Of a DNA stretch of 44,578 nt, positions 1 through 44,578 are shown in pieces (positions within the stretch are counted from its first letter, which is position 1; the number at the start of each line of letters is the position of its first letter). A program made the translations under genes and the position numbers. The stretch is from Candidatus Moraniibacteriota bacterium (GTDB lineage Bacteria; Patescibacteriota; Minisyncoccia; Moranbacterales; UBA1568), in assembly GCA_049289395.1 (NCBI GenBank), contig JBATLQ010000015.1, forward strand, positions 1 through 44,578, read 5' to 3'. The notes under the pieces were generated by a model. The model saw only the letters and a list, made by a program, of their open reading frames with translations, searched no databases and was not told the origin of the DNA.

Positions 1-366
1 ACGAATGGGAGCGCGTTATTGCAGGATCAAATTCAACCACTTCTCATGAAAGATCAGACATGTGCGTCTCATTTCACGACCCTGGGAGAGCTCGAGCCTG
101 TCGCGACATATATCGCCTCACAAGAGAAAGTCGGAGAGCGGATCTCTTTTCGCGGAGATCAAGATCTCCATGTTATTTATTATCCACTCGCCTATCTCTT
201 GCAGAAATATGGTATCGGTTCGAAGGAGCTTGGAAGAAGCCTTGATCTCCCCGAAGATGGAAGTCACGCGTATCTTATCAGCTGCAAACTCAATTGGAGG
301 GAGGCATATCCGTATCAGGCAGTCGATGGATTCTTTGTTATCCGTATGGATAAGCAAGGAGAGTAA
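1..366 (+). CDS. 3' end of a CDS cut by the window edge; hypothetical protein
   Basis: Frame 1 is open from base 1 to TAA at 364-366 (the ORF track starts it at TTG 19). No motif recognised. Confidence 0.4.
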   Translation, partial: TNGSALLQDQIQPLLMKDQTCASHFTTLGELEPVATYIASQEKVGERISFRGDQDLHVIYYPLAYLLQKYGIGSKELGRSLDLPEDGSHAYLISCKLNWREAYPYQAVDGFFVIRMDKQGE

Positions 367-440
367 TCATCAGGGTGAAATGAGGTTTGTGTTGTATTAT
401 AATGAGGAGGGTATAGGAGGAGAGTCTATGTAAAACGAAT

Positions 441-2771
441 ATGGGAAAAAATATGGGGTTGACCGACGAGGAAGCTGAGAAGATCAACCAGACATCAGGA
501 CTCAATGAAATCAGAGAAGAAAAGCCGGGGCTATTTCGGAAGTTTTTCCGGTGGTTTATTTCTCCGATTGCGCTGATGCTCCTTGCCGCTGCCGTACTCT
601 CATTGTTCATTGATAAATCATTTGATTTTTATTTTATCCTCGTTCTCATGCTCATTAATTTTTCTGTCGGTTTTTGGCAAGAAAAAAAGGCGGATCATGC
701 GATTGAGAAATTGAGTCAGAAGCTCTCAATTGAGGTGAAAGTTCTCCGGGGTGGGGAGTGGAAATGGATGAATGCTCGGTATCTTGCTGTCGGCGATTTC
801 ATTGAGATGAATATGGGAGATATCGTCCCGGCAGATGTGAAGGTATCGGAGGAAAAAAATCTCAGTATTAATGAAGCCGCTCTTACTGGCGAGTCTTTAC
901 CAAAAGACAAGTCCGCGGGAGACACTTGTTTTTCCGGATCTTTCGTCGCAGTCGGTTTCGCACGAGCCGAAGTCATCGCCACTGGGCGTAGCACTTACTT
1001 CGGCAATATCCTCACTTCGATTGACAAAACCTATAGGCCGAGTCTTTTGGAGCGGGACATCTTGAGTATTTCTCAGTGGTTGACCGCTCTCAGTCTGGCG
1101 GCCGCGGTGATTTTGACCGTGGTGTTCATATTTCAGGGGAAGCCTCTTCTTGAAATCTTGACGCTGGATCTGAGTTTATTCATTGCTGGGATTCCGATTA
1201 GCTTGCCAACGGTGATGACGCTCATCATCAGTTTCGGAGTCGTCGGTCTCGCCAAGAAGAAAACGATTGTGCGTCGCCTGTCTGCTCTTGAGGATTTGGC
1301 AAATGTAAACCTGCTTTTGAGTGACAAGACGGGGACATTGACCAAAAATGAAATTGTTGTTGAAAAGATCATTGCTTACGGAAATTTTTCCGAAGAAGAT
1401 GCGCTCATGTTCACATCCTGTACGACGCGAGATGGCGATCGCAATCCGATTAACATTGCCGTGAGGAAAAAAGTAGCCGAATTACAGTGTTCCACGGATC
1501 ATGAGATACTCGATTTTTCCCCGTTCGATTCTGAGCGAAAGAGAAGTAGTGCGAAGGTGATGTTTCAGGGGAAGCATTTGTCGATTCGGGTGGGGGCTGC
1601 ACAGGTGATCCGGTCTTTTTGCGATTTGGATGATGTTGCTGCCAAGAAATTCGAGCGAGATGTCGCTCAGGCGGCAGAGACGGGGTATCGGACGGTCGCC
1701 GTATCGGTGAAGGATTATGCCAGTGGCAAGACCACTATGGATTTGTGCGGACTTCTTTTGTTCTCCGATTCATTGGAAAAAGGGGCGAAGCATACGACGG
1801 AGTTTATCCGAGAAAATGGAATACAGATTAAGATGCTTACGGGGGACAATATCGCTATTGCCGAGCGAATCGCCGGAGAGCTTGATCTCGAAGGCATAAC
1901 GACGAGTGAGAAACGCCTCGAGAAGAATCTCAAAAATCTTTCGCCTGAAGAATTCGATCGTATGGGCGTATTCGCAGAGATTCTTCCGATCGACAAGTAT
2001 CATTTGGTGAAAATCGCCCAGAGGAAGTATGTCGTCGCGGTGACCGGTGATGGGGTGAATGATCTCCCCGCGCTTAAGGCTGCCGATGTGAGCATTGCGG
2101 TGAAGAATGCTGTAGATGCGTTGAAGAGCGTGGCGGACTTGAACCTCTTGGGACATGGGATATCGGTTATTCAGGATGCGATCATCGAATCGAGGAAGAT
2201 CTTCGCGCGACTCTATGCGTATTCCGTGTATCGGATTTCTGAAAGTTTTCGGGTGGTATTGACGATCGCTGTTTTGGGGGTTGTGTACGGTGTGTATCCT
2301 TTGCAACCTATTCAACTCATACTCCTCGCTCTGCTCAATGATATTCCGATCATTTCTCTCGCTTTCAATCGGGTGAAGATCGCGACTCAGCCGTCGAAAA
2401 TCAATGTCAAATCGAGACTACTGCTGAGTTCGCTTTTCGGATGTGTCGGTCTTGCCAATAGCGTTCTTTTCGTCATGATCCTGCGAGGGATTCTCCATTT
2501 GGATTGGGAGGTAATTCAGACATTATTTTTTCTGAAACTGACGGTATCCGGACACATGCTCATTTATGTCGCGCATACGAGGGAGCGTTGGTATCGGTAT
2601 CTGCCGAGCTCGCCGGTTATCTGGGCGACCACCGCGACACAAGGAATCGCGACGCTGTTTGCCGCACTCGGTATTTTTATGCCCGCTGTTTCGGCTCCGC
2701 TCATTCTGTTTGTCTGGGTGTGGGCATTTTTTTGGATGCAGGTTTCCGAACTCATGAAGGGCATTCGATGA
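441..2771 (+). CDS. P-type cation ATPase, type IIIA (H+-ATPase-like)
   Basis: 776 aa. Motifs: GDIVPAD, ALTGESLP, phosphorylation site SDKTGTLTKN, MLTGDN, TGDGVNDLPALKAADVSIAV. The N-terminus GLTDEEAEKI..GLNEI and the size resemble prokaryotic H+/Mg-type pumps. Confidence 0.85.
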   Translation: MGKNMGLTDEEAEKINQTSGLNEIREEKPGLFRKFFRWFISPIALMLLAAAVLSLFIDKSFDFYFILVLMLINFSVGFWQEKKADHAIEKLSQKLSIEVKVLRGGEWKWMNARYLAVGDFIEMNMGDIVPADVKVSEEKNLSINEAALTGESLPKDKSAGDTCFSGSFVAVGFARAEVIATGRSTYFGNILTSIDKTYRPSLLERDILSISQWLTALSLAAAVILTVVFIFQGKPLLEILTLDLSLFIAGIPISLPTVMTLIISFGVVGLAKKKTIVRRLSALEDLANVNLLLSDKTGTLTKNEIVVEKIIAYGNFSEEDALMFTSCTTRDGDRNPINIAVRKKVAELQCSTDHEILDFSPFDSERKRSSAKVMFQGKHLSIRVGAAQVIRSFCDLDDVAAKKFERDVAQAAETGYRTVAVSVKDYASGKTTMDLCGLLLFSDSLEKGAKHTTEFIRENGIQIKMLTGDNIAIAERIAGELDLEGITTSEKRLEKNLKNLSPEEFDRMGVFAEILPIDKYHLVKIAQRKYVVAVTGDGVNDLPALKAADVSIAVKNAVDALKSVADLNLLGHGISVIQDAIIESRKIFARLYAYSVYRISESFRVVLTIAVLGVVYGVYPLQPIQLILLALLNDIPIISLAFNRVKIATQPSKINVKSRLLLSSLFGCVGLANSVLFVMILRGILHLDWEVIQTLFFLKLTVSGHMLIYVAHTRERWYRYLPSSPVIWATTATQGIATLFAALGIFMPAVSAPLILFVWVWAFFWMQVSELMKGIR

Positions 2772-2904
2772 AAACCACTTTTCTTCCCGGATGAATACCA
2801 GATATGGTTTTTGTCGTGTGATCCTTATATCCCTGATTGTGGCGGAGAGCATTTTTATTTAGGGCTTATTGGCGGTATTTCTCCAATGTCTGAAGGGAAG
2901 AATA

Positions 2905-2913
2905 TGCTACAAT
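2905..2913 (+). promoter_or_regulatory. extended -10 promoter element TGcTACAAT
   Basis: tatGCTACAAT at 2903-2913, the same 11-mer as at 9148-9158. It overlaps the ORF-track ATG at 2912, which argues that the real start is ATG 2975. Confidence 0.4.
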
Positions 2914-2974
2914 GCAATCGAAGAAGAGTGTGAGGGCGCCATCCTGGCAGAGCGTTATCCATAAGCATATTCAT

Positions 2975-3316
2975 ATGAAAAATTTTGTTGTGATTATCTT
3001 GATGGGAATGATGCTCACCTTTCTCGTGGTGACGAATACCGCGGTCGTCCCGATCCATTTCTTTTCTCTCTCGCTTCAGGTCGCCCTCCCATTGGTGCTG
3101 ACCTTCCCGACGGGGGTCGCGCTTCTCTGTTTTTCGTTTTATCACATGCATCAAATGCGCAAGGTTTCCATCGTGATTCGTACGCTGGAGAATGATTTAC
3201 AGAGTGAACAGGAGGGTGTCATTGAAGTGACGCGGCGGGTGCATGAATTGGAATTGGAAAATCGGAAATTGAAAATTCGATTGGGCGATGAAAGTATCGA
3301 CGAGGACTCTCTATGA
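2975..3316 (+). CDS. small membrane protein, LapA-domain (DUF1049)-like, with C-terminal coiled coil
   Basis: MKNFVVIILMGMMLTFLVV..VPIHFFSLSLQVALPLVL gives two TM helices, followed by a heptad-like ELELENRKLKIRL tail. Start moved to internal ATG 2975. Confidence 0.5.
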   Translation: MKNFVVIILMGMMLTFLVVTNTAVVPIHFFSLSLQVALPLVLTFPTGVALLCFSFYHMHQMRKVSIVIRTLENDLQSEQEGVIEVTRRVHELELENRKLKIRLGDESIDEDSL

Positions 3317-3834
3317 GAAAGATTTTACTCATACTGTGGAAAAAATTAAATTTCTCGAAGCATTTCCAGCTTCGTATCATCCGATTGTTTCAGGATCAGT
3401 TTCTCATCGGTGTGACGGGACTTATTTTTAACGAAAAAAACGAGGTGCTTCTTTTTCGTCATACCTATCGGCAACGGGCTTGGAGTTTGCCTGGCGGATA
3501 TATGAATAAGCAGGAACATCCGAAGGAGGCGCTGATTCGGGAGATCAAGGAAGAGTCCGGGATGACGGTGAGTATCGATTGGCGGATGAAAGTGCGTACC
3601 GACCGGGAGACCGCGCGTCTCGATATGCCGTATATCGGAACCTATATCGGGGGAGATTTCGTTCCGTCGGCAGAAGTGGTCGCGGCAAGATTTTGCTCGC
3701 TGAAAAATCTCCCGCCGATTCGCCGGGATCAGTTGTTTTTCATCGAAAGCGCGCTCGAACAGCGCAAACTCTTTTTTTCGAAATCAAATTCATCGAAGCA
3801 CCATGCCGAGCGAAAACAAATCGCCCATTTGTGA
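3313..3834 (+). CDS. NUDIX hydrolase
   Basis: Perfect Nudix box GYMNKQEHPKEALIREIKEESGM (Gx5Ex7REUxEExGU). ATGA start/stop overlap with the preceding gene. Confidence 0.85.
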   Translation: MRKILLILWKKLNFSKHFQLRIIRLFQDQFLIGVTGLIFNEKNEVLLFRHTYRQRAWSLPGGYMNKQEHPKEALIREIKEESGMTVSIDWRMKVRTDRETARLDMPYIGTYIGGDFVPSAEVVAARFCSLKNLPPIRRDQLFFIESALEQRKLFFSKSNSSKHHAERKQIAHL

Positions 3835-3894
3835 TAGGGGGGCGTAGAATTATTTTGTGAAAGGAGGGAGTGGGTGAATCGGTTATATCGAACG

Positions 3895-3922
3895 GCGCTC
3901 GAAGGGGAGCGCTTTTTCTTTT
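3895..3922 (+). terminator. intrinsic terminator
   Basis: GCGCTC-gaaggg-GAGCGC stem-loop followed by TTTTTCTTTT. Confidence 0.6.
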
Positions 3923-3967
3923 CAATAAAAAACGGAGAAAGAACGCGGTATATTTGATTCTCGGAGT

Positions 3968-4032
3968 ATGTAAAGTTGACTTGACATGATAGATGGCGAG
4001 CGTATACTGGATATGTATAGTCAGCTTTACAT
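3968..4032 (+). promoter_or_regulatory. promoter TTGACA-16-TATACT flanked by a 13-bp inverted repeat (candidate operator)
   Basis: TTGACA 3981-3986, TATACT 4003-4008. ATGTAAAGTTGAC (3968-3980) and GTCAGCTTTACAT (4020-4032) are reverse complements with 1 mismatch. Confidence 0.5.
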
Positions 4033-4037
4033 TTCGT

Positions 4038-4250
4038 ATGGAAGGAATTATCGAAAACAGGATTGAGCATTTCCGTCAGAAGGCAGGGGTGACTCAGGAA
4101 GAGCTGGCGCATGCAGTCGGAGTGACGCGTCAGACGATTATCGCGCTCGAGAAGGGGAATTATACACCGTCGGTTCTGCTTGCTCTCCGCGTGGCGAAAT
4201 TTTTTCGGAAGTCCGTAGAGCAATTGTTTCACATCGCTCCACCGTGCTAA
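4038..4250 (+). CDS. XRE/Cro-family helix-turn-helix transcriptional regulator (small, about 70 aa)
   Basis: [48 protein letters not shown] is a canonical HTH_3/HTH_26 pattern. Start set at ATG 4038 (MEGIIENRI). Confidence 0.8.
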
Positions 4251-4270
4251 TACCATAACAACAGGCATAT

Positions 4271-4636
4271 ATGATGTCGAAATTTTTCTCAGAAACCGTA
4301 GTCGCGACGACGCTCGTCATTATCCTTATCTGGTTCATCAATCCGTTCGGCTTCCTCATGACGACGACTTTCCATATGACCCTGCTCGGACTCATCGTGG
4401 CGCTCTTCGCTATTTTCGCGATGTTCCTGTGGCGGGAAACCGTGGAGGATGAACGAGAACAACTCATTCGGTTCATCGCGACGCGCTTCGCGTATACGAC
4501 GGTCGGATCGGTACTCCTCATCGGGACGATTCTGCAGGCACTCTCACATGAAATTGATCCATGGATACCGTTCGCACTTACCAGTATGGTGATCGCGAAA
4601 ATAATCGGTCGATGGTATGCCAAAGAGCGATATTAA
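4271..4636 (+). CDS. integral membrane protein (3-4 TM), partner of the small HTH regulator
   Basis: Hydrophobic segments VVATTLVIILIWFI, LLGLIVALFAIFAMFLW, VGSVLLIGTIL and IPFALTSMVIAKII. It lies 20 nt after the HTH gene. Confidence 0.55.
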   Translation: MMSKFFSETVVATTLVIILIWFINPFGFLMTTTFHMTLLGLIVALFAIFAMFLWRETVEDEREQLIRFIATRFAYTTVGSVLLIGTILQALSHEIDPWIPFALTSMVIAKIIGRWYAKERY

Positions 4637-4657
4637 TAAGCATAATGAAAAACGAAT

Positions 4658-5260
4658 ATGAATAAAGGAATTTTCGTCGTAGGGGGGTTGGTCGTGGTGG
4701 CAGTAGTCGGGAGCTGGTGGTACCTCTCTTCGGAGAAGGCTATGGAAGAAAAAGCGATGATGGCGGAGAAAGCGGCTATGGAAGAGAAGGTCATGATGGA
4801 ACAGAAGGCGATGAAGGAGAAGTCCGCCGCCGATATGGCCATGCAGGAGAAAGCGGCGATGGAAAAAAAGACAGCGATGCAACAGGAGATTCCTCCTGTC
4901 ACGGGGAATGAGGCGATGATGAAGAAAGAAGAAAGCGCGATGATGATAAAAGGGGGTCAGTATATGCCCTATGATGCATCGAAGCTCGCCTTCGCGAAGG
5001 ATGGCAAGGTGGTACTCTTCTTCCGTGCATCCTGGTGTCCGACTTGTCGCGCTTTGGATGCCGATATCAAGGCGAAACTGAGTCAGATTCCGCAAAATGT
5101 ACTTATCCTCGATGTCGATTATGATAAGTACACGGATCTGAAGAAGCAGTATGGAGTGACCTATCAGCATACTTTGGTGCAGGTGGATACCTCGGGCAAT
5201 ATGATAACCAAATGGTCCGGGAGTGCGGATCTGGGTGAGCTCTTGAAGCAGGTGAAATAA
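4658..5260 (+). CDS. membrane-anchored thioredoxin-family protein with Met/Lys/Glu-rich linker
   Basis: N-terminal TM GIFVVGGLVVVAVVGSWWY, then a Met-rich low-complexity segment, then a C-terminal Trx fold with WCPTC. Confidence 0.8.
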   Translation: MNKGIFVVGGLVVVAVVGSWWYLSSEKAMEEKAMMAEKAAMEEKVMMEQKAMKEKSAADMAMQEKAAMEKKTAMQQEIPPVTGNEAMMKKEESAMMIKGGQYMPYDASKLAFAKDGKVVLFFRASWCPTCRALDADIKAKLSQIPQNVLILDVDYDKYTDLKKQYGVTYQHTLVQVDTSGNMITKWSGSADLGELLKQVK

Positions 5261-5323
5261 GTAGTCCGAAACAGAGGGAGTCCCTCGGGGGCTCCCTTCT
5301 TTCGTAATATTGAGAAAAAAAGT

Positions 5324-6589
5324 ATGACCGTTCTTCTCTTGTTCGCATTTTTCTCTGGCGTGGTCACGATTTTCGCCCCGTGTATCTGGCCGATACTTCC
5401 TATCGTGCTCTCGGCCGGCGCGTCGGGCGGAGAGCGGAAACCACTCGGTATCGTGGTCGGACTCTCGGTGAGTTTCATGCTCATCACGCTCGCGCTCGCT
5501 TCTCTCGTCCGGGTCATTCCCTTCGATCCGAATGTACTTCGTCTCTTGGCGGTCGGTATCATCGCGTTTCTCGGTCTCACGCTGATTATCCCGGCACTCG
5601 GAGCGAGGCTCGAGGCATGGGTCAGTCGATTGGGAGGACTCGGTGGGCGGTTCACGAATAATTCGGGCACTGGATTTGGAAGTGGTTTCATCACTGGATT
5701 CGCATTGGGAGTCGTCTGGTCGCCCTGTGCGGGCCCGATACTCGCTACGGTCGCGACTCTCGCCGCGACGCAGGCCGTGAGTTTCAAAGTCATCCTCATC
5801 ACGCTCGCTTTCGTCTCCGGAGTTGCTGTGCCACTCTTCATACTGGCCGTCCTGGGGCAGAAAGTTCTGAGCAAGACGAGAATGTTTTCAAAATATACGG
5901 GATTGATTCAGCGGGTATTCGGAGTGATTATGATTCTCGCGGCACTCGCTATCTTCACGGGGTATGACAAGATCCTGCAGACGAAATTGCTCGATACTTT
6001 TCCGAAATATGAGAATTTCCTGAATGGTCTGGAGAAAAATCCAACCGTACGACAGAAGCTGGATGAGTTGAAGCAGGAGAGTCCTCGCGAGGGAGCGCCT
6101 GCGGAGGGCGATTCGCGAAAGGCTACGAAGAGCGACCTCCCGGTGTACGGGGTCGCACCGGAATTTACCGGTATCACACATTGGCTGAATACGGATACAC
6201 CACTGACGATGAAAGAGTTGCGGGGAAAAGTAGTGCTCGTGGATTTCTGGACTTATAGCTGTATCAATTGTATCCGGACACTCCCGTTCGTGACGAGTTG
6301 GTATGAGAAGTATAGAGACCGAGGATTCGTGGTGGTGGGGGTGCATACACCGGAATTCGAATTCGAGAAGAAGACCGCGAATGTCGAGAATGCTCTGAGG
6401 CAGTATGGTATACACTACCCGGTTGCGCAGGACAATGATTTCGGGACATGGAGGGCGTATAAGAATCAATATTGGCCGGCGCATTACCTCATCGATACCG
6501 AGGGGAGAATCCGTGAATATCATTTTGGCGAAGGGAATTATGCGGAAACGGAACGAGCTATTCAGAGTCTCCTCGATGAGATGAAGTGA
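5324..6589 (+). CDS. DipZ-like fusion: CcdA/DsbD transmembrane electron transporter plus C-terminal thioredoxin-like (TlpA/redoxin) domain
   Basis: Membrane-embedded Cys motifs FAPCIWPILP and WSPCAGPIL. C-terminal domain has FWTYSCINCIRTLP (CxxC). Confidence 0.85.
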   Translation: MTVLLLFAFFSGVVTIFAPCIWPILPIVLSAGASGGERKPLGIVVGLSVSFMLITLALASLVRVIPFDPNVLRLLAVGIIAFLGLTLIIPALGARLEAWVSRLGGLGGRFTNNSGTGFGSGFITGFALGVVWSPCAGPILATVATLAATQAVSFKVILITLAFVSGVAVPLFILAVLGQKVLSKTRMFSKYTGLIQRVFGVIMILAALAIFTGYDKILQTKLLDTFPKYENFLNGLEKNPTVRQKLDELKQESPREGAPAEGDSRKATKSDLPVYGVAPEFTGITHWLNTDTPLTMKELRGKVVLVDFWTYSCINCIRTLPFVTSWYEKYRDRGFVVVGVHTPEFEFEKKTANVENALRQYGIHYPVAQDNDFGTWRAYKNQYWPAHYLIDTEGRIREYHFGEGNYAETERAIQSLLDEMK

Positions 6590-6628
6590 GAGCAGAAGGA
6601 CTCGAGGGTAATTATTCTGAGAACACTT

Positions 6629-7843
6629 ATGAATATATCGCGATGGAGTATAGGGATGTTTCTTGTCGGAGCGATTGTTGTCGGCGGGGTCTTTCTCTCG
6701 GGAAAGTATCGAAGTGTTTCGGATATCAAGATTCCGAGTATTCCGAAGCAGAGCTGTTTGGAAAAAAATAACGAAAAACATATGAAAAAAACGACCGAAG
6801 AACTCGCACAGTACAAAAAGGCATACTTCGCTGGCGGGTGTTTCTGGTGTACGGAATCGGATCTGCAGAAAGCGCCGGGCGTTATCGAGGTGGTATCGGG
6901 TTATGCCGGCGGTCATATCGAGAATCCTACCTATGGTGATGTCACGAGTGAGCAGAGCGGTCATCGGGAGGCGGTGGAAGTGTATTACGATGATACGGTG
7001 ACGAATTTCGAGCGGCTCGTACAGTATCACCTCATGCATATCGATCCGACGGATGCGGGCGGGCAGTTTTATGATCGTGGCGAGAGTTACCAGGCGGTGA
7101 TCTTCTACACAACGGATGAAGAACGGTCGATTGTTGAAAAATCTCTCCGGGAGCTCGGCGATGCGCGGGTATTTGAAAAAACGATCGCCGTGAGGGTTCT
7201 CCCATACAAGAATTTCTATACGGCAGAGGAATATCACCAGAACTATGCCGAGGAGAATACCGTGAAGTACTGCGCGTATCGGGAATCAAGCGGACGGGAT
7301 GCATTCCTCCAGAAGTATTTCGGCGGGAAAACATGGGAGCAACTGACGATGTCATCCGTTTCTTCTGCCGTACAATCATCTGTTGACAAGAAAGATTTCT
7401 CGCATTTCGTGAAGCCAAGTGATGCGGAGTTGCGGGCAAAATTGACGGATATCCAATACGATGTCACACAGAAAAATGGCACGGAAAAGCCATTTCAGAA
7501 CGAGTACAATGAGAATCATGAAGCAGGAATCTATGTCGATATCGTCAGTGGCGAGGCTTTGTATTCATCGAGGGACAAATATGACAGTGGTACCGGTTGG
7601 CCGAGTTTCGTCCGACCAATTGATCCCGACTCTATTGTGGAGAAGGTTGATAATGGATTGTTCAGTACGCGTACTGAGATACGGAGTAAGTATGGTGATG
7701 ATCATCTCGGACATGTCTTCAATGATGGGCCGGCCGATCGCGGTGGCAAACGGTATTGTATGAATTCTGCTGCGCTCCGATTTATCCCTCTGGCAGATAT
7801 GGAGAAGGAAGGATATGGCGCGTATATTTCGAGCGTCGAGTAA
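6629..7843 (+). CDS. msrAB: membrane-anchored bifunctional methionine sulfoxide reductase MsrA-MsrB
   Basis: N-terminal anchor [16 protein letters not shown]. MsrA motif GGCFWCTE. MsrB motifs [17 protein letters not shown] and RYCMNSAAL. Confidence 0.9.
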
Positions 7844-8005
7844 TAGACCTGTTGCCTTATAAGCTCCAGTTAAAAATGCCATCTTTCGCCATATCCTTGG
7901 GAAAATATTTTTGGCTTAGCTTCGGCTAAACAAAAAATATTTTCCCAGCGGCTCTGTCTGAAATCTGCCGATTTTTACCAAGAAGCCTATAAGGCAACAG
8001 GTCTA
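7844..8005. repeat. 162-bp foldback (MITE-like) element, copy A
   Basis: Terminal inverted repeats TAGACCTGTTGCCTTATA / TATAAGGCAACAGGTCTA. The two halves are diverged reverse complements, with a central 22-bp hairpin at 7899-7946. Starts immediately after the msrAB stop. Confidence 0.85.
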
Positions 8006-8026
8006 ATGAACATTCACGGAAACTCA

Positions 8027-8035
8027 TGATATACT
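8027..8035 (+). promoter_or_regulatory. extended -10 element TGaTATACT upstream of cbiM
   Basis: tcaTGaTATACTgg lies 28 nt upstream of ATG 8064. Confidence 0.4.
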
Positions 8036-8063
8036 GGAGGAGTTATTATTCTATTCATGAGAT

Positions 8064-8816
8064 ATGCATATACCAGATGGATTCCTCAATAATGGGGTGG
8101 CAGGGAGTCTCATGGGAGCGGCGATCGGCGCGGTGGTTTTCTCGTTGCGAAAGGTTCGCAGGGGCTTCCTCGAGAAAGTGCCAGCACTGAAACAAAAGCT
8201 CGCGACTTTTCCTTCCTTTGATGGGAATTCGGAGATGAGCCTTCAGAATAGGATATCCAAAATGGGACAGGAGAAAATGTGGCGGATAGCGACCGTCGGA
8301 TCACTCATTTTCTCCGCACAGATGGTGAATTTCCCGATCAGTGGTGGGACATCGGGGCATTTGCTCGGGGGGGTACTCGCCGCACTCATCCTCGGACCGT
8401 TCGAGGCAATACTCGTCATGACGATTATCCTCTCGACGCAGGCATTGATGTTCGGAGATGGCGGTATGCTCGCTCTCGGTGCGAATATCTTCAATATGGG
8501 TATCGTCGGCGCGCTTGGCGGATATGGTTTTTTCCGTTTCCTTATGCGGGGGAAAATTGAGAAGAAAGGGTTTCTGCGAAGTGCATTTGTCGCGGCGTGG
8601 GTTTCGGTTATCGCTGCGAGTGTCGTTACTTCTTTTGAAATCGCTGTTTCCGGAACTCAGGATCTGTCAATCGTGCTCCCTGCTATGACACTGACGCATA
8701 TCGCTATCGGCTGTATGGAGGGAGTCATCACTGCCACCGCACTGTCCCTGTTGATGAAGAGAGGGTATCGGCTCGCAGTATTTGAAAAACAAGCACCAGA
8801 AACCTATGCAGAATAA
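8064..8816 (+). CDS. cbiM: ECF-type cobalt/nickel uptake substrate-capture component CbiM/NikM
   Basis: Hallmark N-terminus MHIPDGFL. Also FSAQMVNFPISGGTSGHLLGG and LMFGDGGMLALGANIFNMGIVG. Confidence 0.9.
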   Translation: MHIPDGFLNNGVAGSLMGAAIGAVVFSLRKVRRGFLEKVPALKQKLATFPSFDGNSEMSLQNRISKMGQEKMWRIATVGSLIFSAQMVNFPISGGTSGHLLGGVLAALILGPFEAILVMTIILSTQALMFGDGGMLALGANIFNMGIVGALGGYGFFRFLMRGKIEKKGFLRSAFVAAWVSVIAASVVTSFEIAVSGTQDLSIVLPAMTLTHIAIGCMEGVITATALSLLMKRGYRLAVFEKQAPETYAE

Positions 8817-9135
8817 TTGGAAAAGAATCCTCATCGTATCGCTGTTTATCGGTGGTGGTCTCTCACTCCTCGCATCCTCATCTCCAGATGGACTGGAGAA
8901 AGTTGCGGCAGAGCAAGGATTTTTGGAACAAGGCAGGCAACTGTTCACCGCGACTATCCCTGATTATATGATGCCGGGTATTCAGAATGAACCGTTCGCG
9001 ACATCACTCGCGGGTATCATCGGCACGCTCTCTGTTTTCCTCATACTTTTTTTCGCTGGAAAAGTTTTGTATCGAACGAGGTGTGGCGAGGAGGATACTC
9101 ATCAACCCTTGACATCGAGCGGGCGTCTCTCATGA
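8806..9135 (+). CDS. PDGLE-domain membrane protein (CbiN-like accessory)
   Basis: TM, then SSPDGLEKVAAEQGF, then a C-terminal TM LAGIIGTLSVFLILFF. Start set at ATG 8806, an 11-nt overlap with cbiM. Confidence 0.75.
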   Translation: MQNNWKRILIVSLFIGGGLSLLASSSPDGLEKVAAEQGFLEQGRQLFTATIPDYMMPGIQNEPFATSLAGIIGTLSVFLILFFAGKVLYRTRCGEEDTHQPLTSSGRLS

Positions 9136-9149
9136 TAGGATAGACAGTA

Positions 9150-9158
9150 TGCTACAAT
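9150..9158 (+). promoter_or_regulatory. extended -10 element TGcTACAAT
   Basis: agtaTGcTACAATaa lies 27 nt upstream of ATG 9186, and is the same 11-mer as at 2903-2913. Confidence 0.4.
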
Positions 9159-9185
9159 AAACAGGTAATTAGTAAGGCAAATAAC

Positions 9186-9740
9186 ATGGAAGAGCTTATC
9201 AAGAAAGCAACCGATGCCGTAGTCGCGTCTTTGAAAGGAGCGGACAAGATCTATGATACGATGTTCGACATCGTGAAGGGGAATGTGGTAGATATTTTCA
9301 AGGGAACGGGAGATGTCGCAACTGCCGGAAGTGGCGCGGTTGTTAAAATTGTCGCGAGTCTCATCGAGGGAGTTTCGGAAATTGGAGGCGAAGCAGGCGA
9401 AGCGACACAGAAAGTCGTCATGGGAACGCTGAAGGGTATCGCCGAAGTCGGTGGAGACACAGCCGGAGTAATCGAAGACTCTGTTCGTGGAGCGATTCGT
9501 GGGACGAGTGAGGTCGGTGGAGATCTCGGCAAGGCAGCGGTAGGAGCCGTGGAAGGTGCCGTGAAGTCAGCCGAAGAAATCGGCCTTAGTACGGAAGATG
9601 CTCTGAAGAATGCGATTTCAGGAGCTATTACGGGAGCTGGGGAAGTCGGAGGGAGCGCCATTCAAGTCGTTACAGATGCTTTGACCGCTTCGGTCAAGGG
9701 TGCGAAGGAGATTCTCAGTGCGCCTTTCGATGCGAAGTAA
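9186..9740 (+). CDS. hypothetical protein built of eight 22-residue Gly/Val/Ala/Glu repeats
   Basis: Units such as VMGTLKGIAEVGGDTAGVIEDS, VRGAIRGTSEVGGDLGKAAVGA and ISGAITGAGEVGGSAIQVVTDA tile almost the whole 184 aa. No signal peptide or TM. Confidence 0.6.
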   Translation: MEELIKKATDAVVASLKGADKIYDTMFDIVKGNVVDIFKGTGDVATAGSGAVVKIVASLIEGVSEIGGEAGEATQKVVMGTLKGIAEVGGDTAGVIEDSVRGAIRGTSEVGGDLGKAAVGAVEGAVKSAEEIGLSTEDALKNAISGAITGAGEVGGSAIQVVTDALTASVKGAKEILSAPFDAK

Positions 9741-9745
9741 GGAGT

Positions 9746-9907
9746 TAGACCTGTTGCCTTATAGGCTTCTTGGTAAAAATCGACAGATTTCAGACAGAGC
9801 CGATGAGAAAATATTTTTTGTTTAGCCATAGCTAAGCCAAAAATATTTTCTCAAGGATATGGCGAAAGGTGGCATTTTTAACTGGAGCTTATAAGGCAAC
9901 AGGTCTA
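9746..9907. repeat. 162-bp foldback (MITE-like) element, copy B (reverse complement of copy A)
   Basis: Hand alignment of B with the reverse complement of A gives 155/162 identical and no indels. Confidence 0.85.
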
Positions 9908-9920
9908 TTGATTGAAGTAG

Positions 9921-9952
9921 AACAAGAGACCCCTAGAGGTCTCTTGTTTTTT
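9921..9952 (+). terminator. intrinsic terminator
   Basis: AACAAGAGACC-cctaga-GGTCTCTTGTT (11-bp perfect stem) followed by TTTTGT. Confidence 0.8.
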
Positions 9953-10031
9953 GTCTGATTCGACGGTTTTTTCCTGGCATTCTATAATGAAAGGATGAAA
10001 GAGAATGTATTTGTTGTAGTATTCTAAACAT

Positions 10032-11036
10032 ATGGGGATAGTAGAAAAATTTCCCGTACCAAAACCGATTGGAGGCACAGAGAGGGCTACGAATCCTAAA
10101 TTGATTCAACATGTGACGAGTACGGTAGAGGTGCGGAATACTCAGGGTATCGTGATTCAAACCATATCAGTTGAAGAATATTCTCCATCCAAAGAGAATC
10201 AAAAGAGCGACCGACCGGTTCTCGTGGTGCCGGGTTATACTGAGGGACCGAGAACACTTGAGGAAAATCAGCGAGAAACTGCTTTGCTGGGACGAAAAGC
10301 CTTTACTTTTGATGCTCAAAGGGGTATATCGAATGGAGGAGGGGATCCTGCTGATCTGCTCCGTCTGAAGCGCGAGGGATTCCACGAGTATGAGATCAAA
10401 AAGGCGCAAGCTTTATTGGAAGTTGTTCGCCAGAAAGGAATAGGTAAAAAGGAATTAGATGCCATTGGGCATTCGGAAGGATGTATTTATCTCGTGCTGG
10501 CGGCACTTGCCAACCCAGTGCCATTTCATACGCTTCTCCTCGTCAATCCGGGCGGGATGGTCGGGCAAGACAACTTCTTTTCGCTGATTGATCGTGCCTA
10601 CAAGCATTCGAAAAAAGAGCGGGAGATGATACAAAGGAATCCGGATTTGAAAAAAGTGCATGATATCGGGAAGAGTGAGCGGGTAAAGAATTTGACACAG
10701 AGCATTATGACTGGTATTTCTGCTCCGAGGGCGATTGCGTGTACGCAAATCCGGGAATTGCTCGTTCTCCTCAAGGAGAAGGGTGTTCGTATCGTGATTG
10801 CTCACTCAGTAGATGATGAAATATTCCCGATGGATGAGGTGCGAAAGATGTCCGCTGAGGGTATCGATGGATTCTACTCTATCAATATGAATCTCGGGCA
10901 TAATGGCTATTTCTTGGACCCCAAGACGCACGCCTTTCTCGCCGAGCATACTTTTTCGGGGATTGAAAAAAGAGAAGAGAGGGAGGCGGCAGAAAAACAG
11001 GGTTTTCCTGCATCAGAAGAGCGATTGGCGGCATAG
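10032..11036 (+). CDS. alpha/beta-fold hydrolase
   Basis: Nucleophile elbow IGHSEGC (GxSxG), plus later HSVDDEIFP and LGHNGY as candidate acid and His residues. Confidence 0.65.
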   Translation: MGIVEKFPVPKPIGGTERATNPKLIQHVTSTVEVRNTQGIVIQTISVEEYSPSKENQKSDRPVLVVPGYTEGPRTLEENQRETALLGRKAFTFDAQRGISNGGGDPADLLRLKREGFHEYEIKKAQALLEVVRQKGIGKKELDAIGHSEGCIYLVLAALANPVPFHTLLLVNPGGMVGQDNFFSLIDRAYKHSKKEREMIQRNPDLKKVHDIGKSERVKNLTQSIMTGISAPRAIACTQIRELLVLLKEKGVRIVIAHSVDDEIFPMDEVRKMSAEGIDGFYSINMNLGHNGYFLDPKTHAFLAEHTFSGIEKREEREAAEKQGFPASEERLAA

Positions 11037-11123
11037 GCGTACAAAATAATATCTCTATGGGTTCCCTGCGATAAATCGGATATCGGGAATGAGATTTTGG
11101 AGGACTTACTTGGCAAAAAATGT

Positions 11124-11152
11124 TTGTTGAGTAAGTCTTTTTTTAGTATAAT
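11124..11152 (+). promoter_or_regulatory. promoter TTGTTG-17-TATAAT for the giant gene
   Basis: TTGTTG 11124-11129, TATAAT 11147-11152. Followed by the Shine-Dalgarno AAGGAGGA at 11158-11165, 5 nt before GTG 11171. Confidence 0.55.
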
Positions 11153-11170
11153 GAGGGAAGGAGGAACTCT

Positions 11171-14100
11171 GTGCGAATCTCTCGTTTTTTGCGTAGGGAA
11201 TCTTCGCACAGGATGGTATTTTTGGGTACATTTTTGAATACTTTTTTCGGAATGGTACGCGTAAAAGAAAAAATAAAAATACAGAAGAAATTGCCCGCTT
11301 CAAAGGAGCGTCTTTCTGTTGTCAAAAAGACAAAAAAGAAAGAAAAAGAAAAAGCCCCGGCGACAGGGAAATCAATATCTACTCGGTCTCGTTCTCTCAA
11401 GAAGAAAGTCATTCGCTCAAAGTCCCTTCCTGATGCAGTGGATGCCTCAGTGGTTTCCTTGAAAAAACCAGTCACTCAGCCATTGTTTCAGAAAAAAGTG
11501 ATTTTCCAGAAAAGAACAATCGTTTCGACGAAAATGCAGATTTTTGACAGGGAAACGGAGGGTCGGACACTGTTGCGTCGCTTTATAGAAAAGTCATCCA
11601 TACACCAGAATGTTCAAATAATACCTGAAGAAAGCCAAAATAATAAGGAGTGTTTGCATGGTATCGCGAATACCTCTTCGGAGACGGTATCCTCACGACG
11701 ACGATCCACTCTTCGTCCGGTGGGCGGGAGAGGGAATGCTCTTCGGAACAAACTGAGCCTCCTTCGGGGATCTCTGCTCTCTTTTGGGAAACTTCAGAAC
11801 ACAGAAGAGGCATTGTTCTCCCGCTGGAAAGTGTATGTGACCAGAGAGATTCTCCGATGGAGAGTAGAGATAAAGCAGGGGATTCCTCCTGAAGGAGAGC
11901 CAAGACAGCGAGTAATCATAGAAGCGGAAAGTCTGACTGAATTTCTGGACACATATGTGGTGACTCGGAGGGAAAGTTATGGGAAGGCCTATGTGAGGCG
12001 TTTGTATTTCTCTCGCGTGTGTGAACAGATACAGAAGACAACCGTATCTTTGGGGAAAATAATCGGGGCATTCTCATGGAGGAGCAGTATTATCGCGATG
12101 GTCGCGATCGCCGCCGTGTATATCGGTGGAATGAATGTATCGGGCGCGCCATTTGCCCGGACCATTACCACGGAAACCGAGTGGGGTCTCGGGACGACGA
12201 CTAATCTGTCACTGGAGAGTGCCACCGACGCCATACAGTTAGCATCGGATGGGAGCTGGTCAGCCCGTACCTGGGCAGTGCCACCCGATACCGTGAGCGC
12301 CGGATCAAGTTCAATCTTCGTTGGTGATAATCTCTATGTGATACGGGGACTATCAGATAAGGCATTTTGGAAGTATGATTCCGTACTGAATGAATGGGTA
12401 GAGCTTTCGGATTTGCCATTCCCTGCTTACTATGGCGCTGATATGGTTGCTGATAGTACTAACGGTCTCCTTTATGTGATTTTCGGTGGTTTTTCGAAAA
12501 AGTTCTATTCGTATGAAATAGCGACAGATACATGGATCGAGCTTCCGGAGCTCCTCGATACACCGTGGACCGGAGCAAGTATTGGTTTTGATGGGACGAA
12601 CCCCTTCGTTCTTCGAGGAAACAATAGTACGGATTTTTGGAAGTATAATGTCGCTTTGAATGAGTGGCAGAGTTTGGCACCGAGTACGTTAGCTGTTTCG
12701 ACTGGGGCGAACCTCGTGTATGGATACGATGGGAATTTTTACACACCACGTGGTGCTAATACAGTGACGTTCTATCGCTACAACATTGCCAGCAACACCT
12801 GGAGTACTCGTACAAATATCACCACTGGACAGAATTTCAATGGCGATCAGAAGGGTGCCTATGCCAATGGTTATATTTACTATGCTCGTTCGGCTAATAC
12901 GACGGGGTTTCTTCGTTATGACATTGTGGGTAATAGTTGGACAGTGTTGGCTACGACACCAGCTGCCGCCAACTATACCTCGGTTGCTTTCAATGCCAAT
13001 GACAACCTGCTCTACATGCTTCGCTCCAACAATACGTATGATTTGTGGAAGTTTGATCCGACTATTGGTGCGACGGGAGATTGGGTTGGTCCTCAGCAGG
13101 TGATGAACAATACTATTACGATGAGTACAGGAAGCGACCTCATCTGGAACGAGGTGACGGGTGCTGGAGGATATATGTATGCGGTACGTGGTGGGACACT
13201 CAATTTTTACCGTTACGACATGACAGCCAATACTTGGTCTGCTATGGCCAACTTGCCGGCGACGGTGACGGCGGATACAAACTGTACTTATAATGGGGGG
13301 TATGTCTACTGTCCTCGTGGTACAAATACCACGACCTTTTATCGCTACACGGTTGCGTCCAATACCTGGGCAACGGTGACAGCAGCACCAGGTACGGTGA
13401 GTAACGGTGGTGGGGCGTCTTACAATGCTTCGACAAATAGGGTGTATCTCCTTCGTGGTAATGGCACCGCTAATTTCTACAGTACCGATGTGGCAGTGGG
13501 ACCATGGACAACACTGGCTAATACGGTGGTTGATGGGGTCACGTACGCCATCAATATTGGTGGGAAACTCATTTCTGATGACACAGATCTCTATGCTACG
13601 GTGGGAAACGGTGAAACGGCGTTTTTGAAATTCGATACTGTCGCTGGGACGTGGTCGACATTGGCTCCAACTCCATTTGCTCAGTACTACGGAACAACCA
13701 TGACGCACGCAAGTGGAAAGATTTATGCTTTGGCTGGCTACTACAAGGATGAAACCTGGGAGTACACTATCGCTACCGATACCTGGAGGATGTTGCCTTC
13801 GAACCAAAAGTATCTGTATGGTCGTGGACCGTATAACGGAGCTGATATCGAATACGCTGGGGGCAATTCCTTTTATGCTTTGACAGGTTTATCGACTACT
13901 GACATGTGGAGCTTCACATCGGGGACCAATAATTTTGTTAGTACGGGGAGCTATGTGAGTGAAGCACTGGATATGGCACAGGTGACTGACTGGGTCTCTT
14001 TTGTAGCAAGTGATACCACTCCCGCCAATACCAGTATCGTGTATGAGACGCGCACCAGTACTGATGCGAGTTCCTGGTCAGCGTGGGAAGCGGTGGTAGG

Positions 14101-17100
14101 AACGACTATTGCCTCACCAGCTCAGCGGTATATCCAGGTACAGATGACACTCGCCACGAGTGATGGGGTAAGTACGCCGACGGTGTCTGATTATACGATT
14201 ACCTACAATAACTCTGACACACCACCGACCAATCCGACTGCTGTCAATGCGTATTCACAGATTTCAGGCGGGGTAACACTCACTTCTGGTAGTACTTATC
14301 TCTATGAACATCCGTACTTTACGTTCTCTGGTGCCAGTAGTCCGGAGGCAGGCGTGGAAGGGTACTATGTCTACTTTGGTACCAATGCCAGTGCTGACCC
14401 GGTAGCAGACGGATCATTTCAGGCGAGTACTGCCTATGAAGTGAACCAGGCACTGGATGCTACCACCTACTATCTGCGTATTAAGACTCGGGATAATAAT
14501 GGCAATGTGAGTGCTGGGACGTACTCGGCCTTCACCTATATCTATAATGGAGTGGCTCCGGCTCTGGTCGAGACCAAGACGAGCCAGGCTGATTTCTCAG
14601 CCGGGACGCTCTCGAATGTATCTGCGACTGATGTGACCGATGCATTGCGACTCTCTGCCAGTGGTAGTTCTGGGTTTTGGAACCAGACAAGAATAACCAA
14701 CTCACTAGCAGGCATGAATTATGGGAGTGATTCAGTCCAAGTGAATTATGGGGGCACTGATTATATCTTCGCTTTGCGCGGTGGTAATTCGACAGGATTT
14801 TATCGGTACACAATAGCGACTGATACGTGGACATCGATGGCGGTGACACCGGGCAATGTGGGCTATGGAGGGTCTATCGAAGCTGGACCAGGCGATGTTT
14901 TGTATGCTACTCAGGGAGGAAACCTACCAACTTTTTGGAAGTATGATATTGCCCTTAATACCTGGAGTGCGGTATCGAGCGCTCCGAAAAACTTCTATAT
15001 TGGAGGATCGATTTCGTATGATGGATCACGGTATATCTATGGCCTCCCAGGGAGTGATGATGCGTTCTATCGTTATGATACGACAGGAGATACCTGGAGT
15101 GCGCGTGCCAATGCACAGTTTGGCAACCCAAATACCGTTGATGGTCAGCTGGTGAACTATGATTCGGACAGTGTGTATGATGGACGCAACAATATTTATG
15201 TGATGCAGGGTAACTACTACCCGTATTTTGCCAAGTACTCCATTGCCACCGACGCTCTGTATGGTGAAACCGCCAATACCTGGACGGTACTCGCTTCAGC
15301 GCCAACAGGAGTCTATACAGGAGGCAGTCTCGCCTATGATACGACAACCGACAGTGTGTACATGACGCGAGGGAACTGGAAAAGCAACTACTACAAATAT
15401 GCTGTTGAAACCAATAGTTGGTCTCAACTCCCAGATACGCCGACGACCTTTGGGCAGGGCGCTTCGCAGATAGTGTACAACGGATATATCTATGCGCTTG
15501 GTGGTAATAATACAGCGAGTTTCTATCGGTATAATATTGCCGAAACTTCGTGGGAAATTCCAACTATGGGAATTTTCGGACCTGCTGTACCGAGCACTAC
15601 GGCCTATTTCCCATACTCCTATGGTACTTTTGCTGTCTCCGATGAAGGTGAGAACCTCTACATCGTTCGTGGTTCCTATGACAATGTCTTTGTCCGGTAC
15701 AATGTGACAACAGGAGTGACGACAGAAATGGCTCGACTACCGGTAGGTGCCTATGACGGATCGTCACTTGTGTATGTCGGTAATCACAATGAAATCTACT
15801 ATTCACCAGGAGCCATCGGTACCACTCGATTGACTGGAAGCAACTATTTCTTCAAATATGATATTCCGACTAATACCTGGAGTGAGATAACCACTGATCG
15901 TCCGCCAGTACAGGTCGGTGCCGGTTCGAGTATGACCTATGATGGGACGCAGTATATCTACCTGACGCGCGGAGCAGGTCAGACCACTTGGTGGCGCTAT
16001 GATCTCAATGCTATCGCGGGATCTCGTTGGTCAGTAATGTCTACTGTTGGGGCGCCAAACGTCACGACTGGTGGTGAGATGGTGTACAACGGCGGATATA
16101 TATATTCTATTCGTGGTGGGAATAACGCGAACTATCGCTATGATATCAACGCGGGTACGTGGGCGACCATGCCAGTTTTGCCAGCCACTATTAGTTCAGG
16201 TGGCAGTATCGCCGATGGCCATGACGGATACATTTATACGACCCGTGGAGCCAATACCTCTAATTACTATCGTTATTTGTTGGCAGATGGTCTCGCTGGG
16301 ACATGGGAAGCGGTGACAGATGTTCCAGCTCAGGTCAATATTGGTGGCTTTCAGAAGCATTTGAGTAACCGTAATTGGGTCACTGCTGGGAATGGTACTA
16401 ATTCTTACCCTGATGGGCTGTATAGTTATGTGGTCAGTTCGACGGGTAATGGCACAGGATTTCAGAAAACCGGTACGTATACCTCAGAAACACTGAATCT
16501 AGTCTCAGTGTATAAATGGGCAAATTTTTCGGCCAATTATACGCTCCCGAACAATACGTTTGTGACATTTGAAACCAGGACATCCGCTGATGGAGCGACA
16601 TGGGATAACTGGACGAATATTTCGAATGAACAGGTGCTTGGAACGACTCATACATTCAAAATAAACTCAGCGCCTAATGGATACCTACAGGTGCGAGCAA
16701 ACCTCTCTTCATCAGATCGAATCTTTTCTCCGTTGATCACGGATTATTCCGTGAGCTATTATCAGGATGTTACCGAACCGACAAATCCAAGTGCTGTGAG
16801 CGCTTATACGAGCGTGGCCAAGACGGCCGGCATCACGACTAATACTTGGTATAATCACACGGCACCATACTTTGAATGGCCGGCTGTCGATGGGGTCGGT
16901 GGAGCGACAGATGGGTCTGGTGGCTCGGGAGTAGCAGGGTACTACGTCTACTTCGGTACCGATAGCAATGCCGATCCCGTGGCATTTCAGACGACGAATA
17001 CTTATACGGCGAGTGGTCTCTCGGCGGGACAGAGTTATTATCTGAAGATCATGACCGAAGACAATGCCGGCGTTATAACGGCGAGCTCGTATAGTGCGTT

Positions 17101-19267
17101 CACTTATAAATTTGACAATATCGCTCCGATCAATCCATCGGTTATTTCAGTGCTCCCGACTGGTTATACGGCTATCGACAATTTTGCTTTTACTTGGTCG
17201 GCGGATGCATCTGATTTGTTTTCGGCCATAGCGAAAATCCAGTATCGCACCGATGGAGATATCGCGGACACTTGGATAGATATCTTGGATGTCAATCAGG
17301 TTTCACTCACTATACCGAATGTGGATCATATCGTCGGCGCTTATCAATCGGGGAAAAACAAATTTTACCTCCGCGTTGTGGATGGCGCCGGAAATGTTTC
17401 GCCACCGCTCCTCCAGGAGTATTACTTCAGTGCCAGTGCCCCGACTCCACCACAGATCCTCGCCGCGACACCGACCACCTCATCCAATAACTCATTCGCC
17501 TTCTCATGGGATATCCCTTCCTCATATGCCGGAGATCCGACGAAAATCGTGTATCACTATTCCGTCAATATCCTCCCTACCGCGAATAACTCAGTGTCAA
17601 CAGCAGCCAAAGCGGCTGGGCCGAGTGCTTTCGCGACCCAAAAGGGCGACAATCTTTTCTTCGTCGTTGCCGAAGATGAATCGGGAAATATAGAATGGGG
17701 GAATTATGCTTCCGTCACTTTCACCGCTGATACGAGCAATCCTCCTATCCCGGGCAATGTGCAGATATTCGACACCTCGGATCGGGAAAATTCTAAGTAT
17801 GGTATCGCGGTGAAGTGGGCGAGGCCAGACGGCATTGATTCCGCGAACTTCGATGGCTTCGTAATCTATCGTTCTGAGGACAATGTGACATTCGCCGAAA
17901 TCGCGAAGACGACAGGAAGCGCATATGTCGACTCGGGTGAAATCGTACTTCCATCGGGAGATACGACGCTCGAGAGTAAATTGTATTACTACTACATCAA
18001 ATCCAAGGATAAGACGAGTAATTATTCAGCGGCTTCTTCGACGGTGTCAATTGTTCCGACCGGGAAATATACGACTGCTCCGAAGCTCGTCGGGACGCCG
18101 AGTTACACCACGCAATCCTTCCTCGCGACTTTTAAATGGGCGACGGATCGAGTTGCGAGCTCGTTTATCGAGTATGGCAAGTCGATTTCTCTGGGGGAGA
18201 CAACCGGACAGGTAGATTCCGTGACGACTCACGAAGTGCTCGTGAAGGGTCTCGATGCTGGCACGAAGTATTTCTATCGAGTGAAATATATCGATCCCGA
18301 TGGGAATATCGGTACATCGACGGTGGATACCGTTACCACACTACCACCGCCGGTTATCTCAGATTTGACGATTACAGACATTCAGTTGAATACGGCGTAT
18401 GTCAGTTGGACGACCAATGTGAGCGCGACCTGTACCCTTGAGTATGGTGCCTACAGCATCGAGGAAACATCGGGTGGCTCGAGTCATGTACAAAAGATTG
18501 ACAAGCTTCAGCCAGCTTCTGATTACTCCGTACAGATTTCTTGTATTGACGGTGATCTCAATACATTTTCATCCGATCAGTATGCCTTCAGTACTCCGGA
18601 AGAGCCCCTGGTTTCCGATGTGACTATAGAAAATAAGGAGAATGTCGATCTCCCGACGATTACAATCGCATACAAGACAAATGTCCCGACTTCAACTCTG
18701 ATATACTATAAGTCAGGTGGAGAGAGTAATCATACCTACCTCACCGAAGATCTGGTGACAGAACATTCGGCTGAAATTTCTGATTTGAATCCGGCGGTAG
18801 AATATACCATCTCTGTTGCTGGAAAGGATGAGCACAATATCCAGACGACACCATTCGAACAGAAAATCACCACGCGTACGGATTCACGACCGCCGAAAAT
18901 ACTTGAAAATAAGGCGATGGGACGGGTGTCAGGACGGGGCGCGAGTGCCCAGGCGAGTGTGTATATAAAGATTGAGACGGATGAAGTGTCGAAGATTCAT
19001 GTTGCCTATGCAAAGGGGATTGTCACGAAGTCGTTCGAGCAGTCAACGAGCGATGATTCGTTCAATACCTATCACCTCATTACGATCCCAGCTGAGGCGG
19101 GTGACGTGTATAGTTATCAGGTAGAGGCGTATGATGAGGCTGGAAACAAAACCACAACAGATGCGGCGACTGTTCCAGTCGAACAATCCAAAGCGAATGC
19201 CACCGAGGTTATCACGAGAACATTCCTCAACAATTTCGGATGGATTTCGAGGTTGACCGGAGGGTAA
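11171..19267 (+). CDS. giant (2698 aa) N-terminally anchored surface protein: K/R-rich N-terminal region, one TM, 2 x 12 Kelch-like blades, jelly-roll-like and FN3 domains
   Basis: GTG start with a strong SD. TM SSIIAMVAIAAVYIGGMNV at aa 305-323. 24 repeats of the F(Y/W)(R/K)Y..x..(N/D)TW..L type. Two GYYVYFGT..ADPVA FN3 units. Four C-terminal FN3/PAP-N-like units (e.g. FKWATDRVASSFIEYG...YFYRV). Confidence 0.85.
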   Translation: MRISRFLRRESSHRMVFLGTFLNTFFGMVRVKEKIKIQKKLPASKERLSVVKKTKKKEKEKAPATGKSISTRSRSLKKKVIRSKSLPDAVDASVVSLKKPVTQPLFQKKVIFQKRTIVSTKMQIFDRETEGRTLLRRFIEKSSIHQNVQIIPEESQNNKECLHGIANTSSETVSSRRRSTLRPVGGRGNALRNKLSLLRGSLLSFGKLQNTEEALFSRWKVYVTREILRWRVEIKQGIPPEGEPRQRVIIEAESLTEFLDTYVVTRRESYGKAYVRRLYFSRVCEQIQKTTVSLGKIIGAFSWRSSIIAMVAIAAVYIGGMNVSGAPFARTITTETEWGLGTTTNLSLESATDAIQLASDGSWSARTWAVPPDTVSAGSSSIFVGDNLYVIRGLSDKAFWKYDSVLNEWVELSDLPFPAYYGADMVADSTNGLLYVIFGGFSKKFYSYEIATDTWIELPELLDTPWTGASIGFDGTNPFVLRGNNSTDFWKYNVALNEWQSLAPSTLAVSTGANLVYGYDGNFYTPRGANTVTFYRYNIASNTWSTRTNITTGQNFNGDQKGAYANGYIYYARSANTTGFLRYDIVGNSWTVLATTPAAANYTSVAFNANDNLLYMLRSNNTYDLWKFDPTIGATGDWVGPQQVMNNTITMSTGSDLIWNEVTGAGGYMYAVRGGTLNFYRYDMTANTWSAMANLPATVTADTNCTYNGGYVYCPRGTNTTTFYRYTVASNTWATVTAAPGTVSNGGGASYNASTNRVYLLRGNGTANFYSTDVAVGPWTTLANTVVDGVTYAINIGGKLISDDTDLYATVGNGETAFLKFDTVAGTWSTLAPTPFAQYYGTTMTHASGKIYALAGYYKDETWEYTIATDTWRMLPSNQKYLYGRGPYNGADIEYAGGNSFYALTGLSTTDMWSFTSGTNNFVSTGSYVSEALDMAQVTDWVSFVASDTTPANTSIVYETRTSTDASSWSAWEAVVGTTIASPAQRYIQVQMTLATSDGVSTPTVSDYTITYNNSDTPPTNPTAVNAYSQISGGVTLTSGSTYLYEHPYFTFSGASSPEAGVEGYYVYFGTNASADPVADGSFQASTAYEVNQALDATTYYLRIKTRDNNGNVSAGTYSAFTYIYNGVAPALVETKTSQADFSAGTLSNVSATDVTDALRLSASGSSGFWNQTRITNSLAGMNYGSDSVQVNYGGTDYIFALRGGNSTGFYRYTIATDTWTSMAVTPGNVGYGGSIEAGPGDVLYATQGGNLPTFWKYDIALNTWSAVSSAPKNFYIGGSISYDGSRYIYGLPGSDDAFYRYDTTGDTWSARANAQFGNPNTVDGQLVNYDSDSVYDGRNNIYVMQGNYYPYFAKYSIATDALYGETANTWTVLASAPTGVYTGGSLAYDTTTDSVYMTRGNWKSNYYKYAVETNSWSQLPDTPTTFGQGASQIVYNGYIYALGGNNTASFYRYNIAETSWEIPTMGIFGPAVPSTTAYFPYSYGTFAVSDEGENLYIVRGSYDNVFVRYNVTTGVTTEMARLPVGAYDGSSLVYVGNHNEIYYSPGAIGTTRLTGSNYFFKYDIPTNTWSEITTDRPPVQVGAGSSMTYDGTQYIYLTRGAGQTTWWRYDLNAIAGSRWSVMSTVGAPNVTTGGEMVYNGGYIYSIRGGNNANYRYDINAGTWATMPVLPATISSGGSIADGHDGYIYTTRGANTSNYYRYLLADGLAGTWEAVTDVPAQVNIGGFQKHLSNRNWVTAGNGTNSYPDGLYSYVVSSTGNGTGFQKTGTYTSETLNLVSVYKWANFSANYTLPNNTFVTFETRTSADGATWDNWTNISNEQVLGTTHTFKINSAPNGYLQVRANLSSSDRIFSPLITDYSVSYYQDVTEPTNPSAVSAYTSVAKTAGITTNTWYNHTAPYFEWPAVDGVGGATDGSGGSGVAGYYVYFGTDSNADPVAFQTTNTYTASGLSAGQSYYLKIMTEDNAGVITASSYSAFTYKFDNIAPINPSVISVLPTGYTAIDNFAFTWSADASDLFSAIAKIQYRTDGDIADTWIDILDVNQVSLTIPNVDHIVGAYQSGKNKFYLRVVDGAGNVSPPLLQEYYFSASAPTPPQILAATPTTSSNNSFAFSWDIPSSYAGDPTKIVYHYSVNILPTANNSVSTAAKAAGPSAFATQKGDNLFFVVAEDESGNIEWGNYASVTFTADTSNPPIPGNVQIFDTSDRENSKYGIAVKWARPDGIDSANFDGFVIYRSEDNVTFAEIAKTTGSAYVDSGEIVLPSGDTTLESKLYYYYIKSKDKTSNYSAASSTVSIVPTGKYTTAPKLVGTPSYTTQSFLATFKWATDRVASSFIEYGKSISLGETTGQVDSVTTHEVLVKGLDAGTKYFYRVKYIDPDGNIGTSTVDTVTTLPPPVISDLTITDIQLNTAYVSWTTNVSATCTLEYGAYSIEETSGGSSHVQKIDKLQPASDYSVQISCIDGDLNTFSSDQYAFSTPEEPLVSDVTIENKENVDLPTITIAYKTNVPTSTLIYYKSGGESNHTYLTEDLVTEHSAEISDLNPAVEYTISVAGKDEHNIQTTPFEQKITTRTDSRPPKILENKAMGRVSGRGASAQASVYIKIETDEVSKIHVAYAKGIVTKSFEQSTSDDSFNTYHLITIPAEAGDVYSYQVEAYDEAGNKTTTDAATVPVEQSKANATEVITRTFLNNFGWISRLTGG

Positions 19268-19303
19268 GAGTCAATATACTCGCAGGATAAAGGAATATGA
19301 GGT

Positions 19304-20050
19304 ATGTCTGAAGACAAAGAAATTGTCATTCGTGTTGTGGGATTGAAAAAAAGTTTCCATGTAGGAGAGCAGGATATCCCCGTGCTTCATGGTATCGACC
19401 TTGAAATCCTCAGAGGGGAATTCGTCCTGCTCGTCGGACCATCCGGTTGTGGGAAGTCAACACTCCTCCACTCGATCTATGGTCTCGAAAATCCCACAGA
19501 AGGGACGGTTATTATCGGAAAAGAAGATATCTGGGCGAAGAATAAGGATTGGCGGGCAAACTTCAGGAATAAATATATCGGATTTATCCCTCAGCAACCG
19601 TTCTGGATTAAATCATTGACGGTTATCGAAAACATCGCGATACCAGGAGTGATCAGTGGGAAGACATTCAGCGAGAGTATCGTTTTCGCCGCGAAGCTGA
19701 TCGAATTGGTCGGCATGGGTGAGTGGGCGAATCACCGACCGTATGACCTCTCCGGTGGTCAACAACAACGGATCGCACTCGCGAGGTCGCTCCTCCTCAA
19801 TCCGAAGTTTATCATCGCTGATGAACCGACGGGCAATCTCGATATGAAGGCGGGAGAGACCCTCATGAAACTGCTTCGGAATATCTCGAAACAGTTTCAT
19901 ATAACCATCATGATGGTGACGCACAACCTCGATCAGTACAAGTTTGGATCGAGAATCGTGAATATGGTAGATGGGAAAATCATTTCGGATGTAATCAATG
20001 GGAATTCTATTGATACGATTGAGGAGGATACACAGACGGCACAATCATAA
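19304..20050 (+). CDS. ABC transporter ATP-binding protein, MacB/LolD/FtsE-like
   Basis: Walker A GPSGCGKSTLL, signature LSGGQQQRIALARS, Walker B IIADEPTGNLD. Confidence 0.9.
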   Translation: MSEDKEIVIRVVGLKKSFHVGEQDIPVLHGIDLEILRGEFVLLVGPSGCGKSTLLHSIYGLENPTEGTVIIGKEDIWAKNKDWRANFRNKYIGFIPQQPFWIKSLTVIENIAIPGVISGKTFSESIVFAAKLIELVGMGEWANHRPYDLSGGQQQRIALARSLLLNPKFIIADEPTGNLDMKAGETLMKLLRNISKQFHITIMMVTHNLDQYKFGSRIVNMVDGKIISDVINGNSIDTIEEDTQTAQS

Positions 20051-20054
20051 CGCT

Positions 20055-21386
20055 ATGCACTTCCCATTTCAAAAAAGCACGAAGAAGCCTGAGACTGTAT
20101 CCACACAAGATGCACCGCCTTTGAGCGAGGCTGATATGGCTCGTTTTTCTCATATGCAGTTCTCATCGGTCATCTTTATCGGTTATCGAAATATGTTTTC
20201 GAATAGAATGCGATCCATACTGACTATCGGGGGAGTGGCTATCGGAATCGGTATTATTACTCTGCTTATCTCACTCGGTTTCGGCGTACAGGGCATGGTG
20301 ATCCGCGAGGTGACGAAGAATAACCCGAGCAATATCATCGATATCAGCAATAAAAGCCTGGAGAGTTTCATCCTGCTGGATAAGAATACGCTGAAGCGAA
20401 TTCGGAGTATCGAGGGTGTCGAACAGGTTGAGATTCGAACGAGTGTCGGCGGGAAATTGTTTTATGGAGAGTCTCAAACGGATATGACGCTCAATGTGAT
20501 CAGCCGACACTACCTCGACTTGGCGCGGTCGGATATAGATTTGGCACTGAGGGAGAAAATGTTTCTCCAGGGCGAATCGATTATTATTACGCCGAAGCTC
20601 GCGACTCTGCTCGGTTTCGAGAATCCAGAGGAGAGTGTCGGGAAAACCATAGAATACAGCACGGTGATAACGGATGATATGCTGGCTGATGTGGAGGAAA
20701 TACCGGAAGAGACACCGAAGAGCGATACAGAGAATATGCTGACGATAGTCGGCGTCGTGAAGGATCAGACCAAGGATGATGCCGTGTACGCATATATTCC
20801 GTTTGAGGAGGTGAGAGAACGATATGGAAATGTAGCGGGACAGTTTGCCAAAGTGCGGGTGAAAGATGACACGGTTATCAACTCAGTGCGTTCGCAGATT
20901 GAACAGACATCCTTCGTAACGGAAAGTATCGTCGATACGGTCGCCGATATCAATTCATTCTTCCTCATCGTGCGATCCATTCTCATCATCTTCGGTGTTA
21001 TTATTATGTCGATTTCTGCTATGGGCATGCTCAATACCCTCAGTATTTCCCTTCTCCAACGAACCAAGGAAGTGGGGATACTGAAGGCTCTCGGGACGAA
21101 GAGGACTGATATATTCAAGATGTTTATTCTCGAGGCTTTTCTGATCAGCTTCTTTGGAGGAGCGATGGGGCTCCTGTTCGGATATGGAGCAGCGAAAGGC
21201 ATCAACTACGGCATGAATATGTTGGCCACGAAATACGGCGTAGCAGCAGCGAGTTTCGTGGAGGTTCCGACGGCCTTCATTATCTCTATCATCGTGTTTA
21301 TATTTTTCCTCGGATTGGTAACAGGAATCTTTCCGGCTATGCGTGCCTCGAAAATCCATGCTTTGGAGGCATTGAGATATGAATAA
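20055..21386 (+). CDS. ABC transporter permease, FtsX/MacB family with large extracytoplasmic loop
   Basis: TM1 ILTIGGVAIGIGIITLLISLGFG, then a loop of about 230 aa, then three C-terminal TMs with a KALG motif (ILKALGTKRTDI). Start moved to ATG 20055, just after the ATPase stop. Confidence 0.85.
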   Translation: MHFPFQKSTKKPETVSTQDAPPLSEADMARFSHMQFSSVIFIGYRNMFSNRMRSILTIGGVAIGIGIITLLISLGFGVQGMVIREVTKNNPSNIIDISNKSLESFILLDKNTLKRIRSIEGVEQVEIRTSVGGKLFYGESQTDMTLNVISRHYLDLARSDIDLALREKMFLQGESIIITPKLATLLGFENPEESVGKTIEYSTVITDDMLADVEEIPEETPKSDTENMLTIVGVVKDQTKDDAVYAYIPFEEVRERYGNVAGQFAKVRVKDDTVINSVRSQIEQTSFVTESIVDTVADINSFFLIVRSILIIFGVIIMSISAMGMLNTLSISLLQRTKEVGILKALGTKRTDIFKMFILEAFLISFFGGAMGLLFGYGAAKGINYGMNMLATKYGVAAASFVEVPTAFIISIIVFIFFLGLVTGIFPAMRASKIHALEALRYE

Positions 21387-21452
21387 ATGAACTCTGCTCT
21401 CAATGGAGGTGTTTTTCGTTATACAAAGCAATAGGCCCTCAACCCTAAATCT

Positions 21453-22376
21453 TCACCTCTTCCTCTTCGTCGCATGGAATTTCCTATGCGTTTCTTTCAA
21501 GTATTCATTCGAAACATGGGTGTAGATCTGGGTGGTGGTGATGGAAGAGTGTCCGAGCATAGTCTGCACGCTTCGGATATCCGCACCATTCTGCAGGAGG
21601 TCGGTCGCGAAACTGTGACGCAGGGTATGCGGGTGGACATCCTTCACGATACCGGCCTTGGTCGCATAGTGTTTCACGAGTCGTTGGATGCTCCGTGGCG
21701 TCAGCCGAAGTGTCTTGCGACTACTTCGTTCAGGATTTTTCGGAAAGGAGACGAAGAGCGCCGGGTCGATGTCGTCTCGGAGCTTTAGATAAGTCTCTAT
21801 CGAGTCTCTCGCTTCGGGGGAGAGGAAGACGATGCGGAGCTTGCTCCCTTTGCCACGAACACTGAATTCTTCTTTGGTGAGGTTCACATGATCGCGGTTG
21901 AGATTCGTGAGTTCGGACACACGGAGCCCTGCCGAGAAGAGGAGTTCCAGAATGGCGTGGTCGCGGAGTGACTTGCGGTCGTCTCCTCCTGCGGCGGCGA
22001 TGAGTCGCTCCACCTCATCGTATTCGAGGTATTCGATCTCTCGCATGGGAGTTTTGCCGATTTCCACTTTCTCGGCAGAGACGCATTCGACATCATCTTT
22101 GGCGAGAAATTTGAGAAAAGACCTGAGGACGACGACATGGAAAGCCTGGGTTACTTTCTTCATATTTCCTCCTCGGCCGTTTTCAGAGCGGTTGAGGAAA
22201 ATCCGATATTCGCGGATTTTTTCCAGAGTGATATCACTCGGCTCCTCGGCTCCAGACCAAGTCAGGAACTTTTCGAGGGAGCGATGATAATTGGAGAGGG
22301 TGCGCGGAGCACGGTCAAGTTCGATCTCGAGGTGTTCGAGGTAGCGAGTGACGAGTTTTTGGAGGGGAGTTTTCAT
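21453..22376 (-). CDS. tyrosine site-specific recombinase, XerC/XerD family
   Basis: AGLRVSEL, KGSKLR, HTLRHSFAT and LGHSSITTTQIYTHV supply the R..K..HxxR..H..Y catalytic pattern. Confidence 0.9.
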   Translation of the reverse strand: MKTPLQKLVTRYLEHLEIELDRAPRTLSNYHRSLEKFLTWSGAEEPSDITLEKIREYRIFLNRSENGRGGNMKKVTQAFHVVVLRSFLKFLAKDDVECVSAEKVEIGKTPMREIEYLEYDEVERLIAAAGGDDRKSLRDHAILELLFSAGLRVSELTNLNRDHVNLTKEEFSVRGKGSKLRIVFLSPEARDSIETYLKLRDDIDPALFVSFPKNPERSSRKTLRLTPRSIQRLVKHYATKAGIVKDVHPHTLRHSFATDLLQNGADIRSVQTMLGHSSITTTQIYTHVSNEYLKETHRKFHATKRKR

Positions 22377-22439
22377 AGGAAGGGGTATGAAGACATTGTA
22401 CAGTATGTGTTTTGGGAGGGATAGGAGTTACAGCGAAGA

Positions 22440-22512
22440 GTAACTGGTAACTTGTAATCGGTAATCATGGGGAATGCATTCCTCGTTACGAGTTTCTCAT
22501 TACCAGTTACCA
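22440..22512. promoter_or_regulatory. symmetric array: four 7-bp GTAAY repeats, a 12-bp perfect palindrome, then four inverted 7-bp repeats
   Basis: gtaactg gtaactt gtaatcg gtaatca tgg GGAATGCATTCC tc gttacga gtttctc attacca gttacca. The outer 11-mers GTAACTGGTAA / TTACCAGTTAC are exact reverse complements. Confidence 0.6.
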
Positions 22513-22611
22513 CTTTTTCAGACGAACCAAACTTTCTTATAATGAGCAATTTTTATGATGGTATGCCGTATTAATTTTTACTTTATTTGAGCCATAAATA
22601 GCACTTTTTCA

Positions 22612-22640
22612 TTGACAGATGGTAGCGATCGCGCTAGAAT
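22612..22640 (+). promoter_or_regulatory. promoter TTGACA-17-TAGAAT
   Basis: TTGACA 22612-22617, TAGAAT 22635-22640. Confidence 0.55.
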
Positions 22641-22761
22641 ACCCTTTGTAAAAATTAAGGAAAAAGCCGATGACGCGATCAAGGCAGAATCTCTGCCCTC
22701 CTCGTCTACCGCTTGGACCGATTGAAGGGCCTCTCCTATTTTCAAGCAATTCCTCAGGTTT

Positions 22762-23979
22762 TTGCATGACAGACAGGCAGACCTCCGTAGCAGGCTTCGG
22801 GAATCTCATACCCGAATTCATTATTTTCAGACTCTTTTTGCTCGTTTCGTAAAAGAAGGCCGGTTCGGCCGGTACCTTCTGCGTACTTTTCGTACATCGG
22901 CAGCTTTTTCGGTGGTATTTTCGAGTGCTATCCTCGTATCCGCGACCAACTTCTCGCATCAGCGGGAGGAAGGCGGGATGCTCTTCGGTTATTTCGGTAG
23001 TGAACAGAAAGTCGCGCTCGCTTCGGCAGAGAAGCGACTTTCATCGCGTTTGCCGAGGACGGACAATCTCTCTCTCGCCCCCCTCGCGAGTGCTGGTTCG
23101 AGTGTGGATACGAACAAGGAGGATGTCGGCACCATCCTCGATATCGCGGGGAATAGTAATCTCTCTTTGGAGAGCCAGGTCGTTATTTCCAATTATCAGT
23201 CCGGGGCGAATGCTTCTCGGGATCCCGAGGAAGGCGAAGGCGTGAAGATCTATACGGTCGCACAGGGGGATACGGTGTCCGGTATCGCGACGGCGTATGG
23301 TATCACGGTGAATACGATTCTCTGGGCGAATGATTTGGAAAATGTAGACTCGATCAAGCCGGGCGATCAGATATTTATCTTGCCGGTCGCGGGGCTGACC
23401 TATGTCATCAAATCTGGCGAATCACTCGATGATATCGCGAAGAAGTTCAAGGCGGACAAAGGGAATATCATCGCTTTCAATAACCTCCCGGCAAATGGAG
23501 ATATCAATGCGGGGGAGAGTATCATCATCCCCGGAGGGAGTAAGGATGTGCCGGTGAGTGCCAGCGATGCTTCTGCTCTCGCAAGGCGTCAGTATGCTAC
23601 TTCGGGTGGAGTGGGTGCGGCGACGGATCTCTCGACCGGCGGATGGAAGAAACTCGAGGGCAAGGCGGGCACGGGACATCGATTCCCGTACGGGTATTGC
23701 ACCTGGTATGTCGCGCAGAAACGATTCGTTCCGTGGAGTGGTAATGCGGGTACTTGGCTGTATAATGCGAGGAGCATGGGGTACAAGACGGGGCGTACTC
23801 CGGCCGTGGGAGCTATCGTCGTCACGACCGAGAACCGTTTCTATGGACATGTCGCGGTCGTGGAGAAGGTAGAGGCCGGTCAGATACTCGTCAGTGAAAT
23901 GAATTATCGTGGCTGGGCGAAAACGGATAGGCGATGGCTCTCGACCTCGAGTCGGGTTATCAAGGGATACATCTATTAA
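22762..23979 (+). CDS. peptidoglycan hydrolase: signal anchor, two LysM domains, C-terminal CHAP domain
   Basis: LysM: YTVAQGDTVSGIATAYGITVNTILWAN and YVIKSGESLDDIAKKFKADKGNIIAFNNL. CHAP: YGYCTWYVAQKR ... GHVAVVE. The start (TTG 22762) is uncertain. Confidence 0.8.
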   Translation: MHDRQADLRSRLRESHTRIHYFQTLFARFVKEGRFGRYLLRTFRTSAAFSVVFSSAILVSATNFSHQREEGGMLFGYFGSEQKVALASAEKRLSSRLPRTDNLSLAPLASAGSSVDTNKEDVGTILDIAGNSNLSLESQVVISNYQSGANASRDPEEGEGVKIYTVAQGDTVSGIATAYGITVNTILWANDLENVDSIKPGDQIFILPVAGLTYVIKSGESLDDIAKKFKADKGNIIAFNNLPANGDINAGESIIIPGGSKDVPVSASDASALARRQYATSGGVGAATDLSTGGWKKLEGKAGTGHRFPYGYCTWYVAQKRFVPWSGNAGTWLYNARSMGYKTGRTPAVGAIVVTTENRFYGHVAVVEKVEAGQILVSEMNYRGWAKTDRRWLSTSSRVIKGYIY

Positions 23980-24026
23980 AGAAGAATAGAGAATATTGAA
24001 TTTAGAATAGAGAATGGAAGCAAACA

Positions 24027-24062
24027 ACGGTCGTTCCGCTTTTTGAGCGGTGCGACCGCTGT
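24027..24062 (+). repeat. post-stop hairpin repeat, canonical copy 1
   Basis: ACGGTCGTTCCGCTTTTTGAGCGGTGCGACCGCTGT. Stems CGGTCG/CGACCG and CCGC/GCGG surround the loop TTTTTGA. Begins 47 nt after the LysM-CHAP stop. Confidence 0.8.
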
Positions 24063-24083
24063 TTGTAAACAAGGAAAAACTGT

Positions 24084-24110
24084 AAAAAAAATCCCGCCGA
24101 GTGGCGGGAT
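24084..24110 (-). terminator. strong intrinsic terminator (minus strand)
   Basis: The minus strand reads ATCCCGCC-actc-GGCGGGAT followed by eight T. Confidence 0.8.
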
Positions 24111-24152
24111 GGGGTGTTCACTTACCGTGAACCGTAAGGAAAGGGACTCTTT

Positions 24153-24329
24153 TTAAAGGAGTCCGGCCTGACCGAAGAGGGTGAGGCTGATCACTGGCAT
24201 CAGGGCGAGGAGGAAGGCGAACGCCATTTCCTGTCCTTCTGCGTGTGCTGAACATCTCGGACATTCAGTCCCTTGACATTCGGCTGTCGATGGTGAGGAA
24301 CCATCTCCTTCTATGACGATTTCAGTCAT
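24153..24329 (-). CDS. 58-aa small protein (below the ORF-track cutoff): Cys-rich N-terminal half plus C-terminal TM
   Basis: Hand translation: MTEIVIEGDGSSPSTAECQGTECPRCSAHAEGQEMAFAFLLALMPVISLTLFGQAGLL. ATG is the first start after an in-frame TAA. The ORF is bracketed by its own promoter and terminator. Confidence 0.5.
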   Translation of the reverse strand: MTEIVIEGDGSSPSTAECQGTECPRCSAHAEGQEMAFAFLLALMPVISLTLFGQAGLL

Positions 24330-24371
24330 ATGTTTGTTTTTGCTTACGGATTAACTGTCAGATAAAAGAAA

Positions 24372-24400
24372 ACGGGAGTGCGCATGGAGCGCTCACCCGT
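24372..24400 (-). terminator. leader hairpin with T-tract (minus strand), between the promoter and the small ORF
   Basis: The minus strand reads ACGGGTGAGCGC-tccat-GCGCACTCCCGT (10 bp paired, 2 mismatches), then TTTTCTTTTAT. Confidence 0.4.
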
Positions 24401-24417
24401 TCTTTACTGACTCTATA

Positions 24418-24446
24418 AGTATACTCCAAAAAACCGGTTTTGTCAA
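24418..24446 (-). promoter_or_regulatory. promoter TTGACA-17-TATACT (minus strand)
   Basis: + strand tgtcaa at 24441-24446 and agtata at 24418-24423, with exactly 17 nt between them. Confidence 0.6.
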
Positions 24447-24491
24447 ACGGGGAGTGAGTAAGGTATGATAAGAAGGATGATACGCTGATAG

Positions 24492-24618
24492 GGTTTATAC
24501 TGGTACGGTTTCTCGACTATACCCTGCCCGCCCGAATCGCTACGAATCGTTGCGGGCGGGCTCATCCGAAGACGGACTGCGCTGCGAGGTAGTCTTAAAA
24601 CTCGTACCAGTATAAACC
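24492..24618 (+). repeat. structured repeat (candidate RNA element), copy 1, in the cysS upstream region
   Basis: 16-bp perfect closing helix GGTTTATACTGGTACG / CGTACCAGTATAAACC. It encloses a core shared with 30836-30890 plus a nested GC hairpin at 24526-24560. Confidence 0.65.
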
Positions 24619-24651
24619 TGACGCGATCAATTGAGAGGGAAAGGAATATAT

Positions 24652-26004
24652 ATGACTCAGAAAATCTACAATACTCTGTCGCAGAAGATAGAACCCCTGG
24701 AGACAATGACTCCCGGGAGGATTAATTTCTTCGTGTGCGGACCGACGGTGTATGATATGCCACACTTGGGACATGCGAAGACCTATGTGCAGTTCGATAT
24801 GATGGTGAAATACCTGCGCCTGCGTGGCTTCGAAGTTTTCTACCTGCAGAACATCACCGATATCGATGACAAGATTATTGCGAGGGCGACGGAACAGGGA
24901 ATCGGTTGGGAGGCGCTCGCACGGAAATTCGAAAGTGTCTATCTCGAGGATATGAAAGCGCTCCATGTGAATGCTGTATCGAAGTATATCCGCTCGACGG
25001 ACTATATCGAGGAGGTGGTATCTCAGGTGGAGCGACTCATGGAACAGGGATTTGCTTACCGGACGAGTGATGGGATCTATTTCGAGATCGCGAAATTTGC
25101 CGATTATGGGAAACTCTCGAAGCGGGGTGAAGTGAAGAAAGACGATGCGGTATCCCGTATCGATGCAAGTAGTGAGAAACGGGGTTGGAATGATTTTTGT
25201 CTCTGGAAGCAATCGAAGGAGGGGGAACCGAGCTGGGAGACTCGTATCGGAATTGGTCGGCCGGGCTGGCATATCGAGGATACCGCCATGACGGAGAAAT
25301 TTTTCGGTCCGCAATACGATATCCACGGTGGGGCGATAGACCTCATTTTCCCGCATCACGAAGCTGAATTGACCCAGATGGAGGCACTCTCCGGGAAGTC
25401 GCCCTTCGTCCGGTATTGGATGCATACGGGGTTCCTCAATATCGATTCGGAGAAGATGAGCAAGAGCAAGGGGAATTTCAAGACGATCCGTGAGGCACTG
25501 GTGGAATATGATTACCGGGTACTCCGACTCTTCTTCCTCTCCGCGCAGTATCGTTCCATGATGGACTTCTCGAAGAAGGCTCTGATGCAGGCGAAGAATA
25601 CGCTCACGAGTATCGATGAGTTCGTGTTCCGTATCGAGCGTGACTCTGATGATGTGGAGAATGAATTGGTAGTCGCGAAACTTCGCGAAGAAATTATTTC
25701 CGCGATGGACAATGATTTCAATACGCCACAAGTATTCGCATCACTGTTTGACTTCATGAAGGCGCAGTCGGGAAAGAATTCTGGGAAGCGCGTTTTTGCA
25801 TTGTTTCAGGAGCTTCAATCATTCCTCGATATCTTCCAATTGGAAGGGGATTCGGAGGATGAAGAAATTGAGAAGCTCATCGAAAAGCGGAATGCCTACC
25901 GGGCGGAAGGGAATTATGCAAAGGCCGATGCTATCCGTGATCAGCTCCTCGCCATGGGAGTGAAGCTGTATGACGAAGACGGGAAGACAAAGTACAGAAG
26001 ATAG
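24652..26004 (+). CDS. cysS: cysteine--tRNA ligase
   Basis: HIGH-type motif HLGHAKTY, KMSKS motif EKMSKSKGN, N-terminus MTQKIYNTLSQK. SD GAGGGAAAGG upstream of ATG 24652. Confidence 0.95.
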   Translation: MTQKIYNTLSQKIEPLETMTPGRINFFVCGPTVYDMPHLGHAKTYVQFDMMVKYLRLRGFEVFYLQNITDIDDKIIARATEQGIGWEALARKFESVYLEDMKALHVNAVSKYIRSTDYIEEVVSQVERLMEQGFAYRTSDGIYFEIAKFADYGKLSKRGEVKKDDAVSRIDASSEKRGWNDFCLWKQSKEGEPSWETRIGIGRPGWHIEDTAMTEKFFGPQYDIHGGAIDLIFPHHEAELTQMEALSGKSPFVRYWMHTGFLNIDSEKMSKSKGNFKTIREALVEYDYRVLRLFFLSAQYRSMMDFSKKALMQAKNTLTSIDEFVFRIERDSDDVENELVVAKLREEIISAMDNDFNTPQVFASLFDFMKAQSGKNSGKRVFALFQELQSFLDIFQLEGDSEDEEIEKLIEKRNAYRAEGNYAKADAIRDQLLAMGVKLYDEDGKTKYRR

Positions 26005-26047
26005 AGATGAGGGAATAGAATTTAGAAATCAAAGTGTGCTTTGAGGA

Positions 26048-26082
26048 GCGGTTGTTCCGCTTTTTGAGCGGTGCAACCGCTA
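26048..26082 (+). repeat. post-stop hairpin repeat, copy 2
   Basis: GCGGTTGTTCCGCTTTTTGAGCGGTGCAACCGCTA. The outer stem is CGGTTG/CAACCG, a compensated variant of CGGTCG/CGACCG. Begins 43 nt after the cysS stop. Confidence 0.8.
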
Positions 26083-26212
26083 TTTGAATTAATTTTCTTT
26101 GGTGGTCTTTTTGTATTGTGGATGCTCGTTGTTTGTGTTACTATGGATAGTACGGATGTTATATTGTCCGTTTTTGCAGTATCTTATCAACCAAAATCGA
26201 GGAGTTGACGAA

Positions 26213-26551
26213 ATGGGAACATTGCACCAGTTGGCGCAGAAGGCGATGGCGGCATTGCCCGAAACCAGTTGTGGCACTTGCTTGAAGGTGCGAGCGGCCA
26301 TCGAGGGGTATGTGCTTGCAGTGGAGACGGCACTGTCGAAGCGTTTGGGTCTTGCCGTCGGCGATGAGGTTAGCCCCGAGCAGAGTACCGGTCATGTACT
26401 CTGCATGGAATACGAGGTTCCGAGCATGGCAGAAACGAAGGCCTATCTGGCATCGATCGGGATGTCATTTTCCGAATTTGCTTCCATGAATCCGAAGCTC
26501 GCTGCCTTTCTTGTGCAATCTGATGCCGACATGGAGCTGAAAGCTGCATAA
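26213..26551 (+). CDS. hypothetical protein (112 aa)
   Basis: ATG 26213 is preceded by GAGGAG. The ORF-track N-terminal extension from 26099 looks non-coding. No motif recognised. Confidence 0.45.
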   Translation: MGTLHQLAQKAMAALPETSCGTCLKVRAAIEGYVLAVETALSKRLGLAVGDEVSPEQSTGHVLCMEYEVPSMAETKAYLASIGMSFSEFASMNPKLAAFLVQSDADMELKAA

Positions 26552-26573
26552 CGGTTGCAAAGGTGTTCATAAA

Positions 26574-26611
26574 AGCCGCTCGGGATGAATTTCCTGGGTG
26601 GCTGTTTTTTT
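26574..26611 (+). terminator. intrinsic terminator
   Basis: AGCCGCTCGGG ... CCTGGGTGGCT stem (includes G-U pairs) followed by seven T. Confidence 0.6.
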
Positions 26612-26638
26612 GACAAGAAAGGAGTTTTTGTTTATAAT
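26610..26638 (+). promoter_or_regulatory. consensus promoter TTGACA-17-TATAAT
   Basis: TTGACA 26610-26615, TATAAT 26633-26638, 17-nt spacer. Confidence 0.65.
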
Positions 26639-26653
26639 CACCTTTGACTGAAT

Positions 26654-26678
26654 GAGCGCGAAGGCGCTTTTTGTTTTC
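26654..26678 (+). terminator. terminator-like hairpin about 10 nt downstream of the predicted start site
   Basis: AGCGC-gaag-GCGCT followed by TTTTTGTTTT. Confidence 0.4.
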
Positions 26679-26697
26679 GTAAATTAAATGTAGTCCC

Positions 26698-26750
26698 CTG
26701 ATATCAAGGTCGGTCCTTCAGTGGGTCCCAAGGTCCGACCTCGATATCAG
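26698..26750 (+). promoter_or_regulatory. long leader hairpin (16-bp arms, 1 mismatch)
   Basis: CTGATATCAAGGTCGG ... CCGACCTCGATATCAG with a 21-nt loop, followed by TCTTTT. Confidence 0.5.
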
Positions 26751-26800
26751 TCTTTTCCCTAAGATCTCTAAAACCTCTAACCCCTAAACGCTCTATTTTT

Positions 26801-28588
<1,788 letters not shown>

Positions 28589-28602
28589 TTGGATTTTTCA
28601 TA

Positions 28603-28638
28603 ACGGTCGTTCCGCTTTTTGAGCGGTGCGACCGCTGT
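28603..28638 (+). repeat. post-stop hairpin repeat, copy 3
   Basis: 36/36 identical to copy 1. Begins 14 nt after the typA stop. Confidence 0.8.
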
Positions 28639-28660
28639 GAAAAATTTCAAGATCAAGAAA

Positions 28661-28695
28661 GACGACTTCAATTCGGAGTCGCTTTTATTTTTTTT
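28661..28695 (+). terminator. intrinsic terminator
   Basis: GaCGACTTC-aattc-GGAGTCGC followed by TTTTATTTTTTTT. Confidence 0.65.
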
Positions 28696-28716
28696 AAAAT
28701 CCTCTGTTTTGCGCGA

Positions 28717-28770
28717 GCGGTCGTTCCCCTCCAAAGGCGGGCAAGCGCTTTTGGAGGGGTTTGCCCTGTG
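28717..28770 (+). repeat. variant of the hairpin repeat with a different inner hairpin
   Basis: GCGGTCGTTCC, then CCCTCCAAA..GCGCTTTTGGAGGGG (10-bp stem). GCGCTTTTGGAGGGGT is shared with 44555-44570. Confidence 0.6.
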
Positions 28771-28794
28771 AAATCTTTCTATATTCCACTGGAG

Positions 28795-28866
28795 TGCGAC
28801 CGCCCGCCCGCAATGATTCGCAATCCCGCCCTGGCGGGAGTAGCGATTCGGGCAGGCTGTTTTTTG
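28795..28866. repeat. GC-rich nested palindromic module, inverted relative to 24522-24560
   Basis: Its reverse complement shares CCTGCCC, GAATCGCTAC, GAATC and TTGCGGGCGGG with 24522-24560. It carries an extra hairpin CCCGCC-ct-GGCGGG and is followed by six T. Confidence 0.55.
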
Positions 28867-28908
28867 ATACATGATACAATAAGAGAATAGAGTTGAGGAA
28901 AGAGAGAA

Positions 28909-30663
28909 ATGAACATCAAAGAAATATTTTGGAATAAGGGTTTCGCGGTGCCGATGATGGCATTCCTTTTGTTGTTGGCAGGACTTTTTCTCTCACGGGA
29001 TATTTTTTATCAGATCGCGGTCGGGATCGGGATGTTTCGACTGCTGGAGGAGTCGTATGCGCGGGTGAAGATCGGCAAATGGAACCTCGACTATATCGCG
29101 CTCCTCACGCTCGGGGTCGCGGCGGGGATGGGGGCATGGCTCGTCGGTGCGGTGATCGCGTTCATGGCATCGGTGTCCGCGGCACTGGAGGAATATGGAT
29201 CGACTCGAGCGGAGAAAACGCTTCGGGAACTCCTCGAGCGATTCCCGAAAACGGTGACGCAGGATCTCGGGAGCGATGAGACGAGAATTATCGATATCCA
29301 TGAGGCACACCCGGGCATGACTATTCTCCTGCGTCAGAATGAATTGGTGCCACTCGATGGGGAGCTCCTCTCGGATGCGCTCATCAATGAATCGAATTTG
29401 ACGGGAGAGATAGAACCGCGGGTGTATCGTGCCGGATCGATTTTGAAGAGTGGATCCATCAATGTGGGCGAGATGATTCGTCTCATGGTCTCGGGAGATT
29501 TCGAGCACTCGAGTTATCGGAAGATATTGTTGCTCGTGGAAGAGGGGAAGAAGCATCCATCGGATACCGTGAGATTGGCAGAGAAGTATAATATCGCATT
29601 TACCGGCATCACGCTCATCCTTGCTTTCGGGGCATTTATTATATTCGGAGATATGGGGCGGTTCCTCGCGGTGCTCGCCATCGCGACACCATGTCCGCTT
29701 CTTATCGCGGCGCCAATTAGTTTCATCGGTGGGCTGAACCGTGCGGCCAGGAGCGGTATCGTGGTGAAGTCGCCGAAGATATTGGAACTTCTCGTGAAAA
29801 CCGAATCACTCTTTTTCGACAAGACTGGGACGCTGACCTTGGGAGTGCCGAATCTCGCGCGTATCATTTCACAGGATACGGCGTATACCGAAGGGCGACT
29901 CCTCGACCTCGCTGTGGCATTGGAGAAACATTCATTGCATCCGGTAGCGCGCGCATTTCTCGCGGCGTATGAGCGGGATGGTGGGGAGAAATATCGGGCG
30001 GAGAAAGTGACCGAGAAAATTGGTGAAGGTATTTCAGGAACTATCGATGGGAAGGTGTATCGGCTCGTGAAGGGTATAGGGGATGGTATCGCCATCGATA
30101 TATATGAGGGTGACAGGCGTATCGGACAATTTCTCCTCGATGATGTCCTGAAGGATGATGTCTCGAAACTTTTCCGATACCTGAGCGAGAGAGGATACCA
30201 CCTCGCTATTTTGACGGGGGATCGGAAGGAGAATGCGGATCGGATATTTAAATCATTTCGCGTACCGATTTTTGCGGATTGCGGACCAGAGACGAAGGCA
30301 GAGGCCGTGCGGCGCGGACAGGAACGGGGACTCGTCGGAATCATCGGGGATGGGATGAATGATGCGCCAGCGCTCGCACTCGCGGATGTGGGGATCGTGT
30401 TTTCGGGAACGGAGAACAGTGCGTCGATCGAAGCGGCAGATGTCGTAGTGCTGGGGAATGATGCCTGGAAGATCCGTGATGTTATCCATATCGCGAGGAA
30501 GTCCTATCGGACCGCGCGCGAGAGTATTCTCATCGGTATCGGACTTTCTCTCCTCGGGATGCTCTTCGCTTTTTTCGGCTTCCTCTCTCCGGTACAGGGC
30601 GCGATACTGCAGGAGATCATCGATGCACTCGTCATCGTGAATGCTCTTCGCTCGACCTACTGA
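28909..30663 (+). CDS. heavy-metal P1B-type ATPase with TPCP membrane motif (P1B-5-like), no N-terminal metal-binding domain
   Basis: LTGEIEP, AIATPCPLLIAAP, FFDKTGTLT and GDGMNDAPALALADVGIVF. 584 aa; the N-terminus goes straight into TM helices. Confidence 0.8.
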   Translation: MNIKEIFWNKGFAVPMMAFLLLLAGLFLSRDIFYQIAVGIGMFRLLEESYARVKIGKWNLDYIALLTLGVAAGMGAWLVGAVIAFMASVSAALEEYGSTRAEKTLRELLERFPKTVTQDLGSDETRIIDIHEAHPGMTILLRQNELVPLDGELLSDALINESNLTGEIEPRVYRAGSILKSGSINVGEMIRLMVSGDFEHSSYRKILLLVEEGKKHPSDTVRLAEKYNIAFTGITLILAFGAFIIFGDMGRFLAVLAIATPCPLLIAAPISFIGGLNRAARSGIVVKSPKILELLVKTESLFFDKTGTLTLGVPNLARIISQDTAYTEGRLLDLAVALEKHSLHPVARAFLAAYERDGGEKYRAEKVTEKIGEGISGTIDGKVYRLVKGIGDGIAIDIYEGDRRIGQFLLDDVLKDDVSKLFRYLSERGYHLAILTGDRKENADRIFKSFRVPIFADCGPETKAEAVRRGQERGLVGIIGDGMNDAPALALADVGIVFSGTENSASIEAADVVVLGNDAWKIRDVIHIARKSYRTARESILIGIGLSLLGMLFAFFGFLSPVQGAILQEIIDALVIVNALRSTY

Positions 30664-30721
30664 TAGAAAATAACGGTTAAACCCTTGTATGAGTGCGAGC
30701 GGTTGTTTCCTATTTTTCACA

Positions 30722-30757
30722 ACGGTCACTCCGCTTTTTGAGCGGTGTGTCCGCTGT
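30722..30757 (+). repeat. post-stop hairpin repeat, copy 4 (diverged arms)
   Basis: ACGGTCACTCCGCTTTTTGAGCGGTGTGTCCGCTGT, 58 nt after the ATPase stop. An inverted half-copy GGTTGCACCGCTCAAAAA lies at 30783-30800. Confidence 0.7.
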
Positions 30758-30818
30758 GATAAAATCATCGTAATAAAGCAAGTGGTTGCACCGCTCAAAA
30801 AATATGTGCAGGGGAATA

Positions 30819-30903
30819 CCGATTCATCCACATTTCTCAACCATACCCTGCTCGTCCGAAGACGGACTGCGCTGCGAGGTGGTCTTAAAATGTGATGAAT
30901 CGG
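30819..30903 (+). repeat. structured repeat (candidate RNA element), copy 2
   Basis: Closing helix CCGATTCATCCACATTT / AAATGTGATGAATCGG (16 bp, one bulged C) around a core matching 24512-24526 plus 24561-24600. Confidence 0.65.
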
Positions 30904-30993
30904 TGTTCTATGATAAAAGGAGAAACAAAAAGACTGGCGCGCAGCCAGTCTTTTTTCTATTCTACATTCCCTATTCTATATTCATTCCTCCCC

Positions 30994-31230
30994 TTACTTC
31001 TTCCGAAGGTGCCGAGCGACGAGAGCGGTGATACCGGCGCCGATGGTCGCACCGATACCCGCGGCGATAGCAGTTGCTTTCTCAGGATGCTTCGCGACAT
31101 ACTGCTCGGCTTGTTTGACGGCCTTTCCGAATTCTTTCTTTACCTTAGCAATTTCTTTCGTGGCCATCACCTGCGCTTTCTTCATGTCCTTTACCATTTC
31201 CTTCTCGACCGCACTTTTGACTGACTTCAC
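30994..31230 (-). CDS. small tail-anchored protein, DUF883 (ElaB/YqjD)-like
   Basis: Lys/Glu-rich helix, then KHPEKATAIAAGIGATIGAGITALVARHLRKK (glycine-zipper TM with a basic tail). The start is ambiguous (GTG 31230, or ATG 31246 out of frame across an A9 run). Confidence 0.6.
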   Translation of the reverse strand: MKSVKSAVEKEMVKDMKKAQVMATKEIAKVKKEFGKAVKQAEQYVAKHPEKATAIAAGIGATIGAGITALVARHLRKK

Positions 31231-31264
31231 TATGTTTTTTTTTCATAGTCTTGCTGTTATAAAA

Positions 31265-31594
31265 TTATTTTTTCTTCTGACTACCGACGAGAGAGAAGAC
31301 GATGAAAGAGAGGAGGAGCGTGAGACTGCCGACGAAGAGACTCCCCGCCCCAGGAAAGCGGAAGAACGAATCCATAACGCTACTTACGCCGATGAGGATG
31401 AAGATGTACCCGATGAATCCGGAGAGGAGGAGTAGTGATCGGACGATGGTGATTTGAATGAATTCCTTGAATTGATCCTCGGCGGATTGGATGAATGCCT
31501 TCGCATCGGAGAGTATTCCCTGAGCGACGAGGTTGAAGAGGGATTGCCACCAGAAAGTATGTGGCGCAGATTTTTGTTTTTTCTTGGTAACCAT
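31265..31594 (-). CDS. membrane protein, YqjE/DUF1469 (holin-X superfamily)-like
   Basis: Two TMs (LLLLSGFIGYIFILIGV, LFVGSLTLLLSFIVFSLV) after an amphipathic N-terminus. Adjacency to a DUF883 gene mirrors E. coli yqjD-yqjE. Start set at ATG 31594. Confidence 0.4.
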   Translation of the reverse strand: MVTKKKQKSAPHTFWWQSLFNLVAQGILSDAKAFIQSAEDQFKEFIQITIVRSLLLLSGFIGYIFILIGVSSVMDSFFRFPGAGSLFVGSLTLLLSFIVFSLVGSQKKK

Positions 31595-31600
31595 AAGACA

Positions 31601-31629
31601 AGTATAATTCTTTTTGTGAAAAATAACAA
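31601..31629 (-). promoter_or_regulatory. promoter TTGTTA-17-TATACT with its -10 only 6 nt from ATG 31594 (leaderless mRNA predicted)
   Basis: + strand taacaa at 31624-31629 and agtata at 31601-31606. The minus strand reads TATACTTGTCTTATG. Confidence 0.5.
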
Positions 31630-31637
31630 TGGAAATA

Positions 31638-31646
31638 TGATATAAT
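31638..31646 (+). promoter_or_regulatory. extended -10 element TGaTATAAT
   Basis: atatGATATAATg lies 33 nt upstream of ATG 31680, divergent from the promoter above. Confidence 0.45.
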
Positions 31647-31679
31647 GACAAAGATTAAAGAATACATTTTTCTCTCCCC

Positions 31680-33023
31680 ATGGAATCTGGATTAGACCCA
31701 TCCATCGTCGTCGATCGTCTCCGCGTCCTCTACAATCAAGGGAAGTCCAATGAGACGCGCGCGCTCGAAGAAACGAATATCTCCATTTACCCGAATGAGT
31801 ATGTGATTATTTTCGGTCCTTCAGGTTGTGGCAAATCGACCCTCCTCTACGCCATCGCGGGACTGCAGACACCGACCTACGGGGATATCCGTATCAATGG
31901 CAAAGGGCTCTCGAATATGTCGGAGAAAGAGATGCTGGAGTTGCATCAGGTGGGTGTGGGACTCATCTTTCAGGCATTTTATCTCATCTCATCGCTCACG
32001 GTGCTCGACAATGTGTGTCTGCCCCGGGCATTTATGGGAGAGGGAGTGAAAGCGCGTCGGGCGGAGGGAATCAAACTCCTGCGGCGGTTCGGGATTGCGG
32101 AGCATGCGGACAAATACCCGAGCCAGCTCTCTGGCGGACAGAAACAGCGCGTGGCGATCGCCCGGTCGCTCATCAATAATCCGGGCATTATTCTTGCGGA
32201 TGAACCGGTGGGGAACCTCGACTCCGAATCAGCGGAGAATGTATTGCAGATTTTGAAGGAGCTCAATGAGCATGATGGGAAGACCATCATCATGGTGACG
32301 CACAATCCAGAGCACCTCGTCTATGCCGATCGCGTGATCCGTATGAAGGATGGTCGGGTCATCAGCGAAGAGGTGTTCAAGGAAAAGCGCAAGATTCCGG
32401 AAAAGAAAAAAGTTGAAGAAGAGGCATTGCTGAAACGGCTCCATGAAGCGGATATGCCGAAGGAAACGGAAGAGCTGAAGATGCTCATGGCATCTTTCAA
32501 AAATCTCTTGCCACAGCAGGTGGATGTCCTCCTCATCCCGTTCAAGGCGAAACAACTCATGGCACATGTTCTCTCCGAACTGTCCGATGAACAGGTCGCC
32601 ATGGGAGAGAGTTTCCTCAAAGAGCTCCTCTTCAAGAACATCGATGGGGAGCGTTTCAGCGAGTCGCTCGACAAGGATCTGGAACAGGGCGGCGCGGGGT
32701 GGAACAAATCTCGAGCGACATCCTTCACCGAACGGATTACGGGTATTATCGGGCAAGCTGATGTGAGCAAGACCATGCCGAGTCAGGCACCGATGTCTAT
32801 CGCGCTCTATCTGAAAAAGCGATTCCATTTGACACTCAGTCCCGCGCAGGAAATTCGCTTGCAATCCACGCTGAAGCTCCGACTCGATAGCAAAATTGGT
32901 CAGAAAGAACTCATGCGCCGGCTCGACGCGCCACAGGATATCGGGGGTGTCGGTATCAATCGGCTCACTGCAGAGAAAATGGTTCGTGAAATTGAAATCA
33001 TCATGCTCATCAAATACTCCTAA
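31680..33023 (+). CDS. ABC transporter ATP-binding protein (MacB/FtsE-like) with a C-terminal extension of about 220 aa
   Basis: GPSGCGKSTLL, LSGGQKQRVAIARS and ILADEPVGNLD fall in aa 1-225. aa 226-447 is acidic and helical with no motif I recognise. Confidence 0.85.
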   Translation: MESGLDPSIVVDRLRVLYNQGKSNETRALEETNISIYPNEYVIIFGPSGCGKSTLLYAIAGLQTPTYGDIRINGKGLSNMSEKEMLELHQVGVGLIFQAFYLISSLTVLDNVCLPRAFMGEGVKARRAEGIKLLRRFGIAEHADKYPSQLSGGQKQRVAIARSLINNPGIILADEPVGNLDSESAENVLQILKELNEHDGKTIIMVTHNPEHLVYADRVIRMKDGRVISEEVFKEKRKIPEKKKVEEEALLKRLHEADMPKETEELKMLMASFKNLLPQQVDVLLIPFKAKQLMAHVLSELSDEQVAMGESFLKELLFKNIDGERFSESLDKDLEQGGAGWNKSRATSFTERITGIIGQADVSKTMPSQAPMSIALYLKKRFHLTLSPAQEIRLQSTLKLRLDSKIGQKELMRRLDAPQDIGGVGINRLTAEKMVREIEIIMLIKYS

Positions 33024-33043
33024 TGACAAACAATTTCCAATGA

Positions 33044-33071
33044 TCAATTCTCAATTCTCAATTCTCAATCA
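33044..33071. repeat. heptamer tandem repeat (TCAATTC x3 plus TCAATCA)
   Basis: Read directly: tcaattc tcaattc tcaattc tcaatca. Confidence 0.8.
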
Positions 33072-33262
33072 ATGATTCAGTGATACAATTATTAGACAAT
33101 GTTCATAAAACACAAAACATCAAAACACAAAGACCAAACAAAACACAAAACACAGTTTTCAAACAATACGCTTTCTTCATTTGATTCATTGAAACATTGA
33201 AAATTGTTTAGAAATTATCTTCTCATCCCTCATCCAATATCCAATATCTATTATCTCCTCCT

Positions 33263-34456
33263 ATGCTCGTCTCTGATGTCGTCAAATTGTCACTCCGTAT
33301 GTTCAAGGCTCGCACCATGCGAACCATCCTCACGATTTTCGGCATGGGTGTCGGTATCGCGGCGATTCTCTTCCTCGTTTCTTTCGGGTACGGACTCCAG
33401 CGAACATTGCTCCAGAAAATCACCACTTCCGATGCTCTCGTGACGCTCGATGTGACGACCGAGGGCGGGACGCCGGTAGAACTCAACTCCCAATTACTCT
33501 CTGGTATCGGAGAAATCCCTGGCGTCGTGGAGGTAATCCCAGCGCTCGAACTCCGCTCGCAGGCGCGACTCGATGGAGTAACGCTCGAGGTGAGCGCAGT
33601 GGCGACCGAGAGCGCCTTTATGAACCTTGATGGTCTCGCGTTCACCGTCGGGAAAAATTTCGACAGTGCGAAGCATCAGGTCGTCGTCTCTGCGGCGGTG
33701 GCGAGTATTTTTAGCGGAAAGCCAGAAGACATCATCGGGAAATCCCTTGATCTGAAACTTTTTCAGAAAATTGAGACGGCGGATGGCTCATCGAAAGAAT
33801 CCCTCCTCCTCCCGGATACGCCATACATCGTGTCTGGTATCGTGCAGGGCGAAGAGAATGTGATCTACCTCCCGCTTCAGACGCTCAGCCAATTGAAACT
33901 CCCGAATTATTCGAAAGTGAAGGTGAAATGCGGGAGTACGAATGAGGTCGAGGGTGTCCGGGCCGCCGTAGTGGAGAAGGGGCTCGTCGCATCGTCGATC
34001 TCGGACATCGTCGATCAGGCGAACAAGGTATTCAGCGTGGTACAGATCGTCCTCATGATGTTCGGCGTGATCGCACTCGTCGTATCGGCTATCGGTATGT
34101 TCAATACCATGACCATCACTCTCCTCGAACGAACCGAAGAGATCGGGATTATGAAAGCAATCGGCGCTTCCAATACCGCGATCTGGCTCATGTTCATCTC
34201 CGAAGCGACCATGATGGGATTCCTTGGTGGGCTCGGTGGGGTGCTCATCGGTTTTCTCGAAGGACAGGTCGTGAACCTCATGATCAACCTCATTGCGTCT
34301 CGTTTTGGTGGCGAGCAGGTGAGTCTCTTCTACAGTCCGCTCTGGTTCGTGATGACCATCATCGCCTTCGGTGCATTCGTCGGATTCCTCACAGGTATTT
34401 TCCCGGCCCGCAAAGCGAGTCACATCGACGCCCTCGACGCCCTGCGGTATAAATAA
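33263..34456 (+). CDS. ABC transporter permease, FtsX/MacB family
   Basis: N-terminal RTILTIFGMGVGIAAILFLVSFGYG, a large extracytoplasmic loop, then a C-terminal three-TM FtsX domain with IMKAIGASN. Confidence 0.85.
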   Translation: MLVSDVVKLSLRMFKARTMRTILTIFGMGVGIAAILFLVSFGYGLQRTLLQKITTSDALVTLDVTTEGGTPVELNSQLLSGIGEIPGVVEVIPALELRSQARLDGVTLEVSAVATESAFMNLDGLAFTVGKNFDSAKHQVVVSAAVASIFSGKPEDIIGKSLDLKLFQKIETADGSSKESLLLPDTPYIVSGIVQGEENVIYLPLQTLSQLKLPNYSKVKVKCGSTNEVEGVRAAVVEKGLVASSISDIVDQANKVFSVVQIVLMMFGVIALVVSAIGMFNTMTITLLERTEEIGIMKAIGASNTAIWLMFISEATMMGFLGGLGGVLIGFLEGQVVNLMINLIASRFGGEQVSLFYSPLWFVMTIIAFGAFVGFLTGIFPARKASHIDALDALRYK

Positions 34457-34474
34457 ATGACCAAATAGAGAATA

Positions 34475-34498
34475 ATATGGGCAGTATACTGCCCATAT
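34475..34498. promoter_or_regulatory. 24-bp perfect palindrome abutting the -35 box
   Basis: ATATGGGCAGTATACTGCCCATAT equals its own reverse complement. It could be a terminator hairpin for the FtsX gene or an operator. Confidence 0.6.
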
Positions 34499-34527
34499 TT
34501 GACAAAATATAGTTATTAGAGTATACT
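34499..34527 (+). promoter_or_regulatory. promoter TTGACA-17-TATACT, 9 nt from ATG 34537 (leaderless or near-leaderless)
   Basis: TTGACA 34499-34504, TATACT 34522-34527, then TGTCCTATT ATG. Confidence 0.6.
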
Positions 34528-34536
34528 TGTCCTATT

Positions 34537-35697
34537 ATGAATACCCCAAATCATCTTTATTTTCAGAGGGAAAATGATGCGAATATCAAGGAATCGTTTG
34601 AAAATTGGCGAGTGGTTTTGCTGTTTGGCGCGAGACAAATAGGCAAGACGACTATGGCGGAGAAGTATTTCGAGAGTATTGAAATACCGAAGAAGAAGAT
34701 TGTCGGTCAGGATAGGGATGTACAGAGATTACTTCGGGAGAGTTCTCTGTCTTCAATCAATGCTTTGATAGGCGATGCTCAATTTCTCTTCATCGATGAG
34801 GCTCAGTATATTCCGGAAATAGGAACGGTTCTGAAGTTGATATATGATACAAGACCGGATGTAAAAGTCCTCGCAACGGGGTCATCTGCCTTCGGACTGG
34901 TGTCGAAAACAAGCGAAGCGATGACGGGGCGTCAAATATCTCTCAGTGCCTTTGCGCTCTCCGTTCGTGAGATTATGAATAATGATATTTTCGACAACAT
35001 CATATTCGATATTCCACAGATACTCCGGTATGGCACCTATCCGAAAGTGCTTTCGACAAATGAGGCTGATCGAAAGCAAGAAATCTTGATTGAACTCGCG
35101 GATGCGTATCTCTACAAAGATGTCTTGGAGTTTCATGGCATCAGAAAGGCTCCGGTAATCGCGAAACTTGCGCAGATGCTCGCCTTGCAGATTGGCAATC
35201 AGGTATCGCTCTCCGAACTCGCTCGGTCTCTCGAGATAAACAAAGCGACCGTTCAGAGTTATATCGATGTGCTCATTAAATCATTTATCATATTCCCGCT
35301 CTCAACGCTTTCTCGCAACCCGAGAAAAGAATTGAACAAGTCGATGAAATATTATTTCTATGATACTGGCATACGGAATGCTATTATCCGTAATTTTTCT
35401 GATTTAGATATTCGCAATGATGTCGGAGCCTTGTGGGAGAATTTCATCGTGAGTGAAATGAAGAAGAGGTATACTTATGATAAGAAGCCGTTCAATATGT
35501 ACCATTGGAGGACATACGATCAGAAAGAAATAGATATTGTTATGGAAGAAAATGGACTACTGAGAGCTTATGAGTGCAAATATTCCGGGGATTCTCGCGA
35601 TATCAGGAAATCCACGCATGAAGCATGGAGGAGTTTGTATCCGGATGCGACGGTAGGGGTCATCAATAAGACGAATTTCGTTTCGTATTTGAAATAG
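34537..35697 (+). CDS. AAA-family ATPase (AAA_14 plus DUF4143 type)
   Basis: Walker A GARQIGKTT, Walker B FLFIDEAQ. The size (386 aa) and C-terminal pattern are typical of the DUF4143 ATP-binding proteins. Confidence 0.75.
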   Translation: MNTPNHLYFQRENDANIKESFENWRVVLLFGARQIGKTTMAEKYFESIEIPKKKIVGQDRDVQRLLRESSLSSINALIGDAQFLFIDEAQYIPEIGTVLKLIYDTRPDVKVLATGSSAFGLVSKTSEAMTGRQISLSAFALSVREIMNNDIFDNIIFDIPQILRYGTYPKVLSTNEADRKQEILIELADAYLYKDVLEFHGIRKAPVIAKLAQMLALQIGNQVSLSELARSLEINKATVQSYIDVLIKSFIIFPLSTLSRNPRKELNKSMKYYFYDTGIRNAIIRNFSDLDIRNDVGALWENFIVSEMKKRYTYDKKPFNMYHWRTYDQKEIDIVMEENGLLRAYECKYSGDSRDIRKSTHEAWRSLYPDATVGVINKTNFVSYLK

Positions 35698-35743
35698 TAT
35701 CTATGACCATTCAAATTTCAAACTCTTAATCTCTTCTCCGGCC

Positions 35744-36538
35744 ATGGGTCTCATCGGACTGCTTATCACGGTACTTCTCATGATCCTCGGAGCGGGGTAT
35801 TTTCTGTTTGGTACTTCGAGTGGACCGATTACGCTGGAGAATAAGAATACAGAACAACCATCCGTCGCGGATATAACGACGGGTGCGGGAGAGATCGCGC
35901 GGTATCAGGCAATCCGGGATCAAGCGCAGGGAGTCAGTAAACAGGTAACAGAAAACAGTAAACAATTAGCAGAAAGCATAGAACAGGGGATAGCAAACAG
36001 CGAACAAGGAACAGTCAAAACAGCGGTCGTTCCGCTTTCGAGCGGTGCATCCGCTGTTGGGAAGGAAAAAACAGATTTGAACATTATCGACCGGAAAGTG
36101 GATTTCGGATTCGGCGTTCCGAAAGAGAAGCGAATGATTGATACGGTCGTACTCCACTCATCCTATAACTCCATAGGGGGCGACCCATACTCGGTGAACA
36201 AGGTAATAGATATTTGGCGGGGATATAGTGTCGCACCACATTACATGATCGATCGGAAGGGGAATATCTATCGTCTCGTCGATGACGCGAATATTGCCTA
36301 TCATGCGGGTGTGTCGAAACTGCCGGATGGGCGGACGAATGTGAATGATTTCTCCATTGGTATCGAGATCCTGAATACGAAGGAGGACAAGTATACGGAG
36401 GCAGAGTATGACGCGGTGAATACTCTCATCGCATACCTCCGCGGAAAATACAGTATCAAGCAAGTCGTCGGTCACGCCGACATCGCCCCGGGGAGGAAGG
36501 ATGACCCGTGGCATTTTAACTGGAAACAGTTAAAATGA
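35744..36538 (+). CDS. membrane-anchored N-acetylmuramoyl-L-alanine amidase (Amidase_2/PGRP type)
   Basis: N-terminal TM LIGLLITVLLMILGAGYFLF, a linker, then HYMIDRKGNIYRLV, AYHAG, NDFSIGIEILN and VVGHADIAPGRKDDP. Confidence 0.8.
   Translation: MGLIGLLITVLLMILGAGYFLFGTSSGPITLENKNTEQPSVADITTGAGEIARYQAIRDQAQGVSKQVTENSKQLAESIEQGIANSEQGTVKTAVVPLSSGASAVGKEKTDLNIIDRKVDFGFGVPKEKRMIDTVVLHSSYNSIGGDPYSVNKVIDIWRGYSVAPHYMIDRKGNIYRLVDDANIAYHAGVSKLPDGRTNVNDFSIGIEILNTKEDKYTEAEYDAVNTLIAYLRGKYSIKQVVGHADIAPGRKDDPWHFNWKQLK
36020..36057 (+). repeat. copy of the hairpin repeat embedded in-frame in the amidase linker
   Basis: ACAGCGGTCGTTCCGCTTTCGAGCGGTGCATCCGCTGT. The loop is TTTCGA instead of TTTTTGA, which removes the TGA. 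Translated as TAVVPLSSGASAV. Confidence 0.65.
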
Positions 36539-36553
36539 AAACACAAAAATGAA

Positions 36554-36654
36554 AAACACAAAGTCCAAACAAAACACAGGAAACAAAACTTAAAACAAGA
36601 GAGTTTGTGATTTTTGGAAATTGAAATTTGTGTTTTGTTTGGTTTTTGTGCTTT
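36554..36654. repeat. long imperfect hairpin with CA-rich and TG-rich arms
   Basis: Arms of about 26 bp, AAACACAAAGTCCAAACAAAACACA / TGTGTTTTGTTTGGTTTTTGTGCTTT (2 mismatches, 1 wobble), with a 49-nt loop. An arm homolog lies at 33104-33150. Confidence 0.65.
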
Positions 36655-36668
36655 GATGATTGTGTTTT

Positions 36669-36953
36669 ATGGTCTATATATTTTCACTTAAAATTGAAAA
36701 AGAGAACTCAGAACTTACTTTATTGAAGGATGGGGTTGAAGTGGCGACGAGGGAGTGGCCTGAGGAGCGGGGGAGCGGGAAGGCGATACTCACTGCCATT
36801 GACGAGATTTTGACGGAGATGGATATGACACCACAGATGGTGGATAATTTCACCATTGACTCATTGCTCCCGGAAACCTATACTTCCTACAGGATAGCGA
36901 AGACGATTTCCGTCGTGTACGGATTCGCTGTTCAGACAGGGACAGAAAAATAA
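36669..36953 (+). CDS. small hypothetical protein with weak resemblance to the N-terminal half of TsaB/YeaZ
   Basis: MVYIFSLKIEKENSELTLLKDG...GKAILTAIDEILTEMDMTPQMVDNFTI...SYRIAKTISVVYGFAV parallels the TsaB layout, but the protein is only 94 aa. Confidence 0.3.
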   Translation: MVYIFSLKIEKENSELTLLKDGVEVATREWPEERGSGKAILTAIDEILTEMDMTPQMVDNFTIDSLLPETYTSYRIAKTISVVYGFAVQTGTEK

Positions 36954-37107
36954 AGAAAGCGGGAGGAGTTGTCGGATTCCGGACATACCCGAATTCCAAA
37001 AGATAGCAACTTTTCTTTGCCTTCCTCACATGCGTATTCCTCGTTCTTCTTTTATACAAGAGTGATTTCGTCGAAAGGCTATATCTGAGCCTCTTTTCGC
37101 GTTCCGT

Positions 37108-37136
37108 TTGACAGGTACTTGACAGTTTGATAGTAT
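37108..37136 (+). promoter_or_regulatory. promoter TTGACA-17-(TGa)TAGTAT upstream of rpoB
   Basis: TTGACA 37108-37113, TAGTAT 37131-37136, preceded by TGa. Confidence 0.55.
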
Positions 37137-37376
37137 TCCTTTTGCATTCTCAAGAAGTGTGTGGACTTTTAGGACTTATGCGTTTAGCGCGATTCTCGGA
37201 CCCATAAAGTAGGCGAGATCTGCACTTGAACGCACGAGGCCTAATGAAGCCGTGCCGGTTGGCGGTGCGGATAAACCAGTAAGCAACAACGAAATGCGAA
37301 CGGGTGACGCATTTTCGAACAAGTAAATAGTTATCCGACTAATCTCATTAGTCTTTCTTCCATTTTTTCGATCGAG

Positions 37377-40300
37377 ATGGAAGGGGGGTACGATGAGCGC
37401 TTTTTTATGTCCAAAGCGCAAAAGGTGCTGAAGGTGAAGGATACATTTGGTTCAACATCTTCGTTGTCCAAACGGAAGTTTTTTCGGGATCGTATCATGG
37501 TGTCCCTCCCGAATCTCATCGAGATTCAGCAGGATGCCTATCAGTGGTTCTGGGACAAGGGTCTGACCGAACTGTTCCAAGAGATCAATCCGATCACTGA
37601 TTTTACGGAGAAGGATTTGGAACTGTCTTTCTCAGATCACTACCTCGATGAGCCGAAGTGCTCGCCGACAGTTGCGAAGGCGAAGAACATTTCTTTCGAG
37701 GCGCCACTTCGCGTGAAGGCGACGCTTGTCATCAAGCAGACCGGTGAAGTGAAGGAGCAGGAGATCTATCTCGGTGACTTTCCGGTGATGACCGAGCGTG
37801 GGACATTTATTATCAATGGAGTGGAGCGCGTCGTCGTTTCTCAGCTCATCCGTTCTCCGGGTGTGTTCTTCACCATGGAGTACAACAAGGGAAAGAAATT
37901 GTTTGGTGCGAAGATTATTCCGAATCGTGGGGCGTGGCTCGAAGTGGAGACCGACCTCGATGGGGTGATTTCTGTGAAGATTGATCGCAAGCGCAAGATT
38001 CCAATTTCCGCTCTGTTCAAGGCATTTGGAACCGATGAAAAGGCACTCAGGCAGGCTTTCGTCGATATCGATAATGGTGATGTTCGGTTCATCGAAGAGA
38101 CCCTCGCGAAGGATCCATCGAAATCTCGGGGAGAGGCGTACCGTGAAGTGTACAAAAGGCTCCGCCCGGGAGACCTTGCTACCGAAGAGAATGCGAAGTC
38201 GATGATCGATGCGATGTTTTTCAATTTCGAACGGTATGACTTCGGTTCGGTCGGTCGCTATCGTTTGAATCAACGGCTCGAAATCGATCGGGAGAATACT
38301 GAGGCAAATCGTATTCTCTGCGTGGATGATCTCATTCTCATCGTTCGTGAAATTATCCGTCTCTCCAATGATCCGACCGCGAAGGCTGATGATATCGACC
38401 ACTTGGGGAATCGTCGCGTGCGCGCGGTAGGCGAGCTCATCCAGAACAAGCTCCGTGTCGGTGTGTATCGGATGGTGCGCAATGTGAAGGATCGTATGAG
38501 TACCTGTGATTTGGAGACGGTCGTTCCTGGTCAGCTCATCAACCCTCGGCCGGTTGCCGCATCCGTGAAAGAATTTTTCTCTTCGTCTCAGCTCTCGCAA
38601 TTCATGGACCAGGTGAATCCGCTTGCCGAGCTCGAGCACAAACGGCGTCTCTCGGCGATGGGTCCCGGTGGACTCACTCGTGAGCGCGCCGGTTTCGAAG
38701 TGCGCGATGTGCACCCTTCCCACTATGGTCGCATCTGTCCCGTGGAGACACCGGAAGGTCCGAATATCGGTCTCGTCGGACACCTCGCGAGTTATGCTCG
38801 TGTGAATGAATATGGATTTCTCGAAACCCCGTATCTCGTGATCAAAAAGTCCGTCCCCGCATCGGAGAAAGATCTGCTCCACCGCATTCTCAGGGAAGAT
38901 ATCAATGGTGTTGCGAAGGCCGGTGAGAAAATTGATGAGGTATTGGCGAAGAAAATCGTCACGAAGAAGAAGGGTGGGGAAGTTGCCGTGAAGCCGTTCA
39001 TTACTTCTGAAATCGAATACCTGAATGCCATTGTGGAGGACCGGAAGTCGATCGCGCATGCTGGTATCGACCTCGACGAGCACCGCAATATCATGAACGA
39101 TGCCGTCGGCGCGCGCGTGAAGGGTCAGCCGGGCATGGTGGATACGGTAGATCTCGACTTCGTCGATGTGTCCGTCAAGCAGTGTATCTCTATCGCGACT
39201 GCCCTCATCCCATTTCTCGAACACGACGATGCGAACCGTGCTCTTATGGGTTCGAACATGCAACGACAGGCAGTATCGTGCGTGAAGCCACAGGCACCGG
39301 TCGTGGGTACGGGTATCGAAGACAAGGCAGCTGCGGACTCTGGTCAGGCGGTGATCGCAGTGAAGGAGGGCGAAGTCATCGAAGTCGATGCGAGCCATGT
39401 CATCGTGCGGGAAGTCGCCCCAGCCGGATCGAAGAAAGAGACATTCGATCGTGAATATGATCTCCTCTCTTTCGCCAAGTCGAACTCATTTACATCCATG
39501 AACCAGGTACCACGCGTGGTGAAGGGGCAGAGTATCGCGAAGGGGGATCTCCTCGCGGATGGTGCCTCCACCGATCATGGCGAGCTTGCACTCGGGCAGA
39601 ATATGCTCGTCGCACTCATCCCATGGGAAGGGTACAATTATGAGGACGCCATCATCGTTTCCGAACGGGTCGTACAGGAGGATCGGTACAGCTCTATCCA
39701 TATCGAGGACTTCTCGATGGATGTGCGCGATACCAAGCTGGGGCCGGAAGTCGTGACGCGCGATATCCCGAATATCGGTGAGGATCGCCTCCGGAATCTC
39801 GATGAGACCGGTATCATCCGCATCGGTGCGGAAGTTTCTTCGGGAGATATTCTCGTCGGGAAGATCACGCCGAAGGGTGAAGGGGATCTCACGGCCGAGG
39901 AGCGATTGCTCCGTGTTATTTTCGGTGAGAAATCTCGTGATGTGAAGGATTCTTCGATGTATCTCCCGCATGGTGAGCATGGCAAAGTCGTCGATATCAA
40001 GGTGTTCTCTCGTGATAAAGGAGACAAACTCCCGATGGGGGTGTTCGAACAGATACAGGTTTCCGTTGCGCAGATGCGGAAAGTTTCCGTCGGAGACAAG
40101 CTCGCCGGTCGTCACGGGAACAAGGGTGTTATCTCACATGTCGCGCCAGTCGAAGATATGCCATGCCTTCTGGACGGTACTTCTATCGATATCATCCTCA
40201 ATCCACTCGGTGTGGCGAGCCGTATGAACATCGGTCAGATTCTCGAGACACATCTCGGTTGGGCAGCTTCGAAGCTCGGCTACAATGTCGCGAGTCCCGC

Positions 40301-40898
40301 ACTCGATGGCGTGTCCGAAGAGGATATCAAATCAGAATTACGGAAGGCCGGTCTCCAGGAAAATGGAAAGATTCGATTGAAGGATGGAAAGACCGGTGAG
40401 TTCTATGACAATGAATCGACCGTGGGCATCATGTACATCATGAAACTGAATCACTTGATCGAAGACAAACTGCACATGCGAAGCATCGGGCCCTACTCGC
40501 TCATCACTCAGCAGCCGCTCGGCGGTAAGGCGCAGTTCGGTGGACAGCGATTCGGAGAAATGGAAGTGTGGGCACTCGAAGGATACGGCGCCGCGCATAC
40601 GCTTCAGGAAATGCTCACGATCAAATCGGACGATGTGCTCGGCCGATCGAAAGCCTACGAATCGATTATCAAGGGCGAACCGATCCGCAGTCCGAACCTC
40701 CCAGCATCGTTCCATGTCTTGGTGAATGAATTGAAAGGACTCTGTCTCGATGTCGAATTGAAGGGCGTGCGGTCAATCGATGAAGATGATGCTGAGATCG
40801 TCCCGGTCGTGGATGAGAATTTCGGAACCGAAGCATTGGAGAAAGCGGTGCTCGCCGTACCAGCAGCAGAAGTTATTGCACCAGAAGAAATCGCATAA
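37377..40898 (+). CDS. rpoB: DNA-directed RNA polymerase subunit beta
   Basis: 1173 aa. PNLIEIQQDAYQWF, GDKLAGRHGNKGV and FGEMEVWALEGYGAAHTLQEMLT. The start could instead be ATG 37407. Confidence 0.95.
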   Translation: MEGGYDERFFMSKAQKVLKVKDTFGSTSSLSKRKFFRDRIMVSLPNLIEIQQDAYQWFWDKGLTELFQEINPITDFTEKDLELSFSDHYLDEPKCSPTVAKAKNISFEAPLRVKATLVIKQTGEVKEQEIYLGDFPVMTERGTFIINGVERVVVSQLIRSPGVFFTMEYNKGKKLFGAKIIPNRGAWLEVETDLDGVISVKIDRKRKIPISALFKAFGTDEKALRQAFVDIDNGDVRFIEETLAKDPSKSRGEAYREVYKRLRPGDLATEENAKSMIDAMFFNFERYDFGSVGRYRLNQRLEIDRENTEANRILCVDDLILIVREIIRLSNDPTAKADDIDHLGNRRVRAVGELIQNKLRVGVYRMVRNVKDRMSTCDLETVVPGQLINPRPVAASVKEFFSSSQLSQFMDQVNPLAELEHKRRLSAMGPGGLTRERAGFEVRDVHPSHYGRICPVETPEGPNIGLVGHLASYARVNEYGFLETPYLVIKKSVPASEKDLLHRILREDINGVAKAGEKIDEVLAKKIVTKKKGGEVAVKPFITSEIEYLNAIVEDRKSIAHAGIDLDEHRNIMNDAVGARVKGQPGMVDTVDLDFVDVSVKQCISIATALIPFLEHDDANRALMGSNMQRQAVSCVKPQAPVVGTGIEDKAAADSGQAVIAVKEGEVIEVDASHVIVREVAPAGSKKETFDREYDLLSFAKSNSFTSMNQVPRVVKGQSIAKGDLLADGASTDHGELALGQNMLVALIPWEGYNYEDAIIVSERVVQEDRYSSIHIEDFSMDVRDTKLGPEVVTRDIPNIGEDRLRNLDETGIIRIGAEVSSGDILVGKITPKGEGDLTAEERLLRVIFGEKSRDVKDSSMYLPHGEHGKVVDIKVFSRDKGDKLPMGVFEQIQVSVAQMRKVSVGDKLAGRHGNKGVISHVAPVEDMPCLLDGTSIDIILNPLGVASRMNIGQILETHLGWAASKLGYNVASPALDGVSEEDIKSELRKAGLQENGKIRLKDGKTGEFYDNESTVGIMYIMKLNHLIEDKLHMRSIGPYSLITQQPLGGKAQFGGQRFGEMEVWALEGYGAAHTLQEMLTIKSDDVLGRSKAYESIIKGEPIRSPNLPASFHVLVNELKGLCLDVELKGVRSIDEDDAEIVPVVDENFGTEALEKAVLAVPAAEVIAPEEIA

Positions 40899-40923
40899 TT
40901 GGTCATAAAATATCTATTAGAGT

Positions 40924-43900
40924 ATGGATCAGAGTATTACCAAAGTAAGCGACTTCGAATCGGTGCGGCTGACGCTGGCTGGTCCGGAGCGCATTCTCGA
41001 GTGGTCATTCGGCGAAATAACGAAGCCGGAGACTATCAACTATCGAACCCAACGGTACGAACCGGAAGGTCTTTTCTGCGAGAAGATTTTCGGTCCGGCC
41101 AAGGACTGGGAATGTTATTGTGGCAAATATAAGCGCATCCGGTACAAGGGAATCGTGTGTGATAAGTGTGGGGTGGAAGTGACACGATCCGTCGTCCGTC
41201 GTGAGCGCATGGGGCATATCAAGCTCGCCGCACCGGTTTCGCATATCTGGTTCCTTCGTGGAGTCCCATCGAAGATCGGTCTCGTGCTCGGGATTTCTCC
41301 GCAGGAATTGGAGCGCGTGATTTATTTTTCCTCGTACATCATTACCGATGTGAACGAGAAGTTGAAGGAATCATCCGTCGATCAGCTGGAAAAAGAATAT
41401 AAGTCGAAGCAGAAAGAACTCCGTCAGCAGTATCAGGATACGAAGGAATTCGAGAAAGCGCTCGAAGAATTGAAGGAACAGTATCGCGATACGAAGGACG
41501 ATTTGAAGAGTCTCTTTCCACACCAGATCCTCTCCGAAGTGGCGTACTTTAATCTGTCTACTCGTTTCGGACAGGTCTTTACGGCAGGCATCGGAGCGGA
41601 AGCTGTTCGCAAGATTTTGGAGAAAGTTAATATCGGGGACAAAATCGAACAATTGAAAGTCGAACTCAGTAATATCGGCGAAGGATTGGATCGGAAGAAG
41701 ACACTCCAGCGGTTGAAGGTCCTCCAGGGTTTCGAGAAATCCGAATTGAAACTCGAATGGATGTTGCCGACCGTGATCCCCGTGATACCACCGGACCTCC
41801 GTCCGATGGTCGCTCTCGATGGGGGACGATTCGCGACTTCTGATCTGAATGATCTCTATCGTCGTATTATCAATCGTAACAATCGCTTGCGGAAACTCCT
41901 CTCGATCGGTGCGCCAGAAGTCATCACGAGAAATGAGAAGAGAATGCTCCAGGAAGCCGTTGACGCGCTCTTTGACAACAGCGCGCGTCGTGGTCAGGCA
42001 TCGACGGCCGCCGCGACCGGACAACGGCGTGCCCTCCGCTCGCTCGCGGATTCATTGAAGGGGAAGCAGGGTCGTTTCCGTCAGAATCTCCTCGGGAAAC
42101 GAGTGGACTACTCAGGGCGATCGGTGATCGTCGTCGGACCAAGTTTGAAACTGCATCAGTGTGGACTTCCGAAGAAAATGGCGCTCGAACTCTTCAAACC
42201 ATTCATCATCCAGAAATTGATCGAGAAAGAGATGGCACACAATGTGCGCACCGCTGGTCGTATGGTGGATGCGGATGCGGAGGAAGCGTATGAAATCCTC
42301 GATGAGATCATCGAGCACCACTTCGTTCTCCTCAATCGCGCGCCGACTCTGCACCGTCTCTCGATCCAGGCATTTCAGCCGGTACTCATCGAAGGGAAGG
42401 CGATTCGCCTCCATCCGATGGTGTGTGCTGCGTTCAATGCGGACTTCGATGGAGACCAGATGGCGGTACATGTGCCACTGACCGATCAGGCGAGGAAAGA
42501 GAGCGCGGAGATCATGCTCTCTTCGAAGAATCTCTTGAAGCCCGCTTCGGGTGAACCGATCGTGACGGCGACGCTCGATATGGTGCTCGGCGGATACTAT
42601 CTCTCGCATTTGAAGTCGGATATGCCAGGCGAAGGGAAATCCTTCGGAACCATGGATGAGGCGATCCTCGCGTATCAAAACGGACTCATCGCGGTTAATG
42701 CGAAGGTGAAACTCCTCTGGAAGGGCGAGATGATCGAGACTTCGGTCGGACGCATTCTCCTCAATGACATCATTCCGGAGAGTATGCGTTTCGTGAATAC
42801 GGAAATGACGAAGAAAGACTGGAAATTCCTCATCGCGAAAATGATCGAAGAATTGGGTGGTGATGAGACGGCGAAATTCGCGGATCGTCTGAAAGATCTC
42901 ACCTTCCGTGCGGTATCGAAGTCCGGTATCAGCTGGGGGATGGATGACCTGAAGGTACCCGTCGAGAAGAAGGCCATTATGGCGACGGCTGAGGTATCCG
43001 TCCTCGAAGTGAAGGAACAATTTCAAAATGGACTCCTCACGAATGAGGAACGACGGAATCGTGTTATCGAAATTTGGAATGAAGCGAAGAATAGGATTAC
43101 TGATGCCGTCCGTGCGTCGCTTGACAAGGAAGGACCGGTGTATTCGATGGTGTACTCCAAAGCTCGTGGATCTGAATCCGTCGTCGTGCAGATGACCGGT
43201 ATGAAAGGACTCGTGGCGGGTGCGACCGGTGAGACGATCGAGCTCCCGATTCGCTCCTCGTTCAAAGAAGGATTCAATGTGCTCGAGTATTTCATCTCGA
43301 ACCATGGTGCTCGCAAGGGAAATGCCGATACCGCGCTTCGTACCGCGACGGCCGGATACCTGACACGACGGCTCGTCGATGTGGCGCAGGATATCATCGT
43401 GCGTGAAGCGGATTGCAAGGATACCGAGGGAGCCTATCTCTATCGGGAGGATTCCGATTCCGTTGGTATCTCATTCGCTTCTCGTATGGAGGGGCGTGTC
43501 GCGGTGGAAGATGTCGTCCTTGGCGGTGAGACCGTGATCAAAACGGGCGACCTCATCACCCGTGTACAAGCGAAGCAGGGTGAAGTGGCGGGGCTCGCGA
43601 AGATCAAGGTGCGTACGCTGGTTACTTGCAAGAATCGCCGTGGAGTGTGTCAGACTTGTTATGGTGTCGATCTCGGTCGTGGCGGCATCGTCGCCCTCGG
43701 GACGGCAGTCGGTGTCGTCGCGGCACAGGCAATCGGCGAGCCTGGGACTCAGCTCACCATGCGTACTTTCCATTCCGGAGGTATCGCGGGTTCCGACATT
43801 ACACAGGGACTTCCTCGTGTCGAAGAAATTTTCGAAGCTCGGACACCGAAGGGTGAGGCCCTCATGGCGGAAGCCGATGGAACCGTGACGAAAATTGAGA

Positions 43901-44511
43901 AGGATCATGAGAAGAAAGTGAATACGATCTTCATCGAGACGGAGGACAAGCGCACACTCGAATACGCGATACCGGGGAATATCGGTATCAAGGTGAAAGT
44001 GGGCGACCTCGTCGGCAATGGTACCGCGCTCTCCGAAGGTCATATCGATCTGAAGAAACTGTACGCCGCGCTCGATCGTGAAGCACTGCACCGCTACATC
44101 ATCCGTGAAATCGAAGAGATCTATGCATCACAGGGTGAGGGTATCAATGACAAACATATCGAAGTGATTATTCGTCAGATGCTCTCTCGTATCCAGGTGC
44201 TCGACCCAGGAGATACGGAACTCCTCCCGGGTGATGTCGTGGAACGCGCCCAGTTCGAAGAGGCGAACGATGTCGCCAGGAAAGCGAAGGGTGCGCTCGC
44301 TGTGGGTGAGCCGACCGTCCTCGGTATTACCAAGGTCGCTCTCTCGACGGAATCCTTCCTCTCCGCTGCGTCCTTTATGGAGACCGCTCGCGTCCTCATC
44401 AATGCCGCGGTTGCTGGCAAGGAGGACAAGCTCCGTGGGCTGAAGGAAAATGTGATCATCGGTCGGCTCATCCCCGCCGGTACCGGTTTCCGCGACCTCT
44501 CGAAGAAGTAA
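40924..44511 (+). CDS. rpoC: DNA-directed RNA polymerase subunit beta'
   Basis: 1195 aa. Zn motif CYCGKYKRIRYKGIVCDKCG, catalytic NADFDGDQMAVH, and the C-terminal GLKENVIIGRLIPAGTG. Confidence 0.95.
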   Translation: MDQSITKVSDFESVRLTLAGPERILEWSFGEITKPETINYRTQRYEPEGLFCEKIFGPAKDWECYCGKYKRIRYKGIVCDKCGVEVTRSVVRRERMGHIKLAAPVSHIWFLRGVPSKIGLVLGISPQELERVIYFSSYIITDVNEKLKESSVDQLEKEYKSKQKELRQQYQDTKEFEKALEELKEQYRDTKDDLKSLFPHQILSEVAYFNLSTRFGQVFTAGIGAEAVRKILEKVNIGDKIEQLKVELSNIGEGLDRKKTLQRLKVLQGFEKSELKLEWMLPTVIPVIPPDLRPMVALDGGRFATSDLNDLYRRIINRNNRLRKLLSIGAPEVITRNEKRMLQEAVDALFDNSARRGQASTAAATGQRRALRSLADSLKGKQGRFRQNLLGKRVDYSGRSVIVVGPSLKLHQCGLPKKMALELFKPFIIQKLIEKEMAHNVRTAGRMVDADAEEAYEILDEIIEHHFVLLNRAPTLHRLSIQAFQPVLIEGKAIRLHPMVCAAFNADFDGDQMAVHVPLTDQARKESAEIMLSSKNLLKPASGEPIVTATLDMVLGGYYLSHLKSDMPGEGKSFGTMDEAILAYQNGLIAVNAKVKLLWKGEMIETSVGRILLNDIIPESMRFVNTEMTKKDWKFLIAKMIEELGGDETAKFADRLKDLTFRAVSKSGISWGMDDLKVPVEKKAIMATAEVSVLEVKEQFQNGLLTNEERRNRVIEIWNEAKNRITDAVRASLDKEGPVYSMVYSKARGSESVVVQMTGMKGLVAGATGETIELPIRSSFKEGFNVLEYFISNHGARKGNADTALRTATAGYLTRRLVDVAQDIIVREADCKDTEGAYLYREDSDSVGISFASRMEGRVAVEDVVLGGETVIKTGDLITRVQAKQGEVAGLAKIKVRTLVTCKNRRGVCQTCYGVDLGRGGIVALGTAVGVVAAQAIGEPGTQLTMRTFHSGGIAGSDITQGLPRVEEIFEARTPKGEALMAEADGTVTKIEKDHEKKVNTIFIETEDKRTLEYAIPGNIGIKVKVGDLVGNGTALSEGHIDLKKLYAALDREALHRYIIREIEEIYASQGEGINDKHIEVIIRQMLSRIQVLDPGDTELLPGDVVERAQFEEANDVARKAKGALAVGEPTVLGITKVALSTESFLSAASFMETARVLINAAVAGKEDKLRGLKENVIIGRLIPAGTGFRDLSKK

Positions 44512-44527
44512 GGCAGAGAAAGTATCA

Positions 44528-44578
44528 ACGGTCATTCCCTGCCTACCGGCAGGCAGGCGCTTTTGGAGGGGTGCGACC
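44528..44578 (+). repeat. variant of the hairpin repeat, 16 nt after the rpoC stop and cut by the window end
   Basis: ACGGTCATTCC ... GCGCTTTTGGAGGGGTGCGACC. The outer arms match the canonical copies; the insert is related to 28717-28770. Confidence 0.55.

Follow-up and report, generated by a model that had tools for sequence, protein, structure and literature searches.

Inverted 160-bp MITEs on both sides of a native operon for cobalt/nickel uptake in a Moranbacteria-like bacterium of the CPR: two very probably independent insertions

Introduction

Several kinds of small foldback elements resemble the pair of repeats described here. The closest are the MITEs of the IS5/PIF-Harbinger (DDE_Tnp_4) group, such as the Tourist-like mPing. 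Like the present family, they are short, non-coding, AT-rich foldbacks with conserved terminal inverted repeats and a 3-bp target duplication with palindromic outer positions; they have ends and duplication in common with ~1-kb autonomous elements that encode HTH_Tnp_4 and DDE_Tnp_4 domains, and they favour AT-rich intergenic sites beside genes. Target duplications of IS5-family (sensu lato) and PIF-Harbinger-like transposons are short, 2-4 bp and typically 3 bp. The target is T-W-A (TAA or TTA) in PIF/Harbinger/Tourist elements and T-N-A in the IS1031 group. Compared to mPing, which uses TAA, the present family targets A-N-T (AAT or ATT), for which nothing decisive was found in the ISL2/IS1031 literature. 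Its hosts are CPR bacteria and cyanobacteria, unlike those of Tourist-like MITEs derived from IS5/PIF-Harbinger elements, which are eukaryotic.

The IS630/Tc1-mariner (Stowaway-like) MITEs are also small foldbacks with terminal inverted repeats, and the apparent TA ends of the present elements recall them. However, the duplication here is 3 bp rather than TA, and the IS630-family elements recovered from the same metagenomes (the inner IS of locus L042, and L087-L098) end in TACCAT...ATGGTA, which differs from the ends of the present family. A third comparison is with Nezha and ISNpu3 of the Nostocales. Nezha is described as a MITE of cyanobacteria, 130-170 bp long and predicted to form a stable hairpin; an IS found in Nostoc punctiforme has been proposed to mobilise it. 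Its direct repeat is ~10 bp (CATTATCTAC in one quoted copy) against 3 bp here, and identity with Nezha/ISNpu3 was rejected on this difference in length.

Correia, ERIC, RUP, and similar bacterial foldback elements are likewise intergenic, 100-160 bp long, and bounded by terminal inverted repeats; transcribed together with the genes beside them, they can influence how the mRNA is processed. Their termini and target duplication differ from those of the present family, and they are confined to narrow host groups, whereas the present family spans CPR classes and cyanobacteria. The present elements form a new MITE family of a known sort. No description of MITEs in CPR/Patescibacteria was found in the literature searched.

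Features of the locus

The window is the whole stretch of DNA analysed, 44.5 kb long. The relevant features, with their strands where they have one, are as follows.

6629-7843, plus strand: msrAB, a fused PMSR and SelR gene (Pfam PMSR 1.5e-53, SelR 8.3e-46), with a TAA stop codon at 7841-7843
7842-7844: left target duplication of copy A (AAT), overlapping the msrAB stop codon
7845-8004, plus strand: MITE copy A, a non-coding foldback with a 160-bp core AGACCTGTTGCCTTATAAG...CTATAAGGCAACAGGTCT
8005-8007: right target duplication of copy A (AAT); the -35-like TGAACA starts on its T
8007-8035, plus strand: promoter-like site of cbiM, TGAACA-17-TATACT, with a TG-extended -10; empty-site relatives keep the -10 region
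8064-8816, plus strand: cbiM, substrate component of an ECF-type Co/Ni transporter (Pfam CbiM 2.3e-53)
8806-9135, plus strand: PDGLE-domain (CbiN-like) gene (Pfam PDGLE 5.5e-18), of 109 aa in identical Logan contigs
9186-9740, plus strand: 184-aa Gly/Ala/Val-rich repeat protein matching no Pfam family; relatives have a 184-aa gene in the same place
9744-9746: left target duplication of copy B (GTT, as at the empty site of relatives)
9747-9906, minus strand: MITE copy B, 160-bp core, inverted relative to copy A, between the last operon stop codon and the terminator
9907-9909: right target duplication of copy B (ATT), with one mismatch to the left one
9921-9952, plus strand: intrinsic-terminator-like hairpin and T-run, outside copy B
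10032-11036, plus strand: downstream alpha/beta-hydrolase-like gene, whose homologues match Abhydrolase_1

The first-pass annotation, made from the sequence alone, had described two 162-bp inverted foldbacks with 18-bp perfect terminal inverted repeats, and this description stands. On realignment, copy A (7844-8005) matches copy B (9746-9907), read as its reverse complement, at 155 of 162 positions with no indels, against 75/162 in direct orientation, and a repeat search lengthens the arms to 7842-8006 and 9745-9909 (165 nt, 96% identity). The window contains exactly four instances of the 18-mer TAGACCTGTTGCCTTATA, one at each copy end, against 0.03 expected by chance. Each copy is predicted to fold back on its own into a near full-length hairpin, as had been proposed (copy A, -64.4 kcal/mol, z = -8.4; copy B, -77.0 kcal/mol, z = -11.6). 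The positions given for the copies, one base past the msrAB stop codon for copy A and 5 nt past the stop of 9186-9740 for copy B, also agree with the coordinates.

The gene calls for the fused PMSR and SelR protein, CbiM, and PDGLE were right by Pfam. Of two promoter-like elements that had been suggested, the one at 8027-8035 falls in the site at 8007-8035, and the one at 9150-9158 is absent from the promoter scan. The terminator placed outside copy B does consist of a palindrome (9921-9948) followed by a T-run, but the consensus terminator scan did not list it; the hairpin is kept, with compensatory changes, in relatives that lack copy B. The cbiM-PDGLE-184-aa block has the same GC content as the window (0.506 vs 0.495), so that composition is neutral as to joint movement of the block with its flanking repeats.

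Element boundaries and target duplication

The true cores of the two copies are 160 bp each, AGACC...GGTCT, flanked by a direct 3-bp duplication with the consensus A-N-T, mostly AAT or ATT. The apparent TA at both ends of each copy lies outside the element: the T closes the left copy of the duplication and the A opens the right one. The duplication is perfect for copy A (AAT/AAT) and imperfect for copy B (GTT/ATT, two of three positions).

Evidence for this reading came from the family at large. Among 35 distinct copies, 25 have identical trinucleotides beside the AGACC...GGTCT core, and the trinucleotides agree position by position in 30, 29, and 34 of the 35; the census was seeded with an exact 18-mer, so that at each exactly matched end one base of the trinucleotide (T or A) is set by the seed, while the middle base and the outer flank bases are independent of it. 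The pairs are always direct, with AAT/AAT in ten copies, ATT/ATT in nine, and ACT/ACT in three; AAT/ATT never occurs, and the rare trinucleotides AAG, ATA, and ACC are likewise duplicated. In 29 of the 35 copies, the duplication takes in the base outside each TA.

The first-pass annotation had considered a TA duplication of the IS630/mariner style, and this is rejected. When 163 bp (the core plus one duplication copy) is removed, the two junctions align with the empty sites of relatives ungapped, at 78/90 and 80/90 positions. Removal of 162 bp or 160 bp gives 50-59/90, and the 160 bp called for by the TA model misaligns both junctions (54/90 and 59/90). The matching autonomous elements, moreover, encode DDE_Tnp_4 transposases that are IS5/PIF-Harbinger-like and not of the IS630 type.

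Empty sites in relatives

Relatives L081-L085, with 81-89% DNA identity, are collinear with the window and in the same orientation; both sites are empty, and the terminus 12-mer is missing from them. The gene order without either repeat is msrAB-cbiM-PDGLE-184-aa gene-hydrolase-giant protein. In these empty-site relatives msrAB and cbiM are spaced by 54-67 bp, the msrAB orthologs lie directly upstream of cbiM in L082, L084, and L085, and cbiM orthologs of 85-86% identity stand in the same MITE-free context. The cbiM, PDGLE, and 184-aa genes are an ancestral resident operon and not cargo. The first-pass annotation had named conserved gene order in relatives lacking the repeats among the findings that would leave a mobile or invertible nature unsupported, and the repeat-free relatives do keep that order.

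A closer relative (L079, 90-91% identical) carries copy B at the B site. Its sequence there is of the B type, identical at 56 of 56 positions including the base that distinguishes A from B. Because copy B was already present in a relative this distant, the pair is not a recent duplication.

Exact-protein look-ups with the window genes retrieved nothing but short contigs, which stop within the repeat and are uninformative about orientation. Short-read CPR assemblies repeatedly break at this element: four Logan contigs and one ENA contig end inside it.

Family copies and candidate transposase

Copies A and B are MITEs. Their 160-bp cores have 17-bp perfect termini, terminal inverted repeats, and no ORF of note. 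The first-pass annotation had offered a MITE reading and proposed a search for further copies of the 162-bp element, and the many copies at unrelated sites in other genomes, together with the empty sites, bear the reading out. Upkeep of the foldback through compensatory changes also favours it. The same termini (AGACCTGTTGCCTTATA and TATAAGGCAACAGGTCT, 17 bp) enclose more than 35 distinct non-coding foldbacks of 72-279 bp in genome and metagenome contigs of Parcubacteria, Saccharibacteria, and other CPR bacteria, and in cyanobacteria; two further copies are visible in this genome, from the one 44.5-kb window. Paired identical termini enclose elements of 161-163 bp in two contigs of Parcubacteria GW2011_GWA2_47_26, in a Saccharibacteria MAG, in another MAG whose copy matches copy A at 143 of 162 positions, and in dozens of metagenome contigs. 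Length variants of 72-74, 139-141, 150, 206, and 279 bp also occur, cyanobacteria included. The interiors of the subfamilies are unrelated to one another and to the IS interior, yet their lengths cluster at 159-163 bp.

Lone 18-mer matches in Bacteroides, Parabacteroides, Acidobacteria, Thermoplasmata, gut metagenomes, and four viral contigs were rejected as chance matches in coding DNA or MITEs cut by contig ends. About 17 chance matches are expected in the 596 Gb searched, and none of the lone matches has a transposase inward of the terminus. A paired-termini scan of viral contigs found nothing, a plasmid search with a 74-bp MITE gave nothing real, and the Rfam search returned only a generic long-hairpin match (MIR2670, 30 bits against a threshold of 117).

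A candidate source of mobility is a clade of 1-kb IS elements with AGAC(C/T)TGTYG ends and an AAT duplication, which encode HTH_Tnp_4 plus DDE_Tnp_4 transposases. Intact relatives on N. punctiforme pNPUN02 and L. boryana pLBX have the ends AGACTTGTCGGG... and AGAGTTGTTGGG... with AAT/AAT flanks; elements at L103 and L105 end in AGAC/AGAG...TGTYG, with AAT/AAT flanks; and Kovacikia and L001 carry copies with the ends AGACCTGTTGGG. These autonomous relatives, rather than the window, give the matches to DDE_Tnp_4 (2e-25) and HTH_Tnp_4 (1e-13), and NCBIfam IS5 models score them at 68-70 bits, below the cut-off of 140. The intact cyanobacterial IS ends (GGGAAATAA) diverge from the MITE ends (CCTTATAA; in short form, AGACCTGTTGCC) past the first 10-11 nt. 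Among autonomous elements the exact MITE terminus occurs only in the decayed L054, which is 1002 bp long with one perfect family terminus, one matching at 16/19, and HTH_Tnp_4/DDE_Tnp_4 ORFs inside. The flanks of L054 and L001 do not match. Autonomous copies were seen only in cyanobacteria and in the one contig L054, and no transposase of the DDE_Tnp_4 clade was found in the 44.5-kb window or in any fetched CPR locus.

Another candidate parent, L042 (1271 bp), has perfect family termini and an IS630-type transposase, and was rejected. Judged by sequence, it is an IS630-family element nested in a MITE, since relatives of its transposase end in TACCAT...ATGGTA and removal of the inner 1109 bp restores a 161-bp MITE plus one base.

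Proposed explanation

Copies A and B are very probably two independent insertions of a ~160-bp MITE that flank a native Co/Ni-uptake operon in this Moranbacteria-like CPR bacterium. The MITE would have been mobilised in trans by a transposase from the 1-kb IS clade with HTH_Tnp_4 and DDE_Tnp_4, placed in the IS5 family sensu lato and PIF/Harbinger-like. Sequence comparison establishes the match of ends and duplication to the autonomous IS elements, as it does family membership, the 3-bp duplication, and the empty sites; which transposase acted in the CPR host is suggested by that match. Copy A landed in an AAT overlapping the msrAB stop codon, just upstream of the cbiM promoter. Copy B landed, probably in a GTT, past the stop codon of the 184-aa gene and ahead of the operon terminator. 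Their inverted arrangement is, on this reading, a by-product of the two insertions.

Alternative explanations

It is possible, though unlikely, that the MITEs are traces of recent DNA traffic that linked CPR episymbionts with cyanobacteria or another host. This idea arises because identical 17-18-bp termini occur in several CPR classes and in cyanobacteria, while the autonomous IS elements were found only outside recognisable CPR DNA.

A role at the RNA level is improbable. Both copies would lie on one mRNA running from msrAB to the terminator. Their 160-nt hairpins would stabilise 3' ends, serve as attenuators, or be RNase III sites; alternatively, the two copies would pair with each other and loop out the operon. 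Both copies are probably transcribed, because empty-site relatives have no terminator between msrAB and cbiM and copy B lies upstream of the terminator. The A:B duplex is predicted at -274.7 kcal/mol, compared to -141.4 for both hairpins together, so that the 162-bp duplex raised in the first-pass annotation is physically possible and thermodynamically favoured. However, each hairpin can form as it is transcribed, 1.7 kb before the partner copy exists, and there is no sign of selection on the pair. Compensatory changes also preserve the foldback throughout the family. Double changes are seen at 12 pairs in the largest subfamily, compared to 3.9 +/- 1.2 in shuffles (0/500) and 0-2 when partners are slid; between the window copies, the change 7900 G>A has a compensating partner in 7945 C>T. 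Yet this conservation belongs to the whole family at unrelated sites and is explained by transposon biology or concerted evolution of the palindrome rather than by the locus. The relatives, furthermore, have the same operon without either element, and Rfam offers no real match. The hairpins might influence transcript stability or termination.

Still less probable is an invertible segment, in which RecA or Xer-like recombination at the 162-bp repeats would flip 8008-9743 and switch expression of the operon. Inverted repeats of 162 bp with 96% identity are an adequate substrate for homologous recombination, and a tyrosine recombinase gene lies at 21453-22376. That Xer-like gene is, however, the nearest recombinase, 11.5 kb off with none adjacent, and it resembles housekeeping XerC/D. 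The window has the ancestral orientation of the repeat-free relatives, L079 (91%) has B-type sequence at its B site, and the promoter lies inside the segment, which does not give the usual on/off switch by promoter flipping. This proposal of the first-pass annotation is therefore not upheld, although a rare inversion may occur.

That the two MITEs jointly move the 1.7-kb cbiM-PDGLE-184-aa block as a composite transposon is scarcely credible: two 96%-identical inverted elements do bracket the block, but in four repeat-free relatives the genes stand in the same order and orientation beside the same neighbours, each copy carries a duplication of its own (perfect for A, two of three positions for B), the outer flanks of the pair (AAT left of A, ATT right of B) do not match, and no locus among ~60 family matches has the block in another context.

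Implications

Two independent MITE insertions beside a resident operon, the reading favoured here, bear on annotation and on mobile-element biology. First, neither a mobile cassette nor a phase-variable switch is a fitting label for the pair. Second, the cbiM operon is not to be treated as horizontally acquired on present evidence. Third, a palindromic A-N-T target consensus can mimic TA ends and mislead assignment to a superfamily. For the hairpins themselves, compensatory upkeep of a 160-nt structure might, though this is unlikely, reflect some role other than transposition, for instance as the 3'-end hairpin of an mRNA or as a site for RNase III, exapted around operons of this type.

If the doubtful reading of recent DNA traffic were true, the CPR copies would have been moved by a transposase that is rare in CPR bacteria or supplied from outside. 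The family is now cleanly defined by its ends, its 3-bp A-N-T target, its length classes, and a candidate transposase clade, and it can serve as a marker with which to type strains and to follow exchange of CPR bacteria with other phyla.

The repeat pair and its family

The two repeats in the window are a pair of small non-coding foldback transposons (MITEs) in inverted orientation around three genes:

7844–8005, copy A (160-bp core 7845–8004), downstream of msrAB
between the copies, cbiM, a PDGLE gene and the gene for a 184-aa protein
9746–9907, copy B (160-bp core 9747–9906), upstream of a hydrolase gene

Copy A and the reverse complement of copy B were confirmed to be identical at 155 of 162 positions without indels, compared to 75 of 162 in direct orientation, and a repeat search returned inverted arms at 7842–8006 and 9745–9909 (165 nt, 96%). 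Within the window, the 18-mer TAGACCTGTTGCCTTATA is present solely at the four copy ends (chance expectation 0.03). Both copies are predicted to fold into near full-length hairpins (copy A, -64.4 kcal/mol, z = -8.4; copy B, -77.0 kcal/mol, z = -11.6), and of the seven positions at which A and B differ, 7900 (G>A) and 7945 (C>T) form a compensatory pair within the inner stem. Domain searches against Pfam likewise confirmed the surrounding genes (PMSR+SelR, CbiM and PDGLE); the 184-aa protein has no family.

The MITE-like nature proposed in the first-pass annotation was borne out by the recurrence of the paired termini in other genomes and metagenomes. Among genomes sampled at one per species, a scan recovered identical termini 161–162 bp apart in four places:

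Parcubacteria GW2011_GWA2_47_26, two contigs, paired termini 161–162 bp apart
Saccharibacteria MAG, one copy, paired termini 161–162 bp apart
third MAG, one copy, 143/162 identical to copy A

Four cyanobacterial genomes (copies of 139–141 bp) and a further bacterial MAG contain related copies, and a metagenome scan added 57 loci. Once duplicates were removed, 34 distinct elements remained, which fall into nine or more subfamilies. The remaining lone 18-mer matches were rejected as chance occurrences within coding sequence or as copies truncated by a contig end. Subfamily interiors share at most 56–69% identity; nonetheless, their lengths cluster at 159–163 bp, with further length classes of 72–74, 139–141, 150, 206 and 279 bp. 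Near full-length hairpins are formed by the 161–163-bp subfamilies of CPR (Patescibacteria-type) bacteria and by the 72–74-bp class, while the cyanobacterial and longer variants fold less completely. In the largest subfamily, 12 of 58 hairpin pairs carry changes on both sides, compared to 3.9 ± 1.2 in shuffled controls (0/500) and 0–2 when the partners are slid, a pattern indicating that the hairpin is maintained through compensatory change.

Several variant arrangements were also observed among the fetched loci: tandem pairs 165 bp apart (L019:3571–4057, L032, L073), 206- and 279-bp versions with an extra inserted hairpin (L035, L042:4330–4535; L028, L030, L063), and 72–74-bp mini versions consisting of roughly the two termini alone (L036, L044, L060).

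Target duplication and empty sites

The TA ends of the copies had been read as compatible with an IS630/mariner-style TA duplication. This was not supported, as a 3-bp duplication of consensus A-N-T was found instead in 25 of 35 distinct copies and at the window junctions. In most copies, the bases immediately flanking the two "TA" ends match each other, and when all offsets and lengths were tested, the clear best solution was a core AGACC...GGTCT between identical trinucleotides (the same 25 copies). The flanks agree by position in 30, 29 and 34 of the 35 copies, with one of the three positions predetermined, at the exactly matched end or ends, by the exact 18-mer seed, which does not extend to the others. 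The flank repeats are direct rather than inverted (AAT/AAT in ten, ATT/ATT in nine and ACT/ACT in three copies; AAT/ATT in none). What looked like TA ends are thus the T and A of a duplicated A-N-T target, and some copies seemed to begin with G, A or C because the uncommon flanks AAG, ATA and ACC are duplicated too.

CbiM homologues place the source organism with Moranbacteria-like CPR bacteria. On contigs of relatives (L081–L085; one is from NCBI assembly GCA_054403375.1), CbiM is 85–86% identical, and MsrAB, CbiM, PDGLE, the 184-aa protein, the hydrolase homologue and a giant protein (about 2,670 aa) follow one another in this order and in the same orientation, at 81–89% DNA identity. The MsrAB–cbiM gap there is just 54–67 bp, and the terminus 12-mer has zero occurrences in these contigs. 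Because these relatives provide empty sites, the window confirms the 3-bp duplication independently. Deleting 163 bp (core plus one duplication copy) at each window site gave ungapped junction alignments of 78/90 and 80/90, while deleting 162 bp, or the 160 bp of the TA model, left one flank out of register (50–59/90). Copy A reads AAT-core-AAT, its left AAT overlapping the msrAB stop codon; copy B reads GTT-core-ATT, with GTT at the empty site. A closer relative (L079, 90–91% identical) already carries copy B at this site, with B-type sequence. Judged from this conservation, cbiM, the PDGLE gene and the 184-aa gene are resident and syntenic.

In a more distant locus (L086:6363–7722, CbiM 77% identical), cbiM–PDGLE follows an ArsR-type HTH_20/HTH_5 regulator, without the 184-aa gene or an msrAB neighbour; thus, the operon context is conserved within the closer clade only.

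Transcription, inversion and mobility

A promoter-like site for cbiM (TGAACA-17-TATACT, 8007–8035) adjoins copy A but is not created by it, as the T in its -35 hexamer is part of the duplicated target sequence. Copy B comes after the last stop codon and before the conserved terminator. The empty-site relatives lack a terminator in the msrAB–cbiM gap, and both copies are therefore probably transcribed together. An RNA duplex of the two copies would have a greater predicted stability (-274.7 kcal/mol) than both hairpins (-141.4 kcal/mol); however, each hairpin can fold once transcribed, and in relatives the operon does without both elements. Inversion by homologous recombination between the copies would be possible in principle; the nearest Xer-like gene is 11.5 kb away. 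A mobile cassette was rejected, since repeat-free relatives keep the gene order (the outcome named beforehand as refuting), the genes are resident and syntenic, each element has a separate duplication, and the flanks on the outside of the pair are mismatched. The locus is an ordinary pair of independent MITE insertions around a native operon.

Candidate transposase

No HTH_Tnp_4/DDE_Tnp_4 transposase gene was found in the window or the fetched CPR loci. The candidate autonomous element is a 1,002-bp one in locus L054, which has one perfect family terminus and another matching at 16/19, and its interior is filled with frameshifted ORFs carrying HTH_Tnp_4 and DDE_Tnp_4 domains; it has neither a foldback nor a further set of ends. 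Intact relatives (50–63% identical) reside on cyanobacterial plasmids. Those on N. punctiforme pNPUN02 and L. boryana pLBX have the ends AGACTTGTCGGGAAATAA and AGAGTTGTTGGGAAATAG and are both flanked by AAT/AAT, while a Kovacikia copy and a decayed copy in L001, the latter 1.1 kb from the MITE there, have the ends AGACCTGTTGGGAAATAA. The intact IS ends depart from the MITE ends beyond 10–11 nt, and NCBIfam IS5 models match the transposase below cut-off only. Through the common terminal motif and 3-bp duplication, the MITE family is linked to this IS5/PIF-Harbinger-like clade as its candidate partner.

In another locus, L042, an IS630-family transposase (DDE_3, HTH_33, NCBIfam IS630) lies between perfect family termini spaced 1,271 bp apart, and this locus was rejected as an autonomous parent. 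Once its inner 1,109 bp are removed, what is left is a 161-bp MITE plus one base, and L042 is therefore an IS630-like element inside a MITE. Relatives of its transposase (L087–L098) have ends TACCAT...ATGGTA and flanks TAA or TTA. This clade, on CPR-type metagenome contigs (L042:1716–2986; L087–L098), mostly has two overlapping ORFs (HTH, about 168 aa; DDE_3, about 192 aa), with a single 345-aa ORF in L098. Its target duplication appears to be a 3-bp T-W-A instead of the canonical TA, as is visible in the nested L042 copy because the uninterrupted target is known from the MITE consensus.

Other features of the window

Four consecutive + strand genes are each followed, 20–60 bp past the stop codon, by a palindrome of a second repeat family (GGTCGTTCCGCT-TTTTG-AGCGGTGCGACC), which has the appearance of an intergenic REP-like or terminator-like hairpin:

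24029–24057, palindrome
26050–26078, palindrome
28605–28633, palindrome
about 30724, palindrome

Weaker relatives occur at 28716, 36022 and 44528. A 49-nt A/C-rich inverted repeat (33115–33163 and 36613–36661, 84% complementary) surrounds 3.4 kb, is low-complexity AAAACACAAAAC-type sequence and has a related copy in direct orientation at 36538. The protein encoded at 4658–5260 has a thioredoxin domain and, at its N-terminus, a methionine-rich repeat (MEEKAMMAEKAAMEEKVMMEQKAM...); the location of its gene just upstream of a DsbD_TM–thioredoxin fusion and msrAB suggests a methionine-sulfoxide/redox repair cluster. A 2,698-aa ORF (11171–19267) follows the hydrolase gene, as in the empty-site relatives; its counterpart in L081 (about 2,670 aa) has only faint or weak Kelch, fn3 and beta-propeller Pfam matches.

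Comparison with known elements

Compared to Tourist-type MITEs, the family is alike in its candidate DDE_Tnp_4 partner, 3-bp duplication and foldback but differs in its A-N-T target. It is not of the Stowaway/IS630 type because it has neither the TA duplication nor termini in common with that type, and it is not Nezha because the direct repeat of Nezha is about 10 bp. Rfam holds no family for the element, and no description of MITEs in CPR bacteria was found in the literature searched. It is a new MITE family of a known kind. Short-read contigs of this organism and relatives (L075–L079) break about 29–56 bp inside the MITE, which fragments CPR assemblies at this locus, and the distribution of the family across phyla is mildly interesting.

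Follow-up and report, generated by a model that had tools for sequence, protein, structure and literature searches.

The window analyzed here, a single stretch of DNA of 44,578 nucleotides, contains the same short core sequence at two places, each time enclosed by a long helix whose sequence is unrelated to that of the other. The question that this arrangement raises is what kind of element keeps its interior while its closing stem is free to vary. The first-pass annotation had offered two answers, a functional RNA with a covarying closing stem or a small element that inserts into the loops of pre-existing hairpins. Our comparison with related loci leads to a tentative formulation, to which we assign a probability of roughly 40%: The element may be a selected, clade-specific structured 5′ leader element of cysS in a genus-level, Moranbacteria-like group of CPR bacteria, which is occasionally duplicated. 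As far as sequence comparison can tell, there is a clear signature of selection at a fixed locus, made up of two invariant blocks and compensated helices, with no corresponding Rfam family.

The two copies, hereafter W1 and W2, lie where they had been reported (Table 1). The core that they share proved to be 58 rather than 55 nt long, as it begins 3 nt further 5′ (TTTCTC...), and its 15-mer is identical at 13 of 15 positions instead of the 12 counted before. The 3′ part of this module is identical at 39 of 41 positions (95%), and exactly two occurrences of the 26-mer TCCGAAGACGGACTGCGCTGCGAGGT were counted in the window, where 0 would be expected (100 shuffles). Written as a two-block pattern, the core reads CCCTGCTC-N(8-60)-YTGCGCTGCGAG. 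The P1 arms of W1 and W2 show no similarity, BLAST of the two regions matches the interior alone, and the W2 arms have no second occurrence in the window or in the relatives' loci compared. Unrelated inverted repeats of 16 to 21 bp thus clamp the two copies, and an inverted-repeat search independently recovered the W1 arms of Table 1 as well as those of W2 (30814-30828 / 30894-30908). The description of both clamps as 16-bp helices holds for W1, which pairs at all 16 positions and has additional outer pairs beyond them, and needs correction for W2, where the helix contains one bulged C and extends outward to ~21 bp. Both strands of W1 and W2 folded far better than shuffled sequences (z = -5.4 to -8.0). 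No direct repeat of the kind left by target duplication was visible at the flanks of W1 or W2, which, together with the unrelated termini, argues that the element is not a classical terminal-repeat transposon.

Table 1. Positions of the two copies and of neighboring features, counted from the first nucleotide of the window.
Feature	Position	Strand	Description
D2 copies (hairpin repeat at gene ends)	24017-24068, 26038-26089, 28593-28644, 30712-30763, 36021-36060		
D2 variants	28716-28804, 44528-44566		
Predicted sigma-70-type promoter TTGTCA-18-TATGAT	24440..24469	+	Reads through W1 into cysS
Copy 1 (W1), entire clamped element	24492..24618	unassigned	Covariance model R1, E = 1.5e-13
W1 P1 5′ arm GGTTTATACTGGTACG	24492..24507		16/16 complementary to 24603-24618
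W1 module 5′ half TTTCTCGACTATACCCTG	24509..24526		Contains P2 5′ strand GACTA (24515-24519) and invariant CCCTG (24522-24526)
W1 nested GC-rich hairpin	24527..24560		Between CCCTG and CTC of W1; inverted-repeat search (24526-24561)
W1 module 3′ half	24561..24600		P3 CTC/GAG and P4 hairpin (24564-24577); invariant TGCGCTGCGAG (24578-24588); P2 3′ strand TAGTC (24590-24594)
W1 P1 3′ arm CGTACCAGTATAAACC	24603..24618		Inverted-repeat partner of 24492-24507
cysS (cysteinyl-tRNA synthetase)	24652..26004	+	Pfam tRNA-synt_1e, E = 5.9e-109
Inverted partial D2 beside W2	30783..30801		18/18 match to 26078-26061
Copy 2 (W2), entire clamped element	30814..30908		Convergent spacer past P-type ATPase gene; R1, E = 1.2e-20
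W2 58-nt module	30833..30890		Invariant CCCTGCTC (30846-30853), P4 (30854-30867), invariant TGCGCTGCGAG (30868-30878)
Bidirectional intrinsic terminator (prediction)	30927..30955	both	21 nt past W2

The genomic contexts of the two copies, a cysS leader and a convergent spacer, are as the first-pass annotation had given them. W1 has the predicted cysS promoter on its 5′ side and the ribosome-binding site of that gene on its 3′ side, with the ATG of cysS (24652) 33 nt past its end. A predicted minus-strand promoter (24446-24418) stands back to back with the cysS promoter; the pair is also found in L005 and L025, and the promoter, which in three lineages is predicted to read through the element, is invariant in the leader alignment. 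Since a conserved promoter is predicted on the plus strand only, W1 is placed, as a prediction, in the 5′ untranslated region of cysS. W2 lies between the stop codon of a P-type ATPase gene (30663) and a convergent gene for a 78-aa ElaB/DUF883-like protein, upstream of a terminator that is conserved in L028 and L035, both of which lack copy 2.

We compared the cysS regions of eight relatives with the window. By its CysS homologues, the window falls in the CPR/Patescibacteria, with Candidatus Moranbacteria as the nearest named relative (88% identity), in a tight clade at 85-90% identity that is followed by a gap down to 64%. The core was present in the cysS leader of the window and of L004, which is the same species, and of L003, L024, L025, L005, and L010, i.e., in four of the six lineages sampled from the clade (CysS identities of 86-90%); the leader copy is old. 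Neither CCCTGCTC nor TGCGCTGCGAG varies among the core-bearing leaders, yet the spacers on either side are unalignable, and the promoter alone is as conserved as these two blocks. The comparison shows a mark of selection, in that the blocks and the pairing were held in place as the neighboring spacers diverged past alignment. The P1 helix of L025 (GGGTTATTTCTGTTGGCATG) is recognizably homologous to that of W1, and where the two differ by a substitution or an indel, the other arm mirrors the change.

Two members of the same clade, L006 and L008 (the former being sister to the core-bearing L025), lack the core, and an unrelated long hairpin occupies the corresponding place in each of their leaders; the element is therefore dispensable or replaceable. 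Both of these hairpins are very stable (L006 1690-1765, -59 kcal/mol on the plus and -44 on the minus strand; L008 5905-6015, -62 and -58 kcal/mol), and the interval from promoter to ribosome-binding site of cysS seems always to hold some long hairpin. In the nearest outgroup, cysS starts 17 nt past a Fic gene and has no leader. The L024 leader (2340-2500) is W1-like in its 5′ half, including the same nested hairpin; its 3′ arm resembles L025 and its P2 is for this reason unable to pair. This leader, from a contig at 2.7x coverage, could be a chimeric assembly or a copy in decay.

In its anatomy, the element combines a long closing helix (P1-P1b-P2), in which the sequence is free and the pairing is kept, with an asymmetric junction of two invariant blocks (UWCCCUG|CUC and UGCGCUG|CGAG on the plus strand). 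This junction is capped by a fast-evolving hairpin, P4, and tolerates an extra hairpin at one point. Pairs were counted in a six-sequence alignment that left out L024. Helices P1, P2, and P4 were compensated, with 9 of 18 pairs changed on both sides as compared with 4.0 +/- 1.3 in shuffles; the observed number was matched in 0 of 500 shuffles on the minus strand and 1 of 500 on the plus strand. For double-changed cells and the covariation score, the observed values were reached by no shuffle on either strand, and in slid controls ~40% of cells were paired. The many double changes, taken with the poor pairing of the slid controls, imply that selection or a palindrome-maintaining process keeps the helices, and that the two unpaired blocks are kept by selection. 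P4 changes at all 5 pairs, with plus-strand arms GTCCG/CGGAC, GTCCA/CGGAC, GCCCA/CAGGC, and AGTTC/GAACT and, in the working alignment, loop lengths of 4 to 7 nt (AAGA, AATAAATC, CACTAAAGTCA, and GGGAAAT). The P2 arms read GACTA/TAGTC, AACCA/TGGTC, AATCA/CGATT, and GACC/GGTC across the orthologues. Compensatory changes in independent lineages, as they characterize a structured RNA, are thus seen here, in a set of only about four such lineages. Template switching during replication of DNA palindromes can mimic compensatory or mirrored changes without any selection on RNA (PMC8794818).

These data bear on several structural proposals of the first-pass annotation. That the interior is conserved and the closing stem free is borne out by both copies and by the orthologues, and the covariation of the closing stem, now extended to the compensated P1, P2, and P4, lends partial support to its functional-RNA reading. 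The hairpin (G)TCCG-AAGA-CGGA(C) within the core is real and covaries completely. The pseudoknot between its AAGA loop and a downstream TCTT is not supported by the comparison: The loop is not conserved, two of the four target bases are already paired in P2, and its support is no better than chance in A/T-rich sequence. An alternative register of P2 (TACC/GGTA) was rejected because it is not kept in L005, and coding of a small peptide was rejected because indels in P4 and in the nested hairpin break every reading frame. As a separate observation, L005 and L010, whose CysS proteins are 98% identical, differ in the P4 region (GTCCAATAAATCGGAC versus GCCCACTAAAGTCAGGC) at ~6 positions within 16-17 nt and in the rest of the ~100-nt element at ~3 positions; P4 is a local hot spot of change.

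Copy 2 has a different history. Its region is identical to the window in same-species contigs, and copy 2 is absent from the orthologous convergent spacer of L035, L028-30, and L031-34, the closest other relatives by the 78-aa gene (92% identity for L035 and 86% for the latter two groups). The terminator is present in the spacers of all these relatives, and a gene-end repeat, D2, also in those of L035 and L028-30, without the core. Copy 2 is young, a lineage-specific gain. Its core matches L003 at 43 of 44 positions and W1 at 39 of 41, i.e., equally closely, and looks like the core of this lineage without a nested hairpin. Beside W2 lies an inverted partial D2, a sign that this spacer underwent rearrangement at or after the arrival of copy 2. 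In a comparison with the empty site, the relatives' spacers of 7-31 nt could not be aligned to the ~170-nt insert of the window (shuffle p = 0.5), and none of the spacers in L035, L028-30, and L031-34 contains a hairpin at this site. The proposed insertion of hairpins into hairpins is real for the nested GC hairpin of W1; the stem of W2 may have existed before the insertion or been made with it. In searches with R1 (filters off), no further copy was found in the window and related loci (92 kb and 52 kb), and W2 is the only copy outside of a cysS leader in all related DNA searched. The earlier conclusion that the element is not gene-specific is weakened, since the sole conserved copy is that of the cysS leader and copy 2 is a lineage-specific gain.

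The GC-rich hairpin at a single point of the W1 core was correctly recognized, and it belongs to a separate family of mini-hairpin repeats, GCCCGCCCG...CGGGC(G/A)GGC, which occur in either orientation inside other hairpins. Its other copies (window 28802-28860 and L024 1863-1900) are both in the orientation opposite to that in W1; the L024 copy sits inside a D2 repeat, while the one at 28802-28860 itself holds a further hairpin, ATCCCGCCCTGGCGGGAG, so that hairpins are nested three deep immediately upstream of the ATPase promoter. In L003, a different hairpin is nested in the core at the same point as in W1. The recurrence of nested hairpins inside other hairpins indicates that this genome assembles hairpins from exchangeable modules. 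This L003 hairpin (490-511) is small and consists of a 22-mer, CCCTGCCTACCGGCAGGCAGGC, with a second occurrence at 44537-44560 at the end of the window, where a D2-like scaffold surrounds it; the CCCTGC of the core itself doubles as its 5′ arm, and inverted copying or microhomology-guided insertion would fit its origin.

D2 itself is a hairpin repeat of ~37 nt, AACGGTCGTTCCGCTTTTTGAGCGGTGCGACCGCTGT, found 5-50 nt past the stop codons of consecutive plus-strand genes, among them those for LysM-CHAP, cysS, bipA, and the ATPase. It has no U-tail, is conserved in L028, L035, and L024, and is in some copies enlarged by inserted mini-hairpins; it may be a gene-end, terminator, or REP-like element of this lineage. 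A further repeat, the 162-nt pair at 7844-8005 and 9746-9907, is MITE-like: Each member has a 50-nt palindrome at its center and ends in terminal inverted repeats of 22 nt (TAGACCTGTTGCCTTATAAGCT). The two members have opposite internal orientation and flank the cbiM gene and a phasin-like ORF. This pair is an ordinary MITE with conserved termini, unlike the cysS-leader element.

Database searches assigned the element to no known family. A comparison with Rfam, which had been proposed, was run with release 15 and matched no family at gathering score over the whole window; at E <= 10, nothing matched over the element in W1 or W2. The matches at E <= 10 in the W2 region fell on the terminator or were weak generic-hairpin matches far below gathering score, and those of L025 and L005 amounted to noise from generic miRNA hairpins, scoring 15-20 bits where the gathering scores are 60-100. 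An exact search of genome and metagenome contigs with the 21-mer AAGACGGACTGCGCTGCGAGG returned two chance matches in high-GC coding DNA and one orthologue (L003); since this 21-mer spans the variable P4, the scan could find close copies only. In viral contigs, two gapped core patterns gave 0 matches and 13 high-GC chance matches; R1 rejected all 13 but one weak partial match (E = 0.045) in DNA of 74% GC, which is counted as chance. blastn against phage and plasmid collections gave no match, and a concatenated six-frame translation of the module, used to pick up spurious ORFs across other copies, yielded a single candidate in the protein collection and no scored hit.

The position of W1 calls to mind the leader RNAs of aminoacyl-tRNA synthetase genes, and a T-box riboswitch is the usual cysS leader in Firmicutes. 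Like the T-box (RF00230) and the E. coli thrS operator, the element is structured, lies between promoter and start codon, and displays conserved unpaired nucleotides on a long stem. Unlike them, it has no T-box sequence, no K-turn/specifier arrangement, no plus-strand terminator, and no mimic of an anticodon loop, and it is confined to one small clade in which it can be replaced. The T-box search accordingly gave no RF00230 match, no terminator between the element and cysS, and no conserved T-box bulge; UGC triplets do occur in the invariant block. At E <= 10, none of the Rfam models for hammerhead, twister, twister-sister, pistol, hatchet, or HDV-like ribozymes matched either strand, and a CUGANGA...GAAA core was not seen in the element sequence. 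Resemblances to SRP domain IV, 6S RNA, and CRISPR repeats were rejected on the defining features of each.

Among repeats, the ERIC/IRU and REP/BIME elements of enterobacteria are imperfect palindromes of ~40-130 nt in transcribed intergenic regions, present in tens to hundreds of copies whose stems and termini are conserved from copy to copy. Compared by description rather than by sequence, the element shares with them long RNA hairpins in untranslated regions, a mosaic modular make-up, patchy presence among related strains, and extra blocks at fixed internal sites in some copies. It differs in its unrelated stems, its invariant interior, and its one or two copies per ~45 kb. Of the specific REP/REPIN features, stem sequence conservation, the GTAG motif, and an HUH or transposase gene in the window are all missing. 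Classical MITEs (Correia, RUP, and the 162-nt pair of the window) are likewise small, non-coding, hairpin-forming, duplicated, and intergenic, and the element departs from them in having neither terminal inverted repeats conserved between copies nor a target-site duplication, for both of which we tested. An integron attC site was rejected, as the box-like TCTCAAC/GTTGAGA of W2 is not kept in W1, L005, or L025; the neighboring integrase is a 307-aa XerC/D-type protein in conserved synteny that also occurs in L008, which lacks the core. The nested GC hairpin of W1, as distinct from the core module, resembles the mobile GC clusters or double-hairpin elements of fungal mitochondrial genomes, GC-rich palindromes that insert into hairpins and structured RNAs in either orientation, though these belong to a different domain and have no sequence relation to it. 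TIGR units, which occur in parasitic bacteria including Patescibacteria, also have palindromic stems that vary from unit to unit around conserved short interior motifs, and form tandem arrays beside a Nop-domain Tas gene, with variable spacers between box C/D motifs of 2-3 nt (PMC12045711). The element is like them in that flanking stems vary while interior motifs stay. A TIGR array was nevertheless rejected: The copies are two, solitary, and 6.3 kb apart, their interior is conserved as a whole, and none of the 19 window proteins scanned matched a Nop domain.

The strand on which the element acts is a question of its own. The first-pass annotation had read it on the plus strand, yet the minus strand pairs better, with 94 Watson-Crick, 11 G.U, and 3 mismatch cells, as opposed to 94, 1, and 13 on the plus strand (97.2% versus 88.0% of cells paired). 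RNAalifold gave -20.9 kcal/mol for the minus and -12.8 for the plus strand, and the isolated L005 element -41.9 and -27.4 kcal/mol, respectively. In longer stretches of L005 and L010, the long hairpin did not form on the plus strand at all. On the minus strand, purines face purines in the internal loop of the closing helix (AA/GA or GA/GA). A regional mutation bias was rejected as the cause of the asymmetry because the hairpins of L006 and L008 favor the plus strand and GC skew is positive on the plus strand. These observations are suggestive in favor of the minus strand. They would fit an antisense or independent small RNA, or a signal in single-stranded DNA, that displays GCAGCGCA and CAGGGWA as unpaired blocks beside the purine-purine loop of its closing helix. 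We regard this as unlikely, however. No conserved minus-strand promoter into W1 or W2 was predicted (the sole candidate, 24779-24752, is absent in L005 and L025), and no minus-strand terminator was found past the element. Counted as independent events, the asymmetry shrinks to a suggestive but non-significant ~6:1 in the core and ~9:3 once the outer helices are included, and in W1, W2, and L025 the energies of the two strands differ by just 0.7-3.5 kcal/mol. This strand paradox makes the locus a useful test case for distinguishing selection on RNA structure from palindrome maintenance at the level of DNA.

The main rival does without a host function altogether. The element could be a selfish modular hairpin repeat of the REP/BIME or ERIC kind, one among a set of small palindromes that multiply and insert into each other, with closing helices that are built or perfected by template switching from the flanks and an interior that is recognized by a mobilizing enzyme. 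The window is indeed full of such modules (D2 with its mosaic variants, GC mini-hairpins, and the MITE-like pair), and the GC mini-hairpin is nested in W1, in D2 copies, and in itself. The recent arrival of copy 2 next to an inverted partial D2, the other hairpins at the same leader position in L006 and L008, the different hairpins nested at the same point in W1 and L003, and the mirrored indels of P1 would all follow, given that template switching can create as well as repair stems (PMC8794818). A dead copy should decay evenly, though, and at the orthologous site two blocks are invariant between saturated spacers. Moreover, a single non-cysS copy was found in all related DNA searched with R1, the 44.6-kb window encodes no transposase, RAYT, or other candidate mobilizing enzyme, the termini are not conserved and no target was duplicated, and no pre-existing or empty hairpin could be demonstrated at the copy-2 site. 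On balance we hold a purely selfish repeat to be somewhat less probable than the leader reading. Far less probable, and in our estimate a long shot, is a new small catalytic or sensing RNA, i.e., a self-cleaving ribozyme in which P1 varies and one stem is optional, or a leader that responds to tRNA(Cys), cysteine, or CysRS through the two UGC triplets of the invariant bulge. Its appeal lies in a typical architecture (invariant junction, covarying helices, optional stem, and variable capping hairpin), in the two Cys codons of the invariant block UGCGCUGCGAG, which are GCA anticodon triplets on the other strand, and in the location in a cysS leader. Against this weigh the ribozyme and T-box searches, empty even at E = 10, the missing CUGANGA/GAAA core, T-box sequence, and terminator/anti-terminator, and the failure to find a conserved pairing with the ribosome-binding site. 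Moreover, L006, L008, and the outgroup lack the element, and copy 2 precedes no gene.

We thus return to a selected cysS leader element as the preferred reading. It draws on the invariant blocks and promoter that stayed in place between unalignable spacers, on the covariation and the mirrored P1 of W1 and L025, on a low copy number centered on cysS, on the lack of copy 2 in the closest relatives, and on the lack of an Rfam match. It is strained by the better pairing of the minus strand, by the element-free L006, L008, and outgroup, by the unrelated context of copy 2, and by the small number of about four independent lineages, in which template switching can mimic covariation (PMC8794818). According to this leader reading, the element would be transcribed within the cysS mRNA from the conserved upstream promoter and act in cis. 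The invariant single-stranded blocks would present a recognition surface for a trans factor, either protein or RNA, and the 25-30-bp helix would determine stability or processing, as an RNase III substrate or a 5′ stem-loop might. The 58-nt module could be copied elsewhere, and copy 2 would be a recent duplicate, now in the 3′ untranslated region of the ATPase gene, that may have no function of its own.

To our knowledge, almost no non-coding RNAs or repeat biology have been characterized in CPR/Patescibacteria, and we know of no T-boxes described there. A cis-acting cysS leader, if true, would represent a new control of an aminoacyl-tRNA synthetase in these organisms. If the module instead spreads with freshly built stems, the locus would, together with the nested GC hairpins and the mosaic gene-end hairpins of the same genome, document the assembly and exchange of hairpins in reduced genomes. 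It is improbable, in our judgment, that the element is the first example of a new class, be it a CPR-specific small functional RNA or a miniature mobile element recognized by its interior. As an RNA, such a class would comprise a ribozyme or a leader responsive to tRNA(Cys) or CysRS via the invariant UGC-GC-UGC bulge; as a mobile element, it would template its closing stem anew from the flank at each insertion, which, if true, would invert the logic of MITEs and REPs.

Several other features of the window were seen in passing. Divergent from cysS, a conserved 58-aa Cys-rich ORF with a C-terminal membrane anchor (24153-24329, minus strand) is read from a promoter back to back with that of cysS; right past the predicted start, its leader (~24362-24411) has a 13-bp hairpin with a U-run behind it, an arrangement reminiscent of an attenuator or a short RNA. 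Two A-rich intergenic regions (33028-33209 and 36538-36668) contain CAAAACA-type repeats and long imperfect inverted repeats with arms of 15-26 nt. At 4724-4888, tandem 18-nt coding repeats similar to ATGGAAGAGAAGGCGATG, rich in Met, Glu, Lys, and Ala, lie at the start of an ORF with a thioredoxin domain (4658-5260).
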